A program made the position numbers and the translations under genes. The notes under the pieces are model-generated. The model had not been told where the DNA came from, did no database searches, and worked only from the letters and a program-made list of their open reading frames with translations. From Perkinsus olseni (lineage: Eukaryota): a stretch of 64,000 nucleotides of DNA. Below, in pieces: positions 1 to 64,000 of the stretch; within the stretch, counting starts at the first letter, position 1, and each line of letters opens with the position of its first letter. The stretch covers positions 1-64,000 of the forward strand of contig JABANN010000004.1 of NCBI GenBank assembly GCA_013115125.1, given 5' to 3'.

Positions 1-1862
1 CTAAGATAGCTGATGGTCAGAGCCAGAACTATGATGCATCCGGCAACTATTCTATTGGGGTTATCGAGAAGTGCTTGAAGCGATTCGGCGAGCTCAAGGT
101 AGCACAGCTTAAGTAACCTCCTTCTCATTCGAGTTTCGCCGGGCCTCGGCGGAATGTGACTGAGGGAGTCGTCTTTTTCAGTGCGTGAACATCATGGGGT
201 CCAAGACCAGAAGCGAGGTCTTCTCAGCTCCCCACTTAGAAAGTGGCTACGTGTGCAACCAGAGCAACCACTGGTTCAGTCTTAGAAGGTAAACACGCCC
301 CTGGCATCTACGCTGTATCAGCCCTATATTCAGGGTCGGTTCTGGGTCTCCGGCCAGCCAGACATGGTGGAATTTGGATTCTCTGCGTCTACAGGCTCCT
401 GCCAAGCTCTCTAGCCCAGCGGAGCTTTCCTCGCTCATACAGTCAGTCGTTGGACAGGTGAACAGTTCTCGGTGGCTTTTCGCGACTGGCCCTCTACTGT
501 CGTCAATTCCGCAGGGATACACCGTTTTTGTTGTTCGCGGCAATGTACCGCTACCGCAGCCCTCTAAGACCGCAAACTCTGGTGGTAATAATGTGCCCGC
601 TTCTTTGTCTTTTTCCCATGCCAGTGCCTAGGTATGATGACCCTTTCCTCGAACAACGGTATGAAGGGTATGTATCTCACAGAGAGGGAGGCAGCTGAGA
701 TGGCAGCCCGGGCTAAGACTACGGGAAATACGAGTAGTAGTATGGCGGGTCAGGCCATCATAGCTACACCATAGCACGGGGGAGGTGGGAGGAGTTCACT
801 CAAATCCATTGATGGATGGCCGTACCCACATGACGGCCAACTCCATGATGGTCTGCAGGCATAAGATTTAGGCCTCGAAAATTCCGAGTCTAAGTCTAAC
901 AGCCTCTTGCAGGGGATAAGAAATCGTGACCCAATCATCCGAAAGCGCCCGATCCTCTAGTCGAGATTTTCTCTTTTTCGAAGCTCGATAAGTACCCTCG
1001 TCAGGCGGCGGTGCGGCGAGCGGGGATGATGGAGGAGCAGCATTTACCATGATAGCCCCTAGTGGTGCCCGTAACCACGAGCAACCCCAAAAGGTATGAT
1101 GGAACTGCCCACCCTGAAGGCATCTTGTTCACCGTCAGACCGACTGGAGTGCGCTCGGGGCGGGCCGGTCTCTCGGAACTTCGACAGAAAGTAGCGGTCC
1201 GTCCCCTCAACCAGAGACTGATGATCCTGAGCTTGCCGCTGCTCTTGCCGCTAGTCTCAATGAGGTGACACCCGCTCTCCTTTCGTCACGCAGTGAACCT
1301 CACTCTAAGCAGGTCAAGATCCCCGCTCCTGCTGACGAGCCAGCGGCATCCGGTCCACGAGTGACGACAGTGCAGGTACGACTGCCTACCGGAAAGCGAT
1401 GGACTAGGCGCTTCAGTCTGGACACAAACACGCTGGGGTAGTACACACGGGAGAATCGTCCGTATTTGCCGACTGACATTGATGGTTCCAGGGACCTGTT
1501 CTCGTGGATGGAGTGGCAGTCACTTGAAGATAGCAAGACTACTGGTGGACAGATGCCCCTACTCACCTCCCTCGGGGGCTACGATGTCCTCAAACAAGTA
1601 AGTACCGTCTTGCCTTCGACGACAATTCGTTTAAGTCCTGGGCGGAGTTTGCGAGCTTTCCGACCATCAGGGATTCGGACCTTCTCGTCGCAAATTCCAC
1701 CGAGTTCCTGCCACGCAGAAGATCATTCAGAGTGGGGAGGCTACCGAAATCGAGTGCACGTCTCTGGGCGAGGTAAAGTTCAGTGATGGCGAGCTCCTTT
1801 CCTCAGTGTCAACTCAGGCTGGCTTCGAGACGGGTCAAGAGGCGGTCATCCTGCAGGTGTAG
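1..1862 (+). CDS. Josephin/ataxin-3-like deubiquitinase with UIM and C-terminal UBX domain (5' truncated, multi-exon)
   Basis: Spliced translation gives SQNYDASGNYSIGVIEKCLKRFG...GYVCNQSNHWFSLRR...WWNLDSL...GYTVFVVRGNVP, which follows the ataxin-3 Josephin pattern. UIM-like DDPELAAALAASLNE at ~1214-1265. UBX-like TTVQVRLPTGKRWTRRF...DLFSWME...AGFETGQEAVILQV* ends at TAG 1860-1862. Confidence 0.85.
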
Positions 1863-1999
1863 GAAGTGCAATATTCATCAGTATTTTAGCGTTTTTTCTG
1901 TGAAGTCTCAGTGGTCACTCTCTTGCGTTCAAGTAGCCAATTGTCGTTCTCTGAAGCCGTCTGATAGATTCTCAGTCTACCTGCTTGAATGTCTTCTAC

Positions 2000-4695
2000 A
2001 TGTTTAAGAAGCTCTTCGGCTCATCATCAACAAAGAAGAAGAAACGAGAAGGGAGCTCCCCCGCGCCCGCGCCAGTAGCCTTGAAAAAGCCGAAACTGGC
2101 TCCGAAGGTCCCTGAAGCTGCGGTCCAAGGCGAACGGTCGTCGGCTTACTTGGAGAAGGTACTGGAATATGCTAGCGGCTGCTCGCCAGCAGCGACCTCG
2201 GTTTTCATTTCAGAAGAAGAGCAAACAGGCCTGTGCAACATGCGGGTCGACTGAGTTTCGGGAATCCGCTGACTGGGGTTTCCTCATTTGTGCGGTGTGT
2301 GGTGAGGCCTCATCACAACGTATTGAAGAGGAAGAGTTCGATGAGACGGAGCAGCGCGGTGTCATCAGGAGGATGAACATCAGTAAGGAACTCCCGCACT
2401 GCGTGTTCCCACTGGAATGCTCGCATCGCGGTTTTGCCGAGCCCTCCTGTGGAATGGAATTCGATAGTGATGCTCGGCTCATCGCTCAAGGTAATTTGAC
2501 CAAGAAGGACCCGAACAGGAGGCGATTGAGGAAAGAGCAGACATCGGTCGTACACAAACGGACGGAGGAGCTGCGGTCACAGGAGGAGCTCGTCTACTGC
2601 TTCCAACTCTGCCTCAAGCGGGTGGCCAAGGAGGTACTGAAGGAAGGGGGTATAGTGTGGCCAAGAGCGCTTTCGGGTAGGCATGCGAAGCCCTCAACCT
2701 CGGACAGCCAGCGCGGAGGCGAGTTCTTGATAACACCCGAGATGCCTGGCGGGAGTACTTGGAACTTGCCGCGTCTGATCGTGTTGCGGGAGGGCCTAGA
2801 GCGGTCATCAGCAAGGTCTTCTACGATCGCCATATTAACTCTAGGACTTACGGCAGCCGGTCTGTCGTCCCTGTGTCTGGTACCGCCTCTAAGAGAATGG
2901 ATATGGCCATGGCCAAGTTCGAGGAGAAGCCTACCGAGGCTGCCCCGCGGCTGGCGATGAGCGCCAACGCTCGGGGCCTCATCCGGGCTCTGGAGAAGCG
3001 GAAGCTCCAGGCCCCGAGGAAGGAAATGACGACGCGTAGAGGGAGGAGGATAAAGATGGATGAAGGGGAGATGGCCGACCTGCTGTATGAGCATGATTGG
3101 CTTGCGATGAGGCTACACCGGCCGATGGACGAACCCCTGCCTTCGGCGTTCCTGGAGAGGAGCGGTCGACTGAAGGACACTGACTACGAAGGCAGACAAG
3201 TCGCTGTTAGGGTGAAGTTCAAAAAGGAGAGGGCGAAGGTTGAGAAGATGTGGGCACTTGAAGAGGAACGGAAGCTGGCCATCGAGGAGGAGCTGGGGCA
3301 CTCAATTGAGTCCTCTTCTCCCACTCCGGAGGCCCCCACGCCGTCCCCTGAGACCGGCGCTGTCACCTCTATGAAGAGCGAGGAGTCACCGGAGCCCGAC
3401 CTGTCGGCAGTTGCGATCTTCGAGCCACCCCCACCCACCCAGGAGACCAGCTCGGAAGAAGGCAGTGCTACGACTGAGGATGAGATAGTGCAGACAACAG
3501 CCACGCCATCCGAGGCACAGGAAGACACTCCACCTGCGATAACGCCGTCGACCCCAGAAATTGACTTTGACGATCCTGCTGGGTTGAACGAACCCGCCAC
3601 TGGTCTCACCCTTCCCCCCATGGACTTTGCTCTATTGCTCTCATTGGTCCTGCTCGCTCTGCGTCGCTCACATGTTGGTGTAGTGAGTGGACGGATGGTG
3701 GAGTGGATCCTTACCGGTGCCGTTGACTACAATCGTTTGCACGTACTGCTACCTCCTGAATTGAACCCTATGAATTTCCGGCCCGAGATCGAGGGCAGCT
3801 GCTCTGCCCTGAGACCTCGCTATCTGCCCTGCAGCTACCAACTTGACCGAATCCTCATGCGCCTTAGGGATCGATTTAACATGACGGTGAGAATATTATC
3901 ATGAAGATGTGTACCCTGATGGCTTCCTGTCAGGTTCCGCCTCTTCCCGTGGACTGTCTCATCATCGATACCCTGAAAGCAATAGGCTTTTCAGAGTGTA
4001 TCGACCTTGCCCTCCGACTGCTGGACTGGCTCGCTGCCCCAGTCTGTCCCCTTCATGAAGTGGAGTACTTTCCCAGCTATCCTTTCGGCTATCTTTATAG
4101 TATGTCGAATAAGGCTGAGGACATTCTGCCAGCCGAGGAGACGGAGCCTCTCGACCCTCCCATTCACGGGTTCTGCCCTCCAGTTCTCACTTGTGCGGCG
4201 CTGGTGGTCATCGCCGTGAAACTGTCAGTGCCGGGGCTTTACGAGGAAGGCCCCAATCTGCTACCGAAGACTCATCAGATGAGTCTTAATTGTGTGCAAT
4301 GGTGGAACGGCTTCACCGCCGAAGAACGCATGGACTTCCTAACATACTGCCAGGAGGAGCTCTTCAGCGACTACAGGCCATGCCTGGCTCCTGAGCTGCA
4401 GGAACGACTCAATCCTCAACGGCCATACCATCCACTGAAGTGCCAACGAGGGAGAAGGCCCGATTTAAAGGTTTCAGAGTCCCCTCCTTCACAGTACCGG
4501 ACATACTACCGGTCGCGGGGGGCCTGTCGGATAGATTTCGATAATGGACAGATGCCCCCGGTATATGCCTGGCTGCTCGATTCGGTGTGTTCTGTACTCC
4601 ACACTGATAGCGACGACCTTGATCGTGAGATATCAAGTCTCGAAGATTGGCTGTTCAAGCGAGAAGCTCCTGCACGGCAGGATGGTAATGGCTGA
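2000..4695 (+). CDS. Rrn7/TAF1B-like RNA polymerase I initiation factor (TFIIB-type Zn ribbon plus cyclin-like folds), multi-exon
   Basis: Zn ribbon CATCGSTEFRESADWGFLICAVCGE followed by acidic EEEEFDE. Later FQLCLK...DAWREYLEL and LLSLVLLALRRSHVGVVSGRMVEWILTGAVDYNRLHVLLP resemble Rrn7/TAF1B. The ATG 2000 start needs a GC-AG intron at 2130-2175; ATG 2169 is the alternative start. Confidence 0.65.
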
Positions 4696-4889
4696 CTGAT
4701 TGTCTGTTTGGTAGCACCTGTGTCTTCCTTAACGTCAATTCTACGTACATAACTATAAGTGTGTATTATTCTGATATTCTTCACTTCACATTTATTCGGT
4801 TGCGTTTGAACAGTCACAGGGCCCACATTCGATAAGAGTCTTGAACACCACCAGTTTCTGTGTGCAGCATGGATGGGTTGGTTACCCAA

Positions 4890-6145
4890 ATTGGGTAACC
4901 CAATCAGCTGCTTAGAGCAAGTATCCACTACGCGACTAGACTCCTGCTCGCCTGAACTCAGCCTACCGGCTCGTAGGTGTAATCATGCCCCGTCAGAAAG
5001 CGCCAATTCGATAGGTCTTCGGAGAGAACATTCGACTTGCAACACGGCTCCGAGCAGAACACATGAAATTGGTATCTTCAGGAATCAACTTGCAAAGTTC
5101 CTTCACGATCTTGTTAGTAGACCGGCGGTCTTCAGCTTTCTCTCGCCGCAGTTCCCTCTCGAGCCGTTGAACCTCCGGGGAGGGGTTGATCATGCTCCTT
5201 AGGTCGTGATGGGCCGCAGCATACTGACAACAACAAGCCTCGCTCAAACACCCCATCACGTCGGGAAAGACTTTACTTTGGATCGGCGTGCCTGGGCCTT
5301 GGCTCGCCAGAACAATGCCTTATCTCTCATGGCCGTAGCCAACTCACTGGAAGCCCTCTCTAGTACACCCCAAGCAGTGGCAAGGTAAACACACCGCGTG
5401 AGAAGAGCTATAGCTACCTGATATCGAGGTTTGCCCAGAACAAGTCAGTCGGCTCCCTTAGTACCGAAACTTCGGTAGACGTAAGTCGCTTTCGACTAAG
5501 ACGTGAACGCGCTGTGTTGAGCAGCATCGCACATTGTGCCTGGGTGAGACCCTCGTTGCCCGGCATGAACATGAGCAGCTTGCTCGAGTCTCTAACGGTA
5601 ACAACTGCACCCTCGACGGACTCGGACGCCGAGGAGGTCTTCTCGTCTATCAGGAGCTTCTCCTCGAGCACTGGGCCTGCGTGGTTCTTTCGGTTAGACA
5701 CCCGGGCCACTCTAGCCTGGCCACCGGAGGAGTACACGCAGAAGCAACCCTTTGTGGCATCTCGTAGCCGCCTAAAGGCAAATGGTTTTCGTGGCTACAG
5801 CCTACCCAACTACTACCTTTGTATCTCCTCCAGTCCACGCTCATACCACTCCGTAGCCGCTTCGAAGTCTTTCAATTTGAACAGTGAATTGGCCCAGCTC
5901 TTCACAGTCTCAGCCATTGTTGTGACGTCGCAGCTCTCGAGATCCTCCTTGGCAGCCGTGCCGTTCTCAAAGTCCTCCAAAGGCCTCACCGCATCCAAGG
6001 GGATGTTGTTCACTTCGGTATCATCATCAAGGATGATGTCACAATCTTCGGTATCGACCCATGCAACTGTCCCTCGCCTTCGCTCGCCGGATGCGGGATC
6101 GACTACACACCGGACATGTGCTCCTACTTGACACGTTTCAGTCAT
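4890..6145 (-). CDS. TPR-containing protein with N-terminal Tudor/SH3-like barrel (3' end approximate)
   Basis: QVGAHVRCVVDPASGERRRGTVAWVDTEDCDIILDDDTEVNNIPLDAVRPL, then TPR helices AETVKSWANSLFKLKDFEAATEWYERGL, MLLNTARSRL and KALFWRAKAQ. Confidence 0.65.
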
Positions 6146-6264
6146 TAGTGATGGCAAAACAATCTTAAGGCTGCAGCCAAATCCCGGCCCGTAACGACTC
6201 AAGACAACCAGAGCTGAAACCGAGACACAAAGTATTTCGAGGCGCGTTATCAAACCTCATCCAT

Positions 6265-7572
6265 CTAAGCTTGTACCTGCTGGACACAGCAATACAGGCT
6301 CGATGTGTCGGTCGAACCCACTACCATTTCCTGGTCTCCATCGCCCTCAATTGGCACGAACTCGCCATCTTTGATGATAGTCTTAGTCACAGTAGTCACT
6401 ACCGGGGTGGTTCCGATGGGGAATTTGTAGCCAGCAGGATTACGGAATGTCCTGATGGGGCAATGGTATGCGACTCTACCCATAAGGAAGGACCGGGTAG
6501 TACCTTGGTGTGGGTCGAGCTGCCGGCCTGATGTGCTTGGGACTGTGGTCCTTGGTGATGATCACGCAATCAACGTTGCCACCGGAGCCGAGATCGTTCA
6601 TGACACCAGCCGTGATCGCCTTCTTGACTAGCTCAACACCTTCCTCGGCAGTCATGTTGTCCTTGTATCTGCCAAAGAATTGAGTGCATGCCGAAGCGAA
6701 CCGGAAGGGTTCATGTTACCCTGTCTCGAGCACGGACATGGCCGCAAGACTACCACTGCCCATCGCAGCGAAGGGAAGGGAATCCGTGGATCTGATTGGA
6801 AAAGCGTAAATTCGCCATCCTTGGCAGCAGCAGAGGTGTCACCCGTGGGGATAGATCTGGTAGAGCTGAGGGCCTTTGACGTCGACACCACCGAGGACCT
6901 GCAAATCAAAAACTACCACCAGGTGATGGCGACGGGTACGTCAGCTTACCAACGCGCATCCGACATATCCTTGGTACTGGAAGAGGTAGTCCGACAAACG
7001 CTTCACACAGGTGCCAACACGAGGCTGACAATGGTGATAAAAAGCTTGACTGCTCCCCGTCCCCGCCTACTACCTGAGCTTCAGTAGCCAGTCTATGGAG
7101 CTCCATTTGGCTCCTGATCTTCTTCGTAGTGTGCTCCAGATCAGCAGCAGTACCAGCACCGGCTGGAGGGAAGGGTGTGACGAACTTACTCAGCTTGGGT
7201 AGGTCTTACCACAGTAGATGTTCTCGGCCATGTAATGCAGCTTGTTACAGTTCTTATCAGCTACGATGGGCCCAGTGGTGGCTCTAGTATCAGCGCCGAG
7301 TACGACACAGGAGGCGCAGACAACACCGCAAATAGTCGTACCTGCCACAGTGAGAGCGCTGCCATTACGCGTACTGAAGACAAGCCAGCCTACCGGTCTT
7401 CATAGTAGTGAAGGGACGGACAACACCGTTAGCAACCATCTGCTTGTTGCGCTTGACCTGGGTGAAATGAGATGACAGTGCGACACAGTTTGGCAAGCCC
7501 TACATTGTCGAAGCTGAAGCCTCCGCGGTTCTCAGAGATGGCGGAGACGTACTGTGAGCAAGCTGAGTCCAT
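6265..7572 (-). CDS. PSMB7: 20S proteasome subunit beta-2 (PSMB7/Pup1 type)
   Basis: Propeptide GGFSFDNV, then [61 protein letters not shown]-type segment and [17 protein letters not shown]. Confidence 0.93.
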
Positions 7573-7669
7573 TGTTTATTGAAATACGACACAAAAAACC
7601 CTACGAGAACGGCGACGTCCGAGAGAGTGCGGAGGAACTGAACCCAATGACCTGTGAAGAGAAACGTAG

Positions 7670-8644
7670 CTATTCTCGTGGGTCATCTTTAATGCAATCA
7701 AAAATATGATATACCCCATCGGAGCGGTCTCGCATAGCAACCTGCAGCCCACAGCTGCTGCAGAAGACCTGATAGAGCGAATGAAGTGCGATGACCGGAG
7801 AAGTTGGTACTACCGGATTATAGGTATCAGGTCCGTCCTTGTACGAAGTCACCTTCCCCTCGTCGACGCGACAGTTCCGAACCTCCACAGCTCGATATTG
7901 ATTACTATACCTGTACTGCTACGATAACCAAGGGTACGAGGAGCCTTACTCCACTACCGAGCATGCTCTTGACAGACATAGCAGATCTGTGTGAAGCATT
8001 GGGGGCACGACAAAACCGCATCCGAATGCTTCACTTTCCGCCGTCTACCACTGCCGTGTTGCTCTGCACTGTCCTCCTCGGAGGCAACGTGTGTGAACTG
8101 ACTGACGTACCTGAATCGAGGCTCTCACAGAATTCGGTTGTCTATGGTTTAACTTGGGAATATCAAAGTGGGTAGAAAGCCGACTTCGCGGTTGCGTGGC
8201 GGGTAAATCCGAGCCCTATTACTCCTCATCCTTGTCGTCCATGTCGGGATCGTATAAGTCATCCTTCAAGGGATCCTCGGCGAACCGTTTTTCCTGTTTT
8301 TCTATCAAATCGTTCGATCGCTTCCTCGTGGGGCTCGATGCCTCCTTCTTCAGTAAGTTGTGGGCATCTTCATTGGCCGCCCCAAGTTTCTAAAGGAGCC
8401 CAAAAACACACTACTCTTTATCACAATTCAACTACGGCACGACTACCGGCCACCCTCTTAAAATCTTTCACGCTCGCCGAGAACGATACTACTCGACACA
8501 CTGTCTGTCTACTAGTGACTCTTGTCCCGTCTTCCGAAAGCATTCTTCCCACCACGGACCCGCCCTTACTTCCACTTTCGCGACCAGGAAGTCCGAGGTC
8601 GAAGAGGAGAAGTCTGCCGGCTCCCAGTCGCTGGAGTCCCCCAT
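7670..8644 (-). CDS. EAPP: E2F-associated phosphoprotein (EAPP)-like
   Basis: LYDPDMDDKDEE, CPQCFTQICYVCQEH, NQYRAVEVRNC and VFCSSCGLQVAMRDRSDGVYHIFDCI match the EAPP C-terminal domain pattern. Confidence 0.8.
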
Positions 8645-8980
8645 TGACGCTTTGCTGCTCAAATCGCGCTGGACAACACGCCGGCCATTAAAAAAATCGA
8701 TCGCTACGGCGCGCGCCAAAAAATTCTAAAGCTCACGCGGATAGGGGCCTTCCTCTGCCTTGCTAATCGTTCGCGCTAACAGGGAGTAGGTTAAGCATCG
8801 TAGTAGCGTCAACTAGGCCCCAGTAGAAGCATAGGGTGAGGAGGATGTTACTGTGCTGAGGTCGGCGCTGTCGGAGGGCTGCCGAACGGGTCGAGGCCTT
8901 AGGGGGCTCGCTGTGGGTGACATTGATGGTAGGTTGGGGGAGATGATCGATGTTAGCAGTAGTTGCCAGTCCGTAGTAGC

Positions 8981-9641
8981 ATGTCCCGTGTTCAAGAGAT
9001 CCCCGCTAAAGAGGTCGAGGAGGGCGTCGTCGAGTCTGACACTGACACCGACGATGAGATGCCCACCTTGGAAGCCACTAACGGCGAAGTCCCCGAGGGC
9101 GCCGCCGTCCACGAGGCCCGCACCAAGCTCAACCGTGCCGAGAAGAAGGCACGCAGGGCCATGCAGAAGCTCGGCATGAAGGCTGTCCCTGATGTCGTCA
9201 GAGTTACCTGCAGAAAGGGCAAGAACGTAATCGCGGGTGGGTGTTGGTCTTGCCGCCCTTCACCATTCTTCTCAGATGCTCTTCGTGATCTCCGAGCCTG
9301 ATGTGATGAAGGCCCCTCACGCTGACACCTACGTCGTGTTCGGCGAGGCCCGCATTGAGGACATGTCCGCCGCCTCCCAGGCCGCTGCCGCCTCTCAGTT
9401 CACTTCCACTCCTGAGGTGTCTAAGGTTGAGTCGAGCGAGTCCACCGAGGCCACCAAGGCCGAGGCTGCTGCTGCTGCTGAGCCCGAGGAGGACGAGGGC
9501 GAGGTCGATGAGACCGGTGTCGAGGCTAAGGACATCGAGCTGGTGATGAGCCAGGTGAACTGCTCTAGGGCTAAGGCTGTTAAGGCACTTAAGGCTGCCA
9601 ACAACGATATCGTCGAGGCCATCATGCAGCTCTCTCCTTAA
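8981..9641 (+). CDS. NACA: Nascent polypeptide-associated complex alpha subunit (one intron ~9227-9276)
   Basis: NRAEKKARRAMQKLGMK...FVISEPDVMKAPHADTYVVFGEARIED NAC domain and UBA DIELVMSQVNCSRAKAVKALKAANNDIVEAIMQL. Confidence 0.96.
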
Positions 9642-9949
9642 ACGGATTGCTTAGCACTTGCTGGTTGGCAACAGTCACATTGTTTCTACCACAGCCAAGA
9701 CATTCCATACCCTCTTGTGTTCAGTCTGTTATTGTGTTCTCTCGCAGGGACGAGTTTGGGTTATGATGCAACTTGGTAACGCAACAGCGAGGGGCTCGAC
9801 ATCCTGGTAAGGGCGTGACGACATGGTTAAGGTTCTCTCATCAGAAGGGAGTGGAATTCCTCCTTGGAAGTCCCTGACTAGTCTTGACGACATACCCCTT
9901 CTCCTGTCTGACTGGTGCCCGTTCGCCCGGAATTATGCCAGCTGAGAAT

Positions 9950-11364
9950 TCATCGGTTTTGCTCTACTGCACCTCCCTCATACAACCCACCATAAATCTG
10001 AGCGGCTGCTAACGCCCAGTCAGTGGTAGACGACCTTGTTATCCGAACGCGCTCCCTGGCCGTATCTGGAGCCAGCATCGTGTTCGAGGGATGAAGGTTG
10101 TCGGCTGAACTACTTGCACGCTGGATGTCTCTACGCTGCCCAGCCCTCCGTTCCTGGTCGACTCGACGGGTTCGTTCTTCCATCATTATATGATCGGACA
10201 TAGCCCGGGAAAAGACAGCCTGAGGATAGGCGGCGTGAAGCAGCTGCAGTGCGTACGCCTTACGTCTTTGATAGCTGAGTTCCGCTTCTTGTCCCTCAGT
10301 GTGGAGCGGTCGCATTTTCGGACAATCTCGTCGACGAGCTTCACCATCGCCCTGAAAGAACACGTTTGGGCTACGTGTCGGGCACTGAAGGCTGCTTACG
10401 GCAGCATTGGTATCCAAGGACCCGGCTCAATCCTTTTTGTTTCGGGAGCCTCCGTCATACCCAGGAAGCCCGAGAGAGTTTTCTATGGAATAAAGGTATT
10501 TTCATGCTTACTTTTTTGTCTAAACTCACCGCAATTTTGTATCTGCGATGCTGGATGCCGTCCAAAGATGGCTCGGTGGCCGACACTTGGCGCTCAGGTG
10601 AAAATGAACGGGACTTGAGTATTCGATCCCGCACGCTGCTCTGTATCGGTTCTACTAGCCTATGACAGACCCACAGCTCTCGCGATCGTGCACCCTGTAT
10701 GACGAGGATGTGCTTCGGGCCTTCCACGGCGACATAGTCGTCGCTTTGAACCTAACAGCCGCTCATTGAGATAAGGCAGCGTGTGCAGGCTGATCACCTT
10801 CCTCAGCATGTAGCCTCCCTGAATGATATCATAGTCCTCTCCCCATTCACCCGTGTAAGCTCGTCTCATTATATCGAAGACAATTGCTCGCTGAACTATC
10901 GGGCGAAGCTTCTTGTCACGGGGCTGATAGAGAGGACAGATGATTCTGCATCAGAGCTGCCTGTTACGCCTAGCTTACCCGTATGGCTATCCACGAGCTG
11001 CCATTGAAGTCGAATTTCTTCATCACGAAGCCTGAGAAGCATTCTTGCGGTTCACCACTAGTAGAAAGGGCAGCTCACGTGACTCCACCCCCAGGAAGGG
11101 GTACAGGTCGATTGTCGTATTGATGTCGATAGTAACGTCGAACGGCCGACACAGACGATCGATTTTCGTCTCATAATACAAGGTCCGGCCCTGGAACTTA
11201 TGCACGACGCTCTTCGCGTCCGATTCGTAAGGTAGGTATGCAAAAGCATGGAAAGTGTTGAAAGTGGCTTCCTCCCAAGCCTTGACTCGGCTCTTGGTAC
11301 GGCGAGTCATCCGCCGCACCTGGTGCTCACCTTCGAGGATGAGACGAGAGAGGCGGCCGCCCAT
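9950..11364 (-). CDS. Hypothetical multi-exon protein
   Basis: Chain of minus-strand coding-like segments (11023-11364, ~10870-10960, 10455-10727, 9950-10417) separated by short GT..AG gaps. No family recognised and exon joins are not fully resolved. Confidence 0.45.
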
Positions 11365-11472
11365 GAGAAAGATGAACTAAGAAGCGTTGATTATTCCCGC
11401 CAGAAACCCAACCCCATTAAATAAGAGGCAAGACCACACGATGATGGAGTCGTATGGCAAGTCGGAACTTAA

Positions 11473-11576
11473 GGGTTGCTCAGAGAATCAATTCTGAATT
11501 TCAGAATACATTGTGGATTCGCATCTAAAAGGTGAAAATCGATTCTGAATTTCAGAATTAGTTCTCTGAACAACCC
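11473..11576. mobile_element. 104-bp MITE-like element with 35-bp imperfect terminal inverted repeats
   Basis: Left arm GGGTTGCTCAGAGAATCAATTCTGAATTTCAGAAT (11473-11507) matches the reverse complement of the right arm (11542-11576) at 31/35 positions. AT-rich 34-bp spacer. TTAA on the left flank; TSD not cleanly duplicated. Confidence 0.65.
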
Positions 11577-13116
11577 GTCAGTCATCAGGACTTCTCTCGC
11601 GAGCTTGATGGACGCGCAAGAAGCCAGGACGAGAGGCTTCTAAATCCACTGTGGAGTGAGCCGGATGTCGCAAAGGTGAGAAGCTTGCAGTAAAAACCAG
11701 TAAGGACATACTGTGCGGATCCTAGAGGTGGAACCGCGTTATAATATCATCAAACCTGGACTCTTAGCACTTGAAGAACGTGCCGATCACCATGCGGACG
11801 TGACACCTATATTGCTCACTTCGACGCATTTCGGTCTTCGAAATGCCAGCTCTTCGTTATAACGGGCCGACTACCATTACTTCATACGCTGACCGAACGA
11901 AGTGCGTCCACTGGCCCGATGAAAGATTCTTGCTAGACCATGGGCGCACAGCCTTAGCAGTACTCTTTGAATCGAAGCTTTGCAATCCACAAAATAAGTG
12001 AGTCTCGCCCCGCATACGAAGTGAACCACAGAGGCTGTCAGTACGAGCCCGGCCCACCAACGATATGCTTCATCGAGTTCCGGCGATAACCTCAAGCGTC
12101 ATGATCGACCTCTCGGTTTCGGGTGAGCTTCCAACTCATTACACTGCGACGGAGTTTGTTCAATAAACCCGCGATCTGCAGTGAATGGATAAAATGGACG
12201 CCTGACCATCAAAAAGCCTCAATATGTAATGACGAACGGTGACAAGCGGACTGGAGGGGACCACCAGAAATGCTTCCTTGAATTTTGTACTTCCCCCTCG
12301 GATTTTGGGAATTACCCGGGAACCACCCATCCTCGACAACACGTAGAATAAAAGCCGGCCGAGCCGGGCCGGCCCTACCAGTAGCTGGTGATTCCTCGGC
12401 GGTCCTTGAGTGAAGGTCTCGCGAGAGAGCAAGTTCAAGCAAGTGCACGAATGATGGAAGAATGGGAGTGTTCCGCTACCGCAACCGCATGGTACCGGCG
12501 TACTAGGGCTCCCATAGCCATAGAGCGTGACAAGTCTCACTGCGATTGCCGACTTGGCACTGTTGTTTTTTTTAATCAAGTTGGTTGGGGGACACTAACG
12601 CATGCCGAGTTACCGTGGATCGTACCTGGCGGCACGGTTAGTGTGACCAAGCGTACACTGGGGCTCGAGGCCCAAGGTAAGACCCTGAAAGGGTTCGGGC
12701 CTCGGGTTCACAGTGCTTGGTCCTCTCCCACACTCCCGACCAACTGTCCGCGCCGAGAGGCAGGGGGTTCCGAATAAGGGAACGGGCCTTGAAGTTCGCA
12801 GACATCACTGATACGGCTCAGCTGGGCGTGTGCTTGAGATACTAACCCTACTGCTGCTGATGGTGTTCAGGACATCCGCGATGAACCTTCTCAAATGATG
12901 CTCGTTTTGGCTCGGACTACACCTGTCTTGCGAGATGCACGACTCACGCAGCGACGAAGCGAGGGCTCCATGAGAAGGGAAGGCACTCTCAGTACCTGCT
13001 CCACGCCTGAGGGTTGACACCTCCCTTCTGAAGTACCTCGATCGTGGTTTTTCGGGCGAGCGCTTGGTATTGTGCGCAGATCGTAAGAAAGTTGAATCAT
13101 CATCTCTGATTAATGA

Positions 13117-14076
13117 ATGTTGTCGCATGCTACAAGACGAGGAGGGTCCACCAGGGCCTGCCGACTGTGCTCCAAGGTGCTCGGAGTCCGGCATGTCTCC
13201 ACTGCCGCCCAGCCGGGCCTGCGGGGTGCTGATAATGCCTTCAACTCGATGTTCGAGCTTGCCGATGAAAAGCGGAACCACCTACAGGAGATAGTCGATG
13301 AAGTAAGGGGGTGAGTGGGGCGGTGGGAGGAGCGGACCAATCCGGCTCGATGTCGTCAGATCATGACCTTGGAGCTGCGAGACGCGAGGGACTTGGCGGA
13401 CGTCCTCGAAGCAACGCTGGACTCCGAAAGTAGCATGTGGGACGCATCAGGTCTCGTGGTAGTGATTTGGGCAGATTTCATAACCACAAGCGTGATACCT
13501 GGAAGGCAGCCCTTTCCACACCCCATGCACATGTTTTCGGGCTTGGATGCTGCCACACGGCCGGGCATGTATCAACCGTACGGCCTAGGCGGCAGGCTAC
13601 CCCAGCTGGGGACTCCTACCACCACACCTGCCGTACCGCAGCAGGTTAATGCGGAGCCGGGTACTGGTACGGACCTTGAGAGTGGGCCGGTAGTAGCACT
13701 CTTTAGCCATCACGAGCAGTCCTCCTGAGCCCAAGGCGCCGCAGGCGGAGGCAGCAGCAGCGGCACCGGCTCAGACCAGTAGTGTTGTGACATTGAAGCT
13801 GGTGAGTTACGAGGATGGCAAGAAGGTTACTGTGGTTAAGGAGGTGAGCCCTGTACTCGGCGTCAAATGCTGGATTCACCTCATAGGTCCGGGCCCTCCT
13901 GGGTCTAGGACTCAAGGAGTCCAAAGAGATGGTGGAAGATCTCCCTAAGGTGAAGGTGGTAGAAGTATCGTTAGGAATTCTGTTGGTAGATACTGAAAAA
14001 AGGGTTGGATAAGGGGGCGGCACAGAAGGTGATGGAAAAGTTCAAGTCAGCGGGCGCTGAAGTTGTTATCGCCTAG
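13117..14076 (+). CDS. MRPL12: Mitochondrial ribosomal protein L7/L12 (bL12m)
   Basis: Arg-rich presequence-like N-terminus, LQEIVDEIMTLELRDARDLADVLE, and C-terminal domain VTLKLVSYEDGKKVTVVKEVRALLGLGLKESKEMVEDLPKILKKGLDKGAAQKVMEKFKSAGAEVVIA*. Confidence 0.9.
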
Positions 14077-14182
14077 CATGCCAGCCCAGCCGTGTGTCTG
14101 ACGTTTCGAGTCTTCTCATTTTTTATGTTGGGTTGGTGAGGACTCTCGGCAGGGTTGAAGGAAATCGTTCCATAGTGTTGGT

Positions 14183-17100
14183 ATGACGTACTTCGCGAAC
14201 CCGGCAGGACAGCCGCCTCCTCCTCCCGACAGCTCCCCTGCTCAGGCTACTGTGCAGCCGGTGAGGGTAGAGTACGGGTATCACCTCCAACAGCAGCAAT
14301 GGTCTCGGGTAGTATGGGCAGCATGCTAAGGCGCTTGAGAGCATCCTGTACGGTCGTAGTAACTGTCCTTACTTCTGCTTAGCCCCAACCTGGTGCGCAA
14401 AAGGGCCGGGCTGGGCAGCGCCTTCCACCAGCGACTGAGATGTCCCCGATCAGCGTGGCCTCGGCACCCAGCCCTCAGGATAGTGAGGGTAGTATCTTCG
14501 CAGGATGTGTCCAGGTTCAAGTTTGAGTCAGGTAACGTCTCGTTCGGAATGCCTGACGCAGGGGAAGGCCCGCATATCTTGGGTGCCCGACGGGGTTTAC
14601 CAGCAGGGCAAACTTCGATGCCGAAAAGACGTAGGCTCGCGTGTCACGTGTTGCTCTTGAAGGATGTTCTCTTAAGGCCGGGCCTCCTCCCCTCCTGGAG
14701 CGTCTTCCAGTGATGATGAGTGGAGGCACTCACCGAGCTCCAGCTCCTCGGATGGTGACGACGTGGACCATGGGTCCTTGCGGGCACCCAGTCGACGCCC
14801 CCTTCGGTTTCACCCGCTGCTCTCGGGCAAATGTGACTCTCGAGAGTTCGACAAGTATGAGCCTAGACTACTGGAGATGGACGGCCCACTATGGTACTTC
14901 GGATTTGTGTGTTTTCCCACGGGACTGCTGCTGTCGGCAGGCAATCGTGCGGCCGACGGATCGTTCCAGTGAGTCCGGTACTGCAGCTCACACCGGATAC
15001 GGTTTGCCGAGTGTCTAAGGTTATAGCGGCGGAAAAACGGTATTACGGGGCGACCCACCGCTGTCGAATCACAGGCTGCCAGGTGTATCGGTTTGGACGT
15101 AGTAGGAGTGCCAGCACCGAAATTACCCGACAACAGCAGCAAGCGGTCAATAGTGGACCATCTCGTTATCGCGACAATGCATGGGGTTACCATCATTGGC
15201 CCGGCTGCTGCTGCTGCTGCTGCTGGCAGCATGTGCAAAGATATGCTCGCAGCCCAGCTCATAGGGCACCTCAAGGTAGGCGGCCGCACCGAGTCGACTT
15301 TGACGCATCTTGCCGTCTCAGTTGTATCGGAATACGGTACATGTCGTCATTCCTCGGACGGATGTGCTTGATAGGGCCTGTCGCTTCCTAGGCTTCAAGC
15401 ACGGTAGGTCCTGACCCACATGAGTGTTCGGTTATTAGGGTAGCTTTTTCAGGAGCTTTGGCGGGCATGATCAACGTAGTGCAGTGGGTCAGGAAGTGGG
15501 CTACGAGTAAGAAGACGCATGGCGCCGCTATCCTGGCCAAAAACATCATTGCCGTAAGTGAAGGGACAACAGCCGGACACGACAGGACCTCTCTCTTGCA
15601 GGACCTAGAAGCCTCGGGAGGGGGAGAGCTCTCCGTTGAGAGCCTTTGCGGCTTCTTCTTGCCATACAAGCCGCACTTTACTGGGCCTCCGAAGGAGAAT
15701 CTGGAGAGGCTGCCGAACAATGTTCGCTCGCATACCATGGCCCATGTGGCATTTTTCACGAGGAAGGTAGTAGCTCCTGAACGCAGCTAACTTTACAACT
15801 TCGCCCCATCAGGTTTTCCGAATGTTTTATGACCGGGCCGCGGACCCAGATGGGGCCTGCAGGGCAGACAGTAGTGAGGGCGCTCGTGAGACTGATTGCG
15901 TATCGGTGGTAACCTCCGAGGAGGGCGCTGCCGCTACCCCGATCACCTCCGGTCCCAATGTCGTCGCTGCGGGCGGGAAGTCTCCGATGGCCCGGCTGTC
16001 CACGGGAGATGTTCAAGATCTGGAGGGAGTGGCCATGGGCATCCGTGAGCTGAGGCGCAGCGGAGAGGAGCTCGCGAAACAGCCACGCGAAAGTTGACGA
16101 CAACACGGAGTTTCTGTTCGGAAGGCCCGGCTTTGGTTTATTCGCCCCTCTGCCGCTGCTGTGGGGCATGGTTGTCCTGGTCTTAATCGCTGGCCAAGCT
16201 TGATTGAATGAATGCCGGAACTGCTAGGAGGGGCGCGTTATCTTCTATTACCAAGCGAACCGGGCGCGGCAGCGGCCTTCCACGTACCCCCACCAGAGGT
16301 GGGCTGATCGGCAGCAGCAGGCCGCCATCGCGAGGTGCTTTACGAGGTCGGGGGGGAGGTGTAGCGGGCCCCTCGAGGATGATGCAATCCCGCGGGGGTC
16401 GAGGTCGAGCTGTACCTAAGGCAGGCAGGATCGTTCGGGCAACATGGCGGACGCCGCCGCCGCCGCTCGCTCGAGGTGGTTCTACCTCATCATTACCCCG
16501 GTCCGTAAGGGTACCCTCGTCTAGCTCTAGCTTTGCCCGGTACACCGGTGATTCCGATGGTCGAAGCCCTAAGTCATTGCTGCTGGGCCGACCGCCTGCT
16601 TCGAGGACAGCGGGTGGGCTGGTGGACTTAACTCACCCAGAAGAAGGCCTCCGCGTGCCACGCCCCTCCCTTGCAGGGTTGCCGAAAGCTGGGCGGGTGG
16701 TCACGGCTGATTCTACAGCCAAGGCGCTACCACGCCAAAGCTTGCCCCCTCCGCTCCCACCCGGTCGCCCTATAACGTCTACCGATCGGCCCCCGACCAA
16801 TCCCAGCCCTATTGAGAGGGGGCTCGTTGAAAGGGCGCCTAGGCCTACTGAGAAGCAGCCCTTTCCTACTGAGAGGCATGTCAGCCCAACTGAGAGGCAG
16901 CCCAGGCCAACCGAGGGGGCGTGCGGCCCTTCCCAAAGAAGTAGACCGCCTCTCACAAGGCGACTGCCAAAGCCTGATGTACCGAAGGAGGGTGCCCGAG
17001 GTATACTGGAGAGGATGCGAGAGCTGCAGGCGAGATTGAATACACTGGCCTCCGCAAATGCCGGTGGTAGTACCAGCACCCAGCGTCCAGCGGATCATTC

Positions 17101-17396
17101 GGCAGACTCGCAAGACCGGCGAGGCCGGAAGCGCCCCCACGAAGAATGTGAGCCCGCAGCTCCGCAGGTGAGCGGTGGAAGGGGCGGCCTGGCTCCCGCC
17201 ACAGCCGATGTTTCAGACTTCCAGTAGTGCTAAGGCGCCCACGGGAGAAGTGGTGGAGTCCACGAGTGATGAGACCGGAGGGGATTTACCACAGCTCAGC
17301 CGCGAACAGAAGGCGTCTTTATGTAATTCATTACTTGCTTTTATCCACCGAGAGCTCTCCTCAGCTGCACGAGACAGGATGTGCATTTGTCCTTGA
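14183..17396 (+). CDS. Paralog A: degenerate DEDDy 3'-5' exonuclease-like domain plus RG/P-rich disordered region
   Basis: Spliced TPDTVCRVSKVIAAEKR|CIGLDVVGVP...HLVIATMHGVTIIG...SVESLCGFF...MAHVAFFTRK|VFRMF, a long RGG/P-rich exon (~16228-17167), ending LSREQKASLCNSLLAFIHRELSS. Joining across 16045-16227 uses plausible GT-AG introns but is uncertain. Confidence 0.55.
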
Positions 17397-17562
17397 AGTA
17401 TTGGTATCATTCACTGCTAGTGTCGAGCCATTCTCTGAACTGTGGTGTGCCGCGTTTGGTGTGGGTGGATCCTCTCCAGACTTTCTCCTCGATCTTCTCT
17501 GCGCAGTTGACTGCATCCGGCAAGGTGAGCAGTACGGTGACCTCCTGCGGTGTGATACAGTA

Positions 17563-20500
17563 ATGGCCAACACATACGATTACTATGCTGGTCAAGGCTA
17601 CGATCAGCAGCAACAACAACAACAACAGGCTCCGATTCCGAGATTGGGGGTCCCCTACAGCAACCGCTCTCAGCCACCTGGCACGGTACCTATGCCGCTG
17701 CCTCGGTATGCCCCCAAGCGTTCTTGGGAGGCTGCTCCCTGGCAGCAGCAACAGCAGCAAGGACAGGCTCTTGATCATAGCGTCAGTGCAGCAGCGTGGG
17801 CCCCTGCGAACAATAGCAACAATGGTGGTACATGGCAACAACAGGAGAGATACAAAACACGGCAGCCAGCCATCGGCCACGCTGATGCTGATGCCTTCTC
17901 TCACTACCTGGACGCCTCGAGGCCCCCCGCAGCACCGAGGCCGCTGCCCTTCCACCAGCTCACACCGGACGCTGGTTGGCCTCCTCCACTCAGCTCCCTC
18001 GGTGTGGCTGTCGCCAAGCCCCTCCCGCCTGGGTACCGCCCCCACGACTATCGAGACCTTGATAGTGCGTCTATCGACCGCCAAACGGTGTCCATCGCTC
18101 GACCGATGTCGCACCCCCTCGAGCAGCAGCAAGCGCCTCAGCGAGTTGTGGGAGTTCTCACAATGATAGATGCTTCTAGGGGCCTCATACAGTCGGAGGC
18201 AACTGGGGCCTCCAAGATTGTCTTTCACGTCAGCCAGTGTAGCAATGCCCAGCAAAAACAGACGGTAAGTCCACCAGCTGCGGGGTTGTCTTCACATTCG
18301 TTCTCTTCCCTCAGCTGGCTGATCGTGTGAAGCGTGGCTCTGCTTCGGGCAAGAAGCTGCCTGTGACGTTCACTGTGGCCCAGCTCCCAAACGGCACATG
18401 TGTTGCTAAGTCCGTCTCGGTGGTCGGTGCCAAGCCCAACGATGGCAAGGGAGCTCAGGTAAAGTTGCCATTTTCATTCAGCTCTTTAGTGCCTCTCCTT
18501 CAGGCCTCAGCACCATCAGGCCCACCAGTGGAGGTTCTGGAACGGGCGAGGAAGGTGCAAGAGGCAGCCGTTGCTGCTGTTGCCTCAGCCAAGGCTATGT
18601 ACCCACCGGCCCAGCGCGGCAAGGGACCCTCTCCTAAGGCGAAGGCTCCGAACAATCGCAAGAGAAGGAATAATCATCCAAAAGCCGGGGCGGGGCCGCG
18701 TCCCCCTCCTGTTCGCGGAGGGAAGCCCTCGAACCCGAAGAAGAGCGCGAAAGTCGCATCACCGCGAGGATCGGCGCCAGTAAAAAGGTCCCCACCCGTC
18801 GCCAAGGTGAGAAGGGCTCCGAGCTTGAGGTCGGTCTAGCTACTATGTTGGTTCTCAGGCGAAGGAAGTACCGGAAAAACCAGTACGACTTGCCGAGAAT
18901 CTCGCCCCCAACGATCTGGCGAATCCCAACGCCCCACTGCTTGGCGGCCTTGCTCAGCTCACCATACCACCTGGCTTCCCGCCCCTTCCTCCGGGACCCC
19001 CGCCGCATGCTACTTCGACCATTCCCGGACCGCCCTTGCAGCAGCAGCAGCCCTCGGCTGGTGGTGCTCCCGAGGCGAAGGCTTCGTCCAAGCAGCAAGC
19101 TGAGGCCTCCTCCTCCTCCTCCTCCTCCTCCTCCTCCTCCACGGTGGTCCGTGACTGGCGTGTGAAGGCAGCGGCGGCCTCCAAGGCCACTGCCTCAGCG
19201 AGTAGCAAAGAGTTCGCCTATAAGCGATCGGCTGAGCACCCTTTGCGGCTGGTGAAAGCGAGCAACCCTCCGAAACCGAAGTCCCCCGCTAAGACCGCTC
19301 CGGAGCCGGCCAAGGTTACTAAGGCGAGCCCAACCGGGGTCCCAGCTCCTCCTGCAGAGAAGGCCAAAACGAAGGCAGCCAGTAAGTGAACCGGTGACTA
19401 TGATCTCATTGATACGATGGCATCGGCATGCCAGGTCCATCTTCAGTGGTACCACCCAAGCCCAGCCAACCAAAGCTGCCGATCGAATCCCGCTCCGGCA
19501 AGGGCAATGGCTTGGATGATCTCCAGTCAAGCCGCACGCGGTCTATGTCCCACACGTCCTCGTCGGGCTCCTCGGCCGTCTCCCCCATCTCGGTTGCCAC
19601 TTCCACTGGGTACGCTAGGCATCAGTAGCTTGCTGTAGGAAGCCTATCTTCTGTCAGTGAGCGTGGTCATGTGAGCATCCCCGAGGATGACCTTGACTTC
19701 ACATATGATAGCGACAGCTTCAGCAGCGCAGGCATCATTTTTAAAGAAGGATGGCTGCCTTCCGATCCGTGAGGGATACTCGGGTGTATCTGTACTTTGG
19801 TGAGCTTGCCGTGCTGCTCAGTCCCACCGTCACGGTCACCCTATTGGGCAGCACCTGCGAGGACGTCGCCCGGGTTATCAGGCGCATCTGCGCGGAAAAA
19901 TCGTAGGAGTTCTTTTCGCGGCCGTTGGGAGACTGATGGCGTTCCCATGGCAGGTGTGTCTCTTTGGACGTCGTTGACGTCCCCATCGAGCGAGGCTACT
20001 CTACCCGCAGCACGGTTCTGGCGATCGGCACACGTCACGGCATCTCCGTCATCGGCTGTGACGGCCCGAATAGTGGCAGGGCGAAAAGTGATAACGTGGA
20101 GTGGACGGTGGCGAGGACGATTCTGGCCAACCATCTTTTCGGCCGAGCATCGGTACTAGGCTGCTCACCCTTGGCTATGTGGAAATTCTCCCCTTCTCCT
20201 CAGAGCCGCTCTTCCACTGTCCCGCTGGTTGTAGACAACTCGAATGGGGCCTCGAGACTTTGCCGTTTTCTCGGAATGTATGACCTGTCTCGAGAGGAGG
20301 CTCTGCAGAGTGTTGATATCATTGATGCAATTAAGAAGATGCTGGTCCAGTCGGAGAAGGGCGGTGGAGGACTACCACCCCGCGCCGATTCCCTCATGAA
20401 GGACATCCGCATGGTACGGTGTCTTCTGCTGTCTGTCACACTTCCACCTATCGCTATTAGTTCCATGACGCTCGGTCGATTCCCGTGACACTGGCGAGTC

Positions 20501-21074
20501 TGTGTAACTATTTCCATCGCCCCCATCGAGTCCGGCTCGGCTCGGCCCCGCACACTACGCGAGCCTTCGACCTCGGTCACATTGCCTTTTATACCAGACG
20601 CGTAGTATACCTTATTCCTTCTCCCTCGAGCTTGCGCTCCACCAGCCGGTTCGTTAGGTCTTTCAGCAGTTTAATAAGAGATTCACAGCGAAGGCGGGTA
20701 CACGCAAGAGGAAGCGGCAAATAGCAACGGAAGAGGCCAGGGTATTCACTGCTTCACCGTTGTTTCTTCAGCACTGCTAATTGGGAGTTCCCCATGATGG
20801 GAATCGCGGGCGGTGTTTGCAGGGCTTTTCGCAGGTCTCTCGCAATGTCGCCAATGACCACGGAACCAGTAGTCAGTCGCAGAACTCGTCCGCACAGCGT
20901 GATAAGTGTGGACCTGCTGTTGAGCCCGCGCAGGGACGTGTAAGTAAGGCGCCACGAACAGAGGGGGGAGGGAAACACACCGGGTTGAGTGATGCTGATA
21001 GAAAGCTTGTGAAAGATGCTATATTGAGTTTCATACAAAGAGAGCTACAGCGTAGTAAGAACGCCTGGACTTGA
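17563..21074 (+). CDS. Paralog B: Q/P-rich N-terminus, cold-shock-like OB fold, disordered linker, degenerate DEDDy exonuclease-like domain
   Basis: MANTYDYYAGQGYDQQQQ start. CSD-like VVGVLTMIDASRGLIQSEATGASKIVFHVSQC...VTFTVAQLPNGTCVAKSV. Then TCEDVARVIRRICAEKS|CVSLDVVDVP...VLAIGTRHGISVIG...TLASLCNYF...LGHIAFYTRR|VFQQF, ending LSDADRKLVKDAILSFIQRELQR. Confidence 0.6.
19106..19140 (+). repeat. (TCC)n microsatellite encoding poly-Ser
   Basis: About 11 perfect TCC units inside the coding linker of paralog B. Confidence 0.9.
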
Positions 21075-21321
21075 ACTGACCCCTCCCTCGACGCCGCCCC
21101 GCCGCCGGTACGAACCAGCCGTAGCAGGCGTAGCGGTAGTAGGAATATTGACAAAACGGCCGTGGCGTCGACGGTGGCGACGGGCCTATGACTATTTGTA
21201 CCATTCTTCCTTCCCTATCTTCAACGTATGCACACTGCTCCGCAAGGAGCAGTCTTTACTCAAGGCCTGTTGCGTTGTAGTACCTCATCGCAGCCTTGCC
21301 CGACAGCTGTTGGCCTCCCTT

Positions 21322-23605
21322 ATGGCCTCCTCCCCCTCTCTACCTCCTCGAGACGATCTCTATCGGAGGTTTCGAGTCGTTCCTTCGGCTGATGATTCTC
21401 ATCTAGTCCACCGCAAAGCAATATGGGATGCTCGGGGATGTAAGTTCCCTCCTGTCTAGCAACACCGCCCGGCACCCAACAGGCGAGGTGATGATGATTG
21501 ACTTCCTTTTCGTGGCGCTCAGGCAAGCCGAGCCTCGATGAGTCGGAGCTCTTGGAGATGTCCAACGACACTCTGGTGGACTACCTACGAATACTTCACT
21601 TCAACGAGATAGACCTGTATTTCCTGTTGAACGAATCTACTCTGGTTCACGCCTCAAAGCCTATAGCCTACGAGAACCCCTGCAATGAACGGAAGGCCCT
21701 CTTCCTCGCCAAAAAGGTGTTGACCTCTCACGGTGCCTCCACGCAAAGGGTGGCGAAATTGCAGAACAAGATAGACTCCTTCTGCCGTCCCGCCAGCAAC
21801 GTCCGTATCTCAAGCGAAGTGGAAGTCTCGAACCCTTACGTGGCTGAGGTAGCGCCCAAATGCGTGGTGGGTAACCGGTCGTCGGATCTGGGTGGAGGCG
21901 TGGGGCTGTACGCGAAGGAAAACGTCTCTGCTGGTGAGTCCTCTCGATTACTTCTGCGCAAAGCTGCTCCGCCCAACTCGCAGGTGACGATGTAATACGC
22001 GTCCCTGAGGGCGATTCGCGAATTATTAACATCTACGCAGCGGCGGCCGACGAGGATTTCGGTCCGGTGGTGGAGAGTCTCCTCGCCGCAGGCCACCACA
22101 TCGACACCTGCCTTCTTATGTAAGCCAACATGGTGCGTCGTTTCTCCCCGAGGGAGCGACCATCAGGTACTTGGTACACATCTACAAGTCACCTAAGCTG
22201 CGATCGTTACCTGCCATCGCGTGTTTTGTACAGTATCTCCCGACGGAGTTCTCGGGCAACCTAATGGAGTGGCCACTTGAAGCCTTGGACGCTCTTGGAA
22301 TTCCTCAAATAAAACAGCTGGTACTCCTCTTCGAAGCCTGTAAAAATGTGGACGCTTTCTCTCATCAGGTGTCCCAGCAGATGGATCTCCTCTGGGGTAT
22401 ACACCGTGCATTGCCAGCTGGCCTCTGTGGCAGTTTTGATGACGAGCTTCTGTGGGCTCGGTCTCTCTGCGACAGCCGAGCCTTCGCTCTCGAGGTAGTG
22501 CTCATTGTGAACGCCTCTTCTTAAGAGGTCGGCTACTGACTCGTAGCACAACAGCATCGAATGTCAGCATGTTGCACTCGTGACAACAGGCTACACTTAG
22601 ATCTCCTTTGGGTTTGAGGAGGCTGCGAGAGAAGCGGCTTGGGCAGTATCGTTCCGTCGTAGGTCCCTCCTCCGTCTTGGTGCCCTCACTGGCTCAAGAA
22701 GTACCTAACACCGGATCAACCCATCACGTGCGTGGTAAGTCTCCCTTCGCTCTCACCCTTGACCGCTAGGACGCCATGCAGGTCCCGGGTGCAGATCTGT
22801 TGAACCACCACCAGCAGGGCCAGTGTGGGTTCCCCCGCTTCGACAAGGAGAGTCGGTCGTTCGTGATCACGGCAGAGGCCAACGTGCCCGCGGGTTCGGA
22901 GTTGTTCATCAACTATGGTGGACTCCAGAACTGGGAGCAGCTCATGTAAGGCTGTCGCAGTGAGTGGCTCTCCAGTTAGCGAAAAGCGAAACTGCTCTTA
23001 GGTATTATGGCTTCTGTGAATTTACCCAGAATCCGTACGACTCCGTCACACTGGACCTAGCTGCAGCTGGTGCTGAGGAAGGCCTCCAATTGGACAGAAT
23101 AGGTGAGGTTGTGGCCGCTACGCTCCTCTTGTCCCATATCCCATCCCAGGCACTGAGCACATAATAAGGCGAGGTCAGCCTACAGTATCACCCAGACTTT
23201 GGGAGGCCCTCACCAATATGGCCGGCGTCGAGAACTTAGAGCAGCTCGAGGAGGACGCGGTGGTATCTCTTATCACCCTTCTGAGACAGGTCAGGCTGAT
23301 CAAAGCGTACGATTCGGAACGCCATTTCATTCCAGGTCACGCTAGCACCTCTTCCTGAGTCACCGGCAGCCAACGACTGGTGGACAGAAGAGTACGGCTC
23401 GACCATCAAGCAGGTAGGCGTCGCGCGTGGTTCGCCTCCTCCTGACTCCTTACATCAGTTCCGGAGCTCCCAGATGGCACTTGTTGATGAAGCAGAGCGT
23501 GTTCTTCGCCAAATGGTTGATAAAGACAGGAAGGCGAGGATTGTCCGTGCTGGTGGTGGTCAGGGAGGCCGACGGAAGGCCAAGTCTGCTAAGAAGAGGC
23601 GATGA
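21322..23605 (+). CDS. SET-domain protein lysine methyltransferase (Rubisco LSMT/SETD3/SETD6-like)
   Basis: GGGVGLYAKENVSAG, ELLWARSLCDSRAF, VPGADLLNHH and ELFINYGGLQNWEQLMYYGF SET motifs; basic C-terminal RRKAKSAKKRR*. Confidence 0.88.
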
Positions 23606-23818
23606 CCTTTGTCAGCCTACGATGCCCCAACGTTAATCCAGTATGGTTTCCTCACTCCACGCCGGCTTTTGTGTTGCAGTGACGTGTACGGTTCGGTGAA
23701 TGGAACGAGTTCGGGTTTCCCTTCGTTTACTGCGGATACGGGTTTCAAGTCCTATTGCGGGTTGACTGCTAACGCAAGTGAATACTCGCGATATCAACAA
23801 TGGTAGCATGAAGATCAT

Positions 23819-24719
23819 TCATCGACCATTCCTCACTCTCCGTAGTGTGACATGCGCTTCCCGTACGGTCGCTAGCTCAAGCGGCGTCAGCTCTCGCAGT
23901 AATCTCAACAATTTGTATGTTAAATACATAAGGTAGATGTAGGTAGCGATCCAGAAGGCCTGCAACGCGACGACAAGCTGTCCTACTTCGCTGGTGTGCT
24001 TCTCACCAATGGCCAGATGTTATAGGAAATGGCGAAGCCCAGATGAAGCGCTACTGCTGCTGTGAGATAGAATGAGAAGGCCAACAACAGCTTGCGATTC
24101 CGGAGTCTGAGATGAACTTTCATCCGCGACTAACATACAGATGTCTTACCGGGCCCCAACTATACCCAAAAGGGGCAGAATTCCGTGGAGGGCTATGAAT
24201 CGATATTGGTAGATGAAGAGCCAGAGAAGACTGGTCAGCATATCCAACACGCAGAGCATTTGAATGTTACTCACGTACCTGCCTTACAGTGGGATTCCAG
24301 TATGAGCTCGAGAAGCTTTGATTTACCGCAACAACCTCCCATAGATAACAGCTCGGTCAATTGAGACCAACGTGGGCAGGGATCCTTCGAGCTGCCTTGT
24401 GGTCGATCCTGGTTGAAGCGTATCACCACTGACTGGCCGCCCAAGGACGATCACCGGGTTCCCTGATGAGAATTCGCATTCTTGGTGGAGCCTGCCGCGA
24501 CAAAAAATTGTCAGGATCTAGGTTAGAGCGGGGCACATCGATGATTCTGCGAGAAACAACAACACCCGTGCCTTCCTCTAGATAGTTGAGTACTTCACTT
24601 CGCTGTACGGGAGCCCCTAGAGACTCACCACCCCATGCAAGACGACCGATCCGTGTTGATTCTTCCCAAGGGTCCAAGCATTGAGCCTCTTCAGACCGTC
24701 CACACATGCCATCGTTCAT
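23819..24719 (-). CDS. Hypothetical membrane protein with about 4 TM helices
   Basis: Spliced exons read IQMLCVLDMLTSLLWLFIY, FIALHGILPLLGIVGAR, KLLLAFSFYLTAAVALHLGFAI and LVVALQAFWIATYIYLMYLTYKLLR, joined by canonical GT-AG introns. Confidence 0.65.
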
Positions 24720-25394
24720 GCCTCTTCTAAATTAAGTTGTACATCGATTACATGGGCGTGCGCGATTTCACAGATCAACTTCCTGTTGTCAGTTGGTACT
24801 TCAGTGATGAATGATTCCCCGCCTTCCACAACTGGTAAAGTGAGCGGCGTCGAAGCGTGCGAGTGCTGGAAGTGTCACAAGCCAACCCCTCGCCTTAGTA
24901 AGGGGAAAGGAGACTTGCGTTGAGGGATTGTGATCGTCCGTCGACGTCAGGCTACTGCGTGTGGTGCGGCAACTTCCTCCTTTCGACGACGAAGACAATG
25001 GCGGTGGAAGAGGTCAAGGAACGAATGAATGTTCAGACGTGAGGGAAAGTGACAGAGTTTTGTGGACAGACGGCTCTCAATCGTCAGGCGTGATCGATCA
25101 ACCCAGAGTGACTTCGACGGTACGACGGGAAAAGCAGAGCCTTCCACTGGAGTGGCGGAGGGCTTCGAAGGCGAAGGGGCTAAGACGGAAGAATCTACCA
25201 AAAAGCAGCGTGTAACCGAGTGATGTTTCATCTTGTCTTGTGATGTGGTGTTGGTTTGTAGTTCTCCGCACATGCAACACTCAGTGATCTCTACCGAACC
25301 CGGATCGTGGTGAACGACAAGCGGCAGAGAAACTCAATATGAGAATTGCACGGAAACAGCAGCACAGTCAATCATACACATGGAAATGTAACCG

Positions 25395-25859
25395 TCACCA
25401 TCTGTCTTTGCCTTTAGCCAACCCTTGGGTATGCAAAGGATCGAGTAACTCATCCTTACGGCGGCTTTCCAGTCTTTTGAGCTGATACAAAGTGAATCAT
25501 ACGCGGTGCCTTGTGTCCATCAAGCCCACCTCGGCATCTATCAGGGCTCTCTCTTCATCAATCGACATCGCCCATTTACTCCGTTCCTGCGGTCCAGTGG
25601 CCTCGTTCCATTCCCGCATCTCATCCACGGAGAACTCTAGAGCTCTAGGTATCTCTGAACAACAACGAGATGGAGAAGCTAACACGTGGGACGATTTACT
25701 GAATATTTTGGGGTCTTGCATCTCACTCATCAAAATCCATCCGCACCCTACAAGTATACCGACGACGTTCATCATTCGGCGGTACTCCTTCGTGCCAGGC
25801 CTTTGTGCTGCAGTTTTGTATCGCTGCCACGCCTGGCTGAGCCATTGTGAACTCGACAT
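25395..25859 (-). CDS. Small single-TM protein, possibly mitochondrial
   Basis: MSSSQWLSQAWQRYKTAAQRPGTKEYRRMMNVVGILVGCGWILMSEMQDPKIF...LKRLESRRKDELLDPLHTQGLAKGKDRW*, with two short introns. Confidence 0.6.
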
Positions 25860-25996
25860 CCAATGACAATGAAGGGCAAGTGCTGGCTATCAACAAAACG
25901 GCAGATTGTTGAGCGGAAACAAGCTCATGAAAATCTAATATAAATCTGGCGGTAATATCAATCAGTCTTGATAAAAATCCATCTCGAGTCCGGATC

Positions 25997-26943
25997 TCAC
26001 ATGGCAACATACTCGGTCTTACCACCCTTTGTCACGAGTTTATATATAGCACCATTATCGGCGGTAACGGTACCCTCTGAGGACGGTGATCGCTTTCGAT
26101 GGCAGCTCAGCGTCGACCTTACCACTCCAGGCAACGATCCTTTCCGCTAGCTCATCACAGCTCGTCCAAGTAGTCCAGTCTTCGCCAGGCATCGCTTCAC
26201 GATTACCCGGAGTATCGAGAGTGACTGGGGCGATACCGACTACCTGTGGGAGTCACGTTAGTGATCATAATCCTGTCTACCGTGCAGACCTTCGCCCTCA
26301 ACGTCACGTCCGAGGCGAGACTGCCGATGAGATGATGCACAGCCGCTTTGGCACTACCATAAGCCAATCCCCAGGGTGTGGGTCTTTCAACGCACGCAGC
26401 GCCTGAGGTAGGGATGAAGCAAAGGGGCTTAGTCTGCGGGGGCGGTGCGGACCTGGGAGTAACAGCAGCCCGTTCTGCTTGAGGAAGTCACCAGCGAGCT
26501 TGGCTGAGATAAAGCTGGGATAAACTGATGAGGAGTACATGGCCTTCACGGACCTGCCAATCATAGTACTAGGAGGCAGCGACCAAAACTACGCGCTACT
26601 CAAAAATCGCATCATCATTGGCCCCTCCCATAGCGAAGCCACCGCTGACACAGACCACAGAGTCCAGCGGCTGGCCCCCAAGCAGGCCGGCATCCTTGAC
26701 TATCTTGGAGTGGCTCTCCTGCATGCTCATGGCCGGCTCCAGTTTGATCGTATCTGTCGCGCCTGGTATCTAAGGTCGAAGCGCGCTGCTCATGGCGAGG
26801 AGAGGAGTAGCTACCTTGTCTGTGAAGTCCACAGCAATGATGCGGTGCCACTTGGCCTGGTAAAAGGCATTCACCACTGAGCGGCCAAGGGCGCCACCAG
26901 CACCATAAACAAGTACTGTTGCACGAGAGTGAGGAGCGGGCAT
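25997..26943 (-). CDS. QDPR: Dihydropteridine reductase (SDR family)
   Basis: VLVYGAGGALGRSVVNAF, DSVVCVSGGFAMG, SVYPSFISAKLA, YGSAKAAVHHL (YxxxK) and IAPVTLDTPGNREAMP. Confidence 0.88.
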
Positions 26944-27172
26944 TGCTGGGATAAGCGACTGTACCACCTCCGTATTGAATAATGGATAACCCAAACCAAG
27001 ACTGGAGTAGGTAGTCTTAAGAAACTGCTGTGATAATGTACGACTACGGAGGACCTGGTGCAAGTTTATGACCGAATTCGCGGACTAATAATAGAGGGCC
27101 AACGGGTGAGCAGGAGCTGTTACTTAATACACTGATGGAAAAGAGGTAGGCAGTGCACATGCTTGAGTACAT

Positions 27173-29175
27173 TCATTCAGGGTCCTTCTTCTTCTTCACT
27201 TTCGAACCACACATTCCTTCTATAGGGGTTAGCTGGATAAAGGGCGCTGCCTCGTCCAAGTGCCTCCTCTCGGTGTCATTAGTGTAGTGACCGCTCATGT
27301 CGTAGAGCCTAAGCATAGTACGGGTTGACTCAGCGGCGACGCTATCTTGAGAAGACGATGAACACCGCAGCCAGTGAGGCTCTGCCTAACTATCGAGCAA
27401 TCACCTACTTCCCATCAGTCTCCAACGCTCGCGTGGCCGCCCATAACGGGTTATCGTTCGGGTCCTGCAGCACCGCTACCTGAGGGCAACCGAGGTTGAT
27501 GTGTGATGAGCCAGCACCAGTTAATTCCATGCGGCTCCGTACATGGAAGCATGCCTGCAGATCGTCGGAGGCCAGGACACCATCCATAGTCCAGGTAGTG
27601 TTAGGTAGTATCAGTCGTCCGTTGCTGGGCATCCAACCCTCTGTACACAGGGCTGGTAGAGTGTGGTCGAAGAAGGTCCTGCTCCAACTGCGAGAAGCAC
27701 TCAGGATCAACATGGGAGGCACTACGGTACTTCGTCTCGGACCAGCCAGCTGGGCTTCGGAAGTAATCCAATGCAATTAGATGGAATTGCTTGCGTCCCT
27801 GAGAGGAGGCGTAGTGCGAAGGCGGGACGTGTCGCGGACCCACCTCAGCTCCCCAAGCCTCCTGGAACGAGCTGAGCATCCGCCGAGGGTCATTGAAGTT
27901 GGTTTGGACATGCCTTGGGCCACCCCCCGTCACATAGCCAACCTAAGCGGCTGAGAATGACGGCGGTACCAGCGCTGCCCAGAGACGGCCCACCCGCTCC
28001 GGATGAGTTTTATCCACCGTGTAGACTTGGCAGCGGAAGTGCTCCTCCAACGCTACGATCCTCAGCGTGTCGCGCATACCTTGCCCTTCACTAAGGCAGC
28101 AGGGAAAATCACGACGAGCAGAAGAAAGATGATCACAGTACCATAGCCGCCGCTTCTCATTAGCATAGACCATCCCCAGCAGCAAGACGGACTGGCCTCG
28201 GAGGTCGAGAGGAGCGGGCCGGTCCAGCACTCTGTAACCGTTGGTGGCTGGCACTGAGCGAAGAACGATGCACCGAGTAGAGGGCGATGTTAAGAGCACT
28301 ACCTATGGCGCCTGGCCCCACACTAACCACCGCGCTCGGTATCAAAGGGACACCTAAGAGTTGCATAAATTAGAAAAACCCCTCGGGTACTTCCACCTTC
28401 GGCATCCCCATGAGTGGTAGGGTACTCGACATGCGACCTCCTGCGCTTCCTCGATGCCGGATCAATGGGTGGCAATGGCCCCCTCAGGCTGTGCCCGTGC
28501 CCTGGAAACTCCTGAGCATTGCTGGGCTGACTGGGGGATGGAGAGGACAATGAGGAACTGCGAAGAAGGGCAAGCTCCACCGAGATGACGATGCAGCGCG
28601 GCCGTACTCCAGGTAACACCGCAGTCTCCGAGGGTCAATCTTAAGCGAGTGCACCTCCTCGTCAGTGATGACTCCCTTCTTGAACGGCAGCACCGAACGA
28701 GGGACTAGCGAATCACTGTGGGACCTGGCCGAACTCGAGGTCGAGACCTCAGCCACATCTGGGGAGTGAGTCAGCAAAAGAGGGGTTATTGGTGCTGCTG
28801 CCGGACTGCTGGACTCTGAGTAATCTGGTGACATCTCCGCCAGCGAGCACAGCCTCGCCGCTCTGTGAGGAGGAGGAAAGCGGATCTGCGACGAGGGCAA
28901 GGTACGCCTTGCTGCTAAGCGGCACTTACTTCCCTCAGCTCTTGCGTAACTATGCAACCTTTCATCTGCCTGGAGGCTAATACCTTCGTCTGTACGGAAC
29001 CAGGCTGTGCACACAGAGAGGCATGCCGGTCGGGCCAGTCCGGCGCTGGCCGGAAGGCTTCAGCAGGCTCAGGGCCCGCAGTCGATCCCGCAGATGAGGA
29101 TCCTTCCCTAGAAGGAGAGCTACTCCAAGGGAGGTCGCGTGGACGGTATCTCGTTTGAGATATCGTCATGCTCAC
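27173..29175 (-). CDS. Hypothetical protein with disordered N-terminus and C-terminal Rossmann/methyltransferase-like domain
   Basis: Exons give QSVLLLGMVY...CQVYTVDK...HVQTNFNDPRR...FHLIALDYFRSPAGW...FFDHTLPAL...GRLILPN, ending VKKKKDPE*. Confidence 0.55.
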
Positions 29176-29302
29176 CCCGAACGCTCACGGAGTATACAGT
29201 AAAACAATCCTGCGACGAACATGGTACGGTTACAGCAATAGCGCAACAGGGGCCCCAAACTGAGTTAAACGGCGAAGTCTGATGGCTGCACTTGGGATTT
29301 GA

Positions 29303-30283
29303 TTAGAGGAACTCATACCAAATGGTGAAACAAAGGCAAATACCAAAAACAGTACCTGAGGAGACAGGGCCCCAGTCCCCGCTGCAAACTTTGCAAGGCA
29401 GTTCTACGCTCCCCGGGTCCCTGGCTAGCTCACCTAGAATTATTCTGCCTCTGAGCTGCCGATTCTGTATCCGCTTTACTAAGTCGTTGACACTTGGAAG
29501 ATGCGAAGTACCTGCGGGTGACACCATATACGCAGATGACGCCATTTTGCCCTGTCCTTACCTACGACCAACAGCTTCCCTTTCACCTTCGATAGAATGC
29601 TGTTCTGCTGCTGCATCTTGTTCCGTGTCCCTGCTGCGGATGAGTACATGTCGTCCAGCTCGCGGATGGAAGATTCTATCCCACTCCGTTCCCGGAGGAG
29701 GTTTCCTGAGGCATCCTAGCTCGACCATACCCAGCTCCATCGGAGCCTACGCTCATCGTCATCTCCCCCGCGGCTCTCACTCTCCTGGCCAGTAGCGGTT
29801 CCCATCAGGCGGGCATGCTGGAGTGATGCGTCGACGCTACTGGAGAGCCGTTTGTACTGCTGACGAAGGTCCTGGCAACAAGACGAACACCTCTCCGGAG
29901 ACTGCACACTACCGTCGTTGGTCTAACCTGTAGTATGCCCTGCTCACGCTGGAGCTGGGCACGCTGGGCGGTCGAGCTAGCGAATTCGCTCATGTTCCGT
30001 ACTGCCGATTCCAGATCGACGAGATTTTCGCCGATTGAAACTCGGAGGTTAGCTACGACCTGGCCAGACTGTCCTTCAGACTGCCATTTATACAGCGCTG
30101 ACCTTCATTTTCGCTTCCCCATACGGAGCCTGCTTGTCCCCCTCCTCTCTGATCGTCGCTACTATCCGGGCTAGCTCGCTGATACCAGCGTCCGTACAAC
30201 GTACCATCTGAGGTGACGACCGCTGATCCTACCACTTGGCCTTGAGTGCTACCTCTCTCGCCTGCACCTTGGCGTCTTCCCAT
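29303..30283 (-). CDS. Hypothetical coiled-coil protein (3' end approximate)
   Basis: Multi-exon frames such as VVANLRVSIGENLVDLESAVRNMSEFASSTAQRAQLQREQGILQ and CQDLRQQYKRLSSSVDASLQHARL. No family recognised. Confidence 0.45.
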
Positions 30284-31897
30284 GAGCCCGCTGGTCGGTG
30301 CCGGAACTCAACTTCGTCTGAAACTAACATTGTTGCGATAAAAAAACTGCGTGTACATCACGAGCCTCCTAATCGGTGCCTGACAATCAGTGTCCGAGAT
30401 TGCTGATTGGAGGTCATGAGTTCTCATAGCTGAAATACCGAGATATCGACATCATCAATCAATGGACTCTGTACACATGATAGTGATAGAAAAGTGTAGT
30501 CCAGCAGCGAGTGATGAACAAGAAAGCCTTGATGGGAAATGGTGGTAGCCGTACCCCAGCTGCCATCTCACTGCCGGTGATTCTCGTACTGATCTGAACC
30601 ATCACCAACCTCCTCATATACTTCAAACGCAAGAGAGGCAATGTTGAAAAGGGAGGCATATAACCAAGACAAACGACATCATCAGGGGTACTGCCGGTCA
30701 TCATCATAATCGCATCAACGGTAGCCAGTGACTTGAGTAACCGCATCCGCATGGCGGGTAAGACCACCATCCGATACCACTCAGGCTGCTCAAGAGGCGT
30801 AACATGCACACAGCCTTTGCAAAGGGGCATGCACTAGTAGTATCCGGTGGCTCCGTGTGAAGAGACATGAAGGGGTTCTAAGCACTACCATCAGCTGCTG
30901 CTGCTATTCCTAGGGACCGACAAGCACTTTTGCTGTTGTTATTCTAATTAGTTGGATCTAGTGACGACTATGGGGGAGCAGAAGACCATCTACAAGAAAA
31001 GTATCAGACAAAATTCGAGGTGGTCTGGTTAGTGCATATAGTATGGTAGGTGTGGTAGTAGCAGTGACGACAATAACAATCAATGTGCATAGTAGTTCCG
31101 GCGACCGCCGTCATCAACGACCATGCTCAAATGCGACCATCTCAAACCTAAGGTTTTGTCACCATTTCCGTGCATGTGTATGAGTAGTAGGAGTAGGAGA
31201 AGGGTGGGTAGCATTGTGGTAATAATAATAATGAGATTCGGCATTATTCATGCCATTCTAGTCACAGCACATTCATCAATGTTGCAGTTGCTTTGATAAT
31301 AATAATAGTCCTTGTAGTAGTAGAAGTAGTAACACCATAATGCATCACCATCATACAAACGACTAACATGACTACTACGAGAGGTGGGGTGCAGAGCGTA
31401 GACGGAGAAGAGAGAGAACTGCCCCGCTAGAAGAACCGCCATCCACGCCTGCATATACGTTTGAACGAGGAAGAATATACTCACCTCGGCTGGCGCTACA
31501 GAGAGCACATCGAAAAGAGTTACTAAGCCGACACTCGAATGTGCAACGCTGCGAATTAATAGAGACACCTGCATAGTGGTTGTGGTAGTAGTTGAAGTTG
31601 CTCGCAATTCGAGACGCCTGAGCTCGCGCTGAGGCGGTGGGGTATCGTCTAAGGTTGTTGAACTGCAGCAGTAGGAGCAGTAGGAGGAGGAGGTGTTGCT
31701 GGGCAATGCAGGAAACACTTGAAGCGGTGAAGGGCGGCGAGAGTAGAATAGCCGGCGGATTGATATGATGATGATGGCCTTGCATATTGACATAACATAA
31801 TGAAGCCGTCCACCACGGGATAGAAGGACATGATGATGATAGTAACTACGGTGGGACTGAGCAGTACACTTGGTCGAGCCTAGTGCTACCTTATTCA

Positions 31898-34187
31898 CTA
31901 TTGGCGCCAGAACCGCCAAGTAGTGACCTCAGAGCCTTTGCCTCGGCCCCCTGGCTCATCCATAAGGCCGATACCATTAGCTCTGAGTAGGTCTCTGATT
32001 CTATCAGCTTCTTTGAAGTTGCACACTCTTCTTGCGTTGTTCCTCTCTTCGATAAGACGTTCAATCTCCTCAACAGATGGCATGCCAGGTGGCATCTCGA
32101 AGTGATCAGCACCACCTCCGTAGCTTGGACCGAAAATTGGGTGGAACTCGCCACCATTCCACAGCTCGCCAGAGCGGCCCCTTTCGAAGCTGGAGTACCC
32201 GCTCTGTTGGCGTCCTTCACGTCTCCTGCTGCCTTGTCCCGAAGCCGGTGATGCATCAGTCGGAGCCGTCGGACTTGAGACCAAAGGATGCTCCTTAATG
32301 AGTACTTGAAGGTCCTCTGGATAGGGTATGTTCCTCTCTTTGCAAAAGAGACGATACTCTCCATAAACTTGTTCCAACAGCATGCGCATTTCCGCCACTG
32401 CAATCCTGTACCTGACAAAGAGCCTCACTACCGCATCGAATGATTCAGATAAAACACCCACCCCTCCGGGTCCTTGCATGAAACGCACATGTGCAGTGGC
32501 TCATTGGACTCCTGCTTAGCCGTACCCTCGAGGAAGCCCGAGCCTTGGCCGCGGAGACGGAGCTTGGCGTCAGACAGCTTGACAATCCTCTTCATATTGG
32601 CACCCTTCTGGCCTATCAGTCGCCTGGCGACGTGGAACTCCCTATCGTTCTCAATACCAATCTCGAAGCGGCATGTGTACTTCCTTATTCTACCACCATC
32701 CATACCAGTATCGTGCGGTGACGATACACTAGAAGGCGCCGGGAAGCTGCAGTTCGCAGTGGTCCCGGGCAGACTTTGAGCCATTGGTGCAGGCGGTGGT
32801 GGAGGCGGCGGTGGCGGAGGAGCCGAGATGTTGGAGGCGAGCCGCGGCGGGGGCGGGGGCGCGTATGGTCTACTATCAACCGATGAGGGAGGGGGTGGGT
32901 GTAACCAGGCGGGTGGGGGCAAGTCCGACACGATCGGGGAAGAGTCACCGCCGCCGGGATTGTGCCTGGCAGCAGGATCATTCTGATCTCGGTTACGACT
33001 TTAGCGCTACCATTGGACGCTGAGGCTTCCTCGGACCCCATTGAGCATCTTCCCGTGCAAGTCTCTGACAGCATGGTCCGCTTCGGCCATGCTCGAGAAA
33101 CGGATTATCGCGGACCCTCCGTCCGGGTTGACGGTGACCTCCCGTACTTCACCGTAGCGAGAGAACACCTGACCGTTGAAAAAGGAATCAGGTCTGAAGG
33201 CGGCGTGACGACATGGCTGTTTTACTTTCCGCAGATCGTCTTCTGTCAACTGATAGCTGAAGTTAACTCCCTCAACGGTGACAGATACGACTGGCACACT
33301 GGGCAGCCGCGGTATCTCCACCTGAGGCAGGCGAGATATCGAGAGACTTTGAAAGGAGGTTCCAAGTACCACCATCGACGATTGCTAGTACTACCTGCGG
33401 GAAATTCGGTACATGTGGTGGTGCTGAGGGATAAGCGCCACCACTCTGAACATACAAGGGCCTCGTACCATCAAACGGCCGAGTATAGGGCACTGGACTT
33501 ACTGCCGAGAACGGCATTGACAACTTCCCTGCAACTGCCTGGGTTGTATTGAAGTAGTTGATCAAATGGGAGTAGATATGCTGCACCTGTTGGGGATCTT
33601 TCGAGCTTCAGCTACTTATAATCATCCACCTACAGCCTGCTGTTGAGCCTCGGTCCCTCCCGGATGACCGTTGTAGGGTGGAAGGGTGGGTGCCGCATTG
33701 CCAGTAGTAGCAGCAGCTGTTGAAATAGAGGTCCCAATAGAGGGCAAGCTCGGCAAGCCAAGCGGGGGATGCTAAACAAAGGCGGGAGTGAAGGGAGGGG
33801 GAATGCAGCCATCACCCACATGACCATTGGCTCCATCACTCTGCATTTGCTTCTGTCTATTCATGACAAGTTGGTTGACAACCTATCGAAGGAGGGACAG
33901 TGAGGCTTTGAGTGAAACGGTCGTGTGGGCCGACCTGCTCCAAGGCGGCTGAATCCATAGTCCGAGTGTCCGGTAAGAACGGTTTAGGTTCCCCGATACC
34001 GCCCCCAGGAGGGCAACCATAAGCTGAAGTATCCATGATAGAGGGGCTTAAGAGGGGCCGTCTCCAAGCTACCATGCTGTTGTTGCTGTTGTTGCTGTTG
34101 TTGCTGTTGTTGCTGTTGTTGTTCTTGCTGTTGAGGGACGTAAGGGTCCATCCCTCCAGGAGCATCGCCATAATAAGCACTTCTCAT
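31898..34187 (-). CDS. RNA-binding protein: polyQ, RRM, SF1/KHDC4-type KH domain, C-terminal CysRS anticodon-binding-like domain
   Basis: RRM LTEDDLRKVFSRYGEVREVTV...SAIIRFSSMAEADHAVRDLHG; KH FHVARRLIGQKGANMKRI...KLRLRGQGSGFLEG...EPLHMCVS; tail EEIERLIEERNNARRVCNFKEADRIRDLLRANGIGLMDEPG...TTWR. Confidence 0.85.
34077..34133 (-). repeat. (CAACAACAG)n repeat encoding poly-Gln
   Basis: Tandem CTGTTGTTG units on the + strand, in the first exon of the RRM-KH gene. Confidence 0.9.
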
Positions 34188-34445
34188 TGCTTCAGCCAAA
34201 ATCCTTCAATCAATCTTCAAAAGCCGCAAAGGGGGAATGCAAATGCAGATGTACAAATTACGCTGCTGAAAACACCACTGTCACCATAACGACCGTCACC
34301 AAGTCAAAGCGCGCTTTTCGAACAGGCAACTTCGCTCCGCTCAAATTTTCGGAATTGGATCTTGCGCACTCGTGTACTTAAAGCGAGACGTGCTGTCTGC
34401 AGTGCTCGTACAGGTGTCACCTTTGAAAGTATCCATTTCCTCAGT

Positions 34446-34887
34446 ATGGGCTTCCTACGACGAAGAGCTAACAAGGTCAGCGCTGCCCAGGCTGTCCCTC
34501 TGGAGCCCCTACCGACATCAGCATCGCAAGCTAGGGCCGAGCTAGAGAAGGAAAAGAAGAAAGATTCGTTACTTGATGGACACCCAATGTTGAGTAGGTC
34601 GGGGGTTCTACCGATAAGGAACGACAGTCGGGCAATAGGGATCCATCAACCAAAGGCTACGCTCATACCTGGCGTCCGACTCTGGGGTGTTGTCTCCGCG
34701 TGTAACGCCAGACGTAGTGTACTTCGTCCATTGGGCTTCTAATCATATAAGAGCAGTGGAACGCGTCGGGCAGAAAATCTGAACGGTTGCTGTATCATGA
34801 GATGGTTTACCAGGTCAAGCCGTTATCAACTTTGCCGTCTTGGTGGCCCTCGCGCTGTGTTATCTTATCCTCAAGAAGTTTCTCTGA
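34446..34887 (+). CDS. Small hypothetical protein, possibly tail-anchored
   Basis: MGFLRRRANKVSAAQAVPLEPLP... start; a downstream frame reads AVINFAVLVALALCYLILKKFL*. Splice phase not resolved. Confidence 0.4.
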
Positions 34888-35497
34888 ATGGAGCCTCAAA
34901 CGTACATTTATGGTCACCGCTCCGCCTCACAGTCACCAGCTCGTGCCACGTTCCAAGCAACAGCCCCCTGTGGAGTTGTTAACCGCCGCGGATGTTTTGC
35001 TTTCACGGGGTGTCATAGGGGAAATGCGCCTTTTCGTATAACCATTGCGGGAAGTGCTCGGAGGTGGCCGCCGATTCCGAAAGCCCTCGGGAGGGGCTTC
35101 TACCACGAAGAAAATGGCCATGCCCGGAGGCGTTGTCGAGTGCTGTTAATGTCTAGTTGACCCTAAAGCTCACACATTAGAAATGTTTTGATGTGTGAGA
35201 TCCGTAATTGTCAATGATCGAATTCTTAGTAAAGTCTGTCGTCGTCCATAATGGCTTTTTTTGCGTTCTTGAAATTAAGATTTTCCCTCAACGTCTGATA
35301 ATACGGTAATGATTCTGGTGGCACCTTCTGGGGTTCAAAAACCTCTTACCCTCAACTACTCTGCGGCACCGAAAATCTAAGAGAAATTTATAGAGAACTT
35401 CTGTTGAAACACCCTGTAGCATCGACAACTCGGGGCGCTAGGAAGGAGGTTACCCGGGGCGAGTGACAGGTTGGAAGAAAATTTTCTTCACTAAACG

Positions 35498-36145
35498 ATG
35501 TCAAAAGATACGTCCAGTAGATGGACCGACGCAGCGGCAGTTGTAGGCGGAGTTCTGGCTGCTTACTTCCTGTAAGGCTGGGCAGCATCAACTGGATGAC
35601 CTCAGAACTATCCGGGTTGCCTTCACCAGGTATGAAACTTATCAAGACTACCGAGAGCGTCGGAGGCAAGAGGAATGGGAGCGGTTGGTGGCACGAATGA
35701 CCATACCAGCTAGAGATGGTTGGACGGTGAGCCTGGCGTCTCGCACTGTTCAGAGGATATCTTGACACAGGCGAATGAGCTGAGAGTTTATGACGGATCT
35801 GATAACACTCCGATCCTGATTGGCGTCAAGGATAAAGTTTATAACGTGTGGACTAAGGCGGATCTCTATGGCCCGGGCGGCGGGTGAGCTATTGTCTTAT
35901 CAAGTGCGGTGTCACCACTTGTTGGTACAGGTATCACATCTTTGCTGGCCGTGATGCATCCCGGTTGCTGGCAAAGGGTATCCTCAAAGATTCAGAGGAC
36001 AATGGAGAGGTTCGTATGGGTGACAGTCGCTTGGGAGTAGTGATGGGTACCTTAGGCGTTGACCAAGCAAGAGATGAATCAGCTCGATGACTGGGCTCAG
36101 ATGTTCGAGTCCAAGTACCCTTGCGTTGGCACTATGGCGAAGTAG
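35498..36145 (+). CDS. Membrane-anchored cytochrome b5-like heme/steroid-binding protein (MAPR/PGRMC/Dap1 family)
   Basis: N-terminal TM DAAAVVGGVLAAYFL; ELRVYDGSDNTPILIGVKDKVYNV...LYGPGG.YHIFAGRDASRLLAK...LDDWAQMFESKYPCVG. Confidence 0.9.
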
Positions 36146-36267
36146 TTAATATTTTACGGAGATGGTTTCTCCAATTTGTTAATCGTTCTCAACGGTACGA
36201 GTGTTGTGTTCGTCACCTTATTGTATGGAGGTTTAGTATCTTTTAAGGCTATGACAGTTGTGGTTCT

Positions 36268-39200
36268 ATGTCCTCATTGATGTCCAGCGATGGTTGTCCT
36301 GCTGAGGGGCCGGAAGAGATCGCTCCTGTGGCGGTGGCCGTGGACGTCGACGGAAAGGACGAAAATCCTGCGAAGACAACAAATTCAGCGGAGCGACACC
36401 ACAAGGATCAGCACTTCTATGTCTCACTGTGTCGAAAGGAGTGGTGGCATTGGCGGACGAGGGTAGCTCTGTTTCACCCCTTTCGAGGAAGCTTCTCGAC
36501 TCAGGGCCAAGTGTACTGGAGCCCGTCGCATATTACGGTTGATAAGGGCGATTACGTCAGCTTTGGCTGGTCCCCACCCGCCCCTCCGGGTGCGATGTTC
36601 CACAAAGAGCATCCACTTGAGGTTGATGACAAGGATAGGCTTCTCGTTAATGTAGTTGTCCATGGTTGTTTGTTCTTAGACGAAGAGTTCACCGTATAGG
36701 TCATATCGGCGAACGAAGACGGCAGCCCGATGGATGCTGCTTCGGCTCCTGTTTACAGTGGGGAGCCCCGTCTAGCAGGTGGTTTAGCCGGGCATTCACT
36801 GCCAAGCAACGGCGCTATCTCAGGAACATACACCTTCCAATTCACCGACCCCGGGAAGACGGTGGTTACGTCAACTAATCGAGATTTGCATCTTCGCTGC
36901 GAAATTAAAGTAGGTCGAGTCACGCGTGTGAAGATCTTCATATCACTGTTCATGGCGTCTGTTGCAGTGTCTCACAGACCAGCAATGGCGAGTCAATAGG
37001 GCCCTCAAGATACTTGGCGGAGTTCTGGCGGTGGCAGCCTTCGTCGCTGTATTGGTGGTGATGAGTAAGTCTATTCCAACAGTGGGGATGCTCCAGTCGG
37101 TTTCACAGTCATCGGCATCCCAAAGCTGTTCGAACCGATCATATCCTGTAACACTGCACAGCAATGGTGCCGAGTACTGCAGGACATCAGAGAGGACACT
37201 GTGGATAGCTCCCTTCCGGTGACGTCCGACGATGGTTCGGGATGGCACATGCTGTCTTCACAGGTTATGGTCTTTTCTGCAATCATGGCTGTCGCAGCAC
37301 CGGCGTTTGTAGGGCATCCCTTATACCTTCCGGGTTGTACTAATAATTCTGATCAGGTGCTCTTCCGCACTCTGTTCCTGGAGAGGCCACTCCTGGCCTC
37401 CTTCGGACGCGGGTTCCACTCTAAGTGGTCGACGTTAATGATGCTTCTCCTCTACTTCCTCACGATTGCTGTCATTGTGGTAGGGCATCTATCGCAGTGC
37501 GAAGGATTCCTGATGCTCTCTGTTGCAGATAACAGCTCTCTCCTGGACGTATCAAGTTCGGGTCATCAGAGGTTGGGACGAGTTTCTACAGATTCTGGAT
37601 AAGTTCGTAACGGAGATGAGTGAGCCTTCCCCAGGGAGAGGTTCCATCCACCCGAATGTTCCTCAGCCTCATCTCTCGATGCTATGGTGATGTTATTGGA
37701 GGAAGTGCTCAGCCATCAGGACGTGCTGGACAAGCTAGCGTCAACGGGCATCGACATAAGCACGATATCTCAGTCACTGCTGGACGTCTATTCGACTGTA
37801 GCGAGGAGATTCGCCAATGTGCGTCCAAGAGTGGTCATTCCCCAGGTTAGCGAGACATCCAAGCAGTACCTTGATACTGGAACTTCACTGATGGTATCGA
37901 TTGTGCGAATACGGCTGGGTGAGACGCGCGAGCGCCTCCGGTTGCTTGGATGGTGATACACTCTCAGGCTTCCTCTTTGTTGGAGTGGAGATCGCCCTTC
38001 TCTGTGTAGCCAGTGCTATAGCGGTCATGGCCAGCAGGAGGTAGTTCGGATGCCTCTCCCTCATTGTCACAGGCGAGTGTGTTAGGTTCCAACGCTTCGC
38101 CACTGTAGAGGCCCTCCTTATGGTGGGTATCGTGTTCTCCTCCTTGTCTGTAGTGACCAGCATGACCAGTTACTTCTTACTGGACCATACGTAAGCTCCC
38201 GCGGGTAGTCCTGCCTTCGTCATTATGAGCCTTATCACAAGGTACGATAAAGTGCTCGCCAAACCAGTGGATGAGACAGGTACGCTTTAGGGGTGGACGA
38301 GTGGGTGATAGCGATAGGCTGCTCGGCTCAGGCACAGCGACTACGATCGTCGGAGCGGCCCTTGCGTTCTGTTCCGCTGATGACTTCAACCTACCTTACG
38401 AGGATGTGGTAGGTCTAGCAGCTCTCGAGCACGAATGGGGACCACTACTTCTAGGTGGTGCCGCTTCGAAGCCTTGTTGATAACTGTAGCGGCTGCAGAG
38501 TGCCTCAGTGGGTGGTACCTACTACTACAGGAGAAGTTCGAGAGTAAGCCTCGCTGCTGCAACCGCTGAAGCTACTGCCTGGCCTTCAGCTTGCTTGCCA
38601 TTGTATACGAGAATATCAACAGTCTGAGGTCGGACCTGTTCATCGGGAGATACGGTCTCACTTTTGCCGACTCGGTAGTGGGATGCGTGGAAGATGATAG
38701 TACACGATCCCATTTTCTCTCGAGCAGGCGGTGCTCGAGGGTCTGGCGCAAGTCCTGCGGATAACTGTGGAGCTGGTGGAGTGCTCTTCTCTTGACGGGT
38801 AGGCGATCAGTTAGAGTGGCATGGTAGTATCACTTATGGCTGCTGCATCAGGTATATCCGGGCGACGATAGGGTCCCTTAAGCAGGATATCATAGATCCC
38901 CTGCACTCTTTGTCCTCTACTGATCTGACACTCTCATTGGTGGGTTACACTGCCTCCGTCTGTTGTTGTGGTAGTAGCTCTCGTTTACCACAGATCCAGC
39001 TGGTTATGTTGGTATGCTTCGTAGTGGCTCGCTATATATTTGACCGTCGAAGGAAGTATTGGTGGGAGGTCTCTAGTGGGAGATGGTTCCGCTTCCGCTT
39101 CTCTTATCATGCTCATAAGCAACTTGTCAACGAGAAGTAAGTCCCCGGGGTGTCCAACGCTCTGTATATATTCCCTTCATTTGGTCGCACTATGATGATT

Positions 39201-41699
39201 TGGTACCATTTCTGTACCTTCGGGGCCACTACGCCCGACACACATGATGAAACGGTCGTCTCACGATGAGGCTGGCTAGCCCCAGTTAAGGTCTTTCTAT
39301 ATCCCTTCATTCTTCACAGGGGGTCCGCATGGATCTAGGAGTCTTGCAGGTATGGTGGGATTCCTCCAGGTGGGCAGCGCTGGCAACACCCGCCGCACAA
39401 CCAGCTCACACTGCATCAGGCTATGTTCATGTGGACCATGGTGAGCAGCAACTGTCTGTCTTTCTGGACTACTGAGTGGATCTCTGCGATGCTTCAGGCG
39501 GCCTACATCTTGTTATTGTGTAATTCCTACCTCGCTACTTCACTGGAGATGATCGGTGGCGTGCTGGCAGTGGCACAGCTCCTCACAGCGATGGCTGGGC
39601 TTACGTCGATAGCCTGGGTTGGGGTTGGCAAGGGCTGGCATGGTCGAATGTGGAGGTCGAGTGAGTCTAGTGCAGCCGTAGTAGTGTGCAGCAATGCGTT
39701 GCTTCCTACAGGTTTGGTCCCGAGGGTTGTCACTGTAGCCCTCGCCGCTGCCACGAGTATCACTCTAGCTGCCACCGCGTAAGTTATGCGCTGCCTTGGA
39801 ATGATGCCGAGCTATCTCCTTGCAGGGGCATCCACTCGGGAAGGCTGGCTGACTGCAACAACCAAGTGGAACGGTGCCCGATGTCCACCATGGTCTATCA
39901 TAGTGAAGGTGGTGACACTCCATGGCTTTCCCGATCATAGCAGGTCTCCAGGTGTATATTATGCCACTGTGATGGCTACCATTGCTTTGGTCACGACCGT
40001 GCTTTCTGAGCTCTCGCTGGGTCCATGGTTCACCACTGCTGCGCTCACACTTAAGGAGGTCGATGTGGCCGAGAGACACTTGGGCTCTACTGATGTAAGA
40101 TAGTGTAGCGGGGGGATACCGAGGGACTGCTGGTGACTATTAGGCGATTGCTAGCGCATTACAGCTGCACACGAAGGGCCGAGTCATGACGGGTATCATG
40201 GCGCTGATCTTTCCTGCCGCCCTGTTTGGTGGTATATGGGCACTGTAAGACCCCAGTGCGTACCAGGGTGTAGGGGTGCATTTCACCTTGGTAGGGCGCG
40301 GGATCCGCTGGTTTTCGAGAACGTCTCCTTCACGGCCTTGGCTGGCGGCCCGAGGTTCCAAACGGGTGAGTGCCGCGCCCCCCTCCTGCTGCAGGAGTCC
40401 TGCAACCGGATGAGTATTCTCAGGTCGTGAACTTGTCAGCAGCGCGGAGTTGACGCCAGCTCCTCAGGGGGAGCCAGGAGGCTGTAATGGACTGGTGGTG
40501 AACTGCCAGAAGACCGTCGTACAGGTAGTGGCGCCCTCAGGGGTACTTCGGGAGAGGTCCTTGAGCGGTCAGATTGCATTGCCGTCGACTCATAATAGCT
40601 TCTCGTCCCTTCAAGACAGGTTTGTACTACCAAACCACTACTTCAATATAAAGCGACAAGTAACGAGACTGCGATAGCGACTTTTGTGTTTCCACAACCC
40701 TTATCGCTTCCTCAGCTGGACCATGGTATTCGCGGCCTGTTGCTGGACATCTACCCCCACAACAGCACCGCCGAGACACCACTACGGCTCTGCCATGGTA
40801 TGTGTGTCCTCGGTGCATTGACTCTACGAGAGGAGATGCAGATAGTGGCCGACTGGCTGGCCGCCAACCCGCGGGAGGTAGACCATGTCGCGTACCTGTC
40901 TATAGGGAAGTCACTTTACAGGTTATCATGCTGGTGAATGAGTATTATGGCGAGACCTTTGCTGCCTTGGAGGCTGCGATGGAGCCCTTGGTTCCCTACA
41001 TGTATGTCCATCCCGATTCCCAGAACGAGACTATGAGGATCCAGAGGCTGGCTGTACGGTCACCGTGGCCAACTCTGCAGGAAATGATCGATACCAATAA
41101 GAGAGTACGGACGAGTGTGTGGCTTCCTTCCGGCGAGGGTGTGTAGTAGGTTGTTGTTATCGACCAGCATGATTGTTATACAACCAACAATAACAGCTTC
41201 GATGGGTGCCCTGCCTGGTGAGCTGGTCCGACTCGCGGCCTGCTCCGATGTGACTCTCAGGGACCACAACTTCTTCCAGTTCACCGCGGAGAACAACTAC
41301 GCGTGGCAGACGAGCGAGATGCTCAACTGCACCATCAGTGCTCGAAGTAAGGTCGGGAGTCCCGACTCGGGACTATCTCAGTAAGTGCATGTCATCAATT
41401 CAGGTAGCAAGTTCGAGTTCATCAGCGAGGACATTCTGAATTCGTCGGACCTGAGCGCTGTACAGAATCGGCTGATTTTCGTTAACCACTTCCTGTCCAT
41501 ACCAGTGCCCTTCCCCTTGACAGCCCTCGAGGTCAATAAGGATGATCTGATGAGGGAAGTGCTTGATAACTGCACTGCTGAGTGGAGCGGTCACATCCCC
41601 TCGATGATAGCTGTGGATTTCTGGTCCATTGGTAACATAGCCCATGTCACACATGATTACAACAGAGACCATAGTCTCCCTGGTAGCACGGACCGATGA
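36268..41699 (+). CDS. Large multi-pass membrane protein with N-terminal cupredoxin-like domain and C-terminal PI-PLC X-type phosphodiesterase (may be more than one gene)
   Basis: WSPSHITVDKGDYVSFGW...GTYTFQFTDPGK; many hydrophobic exons at 37.0-40.3 kb; then CNGLVVNC...LPSTHNSFS...RQLDHGIRGLLLDIY...LCHGMC...DWLAANPREV...WPTLQEMIDTNKR...IAVDFW. Confidence 0.65.
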
Positions 41700-42253
41700 C
41701 CGTGATGCTTCTCGTCTTCTACGTTTTACAGCATTCTACTTTTTCCTTTACATGACCATCCATATGCTTGTGCTATCAGCTGTTGTGCTTCTCGAGCTGT
41801 TGCGTTCTAGACTGTTACAGATTGGTCGCGTGGATTCGGCTTTACCTGTCAGAGTTCGTCGCGCCGTTGATCGCGCCCGCCCACGTGATCGATTTTGAGA
41901 TAGTTTTGGGGTGGCTTCGCCTTTTTTGACTTCTTAATGCCGTGTAGCCGCACCATCAGCGTCATTTTTTACTACATAGAGAGCTTGTCGATACCTCCGG
42001 ACCGGGGGCACGGGCAACTAGGCGGTCTCTGCACCACCACCGTTGGCAGAGTACTTTTTGAAACTTTTGACCTCCACCGTGGCGTGGCGCCTAAGTCGTG
42101 CTGCTGGTCGTGGTGCTTACGTCTGCCTTGCCCCCAAGAGAGTAGTAATTAGATCATATATCGCATGACCCATACGGCTTGTCAGTGGTGGTAAATTGTT
42201 GTTGTTTTCAGCTCTGCTCATTTCTAGTACCATCACCTCTTCGAGGCTCACCA

Positions 42254-45200
42254 ATGTCCACAATAGAGAAGGACGAGCTCGCACAGTCAGTGCAGAATCG
42301 CGTCGATGCTGCCGCTACTGCGGACAAGGCGACTCCTGAGAACCATGAGGGTAGTAGAGAAGGTGATCGGGCGCGAAGGGGTGGAGAGTCCTCGGGCAGG
42401 TTTGAGTAAATCGGCGTTGAAGAAGCTGAAGAAGCAGGAGAAGGCGGGTAAGAAGAACAAGATGAGTAAAGAGGAGAAGGAAGCACTATTCCAGGGTACT
42501 TAGGGGCTGGCTCTGCTGCTGTACGGTTGAAGAGATCGGAGTGTCGCAATGAGTTGGTGATAATGTTTTAGGAAAGAATAAGGGCAAAAAAGAGACGAAG
42601 TCTGTGCCTCAGAAGAAGCAGCCTTACGTGAATAAGACTCCTGTCGGTGAGAAGAAGGACATGTCTGAGCCAATGGTAGTAGAGTTTGCGGGAGTTGCTC
42701 GGGGGTCAGTAGCTAGGGCTCGATCCTTTAGGCTGATTCTTACGACCCTGCGGCTGTGGAGTCTGCGTGGTATGACTGGTGGCGTAAGCAGGGATACTTC
42801 CATGCTGATGCTAAGAAGGCCATGAACACCGTGGACTCCCAGAAATTCGTCATGTGCTTGCCTCCTCCTAATGTCACTGGTAAGTGCCTTGCTGGGGCCT
42901 CTTGTGTAGAGTGAGCCTGAGTTAGGTACTCTTCATCTTGGCCACGCTCTTATGTGCTGCATCGAGGACAGCATGACTAGGTGGCATCGGATGATGGGTC
43001 ATCAGACATTGTGGATCCCTGGTAGGCGAAAGACGCACGGGTCCGATGCCTGGTGACAGCGTTTTGCTGTTAATAGGTACGGATCATGCTGGTATCGCCA
43101 CTCAGTCAGTTGTTGAGAATTTGCTTTTGCGTGATGAGGGTCTCTCGAGGCATGACCTGGGTCGCGAGAAGTGAGCCGTTACAGCCCTCGGCTGCCTCCA
43201 ACTGATGTTACGTCCACAGGTTCCTTGAGAAGGTGTGGTCGTGGAAGAACGAGAAGGGTAACACCATCTGCAAACAGATGGAGCGCCTAGCGAGTAATGG
43301 CGATGAATGCCTGTCCTCCGGTGGATAGGAGACCGTTCAGGTTCTCTCGACTGGGATCGTCAGTTCTTCACCATGGACGATAACCTTTCCACGGCTGTCA
43401 AGGAGGCCTTCGTACGCTGCAGTACTTTCGCCTTGGAGACCTCAACTTCCGCTATGGCAGGTTCGGTTCTATGACGAAGGAAAGATTTACCGTGACACTA
43501 GGCTGGTCAATTGGTGTCCCTATCTCCGTACAGCACTCAGTGATCTCGAGGTTGATCATATCGATATCGAGAAGAGGACTCTTCTTTCGGTGAGGCTGCT
43601 TGATCTCTCTAGTGCCGCTGTATTAGTTTTACTATCAGGTGCCTGGCCTTCCTGACGCCAAGGTAGAGGTCGGTGTTTTGGTCGAGTTCAAGTACCCCTT
43701 GAAGGAGGACCCTACCCAGTAGAACCACGAGCTGTGGTATGGTTGGGAATCGACTGATCTTCTGTAGGTTTGTTCACATCGCCACTACACGTTTGGAGAC
43801 TATGCTCGGTGATGTTGCTGTGGCTGTGAACCCTAAGGATGATCGTTTTACTCACCTTATCGGCAAGGAGCTCGTCCACCCCTTCGTTCCCGATAGGAAG
43901 ATGGTTGTCATTGCTGATGACTACGTCTCCATGGACTTCGGTACTGGTTGTGTGAAGATCACCCCAGCTCACGATCCTAACGATTTTGCTATTGGTCGTC
44001 GACATCATTTGCCGGAGATCAACATTCTCAATGATGACGGTAATACGGTCGTCCATTGCATTGGTGGCGTGGTAGGGGAAGAGCTCAGGCACTATGAACG
44101 ATAACTGCGGGGAGTTTGCCGGCCAACACCGATTCATCGCTCGGAGGACTGTCGAGGAACGCCTTAAGGAGCTGGGCCTCTTCGTCGGCAAGACCGACAA
44201 CGCCATGAAGGTGAAGCTCGCCATCATTATTGATATTTTCCTTGGAAGTTGCACGTTGTTGTAGGTGCCTCTGTGCTCCAAGTCGAAGGATATTGTGGAG
44301 CCCGTACTGAAGCCTCAGTGGTGGATGGACTGCAGCAAGGAGGCTGCCCGTGGTGTAGGGGGGGCTACTCCGAACTTACTTGGTTACTGCCCCCCGACAT
44401 CAGGTGCAAGCCGTGAAGGAGGGCAAGCTGAAGATTGAGCCCAGCTATTACGAGGGCACTTGGTTCAATTGGCTCGAGAACATCCGCGACTGGTGCGTGT
44501 CCCGTCAGCTGTGGTGGGGCCATCGCATTCCCGCCTACAAGGTGGTCAAGCCGTCCTACCCCGAGGAGCAGTGGTAAGCCTGTATGAGTTGAGCAGATCA
44601 GGTGGAGCAGTGCGCTTTCGTAGGTTCGTCGGCCGGGATGAGGCTGAGGCTTTGAAGCGGGCATCTGAGAAGCTCGGCCTGCCGGAGAGCGATCTTGTAT
44701 TGGCCCAGGATCCTGATGTTCTTGATACTTGGTAGGCGTAGAGCCGTGGTGGCCTGCGGTGAGTTTGCCTCGTCTAGGTTCTCAAGTGGACTTCTGCCCA
44801 TGTCTGCTCTCGGATGGCCCGACATGAACACTGATGACATGAAGGCGTTCTTCCCCAGCTCTGTCCTAGAGACTGGACATGATATCCTCTTCTTCTGGGT
44901 GGCACGTATGGTGATGATGTCCTTGGCCCTCACTGATGAGCTCCCCTTCCACACCATCTGCTTGCATGCTATGGTAAGCCCTCTATACGCTTGCTGCTCC
45001 TCCCACTGTACGCCCTGCAGGTCCGTGATGCTCATGGTCGTAAAATGTCGAAGTCCCTTGGTAACGTTATCGATCCCCTGGAGGTCATGTCCGGTATTGG
45101 CCTCCCAGAGCTTCAGGAGAAGCTCAAGCATGGTAAGGTCGGGTCGGTCTGATCTGTGCCCTCCTTCGATGCCTTTGTGATGCGTCTTGCTACGGTAGGT

Positions 45201-46779
45201 AACCTTCCTGAGAAGGAGATCAAGAAGGCCATGAAGGGCCAGGAGAAGGATTTCCCTGATGGAATTCCTGAGTGCGGCTCTGATGCTCTCAGGTATTGCT
45301 AGCTGATTCTGCTCCACCCAGCAATCACTGTTCTATAGGTTTGGTCTCCTCGCGTACACTGGCCAGGCCCGGAGTGTTAATCTTGACATCAACAGGGTGG
45401 TATCTTATCGTTACTTCTGCAACAAGTAGGCGGGGCCTTGGATACGGTTCGCGGTTCCTTCCTTGAATGCTAGCTTCTTGAAGTCTACTCTTCGAGGCTA
45501 TGCGTGTAGGCGTATCCATCTTCAGGTTGTGGAACGTGATGAAGTTCGCTTTACCTAACTTCGGTGAGAACTTCAAGTCTCGAGGCCTCCCTCTGGATGC
45601 CAAGCTCGAGTGGGAGGACAAGTGGATCCTCTCGAGGTGATATCCCCTCCCCCTACCGTCATCTCTATTCATGTCTCCCCTTAGACTCTCCGAGGCCGCG
45701 GGTGCTGCCAACAAGGGTATCAAGGACTTCAGCTTCAGCGACGCCACTACGGCCACCTACAACTTCTGGCTCTACGATTTCTGTGACTACTACCTGGAAC
45801 TGGTCAAGAAGCGCTTCCGTGCTCTTGAGGGTACCGATTCTGAGGAGCTCCGGGTCGCGAGGGAGGTAGGGATCTGCTGCAGTGCTTCTCTCTCAGAACA
45901 GGACAGTATGAGCTCGTGCTAGGTATTGTACATATGCCTTGACCGTGGTCTGAGGCTCCTCCATCCTCTGCTTCCCTTCGTCACTGAGGAGCTCTATCAG
46001 AGGATCCCTGATGGTATCACCAAGGCGGAGTCCATCGTCATTGCCGAGTGAGCTGTCACCTCTTTGCGGGACCGTGCTTCATGACATTCTTCTCAGCTAC
46101 CCCCAGCCTGTGATGTCCTGGAGGAACCTCGCCGCCGAGGAAGAGATGGAACTCCTTCAGTCCACCACCTCTTCCTTGAGGTACCAGAGGCGTCTCAGTG
46201 GGATTTGTGGGAGGTGTGGTATCTCAGGTCGCAGGCTACATCACTCGGGTTGCCCCCGAAGGCAAGGCCTCATGCGTACATCCGTGCTGCGGACCCCGAG
46301 GCCCGACGCGTGTTGCCTAAGATTGCCGATCACATTGCTACTATGGCCAAGCTCTCTTCCCTCAATGTCATTGATGATGCTAGTGAGGCTCCCGCAGGGT
46401 GAGCTTTGCGAAGTTCCCCGGCTCTCCGGTATTGCTGTGCCTTCAGGACTATTGCCAACGTCGTGTCCGAGCATGTGACCACCTTCATGGAAGTTGCCGG
46501 ACTCGTCGACCTCGCCGCTGAGCTTAAGAAGCTCGAGAAAAAGATGGGCGTTACCCAGCACAACTTGCAGACTTACGTGTCCAAGAGGGAGGTAGTAGCC
46601 TTATGATGGCTCGGTGGGACCCTAGAGGCAACTCTGATTAGATGCCTGACTACGAGGAGAAGGTGCCCCCGCAAGTTCGTCATGCCAATGCTGCTAAGGA
46701 GGAGTCCTATAGGGCCGAGCTAACTGAGCAGGAGAAGGTGATCGCTCAGATCAAGGCAGCCATGGAAGCCACCGCATAG
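42254..46779 (+). CDS. VARS1: Valyl-tRNA synthetase (cytosolic type), many introns
   Basis: [15 protein letters not shown] (HIGH), [63 protein letters not shown] and a C-terminal coiled coil. Confidence 0.97.
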
Positions 46780-47239
46780 ATGAACTATTGCTAACGTTAC
46801 TGTAGAGTACTTGTCCCTCCATCATCATCATCATTCCTGTATGTTCTGTGGACGTAGCACGATGGTCGATGCTGCCTTGTTTCTATTGCGTCTGGAGGTG
46901 CGATCTGTTCTATAAGAGCAGCAGCTGCCTTCACACGCCTTCGCACGATATATTCCTTTCAATGGTGGTGTTCAGTGGTCAATCAGGGAGAGTTTTGAAC
47001 GCTTCTTGTCGTGCTGGCAGTCCCTATCAGTGCTTACCACTCCTCACCAACCACTTGATGGTTTCCCTCTTCTCCAATGACTCCTGTGTTCATGATGGAG
47101 CGGTATGGTAGTACGGGAGGCCTCCACTGATTTTCGTCCCGTTGGTCGTTGGAGGGTCGGCTTCTCTCCTCGTGCGCTGCGTCGAATGTCTTCCTCTTGT
47201 CGAGCATGCCAGCCCGAGGCTGATTCGTATCATTTTGCA

Positions 47240-50200
47240 ATGGCCCCCATAGACTACAGCCGCTGGGATAACATTGACTCCGAGTCCGAAGGCGAAGTTG
47301 TCGCCGATTCTACTCGGGTACCCTTTTCCACTTAGGAGGCCGTTCATGGACCAACCGTTGTAGATTCAGTCAAGAGCTCCTGCCAAGGAGGTAAAGCTCC
47401 AGCCTCCTCCCCCTCAATCTGCTGTGTCATCGGCTGAGGTTACGAAAACGGACGATGTAGCAGTAGATGGTTTCAAGCCGACGAACGCTGGCCTTGGAGG
47501 TGGAGGCGGGGAGGAGGCAAAGTAGCCTGTTGGGATGGTCAGTAGTCTGGTGCGGCTCTTCGACTTCGCAGGTCCTGCCGTCCCGCAGCAGAGCTCCTGT
47601 TCAATGCTGTAGTGAAGAAGAAGAAGAAAAAACGTAAGAAAAAGAGCAAGCTCATATGGTACCTCGAGTCTGCTGTGGAGGAAGCTCATAAGCTTGCATT
47701 GGCTCGCCACCCTCCACCAACGCCTCCTACACGATCAAGGTGAGGTTGCGATTGCCATTTACTACAAATGGTTCTTCCTGACAGCCTCGACTCTGACGAG
47801 CCGCCGTCCAGCAGCTCTGGATTGAACGAGCAACATTGCTTCTGTAGTGCGGGCAACGATCGTAATGAGCGGGACGGCGTGCGTAGCTCGACAGGGGGGC
47901 GTTCTCAGCGCACGCTGGTCAGAGGCTGGAGGACCTTCCTGAGATCCAACTGTTACCTCGCTCTCCCGAGAAGCAGGCGGTATTCGTCTGCGGGAGGGAG
48001 GCTTTGCAAAAGCGTAAAAAGCTCCAGAACAAGCTTCCGATGAGGAAGAGGGAAGAAGCCCCCAGAGCTGACAATCCAGCACCACCCGGGCAAAGAGCGG
48101 ATGGGGGAGAGTCTTCCAGAGCGGAGGACGGTCGGTCATCTGGTGAGAAAAAAGGGCTTCCGGGGACTGATGATGGCCAAGTCTCAAAAGCGCTTATGGA
48201 CGGCTCCCTATGCGCCGAGAAGGACGGCTCTCCAATAGCGGCCGAAGGCAGAACGGATGAGGAAAGAGTTCCTGAATTGGGAGAAGAGGGTTCTGTCCTC
48301 GCAGCGATGGAAGTGGGGACCAGGGAAGAAGTGGTCACCGAAAGGCCACCACCCATGGCTGCTGATCGTAGACTGACTTTCGAGGATATTAGGTAGAGGA
48401 TGGCCTCGTTTCTGGGCTGGTGGTTCATGCCTGGTATCAGAGACCGGGACTTCTCCCCATCTGGACTGGTGACGGAGGCGGAGCGTGTTGAGACGCAGTA
48501 TGAGAATGAAGAACGAGTAGGATGAAGATGTCCCTCAGGGATTAGATCCAGCATGGTTCAGTTGGAAGAACTGTACTTCACGTTGAAGTCGGAGAAGGGA
48601 CTTGAGAGCACCATCACTCTAGCTAGCTTCTTCAAGCTCTTTGATGTTTGGATTGGTCTCTATAGGTGAACCGTTTAACACTCTGGAGCGGCCGGATTTG
48701 TGATGGTACTAGTAGGTTGCGGAAGTGCCAAAAAGAGCTGGATGAAGTCCTTCCTGTGTGCCGGAGATTGGGTGACCCATTCAAGCTGAAGGCGGTTCAA
48801 GTGAGGCTTGATGCTTGCACTCTTACCTGAAGCAAGGCCGCTTCTAGGCAGCAGCATTCACAAAATGGAAGCAAGGACATCTCACCGAGGCATTGGCCCT
48901 ATTCAAGGAGATCGAAGAGATCGTTGGAAAGTCCCCGGCGCTGTGCGAAAACATCGGTCACACTTACAAGTCGGTGTCGCGGTGGTTGATGGCGACTCGT
49001 GACCCTGGCATCAGTTCTCTTGGGGCTTTGCATGAGGCTGAACGGTACTTCAAGGAGTCCCTGTCCCTCATAGAGCAACAGGTTATTGACGGTCGTGGGA
49101 CCGAGAGTGACAGGTAGTGCTATTTGCTAGGGATGATAAGGTATAACACAATTTCAGTAATCTTGGTGGCGTCTATCTTGGCCTTGGAATCGTTCTGGAG
49201 CGTCGAGGCCGAGTGAAGGAGGCCCTGCAGTCCTGCAAGAAGGCGCACAAGTTCTATTTAGTAAAGCCAGTTGGGAGTCTTGGCCGCGATGGACTTCGCT
49301 GTGATAGGATAAGTTCGAGGCGGTTGGGGGTTCATCTCTGGTGGCAAAGGCAGGCATGAGCGTCGCTAAGTGCTATATGAAGCTCAATAACCTGGCTAAG
49401 GCGCAGAAGTACGCAGAAGAGGCTGTGGAAATCTTCGAGGTAGCGTGGCTCAGCCAGGAACTGATACTGAGGGTGTTTGCGATTTGTAGCGCACATGTGG
49501 TGAGGACTCGCCTCTGGTGGCGAGCGCTTGCCACACTCTGGGAAAGATAATGTGGAGAAAAGGGAAGAGGGAGGGAGCCAGGGAGAACCTGGAGCGGGCG
49601 TAGGCTGATTCGACAGCGTAGTAGCGTGAGACCACCTCCGACCCTTGGCAGCTACTCTCTGGAGGCGGCCAAGGATGCTGTGGATATTCGGGTGCTCATG
49701 GAGGTCCACAATGAGCTCGTTGAAACTCATACTGAAGGTGAAGGTATTGCTCCACTGGTGAAGAGAGAGGCTAAGCAGGTATCGAGAAAGTTAACAGGCT
49801 GGCCTTTCGGAAGTACATACCTATTGTGGAAGTTGCTACTAAGAATATACAGGAAAACGTCGTGCAGGATGGCAATGCCGCAGTATACTACAAGTTGGCG
49901 GCAGAGTTGTGAGGCACTGCGACGGCGTCTACATCCAGCAATGCGGTCACAAGGTACCTTTGGGGTGGTATGTACGGCGAATGTGTTAAGATGGTGAAGA
50001 TGGCAATCCCTCTGTTCAAGGCAGAGAGAAGTATAAACTGCACATGCTTTGTGGACGTAGGGTCGGGCTTTCGAACATTGTCTTTTGATACTTATAGTAG
50101 GCGTGTGAACGGATGCTGGCCTATGCTGCTAACAATGTGAAGCTTGGAGTTCCTGTTGACCATTTCAACCTTCCCAATACAACGGAAGAGATCAGTCTAC

Positions 50201-50429
50201 CTGAGGATATGGCTGGCACGACGCAGACTTTTGAGGTGAGTTACTCGCCTAGTTCGTCTCGAGTAGAGAGGTGACGCAGATACCGGTGCGAAGCACTCCA
50301 CCCAGCGCTGGTGGTAACGATAGCTCCAGCGAAGAACGGCTGCCTGTCGAAGCAAGCTCGGCGGGTGAAGGCGAAGGACCGTCCAGTCGCGAAAGCGATG
50401 AGTTCTTCGACTGTGAGGAGGATACGTGA
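47240..50429 (+). CDS. TPR-repeat protein with N-terminal DYSRWD motif and C-terminal FFAT motif
   Basis: MAPIDYSRWDNIDSESE start; TPR-like HRGIALFKEIEEIVGKSPALCENIGHTY, EAERYFKESLSL and AGMSVAKCYMKLNNLAKAQKYAEEAVEIFE; ends SRESDEFFDCEEDT*. Confidence 0.65.
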
Positions 50430-50571
50430 ATTCACGTGATGTGTCTGAATCGTAATTGGATTTCATAGCACGCTCTGGTGGCCTCCTCTGTTGCGTTGCG
50501 CTGCTGAGAAGCCCATTGGGGGATCTGCGAGCTGTCATCGGGTCAGTAGGTTTGCCCTTCCCTTCCGTGGA

Positions 50572-53500
50572 ATGGCCAGTCCTCCGTCGGCTCCCCGTCA
50601 TGGGGGCAAATCGGTGGAGCAAATATATAAGAAGATGACCCAGATCGAGCACATTCTTGCCAGGTAGAAATGCTGCTCTGCCCGGGTTTCGGCACTGCTG
50701 CTGTGACAGGCCCGATACCTATGTGGGCAGTCTGGAGCATCAGACAGAACGAATGTGGGTGTGGGACGCTGAGACCGGCCACATAGTTCAGAAGCAGATC
50801 ACGGTAGTCGATAGGAGACAGGCCCTGGATGAGTAGCTGTTTCCAGTTCTGTCCTGGACTCTACAAGATCTTCGATGAGATCCTGGTCAATGCAGCTGAC
50901 AACCTCCAGCGAGATCCCAAGCATATGAATACTATTAAAGTGAGCGGGAGCCTGCTGGACTTGCACGGTGTTTACACTACTACCATCACCACCATACTCA
51001 GGTGGATATCGACGCTGAGAATGGCTTTATCAAGGTATATAATAATGGCAAGGGCCTGCCCATACAGGTCAGCTCACCCGAGTTCGATCCCGGGCGTAGG
51101 CTTTTTCCAACAGGTTCACAAGGAACACCATGTGTACGTACCGGAGTTGGTATTCGGTCATTTATTGACCAGCGACAACTATGACGATAATGAGAAGAAG
51201 GTGAGAAGTTTTCCTATTCTTGTGACCAACTTGCGTTGATGCAGGTCACCGGTGGCCGCAATGGATACGGTGCGAAGCTTACCAACATCTTCTCTAAGAA
51301 ATTCGTCATCACTACTGCTGATCATGTCCGCAAGAAGCTCTATAAACAGCAGTTCGAGAAGTCCATGCAGAAGAAGAAAGATCCGGTCATTACTGACCAT
51401 GACAAGGAGGATTTTACCTGCGTCCAGTTCTGGCCAGATCTCGAAAAGTATGGCCAGGACCCCTCTTCTCGTCGTTGGGACACTACCTTGTCAGGTTCGG
51501 TATGACTCATCTGGATGCCGATATAGTGAGCATATTAACCGCAGCTCTAATAGTCCGTGATCGGTGTGGCAGGTGTCACTGATGTCAAAACGTGTGATCG
51601 ATGTTGCCGGTACTTCAGCGTCGAAGAAATGCAAGGTTTATCTCAACGGTAGGGGCAGCCGTTCCGGAGCTGAGACGACATTGTTGGCTTTCAGGCAAGC
51701 GAGTGCCGATTTCTAGTTTCAAGGACTACGCTGAGCTCTACTTCACCGGAGAGTGGGTGGATGCACCCAAGATCTACGAGAAGGTAGTGCAAGAGGCCAT
51801 CGCCCACGCCCTGACGTTGTACAGGTGTCGGACCGTTGGGAGGTCCTTGTCACCTTGAGCGATCCTGCTGGAGGGGGAGGGCAGTTCCAGCAAGTGTCCT
51901 TTGCCAATTCGATCAATACTGTTAAGGGTGGGACTCATGTTAACCATGTTGCTGAACAAATTGTGAACGCTGTATTGAAGAAGGCTCAGACTAAGAATAA
52001 GGGTGGGTGGAGCTCCCGATGGCTCAGTTCCCGATGTTGTGACGTACTCACAGGTGGGATGGAGCTGAAGCCTTTCCAAGTGAAGAATCATATGTGGCTG
52101 TTTGTTAATGCACTTATCGAAAATCCGACCTTTGATTCGCAGACGAAGGAGACGCTCACGTTGAAGGTAGATGGGAAGGATCGCCCGAGGATGGCCCTGA
52201 TGTTGGTCGTAGATCGCTAAGTTTGGATCGAAGTGTGCCTTGAGTGAGGGCACTATGAAGAAGGTCCTGAATTCGGGGATAGTTGATCAAGTGAGTGGCG
52301 GTGGCTTGACTGGTGTAGAGCTCGGCTCCCAGGTCGTAAACTGGGCCAAATTCAAGCAGACTGCGACACTCCAGAGCAAAATGAAGGTAGAGGAGAGCGT
52401 CCTGCTACGACGCACTATCGATAGTGGCCTTCTCAGGGTGGTACTGGCGGCCACACGAGAATTCTGGGCATACCAAAATTGGAAGACGCCAATGATGCAG
52501 GTGAGTTTAATTTCGGGCACACAACCTGGGATTCTCCGCTGGCTCAGGTGGTCGACACTCGGATCGGTGTACTCTCATCCTCACAGAGGGAGATTCGGCC
52601 AAGGCCTTAGCAGTGGCTGGACTCGGAGTCATCGGTCGAGACAAGTAGGCCAGCGGTCGTGGGATCTGCCACTATAATCCTGGCTGCAGATACGGTGTGT
52701 TCCCACTAAGAGGTAAAGTGTTGAACGTGAGGGAGGCATCCTATAAGCAAACCGTTGATAATAAGGAGATACAGGCTATGCTCAAGATCATCGGGCTCGA
52801 GCCCAGAAAGGCGTAGGCTTGAGGAGACTGTCTTCACGGATGGATCCACTGCGATGCTTCAGTTACGACGGCGTTAAAGGCCTACGCTATGGCTCTATTA
52901 TGGTCATGACTGATCAAGATCTCGATGGGTCACATATCAAGGGTCTGCTCATCAACCTGGTGTAGGACGCCGTGTCGCCTCTCACCGTGACGCCGGGGGA
53001 GGGCGTCACGCTACATCACGACTGTTTGCGGCTGAGAGCGGAGTATCCTGTGTGACCTTCAGGCATCATTGGTGGCCTGGCCTCCTCCAGACTAGAGGCT
53101 TCATGAAGGAGTTTGTGACCCCTATTGTCAAGTGCGTCAAGGGCCGACGGGAGCTCAGTTTCTTTACCCTTACTGAGTACGAAGAATGGAAGAGGAACAA
53201 CAATGATGGCAAGGGTACTGTAGCCCTGCACCCGTCTAAGGGCACGTCACTGTGTACTGACAGGGTGGAAGATAAAATACTACAAAGGTCTCGGTACAAG
53301 CACCAGCAAGGAAGCGAAGGAGTACTTCTCGCAGATATCCAAGTAACTCCTCGGGGCTGGCGTCTGCCCTCCTGTCCAGTGATGCGTGTCAGGCATAGCC
53401 TTTCCTTCGACTACCGTGATGGCGATGATGGGGAGGCGATAGATATGGCGTTTAATAAGAAGAGAGCGGACGACAGGAAAGAGTGGATCAACGGGTACTA

Positions 53501-56500
53501 GCCTTTACTGATGACTGTTGGTTGTACTAGGGTTCGTCAGGTACGCCGATGGAGACTGTGTGGACCACTCGAAGACTTCCCTACGGTAGGTCGTTGACCT
53601 GATACGTCCATTCGATGGGGTTTGGTAAGATACTTGGACTTCATCAATAAGGAGCTTGTCCAGTTTTCCAAGTATGACGTCATGAGAAGCATACCCAGCA
53701 TGGTCGATGGCTTCAAGCCCTCCCAGGTAGGAGCGATGCCACCACGGTCACCGCCAAGGAGGCGTGCGTGCTTAGCGTAAAGTGCTCTTCTGTGCACTCA
53801 AGAGGAACCTCAAGTCGGACACGAAAGTGGCTCAGTTTGTCGGATACGTATCAGAGCATGTGAGCTAGGCCCGGCTCAGCCTTGGTCCGCTTGGATCGTA
53901 CTCTACACTCAGTCGGCCTATCATCACGGCGAGCAGAGTTTGGAGTCTTGCATCGTTGGCATGGCCCAGGACTTCATAGGTGCAGCCACGACAGAAGCCT
54001 TCCCGCTGATATTACCGTCGTGCAGGCTCGAACAATCTGAACTTGCTTTTCCCGTCGGGTCAGTTCGGCACTCGGCTGCAAGGAGGAAAGGATGCCGCCA
54101 GTGGACGGTAGCTCGGTCGCTTGCCTGCTACCCATCGAGGCTCTGATGCGCCTAGATACATCTACACGAGGATGAGCAAGTATACTAGGACCATATTTCA
54201 CCCAGACGATGACGACGTTTTAGAGTATTTGACGGAGGTAACAAAGCAACAGTTCGATACCAACGGTACTTGCTGGACGATCAGGAGGGGCAAAGTATAG
54301 AGCCGAAGTGGTATTGTCCCATCATACCTATGGTCCTCGTCAACGGTGCTGAGGGTATCGGGACCGGCTGGTCTACCAATGTGCTTAGCTATGACCCTAG
54401 GGAAATTATTGACCTCCTGCGGGCGCTTATAAGAGGTAAAGGGCCAGCGTCCTCATCATACCGTGGGTATAAGGTGATACTCTTTGAAAGGTGTTGAGCT
54501 GCACGATATCCATCCCTGGTACAGAGGCTTCACGGGTTCTGTGGAGCGAAATGAGAAGGGAGGATACGACTTTTTGGGTAAGGTGAAGATGGCCAGCGAC
54601 GACAGGACGGTCGATATTACTGAGCTACCGGTGAAGACATGGACCCAGAACTACAAGGAGTTTTTGCAGGTAGAGGAGGCTTCGAGTAAAGTCAGTTGAC
54701 AACGTGTTCTGTTCAGGAGATGATGCAAGCTGGCCAAGAGGCTATCACGCAGGAGAGGAAGGCCAAGGCTAAAGCGAAAAGGAGGGCAGCTGCTGCTGCC
54801 AGCAGTGATGCCGGTAGTGGGTCGCTCCAACCAGGGCTCTCAAAGAGGCGAACTTTGTGTGCAGGGTCAGAGCCTAGCACGCCACCCGCTGCAGCCAGTG
54901 GGGAAAAGGATAAGGAGAAGAAGAAGGGACCTGCAGTGAAGCTGGGAGATCTAAAGGAGTAGGCAGCAGCTCCTCCCCACTTCTCCGTCTGATCATACCG
55001 TCGTTAGGTATCACACGGAGCACAGTGTTCACTTCAAGTGTACGCTTCAGAACGAGGCCGCTAAGAGCGTGGTGGATTCTCTGGGGCTCGAGAAGGCCTT
55101 CAAGCTGCGTTCAGCATTCTCTACGACCAACATGGTCAGTACTAGTCGCGACCATCAGTCTCTCATCTACGGTGCTCAGGTCCTCTTCGACCGTAATGGT
55201 AAAATACGACGCTATGACAGTGTCCTGGATATTATAAAGGACTTTGCCGACCTGAGATTGGACATGTACGTCTTGCGGAAGGAAAGCCTCATCGCCAAGC
55301 TCACCAAAGAGATACTGGTACCAATGGCGAGTGGAACGAGGGCCTTCAAATCCCTATGTGATGTCAGATCTTGTCCAATAAGTGCCGATTCGTGACGATG
55401 GTTGTCAATGGCGAAATAGTGTTCCAGAAGAAGAAGATTGTACAGCTCATGGAGGAACTCAAGCGCAAGAAGTTCATGACAATGATGGAGATCGATGCTC
55501 AAACGAAAGCAGCCAAGACAACCTCTCTGAAAGGGAAGATGGCCTCTTCCACCTCCGGCGCTACAGGTAGGCTGACCGGGTGGTAGCGCGCTGAGCCATC
55601 CATGGTAAGGTGATGAAGTGAAGTCAGAGGGAGAGTCCAGTGACGAGGAAGCGGATGACGAGGCCAAAGTGGGTCGATATTAATGTGCCTTTGAGTGGCT
55701 AGCTCCCCGTACCAGGCTGAGAAGCAACAGAAACGCTCCGGCTATGACTATCTACTCGCAATGTCGATGTGGAGTCTGACTCTTGAGAGAGTTGAAGCGA
55801 TGGAGAGATTGCTCCGAGACAAGGAGGCGGAACTTAAGGTGGCCGGCTGGAAGTGCTGCCTGCTCGGGACCAGCAAATAGGTTCTTCGTGGTCGCACTAT
55901 TGAGGAGATGTGGGACAGGGACTTGGTACAGCTGCTGGCAGCTTTGGATGAAGATGATGACCGGCGAGCGAAGGAGATCAAGGCTGAGGCACGGTACAGG
56001 AAGAACAAGCCCAAGATGGGGAAGCTAGCATCCAAGAGCAAGAAGGCAGCTAGTCCATCAAGTGAGCTCCTGCTGCCGCCGCAGCAAGAGTGAAAAAAGT
56101 CCCCTCAGGCAGCGAGAACGACTATGGCAGTGATGATGAGGATGAGATTATGAGCGACGCTAGTGACGTGAAGCCATCGAAGAAAAAGGGCGGCAAGAAG
56201 GTCCCAGGGAAGCCGGAGGACTTGATAGAGTCCTTGCTGCAGAGGTTCGTGTTTTCTTCGGTGACTGGGAGCCTAGCGTGTCGCGACAGATACCAAGCGG
56301 ACGGAGACCTGTGTGAAGTTGATAGGGCTACCCTGGAGGTGAAGCCAATGGAGGCCGATGCTTGGAGGAAGGTGAAGAAGGAGGAAGGCGACAAGGCGAA
56401 GTCGAAGGCGTCGTCTCGAGAAGGTGAGAGGCTTATTGGCTTTTGGTCCGGACGACTCGCAGCATTCGGGCGTTTAACTGAAGAACGCAGCACAGAGTTC

Positions 56501-57776
56501 GTCGTTAAGTGGCTAGCGCGTCGACACTGAAGCGGCGAAGGCATTGGTGTCTAAACTGGCACGCATACGATCGGAGTCACTATCAATAGGTGCATCATCG
56601 GTTAACCCCTCACCCTCAGCAAGCCCGTCAGCATCCTCAGCCGATGACTCTTCTACGACCAAGAAGATAGAGATGGGTAGGAGGCCCTGTTGTGTTGTCT
56701 TCCCAGCATATATCGGCTTCAGCTCATCAGCGTTCATCAAGTATCCTGGAGCGCCTACGGATGAAGAATGAAGGGAAGAGCACATCATCATCACAAGTGG
56801 TGAAGTCATCGGCATCTTCGGGTGAGTCCTGAAGGGGCACTAGATGCGGCCGTGTAGTGGCCAGTGAGGGGTGGTATTGGTCTGTGCTTCGGGACATCCT
56901 GAGTGCCCCACCTGCAGTTTCAAGTCCCTGTGAGAATATTGTGTTTGCAGGCAGCAAGCAGCTGACCATCAGCTCCTTCCTCAAGCCTAAGGCGGAAGCG
57001 AAGGTCACAGAGGAGAACTGGCTTGACAGCCTCATTGCATCGAGGAAGAACAAGGGCAGCTCTGACGTGGAATCTGAGGAGGCAGGACCGTAGAGGTGGA
57101 GCTACGTAATAGCTGAGTTTTTGGCAGTCTGTGCCTCTGTCGAAGCCTCCCACTCCTAAAAGCAAGGCTAAGGCTAAGGCCAAAGCGAGAAGGAAGAGTC
57201 CAGCGAAAGCGAAGAAGAGCGCTAAGGCTAGCTCTAGTAGTGAAGTTACCCCTGCAAGCTCAGCCGAGGAAATAAGCAGTGATGAGGCCCCGGATTCACC
57301 CGCCCCGAGAAGCCGCAGGTACGCTCTGAGATTCCAGCCTCCCTGAATATCCCTCCTAGGCCTGCTCGCGCTGCGGCGGCCCGTGCTGCCAGCAAGAAGC
57401 TGATAGCCTCCAGTGATTCGTCGAGCCATAGTGCAGGTTCTGACTCGGAATCAGCCCCAGAGGCGGACAGTCCTCTCAGCGACTTCAGTGGGGTTCTTAG
57501 CTCCGTCAGTTGGCCCGGCAAATCCCGTCATGTAGGTGATATTTCCGACGACCGGCCGAAGAAGAAGAGGACCTTGAAGCGGAAGGTTTCGGCGGGATCT
57601 CCTGCCAAGCCAACCAGGAAGGCACCGGCTGGCGGACGGAAACGGCGCAAAGTGGTAGGTGCTCCACTACGGCCTCCAATTGGGCTATAGCGGAGCTTCT
57701 CCAGGTACGGCTCGATAGTGATGATGAGAGCGATGAGGACTACAACGATGACGACAGTGATAGTGACTATGCATAA
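50572..57776 (+). CDS. TOP2: DNA topoisomerase II (eukaryotic type IIA), many introns
   Basis: [86 protein letters not shown] (catalytic Tyr) and a long K/D/S-rich C-terminal tail. Confidence 0.98.
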
Positions 57777-57870
57777 TTCATACCACCCGAATACCATCGG
57801 TTTCCCAATTCGTATGCTTCCATCGCCTATCACTCTTGTGGTGTGTCTGGGTGGAGTCGGGGAGAGGCTG

Positions 57871-60800
57871 ATGGAGGGAGTTAGTATTGACGCCGCTGGG
57901 GGTTTGAGGTACTCCTTGCAGCATTGCCGTGTGATGGCTATTAGTATTGGTCAATGCTACACCAACTTATCCGGTATGCACTAGAAGAAATAGCCTACTC
58001 TGGGCCCCCTGGGTCGAAGTACGATCCCCACTGCTAGAAGTGTCGTATGAGCCTCTGGTTGGTAGATTCAGCGACATCGTGGTGAACTTGAACAACAGGA
58101 AGGCCGAAGGAGCGGATTGCCCTCAGCTGTTAGAGGCGTTGAAGCACAATCTTGTTCACCCGGAAGAGCTTCAACTCCCATGTGAGCTACCACCATCAAT
58201 TTTATTCCGTGGAACACCCTCGATGGTCAGGTTTCATTGCTGAGGGTACGGGCGAGGAAGAAGACCCCGTCGTAGATGTCTTAGAAGAGTGAGCCCTTCG
58301 TATTGAATGCGCGAGCCTGGTCCATAACCGCACATCCTCAGTTACCGTAACAACCTGTTGGGTATAGCCCTCCATCCTGACATCTGTGAACATGTGGTTC
58401 ATAAGAGCATCATCTACCTCGTCTCTAACGCGAGATACCAGGGCCTGTGGGGGTATCAGCTCTGCCCTTTACTTAATATCGACCATAAACAATTGCACCA
58501 TCTTACCTCGAAACTTGTAAGTCGTTCGTGAAAGGAGTCTTCATTAAAATAGCTTTATACCGCAGATCCAAGAAAAGATTATCGTCCGGTTCAACCTTAT
58601 GATACCGAAAGTCATAAGGCGGCAGCACAAGGGTTCAGTATCGCCGATCAGCTGTGTTCTCTTTCTCCGTAAGTCACCAACTCCTACTCGCAGCTCATGT
58701 CGCTGCTGCTTCTGCTCAGATCAATTTTATGACCTCCAGCGGATGGACCCTCTGCTGGCCTCCTCTATACTCTCCGAACACATAGAACCGATCAGCGATC
58801 GTGTCGTGCAGCTGCTGCGAGACTCGCCGCACCAACTGCTGTTGGAAGTTGATGTCCGTAATGTTGTCCACAGCATGTAAGCTCACGCTCACGGTTGACT
58901 CCTAGCACTTGGCGTATGCTCCTTGGCAGTACTGGAGTCATGACGGTTCGGTGCGGTCAGGTTCAAAGGCAATCTTAAGCGGGGCCAGACTCAGTTCCGA
59001 CGCTGCCGTGACAAGCTGGAGAGGGAGAAGAAAATAGAGGTCGTAAAGGTGTGGAGTGCGGAGCTCAAAGTGTACGTGTACCCACCCTCGCCCACAGCCT
59101 ATGCCAAGCGATGGTAGATACCGCAAAGCGATGTGCATCTACGGCACCCATGTCGACACCGACGACATATCACTAATACCGCAGTTCGCTGATATGGGCG
59201 CTCAGGAAGAAGACGATGGGCTCTCGTCAACCCCTCGGAGAGGTAATATTGAATTCTTTTCTCGAGCGGAGCGTAGTTTCTTCAGAGAGCGCTCCAACTT
59301 CTATTCGAGGACTAGAGTCACCCAAAACGCCAAGATCGGAGGGCGAAGAGGAATATGCCAGCAGCGAGGGAGCTAAGTCGCCTAAGAAGAACAACTGGGT
59401 AGTCGTTTCGCGTCGGACGCTGATGAGCCACGACCGCCCCTCTCAGGTTGGTGTTGGCACTTTCTTCCGTGGCCATGTCTCCCCAGACATCATCGCCGAC
59501 CTGGTTCGAGCATCGGGACCTAAGGGATTTACAAACGCTGAAATGTGAGCACATCTAGAAGCTTTGTCTCTTCTGGACGTCTGGGAAGGCTATGCCTTGT
59601 TGACAAGCTCTCTTGTATGCAACGGTTTTTGCTCCTGTTTAGTTCGAAGCGACTACCGGTGGATAAGAAGTTCACCGAACGGGCATTGGACTGGACGCTG
59701 AAGGAGTACCCAGAAATTCGCAAGGATAAGGACACCAGAGGGAAGGTGTCATTTTGGGTGTAAGGCGGAGTTTCGTAGTAGTCTCTGCTTGTGTATTCTA
59801 AGTTGAGCAGATACCGCTTCGCTCAACCAGAGGACGAGCAGCCCCGTGCGATGCTCGAGGACCAGGTTGCGCCTATTATTGGCGATGGGGATGAGATGCC
59901 CACGGTGCTTAATCTTGAAGGTGATACTGTCTAGTGTGGATACCCTCGACCCGGATCATCAGAGACGCTAAGTCACTACTCATTCATGCACTGTTCATCA
60001 CTCATGCATCGTATCAAAACAGTACTCTCGACAGTTCCTTAGGAATAGTCGGGGCTATCGTTCTCTCGACACCCGATCCCTTCTCAGGCCTCTCCGCGCT
60101 TGGACGAGTGCGCGCTGCCCGAACCTTACGCCTTGTCAAGGAGCATGGTGTACTATCGGTAGTCGATCTTGGGAGAGCAATCGATGCTGAGGAGGTGAGT
60201 GCAGCACTACGCTGTGGTCTTGAATGGTGTCAATCTTGTCCGCCATAGGGACGAGGGACGAAAATCGACAGGAAGACTCTCACTAAGATCGCCGATAAAG
60301 TTGTGGAGTATGAACCGATGATGAAGAAGACCTCGACAATGTATATTCTACCAGCTACGGCGAACTTTCTATATTTGGGTGAGATTAGGTACCGGTCGCA
60401 GGACGTATCGGTGGTATACTGGGGCAGTGCGTGCACTGAAGAAGAGGCTCAGCAACGAGTGACCGCAGCACTGCAACTGAAGCACAGTGAGCTCACTAGC
60501 AGCAGTGCCATCAAGAAGAGAAAGAGGGACTCTTTGGCCTCTGAGCTTAAGGTAGGGCTCGCTGACTCGGAGAGTTAACTGACATGTATTTTGTGCAGTC
60601 CGAAGCCGGTGACGGCGCAGCGGCAGCGGCGGCTGCAGCGGCAATGCTTGGCAGTGAACTCAGCAGTCCTGAACTCTCTACCGATAGTAAGATCATCTCC
60701 GCGTGTCCTGTTAGTCACGGAGCACTCGCAGATGCCGTGGCAACCCAAGCACTATTCCCTATAGCCACCAGTAGCCTCGATGTCGCCCATCCCGGCCCCA

Positions 60801-63800
60801 GAAGGCGGACGGTCAACGATCTTAACGCCGCTGCAGTGTAGGCCTGTTGATGATGTAGGCCTGCGTAGTAGTAAGAGCGCTGAGCAGGTATCGACCTCCG
60901 ACCATAGGGAAGACAGCCAGCCGCTGCGGAGGCACCTTCAGTCAGAATGTATGCGTCCATTACGGCTATGTCGGAGCTATCATGCTCCGTTGCAAGTAAG
61001 GAGGGGTTGTAGGGTATTGATATCTCTTCGTTTAAGTGTTCTTCTTATCGGTGGCTGCCCGACGATATAATGATCGTTGCTATCAACGTCCCATTCCGTA
61101 GGTATCTCCATCAATTTCTTCTTAAGAACATGAGAGCTGCATGGTTCAACGCGGAGGAGCTAACTATGTCGCTAGATGTGCAGCTCTTTCTACAGGCAAG
61201 TCAGCGATGCCTCTCCGTACCTGCGGATGGTGATGTGATCAGATCGTTGGCTGCGGCATTCCCCATCCGTACTTGGACGAGTACCTCGTCTCGGGCTCCC
61301 GTTCCAACTTGAGAGTTGGAGATTTGCCACAGGACGTGAAGGACCATCTCACCAACCCCTTCACTCTCAGTGATGCTCGGAATAGAAGGGCCAAGAGCTT
61401 CGCCCAGATCAAGTAAGCTGTTCGTATCAACCAACGCGTTAATTGGTGGTGCATGTGGCAGGCAATTGTTGTCGCTTCTTGTCCGTCTCAACCTCGTCAC
61501 ACTCGGCAAAGCCTCTGAGGTCGACCGAGAACATCATCCAGGAGATGATACTGTGGTGTAAGCAACTCGCTTCTCTCCTATGGTCGGTAACAGAACAATG
61601 TAGGTACTACGCTCACGATAAGGTCACGCTGAAGCCCTTCTTTCCCGCCGCAGACGCACCGGAGTCGTTACTGCAGGAGATCAGCGACTCGGAACACGTA
61701 AGAGTAGTGTGACCGTTATGACGCAAAGTACCGTCCGGGCGCTTCAGGACCCTGATGGCGAGGAGTACATATTTTTCGACCCCGAGGAGCCTCCCCCGTC
61801 CTCGCCAGGAGCTGACAGTAGTAGTGTTATGGATGCATGTACTACTCTCGATGCCTCAGCTGATGAAGATAAGGGTACTTGGGCTCAGGTGAAGACTTTT
61901 GGAACACTTTGCAGAGGAACTCCCTGCGTTGGCGTAGGAAGGTTATGAATGCAGTGGAGAAGGTTAATGAACAACAAGGAGGAGAGAAGAAGCCCAAGAC
62001 CAAGCATTCGTCTGAAGTCTTCTCTAAGGGACGAGGCCAACTGGTAGTAGTCTGTCCTGAGAACGGTCACAGAGAAGGCGCTCATCGAGGGATGTCACCG
62101 CTCTCGCCAGGCTTGATATCATTCGACTTATAGCCGGAGTTAGTCGGTCGTATATGGTGCTGTGTTTCAGCCCGCTGGATGCGACGTATCCGAGCTGTTC
62201 TTCCGTAAGAACTGGACTGGTAGCTTGTACGTATCTGCTACCCAGAGAAACGCCTTAGAACAGTTGCTGAAGCAACTTTCTGAGGAGCCTGTCGATGAGT
62301 CCTATTTGGTCAACGGTGTCCGAGTAGTGGATGCATCGAACCCCCTGGTCAAAGCTACTTGCCTGGAGCACAACATCGACCTTCACGTCGCTCTCAAGTA
62401 CCTTCGCCGAAGAGTCCTCTTGAGCGGCGAGAAGGGCGACAAATTCAAGCAAACAGTCGATTTCGTTCCTGTCCACGCCGTCCGCTACAAGTGCCATATC
62501 TGTCACTTCCTTACCAGCCATCGTGTGGCCATACTCAGTCACTACCGCGCTAGGCATGGGTACCAGGAGCTTCCTGACGATCCGACGCTTTACACTGCCA
62601 AGCACTTCATACAGACAGTCCTCAATAGTGCTGGTGCTAGCTCTCGGCATAACTACAAAGAACTCATCAACTCCCAGGCCCTCCCTGACCAGCCTAGGCC
62701 TCATAAGCGCAGGAGGAGAAACAGAGCACAGGCAATGCAGCAGCTGGATGAGGTTCCAGCTGAGGATGTCCCTGCGGAGAGTAGCGGAGGGGCGCCGGAG
62801 CCCCAATTGTCATCCTTCGAGATTGCCTTATTCAAGTTCTATCTGGCCACGGCTAAGAAGCTCATTGACTACAGAGAGCCGGCTATAATCACCAGTGAAG
62901 TGCCCGAGCCCAAGCATAGGATTTGGAGTATAGTAGCAGCAGTCGTCGGTAGGACTCCGCAAGAGGCCTATCGCTTGGCGCTGCGTTCGACTAAAGGAAG
63001 GACGACTAACAAGTCTGGTATGAGTCACGGTGTTTATAACTACCTCCCGCTGGGTTACGAGAGCTCCACTGCTCCTATGAATGTGGTGCCTTCTTACCTC
63101 AACTCCACCAAAGACCTTCTGGGCGACTCAATTCTCTCGGCCCTCACCCGTATGATTCTGCTGACGTCGAATAGCTCCTACAGCAGCCATGCTACGCGGC
63201 ACTCTCTCTTCCGTATGGGCTATAAGGAGGAGGATATACGAATGAGCTTCCAGCTGTGGCATGCCCGAGGGATGGTGGGACGAGCCCGCCGTGCTGATTT
63301 CGCTGGAAGGAAGTTTATGCTCTCCAATGTTGCACGTATGGCCGTGTACGGCAAGGCTGCGGATGTAAGACTCCTGGGGAAATTCAATGCCCACAAGCGA
63401 AGTCTTGTTCCAGATTTCCCTCCTGCGAGACGGCCTGGCCTGCTTAGAAGGAGATGCTGATTCGGCGGGTGTGGTTCACGCTGAGCCAACAGGCAGCTGG
63501 ATGCAGGTTCATAAGAGGGTGTAATGGCCGAAGAGGATTATATCTCTATCAGGTGCTAGCAAACTGCGTTGCTCAAGGCCGAGTTACTCTGGACTGCATT
63601 TGGTTCCCCGAGGCGAGCAAGGCTCTGCCTGGTACGCAGAGCGACGCCTCGATACCCAATGTTGAAGAAGAAGAGCATCAGAGTGATGCAGAGGATGATG
63701 AGCTGATGGAAGACCATGACGACAACGAAGAAGGAGGTGAGTCGGCCCTATAGTGGGATACTTGGTGCTTTGATCGTGATGTTGTATTCTCGCAGGTGGA

Positions 63801-64000
63801 CAACAGATCTTCGTTGGCATCCGCAAGCACTTGGAGCTGACTCAAAGGCCCGGTGGACCTGATGCTAACAACTCGAAACCTCCGCAGGTTATGGAGGCTG
63901 TGTCATGGGAGATCAATGAGGACGAGGAGGATAACGCCTCAGATGAGAGTGAGCTCTGCATCTCGCGCGTTGAAGTTACCTTAGTACTGCCTTCTGATGT
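57871..64000 (+). CDS. TFIIIC subunit 1 (GTF3C1/Tfc3)-like, 3' truncated, with internal C2H2 finger
   Basis: N-terminal LIRYALEEIAYSGPLG; winged-helix-like IIADLVRASGPKGFTNAE; extended-WH-like RAARTLRLVKEHGVLSVVDLGRAIDAEE..GTKIDRKTLTKI; RYLHQFL; RQLLSLLVRLNLV; C2H2 YKCHICHFLTSHRVAILSHYRARH. Confidence 0.65.

What the first reader, a model, noticed from the sequence alone, without database searches (positions are those of the whole stretch)
14980..20690. Tandem paralogs sharing an apparently inactive DEDDy (RNase D/WRN/Mut-7/EXD-like) exonuclease domain
Seen: two adjacent genes align block by block despite little visible DNA similarity: TPDTVCRVSKVIAAEK / TCEDVARVIRRICAEK; CIGLDVVGVP / CVSLDVVDVP; HLVIATMHGVTIIG / VLAIGTRHGISVIG; MLAAQLIG / ILANHLFG; SVESLCGFF / TLASLCNYF; MAHVAFFTRK-VF / LGHIAFYTRR-VF. 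Introns fall at the same positions (after AEK and after TR[KR]). Known: DEDDy domains run 'vglD.E..p...llQia...L..ll...sL..L...YAa.D'. Inference: ExoI Asp is kept, but Glu becomes Val and the ExoIII Y/D are replaced in both copies. These would be RNA-binding pseudonucleases like Exuperantia or Egalitarian, possibly a lineage-specific RNA-granule or small-RNA module.
Basis: partly seen in the sequence, partly recalled or inferred. Interest (0 to 1): 0.75.

Follow-up and report, generated by a model that had tools for sequence, protein, structure and literature searches.

The report
Paired dead-exonuclease-like genes in Perkinsus
Two neighbouring genes of the oyster and clam parasite Perkinsus share an old, well-conserved 220-residue domain that probably has the shape of a proofreading-type exonuclease without its catalytic residues, so it more likely binds nucleic acid than cuts it.

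Summary
The window is Perkinsus DNA, closest to P. olseni. Gene A (14183-16097) and gene B (17692-21074) lie on the + strand. Each carries one copy of a ~218-aa domain (A 14954-15836, B 19823-20681). The copies are 31% identical (BLASTP E 5e-21; Smith-Waterman z = 39 against 1000 shuffles). Three intron positions and phases match exactly. A fourth matches only in the four-sequence alignment.

No sequence method links the domain to DEDDy exonucleases: Pfam, PHROGs, NCBIfam, PDB sequences, hhalign and a dedicated RNase D-family HMM all failed. My two AlphaFold models were too poor to use (pLDDT 47 and 43). The only positive evidence is the ESM Atlas. Its own models of both paralogs sit nearest to PF01612-type 3'-5' exonucleases (TM 0.56-0.63 over 155-185 residues).

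Only 4 acidic columns are conserved across six sequences, against 16 basic ones, and ExoI Glu is Val in 6 of 6. A canonical two-metal site is therefore excluded.

The family was found only in Perkinsus among 1.84 billion representative proteins. The genes are not strictly adjacent, because a small RGG-rich gene lies between them.

Verdict: a probable new lineage-specific pseudo-exonuclease family of moderate interest.

The parts
14183..16097 (+). Gene A, 10 exons, 490 aa. Exons: 14183-14308, 14383-14488, 14532-14630, 14677-14893, 14941-15039, 15083-15275, 15322-15403, 15453-15553, 15602-15766, 15813-16097 (stop included).
   Evidence: Spliced model built on P0004/P0003/P0005 with GT-AG introns of 43-74 nt. 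Orthologues are P. olseni FOZ63_010926 and FOZ62_029464 and P. chesapeaki FOL47_000552. The upstream L7/L12 gene has its own stop at 14074-14076, so the fused models P0003 and P0005 are probably artefacts. One model (P0004) splices past the stop into the next gene, so the 3' end is not settled.
14954..15836 (+). Domain copy A (aa 188-404 of gene A), exonuclease-like, spread over 6 exons.
   Evidence: Profile hits on its exons. Aligned to copy B. Atlas structural neighbours are PF01612-type exonuclease clusters, TM 0.57-0.62. pI 9.98, net charge +14.
16208..17396 (+). Intervening gene M, 2 exons (16208-17167, 17217-17396 with stop), 379 aa, Arg/Gly/Pro/Ser-rich, pI 11.6.
   Evidence: Modelled alone as P. 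olseni FOZ63_013049 (P0007, partial, 88% identical). Fused to gene A in P0004. Composition. Its C-terminal 23 residues (17295-17363) weakly resemble B's C-terminus.
17692..21074 (+). Gene B, 11 exons, 942 aa, or 985 aa from the in-frame upstream ATG at 17563. Exons: 17692-18264, 18315-18806, 18859-19381, 19435-19609, 19658-19768, 19822-19902, 19954-20152, 20204-20413, 20461-20601, 20658-20741, 20835-21074.
   Evidence: Spliced model built on P0001 (P. marinus PMAR005145) and P0002 (P. chesapeaki FOL47_000554). Upstream ATG seen.
19823..20681 (+). Domain copy B (aa 626-843 of the 942-aa model), exonuclease-like, spread over 5 exons.
   Evidence: Atlas structural neighbours are PF01612-type exonuclease clusters, TM 0.56-0.61. 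pI 9.73, net charge +10. 86% identical to P. marinus against 62% for the N-terminal region.
15040..15082 (+). Intron of A after AEK, phase 2. Counterpart in B: 19903-19953, phase 2.
15276..15321 (+). Intron of A after GHLK, phase 0. Counterpart in B: 20153-20203 after GRAS, phase 0.
15767..15812 (+). Intron of A after FFTRK, phase 0. Counterpart in B: 20602-20657 after FYTRR, phase 0.
18106..18437 (+). Conserved block in the N-terminal half of B (about aa 139-232, interrupted by intron 18265-18314). It may be a small beta-barrel.
   Evidence: 76% mean column identity between the P. marinus and P. chesapeaki copies. Only sub-threshold hints: Pfam CSD E 0.17, 12.2 bits against a cut-off of 27; ribosomal L14e-like chain E 1.1. 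Not established.
20985..21056 (+). C-terminal motif of B (LSDADRKLVKDAILSFIQRELQRS).
   Evidence: Conserved in P0001 and P0002. The best non-self hit of its profile among 1639 window ORFs is the last exon of gene M (E 0.41, not significant).

Best explanation
Genes A and B are old tandem duplicates that encode long, basic, mostly low-complexity proteins. Each is built around one ~218-residue domain that is a decayed DEDD-type (RNase D / Pol A proofreading-like) 3'-5' exonuclease fold.

The four acidic metal ligands are gone, so the domain cannot carry out two-metal-ion hydrolysis. What selection has kept is a compact, strongly basic module. [quoted passage not shown] The disordered Lys/Arg/Pro/Ser-rich arms and RKRKR-type basic clusters would add avidity and probably nuclear targeting.

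**Shown:** paralogy, shared introns, restriction to Perkinsus at HMMER sensitivity, stronger conservation of the domain than of its flanks, loss of conserved acidic residues, and basic charge.

**Inferred:** the fold (from the ESM Atlas's own models only), which residue corresponds to which motif, nucleic-acid binding, and nuclear location.
For: **Paralogy and shared introns**
-.

**Age and conservation**
- A-type and B-type proteins both occur in P. chesapeaki. Their locus tags are FOL47_000552 and FOL47_000554, and each row lists a longest contig of 143704 nt.
- B also occurs in P. marinus.
- Domain identity between species is 75-86%, against 47-62% in the flanks. The one exception is A's N-terminus against P. 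chesapeaki: 67 of 97 aligned (69%), but only 97 of its 187 residues align.

**Fold**
- For B, the Atlas listed 10 structural rows. Five are clusters with PF01612 in at least 65% of members, 2 are Pol I-type proteins and 3 are unnamed. TM is 0.56-0.61 over 155-179 residues.
- Single-domain exonucleases are among them, for example a 198-aa cluster with TM 0.56 by query and 0.63 by target.
- For A, 4 of 10 rows are PF01612 clusters (TM 0.61-0.62, for example a 236-aa cluster at 0.62/0.60). Five more are Pol I or PF22619-bearing. The tenth carries only PF01367, a 5'-3' exonuclease family (TM 0.50).
- In the feature search for B, 25 of 30 hits fall in the set whose listed cluster carries PF01612 in 11% of its members. 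The three best hits scored 0.93, 0.92 and 0.92, the third being that cluster.
- The order of secondary-structure elements in both AlphaFold models (helix, three strands, helix, then helices) fits the start of a DEDD core.

**Loss of catalysis**
- In six sequences (two paralogues across the three available sequence sets) only columns 13, 25, 32 and 166 are always acidic.
- The column two residues after D32 is Val in 6 of 6.

**Binding role**
- 16 columns are always Lys or Arg, against 4 always acidic.
- Domain pI is 9.7-10.0.

**Precedent**
- Pseudo-exonucleases that bind RNA or DNA are described in passages I read in PMC13659232 and bioRxiv 10.1101/2025.08.03.668247.
Against: **No sequence-level link to any exonuclease family**
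- Pfam found no exonuclease family on 8 exon pieces or on 4 full-length proteins at E <= 10.
- PHROGs and NCBIfam gave nothing relevant.
- The profile against PDB sequences gave only myosin and RuvB-like chains at E >= 2.
- hhalign against E. coli RNase D, against 80 enterobacterial RNase D sequences, and against a 23-sequence diverse RNase D / PolA-exo alignment gave probabilities of 0.1-0.24%.
- An RNase D-family HMM scored -1.9 and -2.2 bits on the only two of the six domains it reported, which is no better than shuffles (maximum 5.1 bits among 1200).

**My own structure predictions failed**
- The models were poor: pLDDT 47.3 and 42.7, pTM 0.34 and 0.32.
- Foldseek against the PDB returned 0 matches at E <= 0.001 for either model. 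The CorA cytosolic domain came first. EXD2 appeared only at E 0.33-0.79.

**Limits of the positive evidence**
- The fold assignment rests on one kind of evidence, language-model-based models that I could not inspect. Their whole-protein pLDDT is 0.43-0.45.
- For A, the feature scores are below 0.9.

No experiment or expression data bear on binding or localisation.
Confidence: 0.5

Rival explanations
1. The shared domain is a Perkinsus-specific alpha/beta domain with no evolutionary link to DEDD exonucleases. On this reading the Atlas neighbours reflect generic three-layer alpha/beta similarity or a language-model bias.
For: - Every sequence and profile test was negative.
- AlphaFold did not converge on any fold, and Foldseek gave no significant match.
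- HMMER found the family only in Perkinsus among 1.84 billion representatives.
- 3 of 10 Atlas rows for B are unnamed clusters.
Against: - The full-length Atlas models of two proteins that are only 31% identical both landed on the same family set.
- That set includes single-domain PF01612 clusters with TM about 0.6 normalised on both sides.
- The N-terminal helix, strand, Asp and hairpin order matches the RNase D layout. The insignificant hhalign alignment still places LDVV on the DTE of RNase D.
Confidence: 0.22
2. The domain is still an enzyme. It would be a nuclease or other hydrolase that uses non-canonical residues, such as the invariant His and Cys, the surviving Asp/Glu32 and Glu25. My recalled precedent is that the MAEL domain cuts RNA without DEDD residues.
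For: - Five Cys/His columns (28, 55, 113, 178, 204) and two acidic columns near strand 1 (25, 32) are invariant or conservatively kept in 6 of 6 sequences.
- The domain is under clear constraint.
Against: - No known catalytic constellation can be mapped.
- By sequence position the Cys/His residues are spread over distant elements.
- The net charge is strongly positive, unlike most active DEDD domains (recalled).
- Nothing was tested.
Confidence: 0.1
3. The domain is mainly a protein-protein interaction platform, for example A-B heterodimerisation or docking of another factor. Nucleic-acid contact would come from the disordered basic arms.
For: - Both dead copies have been kept side by side in at least two species.
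- The flanking regions carry most of the positive charge in B: net +37 in the N-terminal region.
Against: - The domains themselves are basic, +10 and +14, with 16 conserved basic columns.
- There is no evidence for or against dimerisation, because the complex predictor was not available.
Confidence: 0.15

Closest known systems
Exuperantia (Drosophila), an RNA-binding pseudonuclease
   Same: A DEDD-type exonuclease-like fold without the catalytic acidic residues, used to bind RNA around the former active site (passages in PMC13659232, and bioRxiv 10.1101/2025.08.03.668247).
   Different: - Exu is of the DEDDh branch and pairs the exo-like domain with a SAM-like domain. Pfam finds no SAM-like domain here.
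- There is no detectable sequence similarity: the profile search of PDB sequences found no exonuclease-like chain.
- The Perkinsus proteins are dominated by disordered basic regions.
Exd1 (EXD1), the inactive exonuclease-like partner in the piRNA pathway
   Same: An Egl/RNase D-branch (DEDDy-like) domain that has lost activity and recruits small RNAs (passage in bioRxiv 10.1101/2025.08.03.668247).
   Different: - The Exd1 architecture with an N-terminal Lsm domain is recalled, not tested.
- B's N-terminal block gives only a sub-threshold CSD hint.
- There is no sequence link.
PXL domain of human PML-1
   Same: [quoted passage not shown] The Perkinsus domain likewise keeps only the first Asp and is basic.
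   Different: PXL has the EXO-SAM arrangement and a DEDDh-type fold. It is metazoan, and there is no sequence relationship.
Active DEDDy exonucleases (Pfam PF01612: RNase D, Rrp6/EXOSC10, WRN-exo, Mut-7, EXD2)
   Same: They are the nearest predicted-structure neighbours of both paralogues. The order of helix, strand 1 with Asp, and hairpin is the same.
   Different: - No PF01612 profile match.
- The ExoI Glu, ExoII Asp and ExoIII Tyr-x3-Asp are not conserved.
- No HRDC domain.
Egalitarian (Drosophila)
   Same: A DEDDy-branch domain used as an RNA-recognition surface inside a long adaptor protein. Mutating its catalytic residues does not affect function.
   Different: Egl retains all five DEDDy residues, so it is not a residue-level pseudonuclease. 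The Perkinsus domains have lost them.
Vestigial 3'-5' exonuclease domain of some bacterial Pol I enzymes (Pfam PF22619)
   Same: Appears among the structural neighbours of both paralogues, with PF22619 in 11-48% of members (1 row for B, 4 rows for A). From recall, it is a DEDD fold that lost activity in many lineages.
   Different: It is part of a polymerase and is bacterial. The Atlas rows are multi-domain, so which domain was matched is not shown.

Membership tests
DEDDy 3'-5' exonuclease domain (Pfam PF01612, DNA_pol_A_exo1) | Significant match to the family profile | tested here: not met
   - hmmscan at E <= 10 reported no exonuclease family on 8 exon-frame pieces or on 4 full-length orthologues.
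- A home-made RNase D-family HMM gave -1.9 and -2.2 bits on the only two domains it reported, like shuffles.
- hhalign probability was 0.24% or less.
DEDDy 3'-5' exonuclease domain (Pfam PF01612, DNA_pol_A_exo1) | RNase H-like DEDD core fold (beta1-beta2-beta3-alpha1-beta4-alpha2-beta5-alpha3) | tested here: inconclusive
   - **For:** the Atlas's own models of both paralogues have PF01612 clusters as neighbours at TM 0.56-0.63 over 155-185 residues.
- **Not confirmed:** my AlphaFold models had pLDDT 47.3 and 42.7, and 0 PDB matches at E <= 0.001.
DEDDy 3'-5' exonuclease domain (Pfam PF01612, DNA_pol_A_exo1) | ExoI motif Asp-x-Glu on strand 1 | tested here: not met
   Column 32 is D in 5 and E in 1 of 6 sequences. 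Column 34 is Val in 6 of 6. The assignment of this strand to ExoI is inferred. The non-significant hhalign alignment agrees with it.
DEDDy 3'-5' exonuclease domain (Pfam PF01612, DNA_pol_A_exo1) | ExoII Asp | tested here: not met
   No column between 33 and 165 is acidic in all six sequences.
DEDDy 3'-5' exonuclease domain (Pfam PF01612, DNA_pol_A_exo1) | ExoIII Tyr-x3-Asp | tested here: not met
   The last helix reads H-x-A-F-[YF]-T-R. His204 is invariant, and no acidic column is conserved after 166. The motif mapping is inferred.
DEDDy 3'-5' exonuclease domain (Pfam PF01612, DNA_pol_A_exo1) | Metal-dependent 3'-5' exonuclease activity | not testable with these tools
   Needs a biochemical assay.
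Pseudo-exonucleases (Exu / Exd1 / PXL kind) | DEDD-like fold with the acidic catalytic set lost | tested here: inconclusive
   Loss of conserved acidic residues is shown. The fold is supported only by Atlas neighbours.
Pseudo-exonucleases (Exu / Exd1 / PXL kind) | Accessory SAM-like (Exu, PXL) or Lsm (Exd1, recalled) domain | tested here: not met
   Pfam finds no SAM, Lsm or HRDC domain in P0001, P0002, P0004 or P0005. Divergent versions cannot be excluded.
Pseudo-exonucleases (Exu / Exd1 / PXL kind) | Direct nucleic-acid binding without cleavage | not testable with these tools
   There is only indirect support: pI 9.7-10.0 and 16 conserved basic columns.
MAEL domain (DEDDh-like with an ECHC zinc site; description recalled) | Match to the MAEL profile and an ECHC motif | tested here: not met
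   No Pfam hit of any kind on the domain. The invariant E25, C28, H55, C113, C178 and H204 are only reminiscent, and their spatial proximity could not be measured.

The most novel reading that the evidence does not exclude
A, B and the small RGG-rich gene between them may form one Perkinsus-only nucleic-acid-binding particle.
- The two dead-exonuclease modules would pair with each other.
- The related C-terminal helix shared by B and the middle gene would tether the RGG protein.
- The former active site would be rebuilt around the invariant Cys/His set (C28, H55, C113, C178, H204) as a structural or ligand-sensing metal site, as in the ECHC site of MAEL domains.
Probability: 0.08. Interest if true: 0.6.

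Novelty: new member of a known kind. Interest (0 to 1): 0.35.

Why it matters
Pseudo-exonucleases have so far been described mainly in animals (Exu, Exd1, PML-1 PXL). They have been proposed as a recurrent route from RNA-processing enzymes to RNA-binding proteins (passages read).

A conserved, duplicated, sequence-orphan example in a perkinsid would extend that pattern to alveolates. It would also give a handle on two otherwise unannotated proteins of a commercially important mollusc parasite. It further illustrates a family that only structure-based or language-model methods can place.

The practical value is limited until the fold and a ligand are shown experimentally.

Tried and rejected
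**Sequence and profile searches**
- Pfam on exon pieces and on full-length orthologues gave no exonuclease family.
- PHROGs and NCBIfam on the four domain sequences gave nothing relevant.
- The domain profile against PDB sequences gave only myosin and RuvB-like chains at E >= 2.
- hhalign of the domain alignment was run against three templates, all with probability 0.24% or less:
  - E. coli RNase D;
  - 80 enterobacterial RNase D sequences;
  - a 23-sequence alignment: E. coli, 8 of those 80, and 14 fetched plasmid-collection homologues (11 of them RNase D-type by annotation or match identity) and PolA-exo sequences.
- For the 23-sequence alignment I fetched 14 of the 30 rows listed, out of 67 matching records.
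- An RNase D-family HMM against the six domains scored no better than shuffles.

**Structure prediction**
- AlphaFold on 4-sequence alignments gave low confidence for both paralogues.
- Foldseek against the PDB had no significant hit, so its top rows (CorA, PI3K p85, EXD2) are not evidence.
- Complex prediction for the A domain with the B domain was not available, and nothing was folded.

**Wider homologues and other checks**
- HMMER profile against 1.84 billion representatives gave 5 hits. Four are named Perkinsus proteins. The fifth is a 96-aa fragment identical to part of P0001.
- Rfam found nothing in the window.
- Homology of the two N-termini was not significant (162 of 500 shuffles reached the score). 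The same holds for the 45 residues before the domain (481 of 500).
- A's C-terminal tail against B's was not significant (36 of 500 shuffles; profile E 27).
- The long gene-A model that runs into the middle gene (P0004) was considered and judged less likely. P0003 and P0005 end at the stop, and P0007 models the middle gene alone. It is not excluded.


Full report
**What is there**

The window is eukaryotic DNA with short GT-AG introns.
- A search with the long exon of the second gene returned P. marinus PMAR005145 (P0001, 908 aa, 78% identical) and P. chesapeaki FOL47_000554 (P0002). These were 2 hits among 667 candidates.
- A search with exons of the first gene returned two P. olseni proteins (P0003, P0004) and P. 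chesapeaki FOL47_000552 (P0005). These were 3 hits among 623 candidates.
- The window's gene A is 96% identical to the P. olseni protein in the domain (208 of 217 residues). The window is therefore P. olseni or a very close relative (taxonomy).

**Gene models**

I rebuilt the genes with these proteins as guides.
- Gene A has 10 exons at 14183-16097 and encodes 490 aa.
- Gene B has 11 exons at 17692-21074 and encodes 942 aa. An in-frame upstream ATG at 17563 would add 43 residues.
- All introns are 43-93 nt.
- Upstream lies a ribosomal L7/L12 gene with its own stop at 14074-14076. The database models that fuse it to gene A (P0003, P0005) are probably artefacts.
- Downstream of B lies a SET-domain gene. 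It is fused to B in P0002.

**Check of the observation**

- The two domains of the window give a Smith-Waterman score of 217, against 30.7 +/- 4.8 (maximum 59) for 1000 shuffles.
- BLASTP of orthologues gives E 5e-21 (31% identity over 226 columns) and E 1e-19.
- Three introns sit at identical alignment columns with identical phase: after AEK, after GHLK/GRAS and after TRK/TRR.
- A fourth pair coincides in the four-sequence alignment but not in the pairwise one.
- A has one private intron.
- At the DNA level only one co-linear 27-nt match survives (E 0.029), so the duplication is old.
- A profile of the domain finds no further copy among 1639 six-frame ORFs of the window.
- One correction is needed. 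The genes are tandem but not adjacent. Between them lies a 379-aa Arg/Gly/Pro/Ser-rich ORF (16208-17396). One P. olseni record models it as its own gene (P0007) and another fuses it to gene A (P0004).

**Distribution and constraint**

A HMMER profile of four domain sequences was read against 1.84 billion representative proteins.
- It found 5 proteins at E <= 0.001. These were the four Perkinsus proteins already known and a 96-aa fragment identical to part of P0001.
- Both paralogue types exist in P. chesapeaki, two locus tags apart. Each row lists a longest contig of the same length, 143704 nt.
- The same neighbours are present there: L7/L12 is fused to A in P0005, and SET is fused to B in P0002. 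The arrangement therefore predates the split of these species.
- I did not see an A-type protein from P. marinus. It could be hidden inside a 50% cluster or be unannotated.

The domain is the best-conserved part of both proteins.

| Region | Compared with | Identical / aligned | Identity |
|---|---|---|---|
| B domain | P. marinus | 186 / 217 | 86% |
| B domain | P. chesapeaki | 183 / 217 | 84% |
| B N-terminal region | P. marinus | 366 / 586 | 62% |
| B N-terminal region | P. chesapeaki | 309 / 571 | 54% |
| B C-terminal tail | P. marinus | 55 / 96 | 57% |
| A domain | P. chesapeaki | 161 / 214 | 75% |
| A N-terminal region | P. chesapeaki | 67 / 97 (of 187 residues) | 69% |
| A C-terminal tail | P. 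chesapeaki | 37 / 78 | 47% |

**Is it a DEDDy exonuclease fold? Negative results first**

- Pfam reports no exonuclease family at E <= 10, on the exon pieces or on the four full-length proteins.
- PHROGs and NCBIfam give nothing relevant.
- The profile against all PDB sequences gives only myosin and RuvB-like chains at E >= 2.
- To test the specific hypothesis I fetched E. coli RNase D, 80 enterobacterial homologues and 14 diverse plasmid-collection homologues, mostly RNase D-type plus three annotated 3'-5' exonuclease/DNA polymerase genes.
- hhalign then gave probabilities of 0.1%, 0.24% and 0.20%.
- An HMM of the diverse set scored -1.9 and -2.2 bits on the only two of the six Perkinsus domains it reported. 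That is within the range of 1200 shuffles, whose maximum was 5.1.
Its score is not significant.
- My two AlphaFold runs on 4-sequence alignments gave pLDDT 47.3 and 42.7.
- Foldseek against the PDB gave 0 matches at E <= 0.001 for either model. Those hit lists are meaningless.

**Is it a DEDDy exonuclease fold? Positive results**

The ESM Atlas holds both full-length proteins, and I compared its own models over the domain.

| Paralogue | PF01612 rows of 10 | Other rows | TM range | Example single-domain cluster |
|---|---|---|---|---|
| B | 5 (PF01612 in >= 65% of members) | 2 Pol I-type, 3 unnamed | 0.56-0.61 over 155-179 aa | 198 aa, TM 0.56 / 0.63 |
| A | 4 | 5 Pol I or PF22619-bearing, 1 with only PF01367 (TM 0.50) | 0.57-0.62 excluding the PF01367 row | 236 aa, TM 0.62 / 0.60 |

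- The feature search agrees for B. Its three best hits scored 0.93, 0.92 and 0.92. Twenty-five of 30 hits fall in the set whose listed cluster carries PF01612 in 11% of members.
- The feature search is sub-threshold for A (0.88-0.89).
- The full-length Atlas models of two proteins only 31% identical thus converge on the same fold family.
- This is still one kind of evidence. I could not inspect the models, and their whole-protein pLDDT is 0.43-0.45.
- I put the DEDD-like fold at roughly 0.7.

**Catalytic residues**

I aligned six sequences: the window's A and B with the P. olseni, P. chesapeaki and P. marinus orthologues.
- Only four columns are always acidic: 13, 25, 32 and 166 in P. marinus B-domain numbering.
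- Column 32 is the Asp of 'LDVV' (Glu in P. chesapeaki B).
- The column where ExoI Glu should be is Val in 6 of 6.
- No acidic column is conserved between 33 and 165, where ExoII would fall. None is conserved after 166, where ExoIII would fall.
- The last helix reads H-x-A-F-[Y/F]-T-R with an invariant His.
- Whatever the exact motif mapping (which is inferred), a four-carboxylate two-metal site cannot be assembled from conserved residues.
- By contrast, 16 columns are always Lys or Arg. The domains have pI 9.98 and 9.73 and net charge +14 and +10.
- Five Cys/His columns (28, 55, 113, 178, 204) are invariant. I could not test whether they cluster in space.

**Rest of the proteins**

- Both proteins are rich in Pro, Ser, Ala and Gly and carry basic clusters, for example KRRR in A and RKRKR and NRKRR in B.
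- B has Lys/Pro/Ala/Ser-rich stretches in its N-terminal region, which carries net charge +37.
- B has a second conserved block at about aa 139-232. It shows only sub-threshold hints of a small beta-barrel (Pfam CSD E 0.17).
- B ends in a conserved helix-like motif (LSDADRKLVKDAILSFIQRELQRS).
- The middle gene ends in a similar string. BLASTP gave E 0.40 and 1 of 500 shuffles reached the score. It is also the best non-self hit of the motif profile among 1639 ORFs, at E 0.41. This is suggestive, not significant.
- A's tail does not score.

**Most likely mechanism**

This is a decayed DEDD exonuclease fold kept as a basic binding module. It sits inside long disordered, probably nuclear, nucleic-acid-binding proteins. 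It was duplicated in tandem before the Perkinsus species diverged, and both copies have been retained.

Binding around the former active-site face is inferred by analogy with three proteins. [quoted passage not shown] Exd1's exonuclease-like domain is described as inactive. All three bind RNA or DNA (passages read in PMC13659232, and bioRxiv 10.1101/2025.08.03.668247).

The same preprint shows that Egalitarian keeps all five DEDDy residues, so it is not a good model for residue loss.

Rivals:
- an unrelated orphan alpha/beta domain (0.22);
- a non-canonical enzyme (0.10);
- a protein-interaction platform (0.15).

**Novelty**

- No paper in the library mentions PMAR005145 (0 papers).
- The 4 papers that hold both 'Perkinsus' and 'exonuclease domain' are, by title and abstract, about other subjects.
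- The family is sequence-orphan and restricted to Perkinsus at HMMER sensitivity. The kind of thing it appears to be, a pseudo-exonuclease, is known.
- I file it as a new member of a known kind, with moderate interest.

**Left unchecked**

- Heterodimerisation: the predictor was unavailable.
- Expression and the true 3' end of gene A.
- Residue-level structural superposition.
- Supplementary files of the papers were not consulted.

Noticed in passing
16208-17396 (+): A 379-aa Arg/Gly/Pro/Ser-rich ORF (pI 11.6, RGG-like N-terminus) lies between the two paralogues. One P. olseni record models it alone (P0007) and another fuses it to gene A through three odd introns (P0004). Its last 23 residues resemble B's C-terminal motif: it is the best non-self profile hit in the window at E 0.41, and 1 of 500 shuffles reached the score.
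   Followed up: partly
18106-18437 (+), within gene B: A conserved block of about 95 residues in B's N-terminal half has weak, sub-threshold resemblance to cold-shock or small beta-barrel domains (Pfam CSD E 0.17; L14e-like PDB chain E 1.1). If real, it would be a second nucleic-acid-binding module.
   Followed up: partly
17563-17691 (+): An in-frame ATG 129 nt upstream of the annotated start of B would add 43 residues (Tyr/Gln-rich). Both database orthologues start at the downstream Met.
   Followed up: no
13183-14076 (+): A ribosomal protein L7/L12 gene has a complete C-terminal domain and its own stop at 14074-14076. Two database models (P0003, P0005) fuse it to gene A, probably wrongly.
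   Followed up: partly
21295-23602 (+): A SET-domain gene lies directly downstream of B. It is fused to B in the P. chesapeaki model P0002 (Pfam SET E 1.8e-06).
   Followed up: no
9231-9638 (+): An ORF with NAC and HYPK-UBA domains (E 3e-08 and 1.8e-11), probably the alpha subunit of the nascent-polypeptide-associated complex.
   Followed up: no
32431-33000 (-): An ORF with a KHDC4/BBP-like type I KH domain (E 3.1e-22), probably a branchpoint-binding or SF1-like splicing factor. A neighbouring ORF (31901-32500, -) has a sub-threshold hit to the cysteinyl-tRNA ligase anticodon-binding domain.
   Followed up: no
domain columns 28, 55, 113, 178, 204 (for example the Cys codons in CIGLD/CVSLD at about 15085 and 19956): Five Cys/His positions are invariant in all six domain sequences. 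This recalls the ECHC zinc site of MAEL domains (recalled), but their spatial proximity could not be examined.
   Followed up: no
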